Positions 1 to 24,000 of a stretch of 24,000 nucleotides of DNA are shown here, in pieces. Within the stretch, counting starts at the first letter, position 1. The number at the start of each line of letters is the position of its first letter. The DNA comes from Serpentinicella alkaliphila (GTDB taxonomy: Bacteria > Bacillota > Clostridia > Peptostreptococcales > Natronincolaceae): positions 2,482,502-2,506,501 of the forward strand of contig NZ_CP058648.1 of NCBI RefSeq assembly GCF_018141405.1. Reading direction: 5' to 3'. Position numbers and translations under genes: made by a program. Below the pieces are notes generated by a model. That model did not search any database, was not told the origin of the DNA, and was given only the letters and a program-made list of their open reading frames with translations.

Positions 1-141
1 TCATATATAACCATAAAGAAAGGTCACATTATGTCGAATAAAAGTATTTTTTATGCTTATATGTAAGATTATTTTTGCTTATATAAGTTAAACAAGGATA
101 TAATTAAATTAGATATTAGAAAAATTCAATAGGAGGTTCTT

Positions 142-684
142 ATGAAGAGTATATTATTGTTAATGGCAGATGGATTTGAGGAAATAGAAGGCATTACATG
201 TATTGATGTATTAAGGCGGGGTGGCATTAATGTTGTTACGGCATCACTAGACAATCTTGATGTATGTGGTTCGCATAATATAATTGTTAAGGCAGACAAA
301 CCAATTAATGATATAGATATATCACAGTTTGACGGTGTAGTTTTACCAGGTGGAATGCCTGGTTCTGCTAATCTAAGAGATAATGAGAAGGTTATTAAAA
401 TTGTTAAAGAAATGAATGAGATGGGAGGGCTGATTGCCGCAATTTGTGCTGCACCTATTGTTTTGGAAAGAGCAGGGGTAATAGAAGGAAAAAATGCAAC
501 AAGTTATCCTGGATTTAATAATGAAATGGGTTCATGTACATATTTAGAGGATAGGGTGGTATTAGATAATAACATTCTTACAGCTAGAGGACCAGGTGTA
601 GCAATGGAGTTTTCCTTTGCTATTGTTGAATATTTAATTAATATTAGTAAAGTAGACGAACTCAAAATTGGTATGATAGTATAA
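142..684 (+). CDS. DJ-1/PfpI family protein (ThiJ/YajL-like)
   Basis: 180-aa ORF with an AGGAGG RBS about 7 nt upstream. Family-typical motifs: ADGFEEIE near the N-terminus, VVLPGG, and the nucleophile-elbow AAICAAP with the conserved Cys. Confidence 0.85.
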   Translation: MKSILLLMADGFEEIEGITCIDVLRRGGINVVTASLDNLDVCGSHNIIVKADKPINDIDISQFDGVVLPGGMPGSANLRDNEKVIKIVKEMNEMGGLIAAICAAPIVLERAGVIEGKNATSYPGFNNEMGSCTYLEDRVVLDNNILTARGPGVAMEFSFAIVEYLINISKVDELKIGMIV

Positions 685-713
685 TAAAAAAATATAAAAA
701 AGGGATATGAAGA

Positions 714-735
714 AAAGGATGCTTTAGCATCCTTT
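714..735. terminator. Bidirectional hairpin between convergent genes
   Basis: Perfect 9-bp stem AAAGGATGC / GCATCCTTT with a TTTA loop. It has A/T runs on both sides and sits between the DJ-1 stop (684) and the DUF2207 stop (760). Confidence 0.75.
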
Positions 736-759
736 AACTATGTTTAAATATATATTTTA

Positions 760-2595
760 TTAGCGTCCACCACCACGGCCTCCACCGCCACCAAAACCAC
801 CACCGCTCGAAAATCCTCCTCCAGAACCAGTACCGGATGAGCTTTTACTTATGGCTGTATTAATTGAATTATTGAGGTTTGTAGTTAGAGTACTAAAGCT
901 ATTTGTTAGGGAGTTGAATGAGCCTACAGATGTGCCCCTATAGTAGTACCAGCCATATCCAAAGTGATGATTTCCCTCCTGAAGGTTAGGGAATAGGATT
1001 TGGAGTTGTTTAATAACTTCTTTAGCAACACCTAGAGTAATAGCATAAACCATGTAATGCTCCCAAATTACTAGGGAAGGTAGTTCGTGTTTATTCATTT
1101 CCGAGAAATGTAATAAAAACCTTTTAAAAGCCATCCATCGTACAAAATCTTCCTCGCCCTTTTGACTTCTACGGTTCAAGGTTATTGCTACCAGAACTAC
1201 AACAAAACTAGTTAAAATCAATGCTATACCACTAAAAATAGTTGATAGAACTATAACACTTCCTATACCTATGAAAAACATAAAAATACCAGTTATTACA
1301 CCGATTATAGTCCCTTTACTAGTTCCATCATCGAAGAAATTATATGTTTTCCCTGTATATCCTAATCCATCAACCCAACTCTGCCAAAAACCTAGAAATC
1401 TTTTTGGCTTATTTTTTGCGTAGTTTTCTATATCATTAAAGGTTACGTGATTATAATCTTTAGATATTTCTTCAAAGATAAAATCCAAAGCTTTTTTTTC
1501 ATGAGTTTGTAATGAATCTGATTTTTCAAGCCTGGTTATTTTAAAGTCTGATTCGCTTTTTTTAGAAAACAAAGATTTTTTTTCTAATGAATATTCATCT
1601 AGTCTAATATAACCTCTTAAAGCAAGATGGATAATTGTTGCTGTAAAGTCATCTGTATTAGGCTTACCCTTACGAAGAAGAACACCAAGTTCAGCAGGGG
1701 AGTAATCAGCAGGGAGTTCACGATAATATTCTCCATCAAAAGTAGTTAGATATGGTCTAGCATATTTGCGTCTAAGCCAAAAGCTTATAATGATTGTACC
1801 TAATAAAACAAACATAGCTAAAAAGATATCAACTCTTGATATAAACCTCTCTCTATTTGCTTGATTAGCCCAACGTTGTTCTTGCTCAAGGATTTCAGGG
1901 AGTGCATCTATACTAGTATATAATTTTGCATTATCAATTATTTCAGGTGTAAACGTTACTCTACCCTCTAAAAAAGCATTACTTGGAAGTTTATCTACTT
2001 GCCATAAAATCTCTCTATTATTTAAAATAGTTACCTCACCAGTTAATGGACCATGCCCCCAAGCTCTTAAGTCGTTACTGTTAGAATCTTCCGGCAGAGT
2101 TAAAAGCACTGTAACATTGTATTGAGGGTCATCCCATTCGCCAATAAACTTATAATATAGCTCACCTATGTCTTTATGTATTTTCGGTTGATTTTCTACT
2201 ATATATTCAACTACAAATGTTCTAGTTTCGTTTAGGGCATCAATACTCCAATCAATATGCACTAAATTTAATTGATCTCTTACGAGATATGTACCAGGTG
2301 GGCCATAGGTGGTAGTAGGATTAAATTCGTAAGGAATACCATTTTCTAAAACTCTGATATCTTTAATATTAACCCCTTTATCCTTATCTACCTCTTGAAA
2401 GAAACCGTTATATTGGCCATTGAAAGTAATTTGACGTTCTTCTTGAATGACCATAGTTCCATCTTTTAAGATTTCAACATTAATATAAACTTTATCAATA
2501 CTTAGAGAACGATTTGCATAAGCAATATTTGAAGAATAAATAAAAAGAAAAACGATTAATGAAAATAATCTAAATATTTTTTTACTGTTACTCAT
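760..2595 (-). CDS. DUF2207-type membrane protein with glycine-rich C-terminal tail
   Basis: 611-aa ORF. It has an N-terminal signal/anchor (FRLFSLIVFLFIYSSNIAYA), a large extracytoplasmic domain, a TM helix, a cytoplasmic linker, a further TM cluster and the tail SSGTGSGGGFSSGGGFGGGGGRGGGR. This matches the DUF2207 architecture as I recall it. The start lies 18 nt after the lemA stop, so the two are probably co-transcribed. Confidence 0.75.
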   Translation of the reverse strand: MSNSKKIFRLFSLIVFLFIYSSNIAYANRSLSIDKVYINVEILKDGTMVIQEERQITFNGQYNGFFQEVDKDKGVNIKDIRVLENGIPYEFNPTTTYGPPGTYLVRDQLNLVHIDWSIDALNETRTFVVEYIVENQPKIHKDIGELYYKFIGEWDDPQYNVTVLLTLPEDSNSNDLRAWGHGPLTGEVTILNNREILWQVDKLPSNAFLEGRVTFTPEIIDNAKLYTSIDALPEILEQEQRWANQANRERFISRVDIFLAMFVLLGTIIISFWLRRKYARPYLTTFDGEYYRELPADYSPAELGVLLRKGKPNTDDFTATIIHLALRGYIRLDEYSLEKKSLFSKKSESDFKITRLEKSDSLQTHEKKALDFIFEEISKDYNHVTFNDIENYAKNKPKRFLGFWQSWVDGLGYTGKTYNFFDDGTSKGTIIGVITGIFMFFIGIGSVIVLSTIFSGIALILTSFVVVLVAITLNRRSQKGEEDFVRWMAFKRFLLHFSEMNKHELPSLVIWEHYMVYAITLGVAKEVIKQLQILFPNLQEGNHHFGYGWYYYRGTSVGSFNSLTNSFSTLTTNLNNSINTAISKSSSGTGSGGGFSSGGGFGGGGGRGGGR

Positions 2596-2613
2596 AATGG
2601 TTTTCCTTTCTTA

Positions 2614-3165
2614 TTAAAACTCTACTTTTATGGATTTTCTTGCCTCTTTTTCATCTTCAAGATTAAAATATTCTAATTGATAAAAGTTGAACATGCCTGC
2701 TAGAATGCTATTTGGAAAAACTTTTACTTTCACATTGTATTTTTGAACTGTATCATTATAGAATTGACGTGAAAAAGCAATTTTGCTTTCGGTATTACTT
2801 AACTCTTGTTGTAATTCCTTAAAATTTGAGTCAGCCTTTAATTCAGGATAATTTTCAGCCACTGCAAAAAGAGTTTTAAGTGTGCCAGAAAGTTGATTTT
2901 CTGCAATAGATAAATCAGTTATAGATTGGGCACCCATAGCTGCGGTTCTTGCCTGTGTAATTTTTTCAAAAGTGCCCCTTTCATGGGTGGCATAGCCCTT
3001 TACTGTGTTAACAAGATTAGGGATTAAATCATATCGTCTTTTCAATTGAATTTCAACTTGAGACCAAGCATTATTTGTTCTCTCTTTGAGTACAACGAAA
3101 CCGTTATATGTACTAATCAACCAAACTGCAACAAGAACAAGTAGAATAATAGGTATAAAAATCAT
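2614..3165 (-). CDS. lemA: LemA family protein
   Basis: 183 aa with a single N-terminal TM (IFIPIILLVLVAVWLIS). This is followed by LemA-typical YNGFV...W..VEIQLKRRYDLIPNLVNTVKGYATHE...AENYPELKA...R..YN. An AGGAGG RBS lies upstream of the ATG. Confidence 0.85.
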   Translation of the reverse strand: MIFIPIILLVLVAVWLISTYNGFVVLKERTNNAWSQVEIQLKRRYDLIPNLVNTVKGYATHERGTFEKITQARTAAMGAQSITDLSIAENQLSGTLKTLFAVAENYPELKADSNFKELQQELSNTESKIAFSRQFYNDTVQKYNVKVKVFPNSILAGMFNFYQLEYFNLEDEKEARKSIKVEF

Positions 3166-3293
3166 AGTAAGTCCTCCTAAATAAATTTTTTCAAATAATT
3201 AATATGTAATTTTTGGGGTATATATACCCAATATCATTGTAGCATAATATTTGATAAATAAACAAAATTTTAAAAGACTGATGGAGGATATAT

Positions 3294-4382
3294 ATGAAAA
3301 TGAAAATTGGAGTATTAACAGGTGGTGGGGATTGTCCAGGACTAAACGCGGTAATTAGAGCAATTACAAAATCATCTGTAAACCATGGACATGAAGTAAT
3401 AGGTTTTAAAGATGGTTTTAAGGGATTGATTGAAAATAGATACATAAATCTAGATTATGATAGCGTATCAGGAATTTTGTCTAGAGGAGGTACAATTCTT
3501 GGAACAACAAACAGGGACAACCCATTTAACTTTAAGCAAAAAATAAATGGGGAAGAGAAATATTCGGATATGTCTAAGGTTATAATTGAAAACTGTGATT
3601 TTCATAAATTAGAATACTTAGTTGTTATTGGTGGAGATGGTTCTATGAGATTAGCATCTGAGCTATCTGCTAGAACCGGCATTAAAATTATTGGGGTACC
3701 AAAGACTATAGACAATGATATTGTTGGGACAGATATGACTTTTGGGTTTTCTAGTGCAGTTGATATTGCAACAGATGCTTTGGATAGGCTTCACAGTACA
3801 GCGGAATCTCATCATAGGGTAATGCTTCTAGAGGTAATGGGAAGAGATGCTGGTTGGATAGCTCTTCATGCAGGTATAGCTGGTGGTGCTGATATAATAA
3901 TTATACCAGAAATTGAATATAGTCTAGAATCAATTGATAAAAAGATAAAAGACAGGATAAGTAGAGGAAAGACTTTCAGTTTAATAATTGTATCAGAAGG
4001 TGCAAAAACATTATCCGGTGAACAGATGATAAAAAGGGGCATAGGTGTAGACGTATTTAATATACCACGTCTAGGTGGCATTAGTAATTGGTTGGCTAGT
4101 GCTATAGAGGCTTATTCTGGTGTAGAAACTAGAGCAACTATTTTAGGTCATTTACAAAGGGGTGGATCACCAAATAGCTTTGATAGGGTTTTTGCTACCC
4201 AACTAGGAGCGAAAGCAGCTGAATTAATATTTGACCGTAAGGAAAATGAAATGGTTGTTATAAAAGATAATAAAATTGGTAGTATTTCTCTAAAAGATGT
4301 AAAAGGAACAAAGTTTGTAAGTTTAGATGATCCTTTAATTAAGACAAGTAGAGATATTGGGCTATCCTTTGGAGATGATTAG
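3294..4382 (+). CDS. pfkA: 6-phosphofructokinase (PfkA family; phosphoryl donor ambiguous)
   Basis: 362 aa. Motifs: KIGVLTGGGDCPGLNAVIRA, GGDGS (3630-3644), PKTIDNDI (3699-3719), MGRDAGWIA, LGHLQRGG. GGAGG lies 6 nt upstream of ATG 3294. Confidence 0.92.
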   Translation: MKMKIGVLTGGGDCPGLNAVIRAITKSSVNHGHEVIGFKDGFKGLIENRYINLDYDSVSGILSRGGTILGTTNRDNPFNFKQKINGEEKYSDMSKVIIENCDFHKLEYLVVIGGDGSMRLASELSARTGIKIIGVPKTIDNDIVGTDMTFGFSSAVDIATDALDRLHSTAESHHRVMLLEVMGRDAGWIALHAGIAGGADIIIIPEIEYSLESIDKKIKDRISRGKTFSLIIVSEGAKTLSGEQMIKRGIGVDVFNIPRLGGISNWLASAIEAYSGVETRATILGHLQRGGSPNSFDRVFATQLGAKAAELIFDRKENEMVVIKDNKIGSISLKDVKGTKFVSLDDPLIKTSRDIGLSFGDD

Positions 4383-4501
4383 AAAAGAAGTCTACTATAA
4401 ACTACTTATGTTAACTTAGACTTGAGAGTTGTAAAGTACAGTAGTTTAAACTAATAATTATTTTTAGTTTTCTGAACTCAAAATAACTAACATAAGGATA
4501 A

Positions 4502-4550
4502 AAAAGGCTATATTGATAGTTATAACTACAAGTATAGCCTTTTGTATTTT
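4502..4550 (+). terminator. Rho-independent terminator of pfk
   Basis: Stem AAAAGGCTATA (4502-4512) / TATAGCCTTTT (4533-4543). An inner palindrome TAGTTATAACTA extends the stem, and GTATTTT follows. Confidence 0.7.
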
Positions 4551-4730
4551 AAGGCTTGCGTATTTATACAATGAAGTGTACAGTTTTCTGCTTTCAGAGC
4601 AAGTATAATCAATAATGTAAGTTATTTAGAAAATTTAAAAAATATAGTTAGTAATTATAAATATTGGGTATTCATATAATAATCATTTTTATCGTGAAGC
4701 TACATAGCATAATTATAGGAGGTCATAATA

Positions 4731-5408
4731 ATGCAAAAATTCAATTCATCTCAGACTATTGGAGAGATTGTAGCTATAATACCCGAGGCAGATAAATTAT
4801 TTATGGAGTACGAAATAGATTCTTATATATATGAGTATATTACTTTAGGAGATGTAATTGAGCAGAAAAAACTTGATAAATGTGAAGTACTAGAAAAACT
4901 AAATAATATATACAACAAAGATTCTAAAAAATGCGATGCATTTAAATTCATGGAAATGTCACCATGCCAGATTGCAGATAATATTATAAATAATCATAAT
5001 AATTCTATATGTTGTAAGCTCCATGAAGTTTGTAATTTGTTAAGTCATGCGTTGGAAACTAGTGGACCAGAACCAAATAATTTAATGAGTATTAATGATA
5101 AAATAATTAAATTACAAAATGCCCTGCAGCAGGCTATGGAGAAAGAACAAAAGCTGATAGGGACAAATATCAATAAATTCGATTGTATGCCCTGTTTTGA
5201 ACATAGTTGTATGAGTGAGTTACTGAATGAAATTGAAATTGAAAATAACGTGGTAGATTATACGCTAAAGGATATCAAAGAGATTTCTAGGAATTGTAGA
5301 ATACCTAAGAGTGAGTTCGCATCCTATTGGCAAATTGTTAAAATATTAGAGGAATTAAAAGATAGTATGGTCAAAAAAAGTAACAATATGAGTGATCTTT
5401 TTATTTAG
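4731..5408 (+). CDS. RIC/ScdA(YtfE)-like protein with degenerate di-iron site, Cys-rich
   Basis: 225-aa ORF with an AGGAGG RBS. The N-terminus QTIGEIVAIIPEADKLFMEYEID...LDKCEVLEKLN aligns by eye to the ScdA_N/DUF542 region of YtfE/ScdA ([27 protein letters not shown]...). The C-terminal part is colinear with the hemerythrin-like domain. Most His/Glu iron ligands and the CCGG motif are replaced. The comparison is from memory of YtfE/ScdA sequences. Confidence 0.5.
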   Translation: MQKFNSSQTIGEIVAIIPEADKLFMEYEIDSYIYEYITLGDVIEQKKLDKCEVLEKLNNIYNKDSKKCDAFKFMEMSPCQIADNIINNHNNSICCKLHEVCNLLSHALETSGPEPNNLMSINDKIIKLQNALQQAMEKEQKLIGTNINKFDCMPCFEHSCMSELLNEIEIENNVVDYTLKDIKEISRNCRIPKSEFASYWQIVKILEELKDSMVKKSNNMSDLFI

Positions 5409-5591
5409 AGTGTTTAATTTTGAAAACTGCAAGTAGCCTCCTTTATTGGAAAGGGCCTGGAGTAATGAAGTGAATTTCTCTTGGCTCTTTAATTCTTTAC
5501 TTGTAATGTATAATATAATTAATTTCAGTTTATTTGGATATATATTTGTTAAATATAATAACGTATATTAAATAGAACTGATTAGAAGATA

Positions 5592-5620
5592 TTGACTGGA
5601 ATAAAATAATAGTCTATGGT
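5592..5620 (+). promoter_or_regulatory. Sigma-A type promoter upstream of arsD
   Basis: TTGACT (5592-5597), 17-nt spacer, TATGGT (5615-5620), about 70 nt upstream of the arsD ATG. Confidence 0.55.
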
Positions 5621-5625
5621 TATAG

Positions 5626-5645
5626 ATATAGATAATCATCTATAT
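5626..5645. promoter_or_regulatory. Perfect 8-4-8 inverted repeat, candidate repressor operator
   Basis: ATATAGAT-AATC-ATCTATAT starts 6 nt after the putative -10, so it overlaps the expected transcription start of arsD. Confidence 0.5.
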
Positions 5646-5688
5646 AACATATAAAAAGTTTAATTAAGATTAAAAAGGAGAGGTTTAT

Positions 5689-6054
5689 ATGAAGAAAATG
5701 ATTATTTTTGAACCTGCAATGTGTTGTTCTACTGGGGTTTGTGGCCCATCTGTAGATGAAGAACTGTTAAGAGTTACGACAGTTATAAATAATTTAAAAA
5801 GTAATGGAATTATTGTTGAAAGATATAACTTAACTAGCAGCCCTCAAATGTTTATCGATAATAAATTAATTAATGAAATAATTAATAAAGAGGGTGTTGA
5901 TGCTCTCCCAGTGACTGTAGTAGATGGTGAGGTTGTTAAAACAAAAGAGTATCCAACTGATCTAGAGTTTTGTGATTTTCTACATGTGACTGAGCATAAT
6001 CTTATGCCAGCTAAAAAATCCTGTGAAGCATGCAGTTTAAAATGTGGGCATTAG
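5689..6054 (+). CDS. arsD: ArsD arsenical metallochaperone / trans-acting repressor family
   Basis: 121 aa. The N-terminus MIIFEPAMCCSTGVCGPSVDEEL...VERYNL...P..F..N...LPVTVVDGEVV is near-colinear with plasmid R773 ArsD (MVFDPAMCCSTGVCGTDVDQAL...IERFNL). Cys12, Cys13 and Cys18 are present. AAGGAGAGG RBS. Confidence 0.9.
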   Translation: MKKMIIFEPAMCCSTGVCGPSVDEELLRVTTVINNLKSNGIIVERYNLTSSPQMFIDNKLINEIINKEGVDALPVTVVDGEVVKTKEYPTDLEFCDFLHVTEHNLMPAKKSCEACSLKCGH

Positions 6055-6108
6055 GGTCTAGTAATAGATAAATGCCTTAAATTAATGAAGAATATTATTA
6101 GTTAAAAT

Positions 6109-6149
6109 GGTAGGGTTAGAATGGTACTAGCCCTACCTAATATTTTTTT
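6109..6149 (+). terminator. Rho-independent terminator of arsD
   Basis: 11-bp stem GGTAGGGTTAG / CTAGCCCTACC (one G-U pair), 7-nt loop, then TAATATTTTTTT. Confidence 0.8.
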
Positions 6150-6270
6150 GTATTTAGATAGGCATTAAAATGATTTAAATATAAGTATACTATGCCTAAG
6201 TAAGAATCAAAGCTAAGTTGAGATTCAAAAAATATTTTACTATTTTTTGGTTATATTTTTATAAATATAG

Positions 6271-6300
6271 TTGCAAAATACAATTATTGCATAATATAAT
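6271..6300 (+). promoter_or_regulatory. Promoter of marR-hgcAB
   Basis: TTGCAA (6271-6276), 18-nt spacer, TATAAT (6295-6300), directly upstream of the GGAGGTG RBS (6308-6314). Confidence 0.55.
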
Positions 6301-6307
6301 TATTGTA
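6279..6307. promoter_or_regulatory. 29-bp imperfect palindrome, candidate MarR autoregulatory operator
   Basis: TACAATTATTGCATAATATAATTATTGTA. 11 of 14 symmetric positions pair and the outer 6 bp are perfect (TACAAT/ATTGTA). It overlaps the -10 box. Confidence 0.45.
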
Positions 6308-6318
6308 GGAGGTGATTA

Positions 6319-6768
6319 ATGTTGAAAGATATAAAAGCTTATGAAAAACTTAGGGAAATAATAAGAATCTTTGAAAGAAATCTTGGAGCATTAAAGGCAA
6401 ATGAAATTACTTGCTGTGGAATTACGATGGCTCAGTGTCATGCGTTAGTAGAGATTGGTAGAGCAGAGAATATTTCATTAAATGAATTAGCCAATATATT
6501 AGATTTAGATAATAGTACTATGAGTAGAACAGTAAATGGCCTAGTAGATAATGGGTATGCTAAAAGAGATATAAACCCTAAGGATAGAAGGTATGTCACT
6601 ATTTCTTTAGAGGAAAAGGGCTATGGACTTTTTGAGGGGATTGAGAGTGAGATGAATGAATATTTTAAGAAGGTGTATGAAACTATACCAGAAAAGAAAA
6701 GGGATCAGGTCATTGAGAGTTTAGAAATTCTGTTGAAATCAATTAAAATAAATGATTGTTGTAAATAA
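6319..6768 (+). CDS. MarR family transcriptional regulator with extra cysteine clusters
   Basis: 149 aa. Winged-HTH layout: GITMAQCHALVEIGRAENISLNELANILDLDNSTMSRTVNGLVDNGYAKRDINPKDRRYVTISLEEKG. Cys32-Cys33 (6412-6417), Cys40 (6436-6438), and C-terminal Cys147-Cys148 (6757-6762). Confidence 0.85.
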   Translation: MLKDIKAYEKLREIIRIFERNLGALKANEITCCGITMAQCHALVEIGRAENISLNELANILDLDNSTMSRTVNGLVDNGYAKRDINPKDRRYVTISLEEKGYGLFEGIESEMNEYFKKVYETIPEKKRDQVIESLEILLKSIKINDCCK

Positions 6769-6795
6769 TAGGTTATTTTGAAAAGGGGGGTATAA

Positions 6796-7896
6796 ATGTG
6801 GGAATTAGAAAGAAATAAAGATAAGTGCTGTTCTAATGAAAAAGAAATAGACAGTAGTTTAAGTTTTCAAAATCCAAATAGACACTGGATTGTCGGCGAA
6901 ATTTATACACCAATTTGTAAAGTGTTGCAGGTTTCAACTAAGCTGACTATTTTTGACACAATTTACTCTTGGAAGGTTCGCTGGGGAATAAATAGGATGA
7001 ATTACAAAGTTGATCCAGGTATATATTGTATTGGAAATCCAGATGACAAATCCCCAGTACTCGTTACTGCAAACTATAAGATGAGTTTTGATATGTTGAG
7101 AAAAGAATTAAGTGATAAAGATGCTTGGATATTAGTTTTGGACACAAAAGGAGTTAATGTATGGTGTGCTGCTGGTAAAGGAACTTTCGGAACCGATGAG
7201 CTTGTAAGTAAGATCAAAAGTACTAGGTTGTTAGAACTTGTTTCTCACAGAACTATAATTTTACCTCAACTAGGTGCACCTGGTATCTCCGCCCATGAAG
7301 TGTACAAAAGGACTGGTTTTAAGGTAATATACGGACCTGTCAGGGCTTCAGATATAAAAGAATTTTTAAAGAATAATCTGGTTGCAACGCCACAAATGAG
7401 GAAGGTTAATTTTAATATTTTTGATAGATTAATTTTAACTCCAATTGAGATAGTAAATTTAATAAAACCATCTATCTATATAATAAGTACGGCATTTTCT
7501 TTGAATTTACTCACTAATACTTTTTTTAGCATTGAACTTTTTTCTGTAATTGATTTGTGTGGATATATTGGGGCATTAACAATAGGATGTATAATAGTGC
7601 CACTTCTTTTACCCTGGATACCAGGGAAATCCTTTGCCTTTAAGGGTTGGTTATTAGGACTATCATGGGTATTGCTTTTATTAGCTGTAAACAATTCAAT
7701 GATGGGTATACTAAGACAACTTAGCTATATGTTAATTTTCCCGTCCTTATCTGCATTTGTAGCCGTTAACTTTACAGGCTCATCAACCTACACATCCTTC
7801 TCTGGAGTAATGAAAGAAATGAAAATAGCTATACCATCAATTGCAATTAGTATGGTAGTAGGTATTTTCCTATTAATTTTAGGTAGTATAGTATAA
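6796..7896 (+). CDS. hgcA: HgcA, mercury methylation corrinoid protein
   Basis: 366 aa. The soluble N-terminal domain carries GVNVWCAAGKGTF (7150-7188; Cys124 at 7165-7167), matching the diagnostic N(V/I)WCA(A/G)GK cap-helix motif. The C-terminal part has about five hydrophobic TM helices. GGGGGG RBS. The start is 28 nt after marR and hgcB follows 7 nt downstream. Confidence 0.88.
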   Translation: MWELERNKDKCCSNEKEIDSSLSFQNPNRHWIVGEIYTPICKVLQVSTKLTIFDTIYSWKVRWGINRMNYKVDPGIYCIGNPDDKSPVLVTANYKMSFDMLRKELSDKDAWILVLDTKGVNVWCAAGKGTFGTDELVSKIKSTRLLELVSHRTIILPQLGAPGISAHEVYKRTGFKVIYGPVRASDIKEFLKNNLVATPQMRKVNFNIFDRLILTPIEIVNLIKPSIYIISTAFSLNLLTNTFFSIELFSVIDLCGYIGALTIGCIIVPLLLPWIPGKSFAFKGWLLGLSWVLLLLAVNNSMMGILRQLSYMLIFPSLSAFVAVNFTGSSTYTSFSGVMKEMKIAIPSIAISMVVGIFLLILGSIV

Positions 7897-7903
7897 AATA
7901 AGG

Positions 7904-15550: not shown

Positions 15551-17602
15551 ATGTCTAAATTTTTACCGATAAGTAAGGATGATATGAGAGAGAGAGGCTG
15601 GGACCAACTGGATTTTGTTCTTGTTTCTGGTGATGCCTATGTTGATCACCCCTCATTTGGAGCAGCAGTCATAGGAAGAATACTTGAAAATAGAGGATAT
15701 AAAGTTGGTATTATAGCACAGCCACCATGGCAAAACAATGAAGGATTTAAGAGTTTAGGTAAACCTAGACTTGGATTTTTAATAACAGCTGGAAATATAG
15801 ATTCGATGGTGAACCATTACACAGTATCGAAAAAGACAAGAAACGATGACTTATATTCACCAGGTGGAAAGTCTGGGTATAGACCTGACAGAGCATCACT
15901 AGTTTATTCCCATAGAGTTAAGGAAGCATATAGCGATGTACCAATAATCCTTGGTGGAATAGAAGCTAGCCTAAGACGTTTTGCCCATTATGATTATTGG
16001 ACAAACAAAGTCAGAAGGTCATTACTATTAGACGCTAAGGCAGACTTAATAGTTTATGGAATGGGAGAGCGTCAAATAATAGAAATAGCTGAAGCTCTAG
16101 AAAGTGGACTACCCGTTAATGAAATAACTTTTGTAAAGGGTACTGTTTATAAAACGAAGGATAAGGATAGAGCTTATAAACCAATTATGCTTCCCCATTA
16201 TGATGAAATATTAGAATCTAAAAAGAAATATGCGGAGAGTTTTATGCTTCAATATAACAATATGGATGCAATTGTTGGAAAACCACTGATTGAGCCATAT
16301 AATAACTTTTTTGTTGTACAAAATCCACCCCACGAGCCTATGAGTCAGTCAGAGCTAGACAATGTATATTCTTTACCATATATGAGAACCTATCATCCTA
16401 TTTACGAGTCAATGGGAGGAATACCAGCAATAAAGGAAGTTAAATTTAGTCTTACAAGTAATAGGGGTTGTTTTGGTAGCTGTAACTTCTGTGCATTAAC
16501 ATTCCACCAAGGAAGAGTTGTTCAATCTAGGAGCCATAAATCAATTATATCGGAAGCAGAGAAAATGATATGGGATCCTGAGTTTAAAGGATATATTCAT
16601 GATGTAGGTGGGCCAACTGCAAATTTTAGGGATAGGGCATGTGATAAACAGGTAAAGCATGGGGTTTGTAAAGATAAGCTTTGTTTATTCCCAAATCCAT
16701 GTAGTAAATTAAAAATTGACCATAAGGATTATTTGAAACTTCTAAGAAATCTTAGAAAACTTCCAAATGTGAAAAAAGTTTTTATTAGGTCAGGTCTAAG
16801 ATATGACTACTTAATCCATGATAAAAATGATGAGTTTTTTAAAGAATTATGTAAGCACCATATAAGTGGACAGCTTAAGGTGGCACCGGAGCATATTTCT
16901 GAAGAAGTTCTTAATAAAATGGGGAAACCGAAAAGGGAAGTTTATGATAAGTTTGTAAAGAAATATAAAAAGATTAATGAAGATCTAGAAATGAATCAAT
17001 TCCTAGTTCCATATCTAATGTCTAGTCACCCAGGTTCAACACTTAAGGAAGCAATTGAGCTTGCTGAATACTTAAGGGACTTAGGTTATATGCCTGAGCA
17101 AGTACAGGATTTTTATCCAACGCCGGGTACTTTATCAACCTGTATGTACTATACGGAATTAGATCCTAGAACTATGGAAAAAGTATATGTACCTAAAACA
17201 CCACATGAGAAAGCAATGCAAAGAGCTCTAATTCAATATAGGAAGCCTCAAAACTACGATTTAGTTTACGAAGCACTTATTAAAGCAAATAGAAGGGATT
17301 TAATAGGCTTTGGAAAAGAATGTTTAATAAGACCTAGGAAACCTTCAGATTCTGATGACAATAACTATAGAGGAAAGGGTAAAACAACGAAGGATAGTTC
17401 ATCCTCAAAATCTAGAAATAAGAAAGATAATAACGTAAAAGATAGAAGTAATAACAAAAAAGACGATAGAAATAGAGATAAATCTAGAGATAACAAAAAT
17501 AAGAATAGTAGAAGCAGTGCTACGACAAAAGGTACAAACCAAAGAACAGATAATAAGAAGAGTAGTGTACCTAATAAATCAAATAAAGGTAAGCGAAGAT
17601 AA
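15551..17602 (+). CDS. ygiQ: YgiQ family radical SAM protein (UPF0313) with long basic C-terminal tail
   Basis: 683 aa. N-terminal YgiQ-type domain ([24 protein letters not shown]), the radical SAM triad CFGSCNFC in [19 protein letters not shown], and a K/R/S/N/D-rich tail from about 17330. Confidence 0.9.
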
Positions 17603-17627
17603 GATAATTTCAATTAAACATTATAAA

Positions 17628-17661
17628 AATAAGGAATCATATGTTGGTTCTTTATTTTTTT
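17628..17661 (+). terminator. Rho-independent terminator of ygiQ
   Basis: Stem AATAAGGAATC / GGTTCTTTATT (11 bp including two G-U pairs), 7-nt loop, T-run to 17661. Confidence 0.7.
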
Positions 17662-17809
17662 GATCAGTTATATTTAAAACTTATTTTAATATCTATTTAG
17701 TGAAGACCTTTAAGTGATTAAGAGAAATAGGAAAATATTAAGTTTTCATTTTAAGGCTCGAAAGTGTAATATAAGAGAGTATTTATTGTAATTTAAAGGA
17801 GGAAAAAGA

Positions 17810-19417
17810 TTGAAAAAACTTGGTATTATTGCATTTTCAATTTTATTTATTGTACTTTTAGTATTTACAGATTATATCCTAATGCCCGTATGGTTATTAA
17901 ACCATTCTTTTACGTTATTTGTACTATTAATATTTGCAGTTATTATATCAGTAGTTACAATTTCCTTATTAAGAAATAAAGTAGCATATTCAAGTTTAAT
18001 TCTAGTTGCATTAGTAATAGTTATAATGGTGGTTCAATTTTTTAGAAGTAGTAGTATATTTAAACATCAAGAGAAGCGTTATTTAATTGGAGATATTAAA
18101 GAGAAGGAATTCAATTTAGAAATTTCTCCAGTTGATTTATCAAAGCTACCAGAGGTTACACCAAGAATGGCCCTTAACTTAGGAGATAAACGTCTTGGGG
18201 AAGACTTGGCCTTAGGAAGCCAAGTAACTTTAAAGGAGTTTTGGGCAAATCATGTGGATGGTGAGCTTTATTACGTTGCACCGTTAGCACATTCTGGTTT
18301 TTTCAGATGGAGGGACAATAAAGAGGGCACACCCGGATATGTCATAATTAACGCAGCTAATCAGAGAGAGGTTAGATTAGTTAAGGAAGTTAATGGGGAG
18401 CCAATTAGAATAAAATATCAACCAAGTGCTTATTTTAGTGATGATCTTTATAGAAAAATATATAGGTCTGGATATAGAAATGTTGGATTAACTGACTTTT
18501 CTTTTGAATTAGATGATAATTTTAATCCTTACTGGGTTGTAACTTTATACAAAAACAAGGTAGGTACTTCTGGAGCAGACCCAATAGGTGTTCTAATTAT
18601 AGATCCACAAACTGGAGATATCGAGGAATATAGCTTAGAAAATATGCCTGCTTGGGTTGATCGTGCAATACCTCAATATATCGCGATAGATCAAATAAAT
18701 TATTGGGGAAGATTAGTAAATGGATGGTGGAACCCTTCTAAAAGAGGGATGCTACAAACTACTGAAGGAACAAATACTGTGTATAATGAAGGTAGAAGCT
18801 ATTTTTACACAGGCGTAACATCTGCTGGGGCTGATGAATCAACCATAGGTTTTATGCTCGTAGATACTAGAAGCAAAGAAACAGTCCTTTATAAGATTTC
18901 TGGTGCCACTGAAACCTCTGCTATGAGATCAGCTGAGGGGGCTGTACAGCAATTCGAGTATGATGCTACTTTCCCGATACTAATAAATTTAGAGGGTGAA
19001 CCAACTTATTATATGACACTTCTTGATAGACAGGGCTTAATAAAACAATATGCCTTTGTTAATGTTAGGGACTATAGTATTGTTGGTATAGGGGAAACTA
19101 AAAATCAAGCAAGTTCTAATTATGTAAGTAGACTAAGAGATAGGGGACAATGGACACCTATTGAAAATGTGTATGATGAAGTAAATTTAGAAGGTAGAGT
19201 AGTTAGAGTAGGGAGTTCTATTATAGACGGAAGCACTTACTATTATATTCTTCTTGATACTATGAGAGAAAAGATTTTTATAGCCCCACTAACTATGAGT
19301 AATCAATTACCTTTAACTAAAGAAGGGGATAGGGTGAATATAAGCTATTATGATAGTCCTTCTGGTAATATTAATTTATCAAGATTTAACAACTTAGAGA
19401 TAAGACCTAATAATTAA
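17810..19417 (+). CDS. Conserved-looking membrane-anchored protein of unknown function
   Basis: 535 aa, TTG start 7 nt after AAGGAGG. Three N-terminal TM helices are followed by a soluble domain of about 450 aa, presumably extracytoplasmic. I recognise no family motif. Confidence 0.65.
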   Translation: MKKLGIIAFSILFIVLLVFTDYILMPVWLLNHSFTLFVLLIFAVIISVVTISLLRNKVAYSSLILVALVIVIMVVQFFRSSSIFKHQEKRYLIGDIKEKEFNLEISPVDLSKLPEVTPRMALNLGDKRLGEDLALGSQVTLKEFWANHVDGELYYVAPLAHSGFFRWRDNKEGTPGYVIINAANQREVRLVKEVNGEPIRIKYQPSAYFSDDLYRKIYRSGYRNVGLTDFSFELDDNFNPYWVVTLYKNKVGTSGADPIGVLIIDPQTGDIEEYSLENMPAWVDRAIPQYIAIDQINYWGRLVNGWWNPSKRGMLQTTEGTNTVYNEGRSYFYTGVTSAGADESTIGFMLVDTRSKETVLYKISGATETSAMRSAEGAVQQFEYDATFPILINLEGEPTYYMTLLDRQGLIKQYAFVNVRDYSIVGIGETKNQASSNYVSRLRDRGQWTPIENVYDEVNLEGRVVRVGSSIIDGSTYYYILLDTMREKIFIAPLTMSNQLPLTKEGDRVNISYYDSPSGNINLSRFNNLEIRPNN

Positions 19418-19526
19418 ATTAAAATTAAGGCCACTCATTTTTGGGTGGCCTAGTTAATTTCCAACATAAGTGGAAATAATACTTTATAATAATTGATTAG
19501 TGGAGGTTAAATAGTTAGGTATAAAA

Positions 19527-19886
19527 TTGAAAGTTAAAATAATAATCTCTTCTGCAATAACACTTATAACAATGCTTTTGGTATTTGGATGTACAGCTGA
19601 AAATACAATTGTGAAAAAGGTAGATTCACCTAGTGGTGAGTACGTTGCTTATCCCTTTATAAGGGACGCCGGAGCAACCACTGACTTTAGTACCCAGGTT
19701 TCTATACTGAAGAAAAGTGAAAAATACAACAATAGAGCTGGAAATATATTTATAGGTAGTGGTTCTGAGTTTATTAATATATATTGGGAAAGTGATAATA
19801 ATCTAGTTATTGTACACGACAGAGATAAGAGAGATATATTTAAAAAAGTACAAAAAAACATAATATATCAATTAAATATGTGTTAA
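19527..19886 (+). CDS. Small lipoprotein, DUF5412-like
   Basis: 119 aa. Signal peptide with lipobox LVFGC. The core SPSGEYVAYPFIRDAGATTDFSTQVSIL...NIYWESDNNLVIV resembles DUF5412 proteins as I recall them (SP.G.Y....Y...GGAT......V...NIYW). The TTG start has only a weak RBS. Confidence 0.55.
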   Translation: MKVKIIISSAITLITMLLVFGCTAENTIVKKVDSPSGEYVAYPFIRDAGATTDFSTQVSILKKSEKYNNRAGNIFIGSGSEFINIYWESDNNLVIVHDRDKRDIFKKVQKNIIYQLNMC

Positions 19887-19943
19887 AAGAAGATTAAAAG
19901 GTCTCGAATAAAGCATATAAAACTATCTAGAGGTGATAAATTA

Positions 19944-20402
19944 ATGTTAGATAAAAAAGGTTATAAAGTAAAAGAAAATAAGAATTATACTTTTAATCCG
20001 TTTTTTTCAGATGATGCAAAATTAGAAATAAATGTGAATAGGGAAGGTGTTGCTTTTGTAGCTAATGCTGAAGGGTACTTAGCCCTTTCTAGATTTTTTA
20101 TGTACCTATCTGAAATCCATATGTCGATACGAAAAAAAACGATAGATTTAAATGTTAATACAGTACATGGTTATGGTGCATATCACTTCTCTGATTATGT
20201 AACACAATACGCAATATATAATAAAAATTATATCTTTAGCCCTGGTCCCATTGAAAACTTAGGCGATGAAGACACTATTCATGACCTTTTATTTTTTATT
20301 TCAGATAAAATAGGCCCTGAATTTTGGAAAGACACAAATGAAAGTAGTTCTACGACTGATTGGTATGAGAGATCTATTAGTAGTGCCTTTAATAAATTAT
20401 GA
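19944..20402 (+). CDS. Hypothetical protein
   Basis: 152-aa ORF with a GAGGTGA RBS 6 nt upstream. I recognise no motif, and any resemblance to small immunity-type proteins is only vague. Confidence 0.6.
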   Translation: MLDKKGYKVKENKNYTFNPFFSDDAKLEINVNREGVAFVANAEGYLALSRFFMYLSEIHMSIRKKTIDLNVNTVHGYGAYHFSDYVTQYAIYNKNYIFSPGPIENLGDEDTIHDLLFFISDKIGPEFWKDTNESSSTTDWYERSISSAFNKL

Positions 20403-20462
20403 TTGAAAGCAAATGTACTAATAAATCTAGTATTATTATGAAATGAAATCGAGGAGATAGTA

Positions 20463-20864
20463 ATGTCTGAAGTAAAAATAGAATTTAGTATTATAGGGGA
20501 TGACTTTTTTCCAGAAGAGATAACAAAATTGCTTGGTATTCAGCCTACTGAAGCATATTGTATCGATGATGAATTTTTGGGGGGAAGCGAAAAGAGTATT
20601 CCTATGAAACGAAAGGAAACCTGCTGGCGCATTGAAACAGATTATGCTGAAACAATTGACGTTGAATTTGAGCTGCGAAAAATATATAATCTTATAAAGG
20701 ATAAAGCAGATATTTTAAAAATGATTCAAAATAAGTTTTGTACAACCTGTAAATTTGTTATTGTCATATATTTTAGCGATAATCCAATACTGGGAATAGA
20801 TAGGGATATAATTAAATTTGCAGCAGAAATAGATGCAGAATTTCAGTTTGATACCTATATCTGA
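20463..20864 (+). CDS. DUF4279 domain protein
   Basis: 133 aa. N-terminal FSIIGDDFFPEEITKLLGIQPTEAY followed by CWRIET and C-terminal ...FQFDTYI is the typical DUF4279 pattern. GAGGAG RBS. Confidence 0.75.
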   Translation: MSEVKIEFSIIGDDFFPEEITKLLGIQPTEAYCIDDEFLGGSEKSIPMKRKETCWRIETDYAETIDVEFELRKIYNLIKDKADILKMIQNKFCTTCKFVIVIYFSDNPILGIDRDIIKFAAEIDAEFQFDTYI

Positions 20865-20871
20865 GATGTTT

Positions 20872-20908
20872 TAGACACTCACTATTAAAGTAGAGTGTCT
20901 ATGTTTTG
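20872..20908. terminator. Bidirectional terminator between convergent genes
   Basis: Perfect 9-bp stem TAGACACTC / GAGTGTCTA with a 12-nt loop, followed by TGTTTT. Confidence 0.7.
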
Positions 20909-20967
20909 GATGCGATAATTATTTAGAGGTTAAAAAACAAATAAATTATATAATTTTACATTTAAAG

Positions 20968-21717
20968 CTACAAGCTTATTATACCATCTGTTGTATACCT
21001 TTCTATTAGTACTTTATAGTTACCATTACCTATTCTATTTAATATCTTTTTTCCTTTCTCAATTTCACCATTTGAATAGTATAACATTGATGTTTGTAGC
21101 ATCATTGATTCATCTATTATTCCCTTAGGGTCGTCATTTTCAATATGGTCTAATAAAGTCTCTGCGTCAGGGATTGATTCGAAGAATTTTAGTATATAAT
21201 TATCTATGTCAGCTACTACAACCTCTTCAAATCCTTCACCTGTCTTAATGTTATATCTACTGTCCAATTGATTACTTAGTAAATTTATATTTTCATCAAT
21301 TTCACTTTCAAATTCGTTGATATTTGACGGAGTATAAGCTTCTAGTCTATACCAATAATCGAAATTCGAAGGAATACCATTTAAATAAAGAATAATTGTA
21401 CCGTATCTACTTTCAAAAACAGTTGCTTCCAGTTTGTTTTTAACTGTAATCCCTAAAGATTTATATAGTGATGGTATAGCAATACTTATATTATATGTTA
21501 ATGAAGAAGTAGTCCTATGGTTAAAACTTGAAAATTGGACATTACAAATTTCTATAAGCCCATCTCTTTCTTTATAGAATGTCTTATTATTTTTTCTAAA
21601 TCCTCTTTCCTTAAACTGAGGAGTAATTACATTTTTAAAAGTGTGATGCATTATCTCTTTGTAATTATATTTAGATATTAATTCTTTAAATTCAGCCTCA
21701 TTATAACCTGTATCCAT
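20968..21717 (-). CDS. DUF4304-like protein
   Basis: The segment FKERGFRKNNKTFYKERDGLIEICNVQFSSFN matches the DUF4304 pattern (GFKK.G..F.R......I.FQ.S). I placed the start at ATG 21717 (MDTGYNE..., GGAG 8 nt upstream) rather than the track start 21801. Confidence 0.6.
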   Translation of the reverse strand: MDTGYNEAEFKELISKYNYKEIMHHTFKNVITPQFKERGFRKNNKTFYKERDGLIEICNVQFSSFNHRTTSSLTYNISIAIPSLYKSLGITVKNKLEATVFESRYGTIILYLNGIPSNFDYWYRLEAYTPSNINEFESEIDENINLLSNQLDSRYNIKTGEGFEEVVVADIDNYILKFFESIPDAETLLDHIENDDPKGIIDESMMLQTSMLYYSNGEIEKGKKILNRIGNGNYKVLIERYTTDGIISL

Positions 21718-21850
21718 ATGTCTCACTCCGAAAGGTATATTATTATTTATGATTTGTATTAAATTATTTTTAATTCGAATTTTGACAATTTTTAGTAACA
21801 TTTAAATTACTAAAAAGATTTAGTTTTATTAATTAGATTGCATATCTTAA

Positions 21851-22450
21851 CTATACTTTTCTATATGGTTCTTCTCTTACCATATGACCATAAATAATCT
21901 TTAAAAACAAGACAGGTATAAACCATTCAAAACCAACAATAGGTAGTATAAAAAAACTATTAATCAAAAGAGCTATTAATACCATGAACATCGATAATGG
22001 GCGCTTTAAATATAAGGGAGAAATATAAACGATTAATACTGATATTATAAAGATTAAATACCATTGAAGTCCGTATTTCCAGTCAAAATTATTAAATATA
22101 ATACCAACTATAAATGGATGGATATGGATAGTAGCAAATAAAAGCTTATTTTTTAAAAACTTACCTAATTTACCCTCGGACTCCTTGGATGGTGAGTGAT
22201 AAAAACGTTTGCCGGAATTTAACGAGTTACTAATCATTCCTCCACCTAAGTCAAAAGCTAAAAATACTGCAATAATTAGTTGAAAGTAATTCCACTGCAT
22301 CCTATTGGATATATTCATAGCAATTAGTATTACTGGAATAAACAAACCCCCTAGATATCCTAAAAATTTTTCTTCATAATAGGCACATGTACCATTTGCA
22401 AAATCTCTCTTGCCTGTGTATTCCCAATTTATGCGCACTTTATCTACCAT
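21851..22450 (-). CDS. Integral membrane protein of unknown function (about 5 TM)
   Basis: 199 aa and hydrophobic. AAGGAGGGAG RBS. The start is 20 nt after the tetR stop, so it is probably an operon with tetR. Confidence 0.7.
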   Translation of the reverse strand: MVDKVRINWEYTGKRDFANGTCAYYEEKFLGYLGGLFIPVILIAMNISNRMQWNYFQLIIAVFLAFDLGGGMISNSLNSGKRFYHSPSKESEGKLGKFLKNKLLFATIHIHPFIVGIIFNNFDWKYGLQWYLIFIISVLIVYISPLYLKRPLSMFMVLIALLINSFFILPIVGFEWFIPVLFLKIIYGHMVREEPYRKV

Positions 22451-22470
22451 GAGATATCTCCCTCCTTAGG

Positions 22471-23103
22471 TTACTTAAAGAAAATATTACCATTAATAAT
22501 AAATTTTATTTGTTTCCTCAAAGTAGCTAACATTAAATCATAGGTTATTTCATCATCATAAACAAATTCATTCAAAGCATTAATTGAGCAGGCATATATA
22601 CACTCTATGGCTGTTTCAAAATCAATAGCTTCTTTATTAATCTCAGATTCAAGTAGGGTATTAAAAAGTACATTTAGATTATTCTTAATAACCATATCTG
22701 CACTAATAAGGTTTTGTCTTGCTATAGTCGATTCTGAATTAATGTCATAAATAATAGAAAAATATTCTCGTAATAGTTGTTTATCTATTTGTTTAATATT
22801 ATTTACATAATAATCAATAATAGAAATAATTACTTCAATAAACTGTTCTTCTGAGTTAATCTGAGTTTTATTAATTTTATATTCTGAAGCATCAAAGCTT
22901 TCAAAAAATGTAGCAATAAACAGCTCACTTTTTGATTTAAAGTAGTTAAACAGAGTACCTTCTCCGATATTAGCTAACTTTGCTATCTCAGATGCCCTGG
23001 CTTTCTTATATCCATTTTCCTCAAATATTGCCTTAGAAACATCTAAAATCTTTTTACGTGTAAACATTTTCTTCGTATCTCTTATTCCAGTAATATTAAT
23101 CAC
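22471..23103 (-). CDS. TetR/AcrR family transcriptional regulator
   Basis: N-terminal HTH RKKILDVSKAIFEENGYKKARASEIAKLANIGEGTLFNYFKSKSELF. The start is uncertain. GTG 23103 is itself part of AAGAGGTG, and ATG 23067 (MFTRKK) has a poor RBS. Confidence 0.85.
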   Translation of the reverse strand: MINITGIRDTKKMFTRKKILDVSKAIFEENGYKKARASEIAKLANIGEGTLFNYFKSKSELFIATFFESFDASEYKINKTQINSEEQFIEVIISIIDYYVNNIKQIDKQLLREYFSIIYDINSESTIARQNLISADMVIKNNLNVLFNTLLESEINKEAIDFETAIECIYACSINALNEFVYDDEITYDLMLATLRKQIKFIINGNIFFK

Positions 23104-23116
23104 CTCTTAGTAAATA

Positions 23117-23150
23117 TTATGAGCATACTCATAAATGAGTACACTCATAA
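23117..23150. promoter_or_regulatory. Two abutting palindromic operators (candidate TetR sites)
   Basis: Site 1 is TTATGAG-CATA-CTCATAA (23117-23134, perfect 7-bp arms). Site 2 is AAATGAGT-AC-ACTCATAA (23133-23150, core ATGAGT/ACTCAT perfect). Confidence 0.65.
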
Positions 23151-23179
23151 TTATACGATCATAGATTAGAATCTGTCAA
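23150..23179 (-). promoter_or_regulatory. Consensus sigma-A promoter of the tetR operon
   Basis: On the minus strand: TTGACA (23179-23174), 18-nt spacer, TATAAT (23155-23150). The operators start directly at and after the -10 box. Confidence 0.7.
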
Positions 23180-23286
23180 CAACTATGGTTAGTTGGCTTA
23201 TTACGTTGTATTATTATGTATATATATAGTATAAAAAAAAGATATTTGTTATAATAATTTTATTAGTTTGGTTAGGGGGATCTCTG

Positions 23287-24000
23287 TTGAAAAAGTATAC
23301 ACCTATGATGGAGCAATATTTATCAATTAAAGATAATTATAAAGATTCTTTAGTATTTTTTAGACTTGGTGATTTTTATGAGCTATTTTTTGAAGATGCT
23401 ATCATAGCATCAAGAGAGTTAGAAATAGTTCTAACAGGAAGAGAATGTGGTCAAGAAGAGCGGGCACCAATGTGTGGAGTGCCTCATCATTCCGTTGATA
23501 CATATATAGATAGATTAGTGACAAAAGGCTATAAAGTTGCAATTTGTGAGCAAGTAGAAGATGCTTCAGTTGCTGTAGGAATAGTAAAGAGAGATGTTGT
23601 TAGAGTAATAACTCCAGGTACATTAATAGATACTCAGCTACTAGAGGATAAGAAGAACAATTATCTAGCTTCGGTTATATATTTAAATAATGGCTGGGGA
23701 CTATCATATACAGATATATCTACAGGGGAGTTATTTGCTACTGAAATAGTAGGCGAGTCTAAAGAGTCAAGGCTAATGAATGAGTTAGCCAAAATACAAC
23801 CTAGGGAATTAATATATTATGTAGAAGATAGTTTCAAAGAGCAGCTGCTTATAAAACTACAAAAAAGCTTTAACTACTATTTAAACCCATTTCATATAAA
23901 AACTATTAATATTAATGATTTAATTGGTTTGGTTGAGAGTTTAAATATAACTAATATAAGTAATAGTGTTTTAGAACATAATATAGGCTTAAAAGCGACA
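23287..24000 (+). CDS. mutS: DNA mismatch repair protein MutS (5' partial, runs off window)
   Basis: TTG start after AGGGGGA. Sequence: KKYTPMMEQYLSIKDNYKDSLVFFRLGDFYELFFEDAIIASRELEIVLTGR...APMCGVPHHSVDTYIDRLVTKGYKVAICEQVED. The frame is open to position 24000. It is absent from the ORF track because it has no stop. Confidence 0.95.
   Translation, partial: MKKYTPMMEQYLSIKDNYKDSLVFFRLGDFYELFFEDAIIASRELEIVLTGRECGQEERAPMCGVPHHSVDTYIDRLVTKGYKVAICEQVEDASVAVGIVKRDVVRVITPGTLIDTQLLEDKKNNYLASVIYLNNGWGLSYTDISTGELFATEIVGESKESRLMNELAKIQPRELIYYVEDSFKEQLLIKLQKSFNYYLNPFHIKTININDLIGLVESLNITNISNSVLEHNIGLKAT

Follow-up and report, generated by a model that had tools for sequence, protein, structure and literature searches.

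Organization of the hgcAB locus

We analyzed a 24-kb stretch of DNA from Serpentinicella alkaliphila (NZ_CP058648.1), referred to below as the window, in which positions are counted from the first letter. A gene for a MarR-type regulator directly precedes hgcA and hgcB on the same strand, with an orphan arsD on the upstream side and htpG on the downstream side (Table 1). The identity of the two hgc genes, proposed in an initial annotation made from the sequence, was borne out by NCBIfam scores above the respective cutoffs, and the HgcA translation carries the cap-helix motif NVWCAAGK. A DJ-1/PfpI gene is also present in the window.

Table 1. Genes and regulatory features around marR-hgcAB in the window
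Feature	Position	Strand	Evidence or remark
RIC/ScdA-like gene	4731-5408	+	sub-threshold matches
arsD (orphan; arsenite metallochaperone)	5689-6054	+	PF06953, 1.4e-44; NF033727, 135 bits (cutoff 90)
Terminator-like hairpin and T-run 3' of arsD	6109-6137	+	11-pair stem with 6 GC pairs, then TAATATTTTT
Predicted primary operator, 21-bp palindrome ATAGTTGCA-AAA-TACAATTAT	6267-6287		overlaps the -35 hexamer; family consensus ATAGTTGCA-N3-TGCAACTAT
Sigma-70-type promoter, TTGCAA (6271-6276)-N18-TATAAT (6295-6300)	6271-6300	+	10/12 match; family alignment
Third predicted half-site ATTATTGTA (consensus ATAATTGCA)	6299-6307		between -10 element and ribosome-binding site
Ribosome-binding site AGGAGG	6307-6312	+	6 nt 5' of the marR ATG; GGAGG conserved family-wide
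marR, predicted MarR_ars-type repressor gene	6319-6768	+	149 aa; C32, C33, Q39, C40, H41, C147, C148
marR-hgcA spacer	6769-6795	+	27 nt; G-rich ribosome-binding site at about 6783-6790; without terminator
hgcA (corrinoid protein of mercury methylation)	6796-7896	+	NF040863, 464 bits (cutoff 275)
hgcB (2x[4Fe-4S] ferredoxin, C-terminal Cys-Cys)	7904-8209	+	NF040864, 126.8 bits (cutoff 99)
htpG	8283-10199	+	HSP90 Pfam matches on the syntenic gene in relatives

The layout of marR, hgcA and hgcB fits co-transcription. The TAA stop codon of marR occupies 6766-6768 and the hgcA ATG begins at 6796, which leaves 27 intergenic nucleotides; the 28 nt given in the initial annotation count from the last base of the stop codon to the A of the ATG. 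A scan of 4400-10400 detected no terminator-like site or hairpin between marR, hgcA and hgcB, in agreement with the earlier statement that no hairpin separates the first two genes, and the marR-hgcA spacer folds weakly (-3.8 kcal/mol, z = -1.08). Just two terminator-like sites were found in the scanned region, one after arsD (6109-6137) and one after htpG (10208-10249). The former delimits the marR-hgcAB unit on its upstream side, and arsD, the sole canonical ars gene of the 24-kb window, belongs to a separate transcription unit 5' of marR. An Rfam scan of the whole window returned no riboswitch or other RNA able to regulate hgcAB.

Classification of the regulator

The regulator, which is 100% identical in sequence to the NCBI protein of S. 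alkaliphila, matched PF01047 with 48.4 bits (cutoff 24.6; 8.5e-13) and PF12802 (MarR_2) with 44.6 bits, confirming that a MarR protein and not an ArsR/SmtB protein holds the slot before hgcAB. Membership in ArsR/SmtB was rejected because the protein gave no match to HTH_5 (PF01022); HTH_20 stayed below threshold (17.9 bits, cutoff 27). An AF2 model (pLDDT 85.9) has the standard MarR fold, with helices at residues 2-21, 37-49, 54-61, 65-77, 99-121 and 125-147 and a wing at 81-97, the helices 54-61 and 65-77 forming the HTH. The top Foldseek matches were all MarR structures, and sequence and fold searches of the PDB returned generic MarRs only, with no solved MarR_ars among them.

The cysteines highlighted in the initial annotation, a C32-C33-x6-C40 cluster and a terminal Cys-Cys, are present as described. 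According to the model, C32 and C33 lie in a low-confidence loop between helices 1 and 2, ahead of helix 37-49, C40 sits in the first turn of that helix, ahead of the HTH, and C147 and C148 close the last helix. We examined the conservation of these residues among the top 120 homologues (57-98% identity), which come from Clostridium, Desulfosporosinus, Syntrophomonadaceae and many MAGs. C32 and C40 are invariant (120/120 each) and C33 is nearly so (118/120), as are the adjoining Q39 (120/120) and H41 (118/120), and C147 and C148 are found in 92 and 88 of the 120 sequences, respectively. Conservation on this scale places the pattern far beyond chance. When 1.84 billion cluster representatives were searched with a profile, 127 of them matched at E < 1e-30 and 1509 at E < 1e-10, and most of the top 150, more distant representatives from clustering at 50% identity, keep CC...QCH together with a C-terminal Cys or Cys-Cys.

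MarR proteins of arsenic gene islands, whose genes precede arsV, arsN or arsP, have been described as the subfamily MarR_ars (bioRxiv 10.1101/2021.08.12.456183). Its founder, AdMarR_ars of Achromobacter deleyi As-55, has the conserved residues C36, C37 and C157, represses arsV, binds its own promoter and that of arsV, and is released by As(III)/Sb(III), and its C36S, C37S and C157S variants respond far more weakly to As(III) (bioRxiv 10.1101/2021.08.12.456183). Yu et al. show members from Clostridium, Paenibacillus and Brevibacillus in a figure (bioRxiv 10.1101/2021.08.12.456183). The regulator of the window has the N-terminal vicinal Cys pair (C32/C33) and the C-terminal Cys (C147/C148) of this subfamily, and its homologues as a group are located in arsenic islands, the window itself holding the orphan arsD only. 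It aligns over its full length with a Bacillales MarR whose gene, on a plasmid of Paenibacillus lautus, immediately precedes an annotated ArsN1, with another encoded between an ArsV-like oxidoreductase and arsR-arsB-arsC-arsD-arsA (29% identity, E = 2e-19), and with MarRs encoded beside a permease on Bacillus cereus and Priestia plasmids. The vicinal pair is also found in the Bacillales MarRs adjoining ArsN1 and ArsV-like genes. By these sequence features, we assign the regulator to MarR_ars, set beside AdMarR_ars through the published description of the latter. The Cys pattern thus fits a metalloid-type MarR, as the initial annotation supposed, whereas a newly convergent, unusual metal(loid)-sensing MarR is not supported, because MarR_ars had already been published (bioRxiv 10.1101/2021.08.12.456183).

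A tblastn search of plasmids with the MarR sequence returned Bacillales relatives, apart from one match on the Stenotrophomonas rhizophila plasmid CP031730. The protein encoded there is 95% identical to a Lysinibacillus protein and therefore provides no bridge to the Achromobacter protein. A MarR on a Sulfitobacter plasmid (E = 1e-8) adjoins indolepyruvate oxidoreductase genes and was set aside as a generic MarR.

The initial annotation emphasised the CC-x6-C cluster. The published triad consists instead of the Cys-Cys pair and a C-terminal Cys, and C40 is an extra residue conserved in the Clostridia-type clade. Bacillales relatives read CC...QSH...CC, with QSH in place of QCH, which indicates that C40 is an addition of the Clostridia-type clade, and since the invariant C40-H41 pair is absent from these relatives, the ligand chemistry of the clade could differ. 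The C-terminal Cys-Cys is missing from most members linked to a GNAT gene, and the members without it, GNAT-linked for the most part, keep CC-x6-C; Bacillales relatives without C40 keep the C-terminal Cys-Cys, suggesting that either C40 or the C-terminal Cys-Cys could supply a third thiolate. All 23 hgcAB-linked members keep at least one C-terminal Cys.

A conserved predicted operator at the marR promoter

The promoter assigned upstream of marR in the initial annotation was recovered as the joint best promoter-like site in 4400-10400, the remaining 10/12 sites lying before or inside htpG. Promoter-like sites are not enriched in this region (39 against 35 expected from shuffles). To search for an operator, we aligned the 100 nt upstream of each homologue. 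The family alignment retains TTGCA at -35 and TACAAT at -10 with the identical 18-nt spacing, and it revealed a shared upstream architecture with the consensus AAaAATAGTTGCATatTaCAACTATTttATgtTACAATaaTTgcAgGAGG, in which a 21-bp palindrome lies over the -35 element and is followed by the TACAAT -10 element and by a third half-site just before the Shine-Dalgarno sequence. TTGCA after the -10 element is retained in most of the 59 aligned sites of the position matrix.

The palindrome was found, at up to 5 mismatches in 18 positions, in 64 of the 79 homologue upstream regions, located at -51 to -59 from the start codon, and a GTTGCA-N3-TGCAA core also occurs at -49 to -54 in the Bacillales outgroups. 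With the threshold set to at most 3 mismatches, 1.30 Mb of loci contained 52 sites compared with 0-2 in shuffles, and 51 of these 52 stand at the head of a marR-containing unit. The site of the window has 2 mismatches and is the sole match with at most 3 mismatches in 24 kb, where 0.03 would be expected. Part of the conservation of the predicted operator may be promoter conservation, owing to its overlap with the -35 and -10 elements. In loci L061 and L067, marR is preceded by a short-chain dehydrogenase gene, and the palindrome stands upstream of the latter.

The initial annotation had instead drawn attention to a 29-bp imperfect palindrome at 6279-6307. This palindrome is real, with 10-nt arms at 6279-6288 and 6298-6307 that are 90% complementary, and it corresponds to half-sites 2 and 3 (6279-6287 and 6299-6307) of the three. 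The idea of a palindromic operator over the promoter is upheld in that a conserved operator heads marR-hgcAB units, but the comparative alignment favours the 21-bp palindrome, one half-site upstream, as the best-conserved unit, and the 29-bp palindrome was set aside as the main operator.

The placement of the operator in related loci bears on whether marR and hgcAB are linked in regulation at all. MarR might control only itself or an unlinked target; hgcAB would then be expressed constitutively, through a weak internal promoter or by read-through, and the adjacency would have no regulatory meaning. Expression of hgcAB is often reported as low and constitutive, and a weak promoter-like site (9/12) within the 3' end of marR (6720-6749) makes some independent transcription of hgcA conceivable. 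However, in four loci with the gene order hgcA-hgcB-marR (L027, L032, L035 and L042), the palindrome stands in front of hgcA, and the marR-hgcAB module is kept across differing flanks. Among metagenomic homologues, the three closest (68-76% identity) share the order marR-hgcA-hgcB, with differing flanks and the operator at -53/-54. The spacer between marR and hgcA, moreover, is just 27 nt long and without a terminator. We therefore regard an absence of regulation as very unlikely.

Genomic neighbourhoods of related regulators

We surveyed the neighbourhoods of related regulators by scanning one genome per species, which gave 176 relatives, of which 80 loci with flanks were kept. These loci were searched by tblastn with the window proteins (flanks up to 10 kb), followed by ORF calling and clustering. 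A linkage of MarR homologues with this Cys motif to metal-related genes, raised as a question in the initial annotation, proved strong for both ars genes and hgcAB. hgcA turned up in 23 of the 80 loci, arsD in 21. As a rough estimate, taken from general knowledge of the rarity of hgcA and not from a computed background, well under one locus in 80 would be expected to have hgcA within 10 kb of a regulator picked at random.

In the 80 loci, the regulator nearly always opens a unit of genes on the same strand. The next gene most often encodes a SAM methyltransferase of about 190-310 aa (size classes of about 210 and 270 aa) with a conserved C-terminal DCxGGNCC...CGC cluster (34 loci), followed in frequency by hgcA (15 loci, with 4 further loci ordered hgcA-hgcB-marR), an ArsN1-like GNAT acetyltransferase (10 loci) and a C_GCAxxG_C_C protein (8 loci). 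Within 6 kb of the regulator, the 80 loci contain genes for ArsR (27), Acr3 (25), ArsA (19), ArsD (17) and ArsC (13), and the ArsN1-like GNAT occurs within the same distance in 23 loci. The ArsN1-like acetyltransferase scored 128 bits with NF040503, under the cutoff of 170. In 27 loci, true ArsR genes carrying ELCVCD occur nearby as separate genes. Of the hgcAB-linked loci, about half are without an ars gene within 6 kb, and the arrangement of the window, with arsD upstream of marR-hgcAB, recurs in the relatives L081 and L082.

In a neighbor-joining tree without support values, the hgcAB-linked regulators are distributed over at least four groups, interleaved with ars-linked regulators, and no Cys change distinguishes the two. 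This pattern is only suggestive of hgcAB having been recruited several times behind this regulator. It also bears on the possibility of Hg(II) sensing, in which the Cys cluster would bind Hg(II) and the substrate of methylation would induce hgcAB. Three-thiolate sites, for example that of MerR, bind Hg(II) avidly, and hgcAB is the cargo both here and in 23 of the 80 relatives. However, the same regulator and operator head arsenic-island units in most loci, no mer genes were identified in the clustered neighbourhoods of the 80 loci, and the interleaving without a Cys change argues against a specialised Hg(II) sensor. Furthermore, hgcAB of strain ND132 has been reported to respond to arsenic and not to Hg (bioRxiv 10.1101/2022.10.17.512643). 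Hg(II) sensing found no specific support in our data and is, in our judgement, highly improbable.

The gene content of these neighbourhoods likewise reflects on a sensor of thiol redox state or electrophiles, of the OhrR, QsrR or Cu-oxidised MarR type, in which oxidation or alkylation of Cys would free the DNA and thiol stress would induce hgcAB. Cys oxidation is the sensing mode of many MarRs, and Cys-rich MarRs can be redox or electrophile sensors. The C_GCAxxG_C_C protein, a 'putative redox-active protein', is often in the cargo, and the window contains the upstream RIC/ScdA-like gene and the DJ-1/PfpI gene. However, the neighbourhoods are dominated by ars genes and not by peroxidase or quinone-reductase genes, no ohr gene was identified in the clustered neighbourhoods of the 80 relatives, and published family members answer As(III)/Sb(III) through these cysteines (bioRxiv 10.1101/2021.08.12.456183). 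The regulator has in common with OhrR, E. coli MarR with Cu, and ZitR/AdcR a MarR scaffold switched by Cys or metal-ligand chemistry, but its scores with the OhrR-type and MarR-type models fall far short of the cutoffs (17.8 bits against 200 for the OhrR equivalog model NF052638) and the context here is that of arsenic and hgcAB. ZitR/AdcR are co-repressed regulators with His/Glu zinc sites, unlike the MarR of the window. Redox sensing thus appears improbable.

Proposed regulation by trivalent metalloids

Taking the comparative evidence together with the analogy to AdMarR_ars, we consider it probable that marR-hgcAB is controlled by an autoregulated repressor that is released by a trivalent metalloid. 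The regulator would act as a dimeric winged-helix repressor of the MarR_ars subfamily. When free of effector, it would occupy the 21-bp palindrome at 6267-6287, overlapping the -35 hexamer, and probably also the half-site pair flanking the -10 element (6279-6287 and 6299-6307). The bound repressor would block RNA polymerase at the single promoter of a predicted marR-hgcA-hgcB transcript, so that the unit would be autoregulated. By analogy, a trivalent metalloid may be coordinated by the C32-C33 pair together with C40 and/or C147/C148, the candidate effectors being As(III) or Sb(III) and possibly a trivalent organoarsenical. Effector binding would then shift the DNA-reading heads, free the operator and induce hgcAB.

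The observed basis of this proposal consists of the family membership by sequence features, the conservation of the cysteines and of the operator, the positioning of the operator, and the link of the subfamily to ars genes and hgcAB. From this basis we infer DNA binding at the predicted operator and co-transcription of the three genes. The identity of the effector is modelled on AdMarR_ars, the one characterized member, which is betaproteobacterial.

A variant of this scheme retains the same repressor and operator and assigns the role of effector to a trivalent organoarsenical, such as methylarsenite or a compound of the arsinothricin type, in place of inorganic As(III)/Sb(III), with hgcAB as part of an organoarsenical response. 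The MAs(III)-selective ArsR of Shewanella has a MAs(III) site made of a vicinal Cys pair. The usual cargo of the present regulators is of organoarsenical type, comprising the ArsN1-like acetyltransferase and the Cys-tailed SAM methyltransferase, and outgroup members adjoin an annotated ArsN1, an ArsV-like oxidoreductase and a permease near a radical SAM protein with an RCCLKC tail. Yu et al. tie the subfamily to arsenic-containing antibiotics, framing MarR_ars as controlling resistance to them (bioRxiv 10.1101/2021.08.12.456183). However, the only assays published so far recorded release by inorganic As(III)/Sb(III) (bioRxiv 10.1101/2021.08.12.456183), and the five conserved cysteines permit three-coordinate binding, which suits inorganic As(III). 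We retain the organoarsenical effector as a tentative and rather unlikely alternative, and prefer release of the repressor by a trivalent metalloid in general.

Comparison with known regulators

With AdMarR_ars, the regulator of the window has in common the MarR fold, the N-terminal vicinal Cys pair, the C-terminal Cys, a position first in or adjacent to arsenic-island genes (arsN, arsV, permease), and autoregulation at its own promoter, which is predicted here. It differs in that the Clostridia-type clade adds the invariant C40-H41 pair and usually a C-terminal Cys-Cys pair. The cargo here is hgcAB, of which Yu et al. make no mention, and the operator palindrome defined here is absent from their paper (bioRxiv 10.1101/2021.08.12.456183).

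Another point of comparison is ArsR2 (DND132_1054) of Pseudodesulfovibrio mercurii ND132, which is encoded upstream of hgcAB and is co-oriented and co-transcribed with it (bioRxiv 10.1101/2022.10.17.512643). Both regulators are encoded by small genes for Cys-rich, metalloid-type repressors immediately 5' of hgcAB, in the same orientation and with an arsenic link. However, they belong to unrelated families, ArsR/SmtB (PF01022) in ND132 and MarR (PF01047) in the window; ArsR2 has a four-Cys site at different positions, and its host belongs to Desulfovibrionaceae, as opposed to Bacillota. The As(III) site of R773/E. coli ArsR (Cys32-Cys34-Cys37) likewise consists of three close thiolates by the DNA-binding helices, and derepression by trivalent metalloids is the logic proposed here as well. 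The fold family and the position of the site differ, and the likeness is functional and convergent, not homologous.

Significance for hgcAB regulation and function

The control of hgcAB and the true purpose of HgcAB are long-standing questions of mercury biogeochemistry. To our knowledge, the sole hgcAB regulator tested so far is an ArsR-family protein from one Desulfovibrionaceae strain. Our comparison shows MarR_ars repeatedly at the head of hgcAB operons in Firmicutes, which would tie mercury methylation to arsenic by a second and independent regulatory route. The occurrence of arsenic-type repressors from an unrelated family, together with a recognisable operator, before hgcAB across a wide range of Firmicutes lends independent comparative support to the arsenic-mercury link. 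This result strengthens the existing arsenic-hgcAB hypothesis and makes it testable, and it overturns nothing.

Parts of this picture had been noticed before. A MarR upstream of hgcA was mentioned in one sentence for Dethiobacter alkaliphilus and Geobacter daltonii (PMC10349881), and ars genes near hgcAB were noted previously (PMC7438021). Our literature searches (hgcAB or hgcA with MarR; MarRars) returned no paper tying MarR_ars or its operator to hgcAB. Three elements thus appear to be new, namely the recurrent MarR_ars-hgcAB module in Bacillota, a defined operator for MarR_ars-hgcAB units, and the placement of hgcAB in a regulatory slot shared with a Cys-tailed methyltransferase.

The 21-bp predicted operator and the five cysteines are concrete targets for mutation, and Serpentinicella alkaliphila and Anaerocolumna xylanovorans DSM 12503 are cultured organisms in which the proposal can be tested directly. 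If the link is true, exposure to arsenic or antimony could predict methylmercury production by Firmicutes.

A further reading concerns the native role of HgcAB. In many Bacillota, hgcAB may be cargo of arsenic islands, placed behind the MarR_ars repressor and operator that in other loci precede a Cys-tailed SAM methyltransferase or ArsN1. HgcAB would then have been selected to metabolise or detoxify trivalent metalloids or organoarsenicals, perhaps by corrinoid-dependent As/Sb methylation, and mercury methylation would be a side reaction. We offer this as speculation and hold it to be doubtful. hgcAB lies inside arsR-...-arsD-acr3-arsC operons in Anaerocolumna xylanovorans and in one MAG, and in L076 (Anaerocolumna xylanovorans DSM 12503) and L048 the ars operon in which hgcAB is embedded runs directly into marR-GNAT-CGC.

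A Cys-tailed methyltransferase and other partners of the regulator

A SAM methyltransferase (Methyltransf_11) was encoded in 44 of the 80 loci collected around homologues of the MarR regulator, and in 34 loci it was the gene that follows marR. The enzymes were approximately 190-310 aa in length and fell into two size groups of around 210 and 270 aa; the shorter members shared a conserved C-terminal cysteine cluster, DCxGGNCC...CGC. Identification as ArsM was rejected, with PRK11873 scoring 61.6 bits vs the NCBIfam cutoff of 263. The best NCBIfam match was the DVU_1556 family, at 74.8 bits vs a cutoff of 155. This Cys-tailed enzyme could represent an uncharacterised metalloid methyltransferase.

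In two proteins, P0143 (288 aa) and P0178 (301 aa), a MarR of the subfamily is naturally fused to a C-terminal GNAT acetyltransferase-like domain. Such fusions connect the regulator with ArsN-like enzymes as a Rosetta-stone-type link. A short-chain dehydrogenase gene (cluster c18) directly adjoins the marR unit in four loci, carrying either hgcAB (L040, L061, and L075) or a GNAT gene (L067) as cargo. In L061 and L067, the predicted operator precedes the dehydrogenase gene, which therefore appears to be part of the same regulated unit as marR.

The hgcAB genes were also found inside ars operons at two loci, with the order arsR-hgcA-hgcB-arsD-acr3-arsC in Anaerocolumna xylanovorans DSM 12503 (L076) and hgcA-hgcB-arsD-arsA-acr3-arsC in L048. 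At both loci, marR, the GNAT gene, and the gene for the C_GCAxxG_C_C protein directly follow the ars operon with a separate predicted operator.

Plasmid-borne relatives

The MarR of an ars island on a plasmid recorded as 'Stenotrophomonas rhizophila' (CP031730.1) shared 95% identity with a protein of Lysinibacillus fusiformis, and all of its closest relatives came from Bacillales. This pattern points to either a recent transfer out of Firmicutes or a record that is mis-assigned or contaminated. On Bacillus cereus pBc10987 and a Priestia megaterium plasmid, a permease gene adjoins a MarR gene of the same family, and genes for AhpD-like, ATP-grasp, and ArsR proteins are divergent from the MarR gene; the Priestia plasmid additionally carries a gene annotated as 'RCCLKC-tail radical SAM protein' approximately 4 kb away. 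This arrangement may represent a cluster for the biosynthesis of, or resistance to, organoarsenicals.

Surroundings of marR-hgcAB in the window

Upstream of marR, arsD is an orphan that ends in a separate terminator-like site; arsA, acr3, and arsC are all absent from the 24-kb window. The gene before arsD encodes a RIC/ScdA-like di-iron protein that scores under the family cutoffs. The same combination of arsD and a ScdA-like gene is located upstream of marR-hgcAB in L081 and L082, two relatives in which three intervening genes are present. The promoter region contains a tandem 16-nt direct repeat, TTGCAAAATACAATTA / TTGCATAATATAATTA (88% identical), which can be read as a possible alternative register for the repressor half-sites.

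Downstream, htpG begins 73 nt after hgcB, and no terminator was found in this spacer. It has a strong promoter-like site of its own, TTGACA-16-TAAATT with an upstream TG, and the hgcAB-htpG adjacency is kept in four relatives (L081-L084). Further downstream lies a decayed large-subunit catalase gene, apparently a pseudogene in the anaerobe Serpentinicella alkaliphila. It is broken into fragments of up to 84 aa, with matches to Catalase (1.3e-26), Catalase-rel (4.7e-13), and Catalase_C (7.7e-07).

Coordinates of features in the window and in homologous loci
Feature	Sequence	Position	Strand
RIC/ScdA-like gene	window	4731-5408	
arsD	window	5689-6054	
Tandem 16-nt repeat	window	6271-6302	
hgcB-htpG spacer	window	8210-8282	
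htpG promoter-like site	window	8231-8258	
htpG	window	8283-10199	
Catalase remnant	window	~13600-15300	minus
SAM methyltransferase (example)	L014	10416-11063	
Region of ars operon with hgcAB	L076	6081-11397	
Region of ars operon with hgcAB	L048	135-6750
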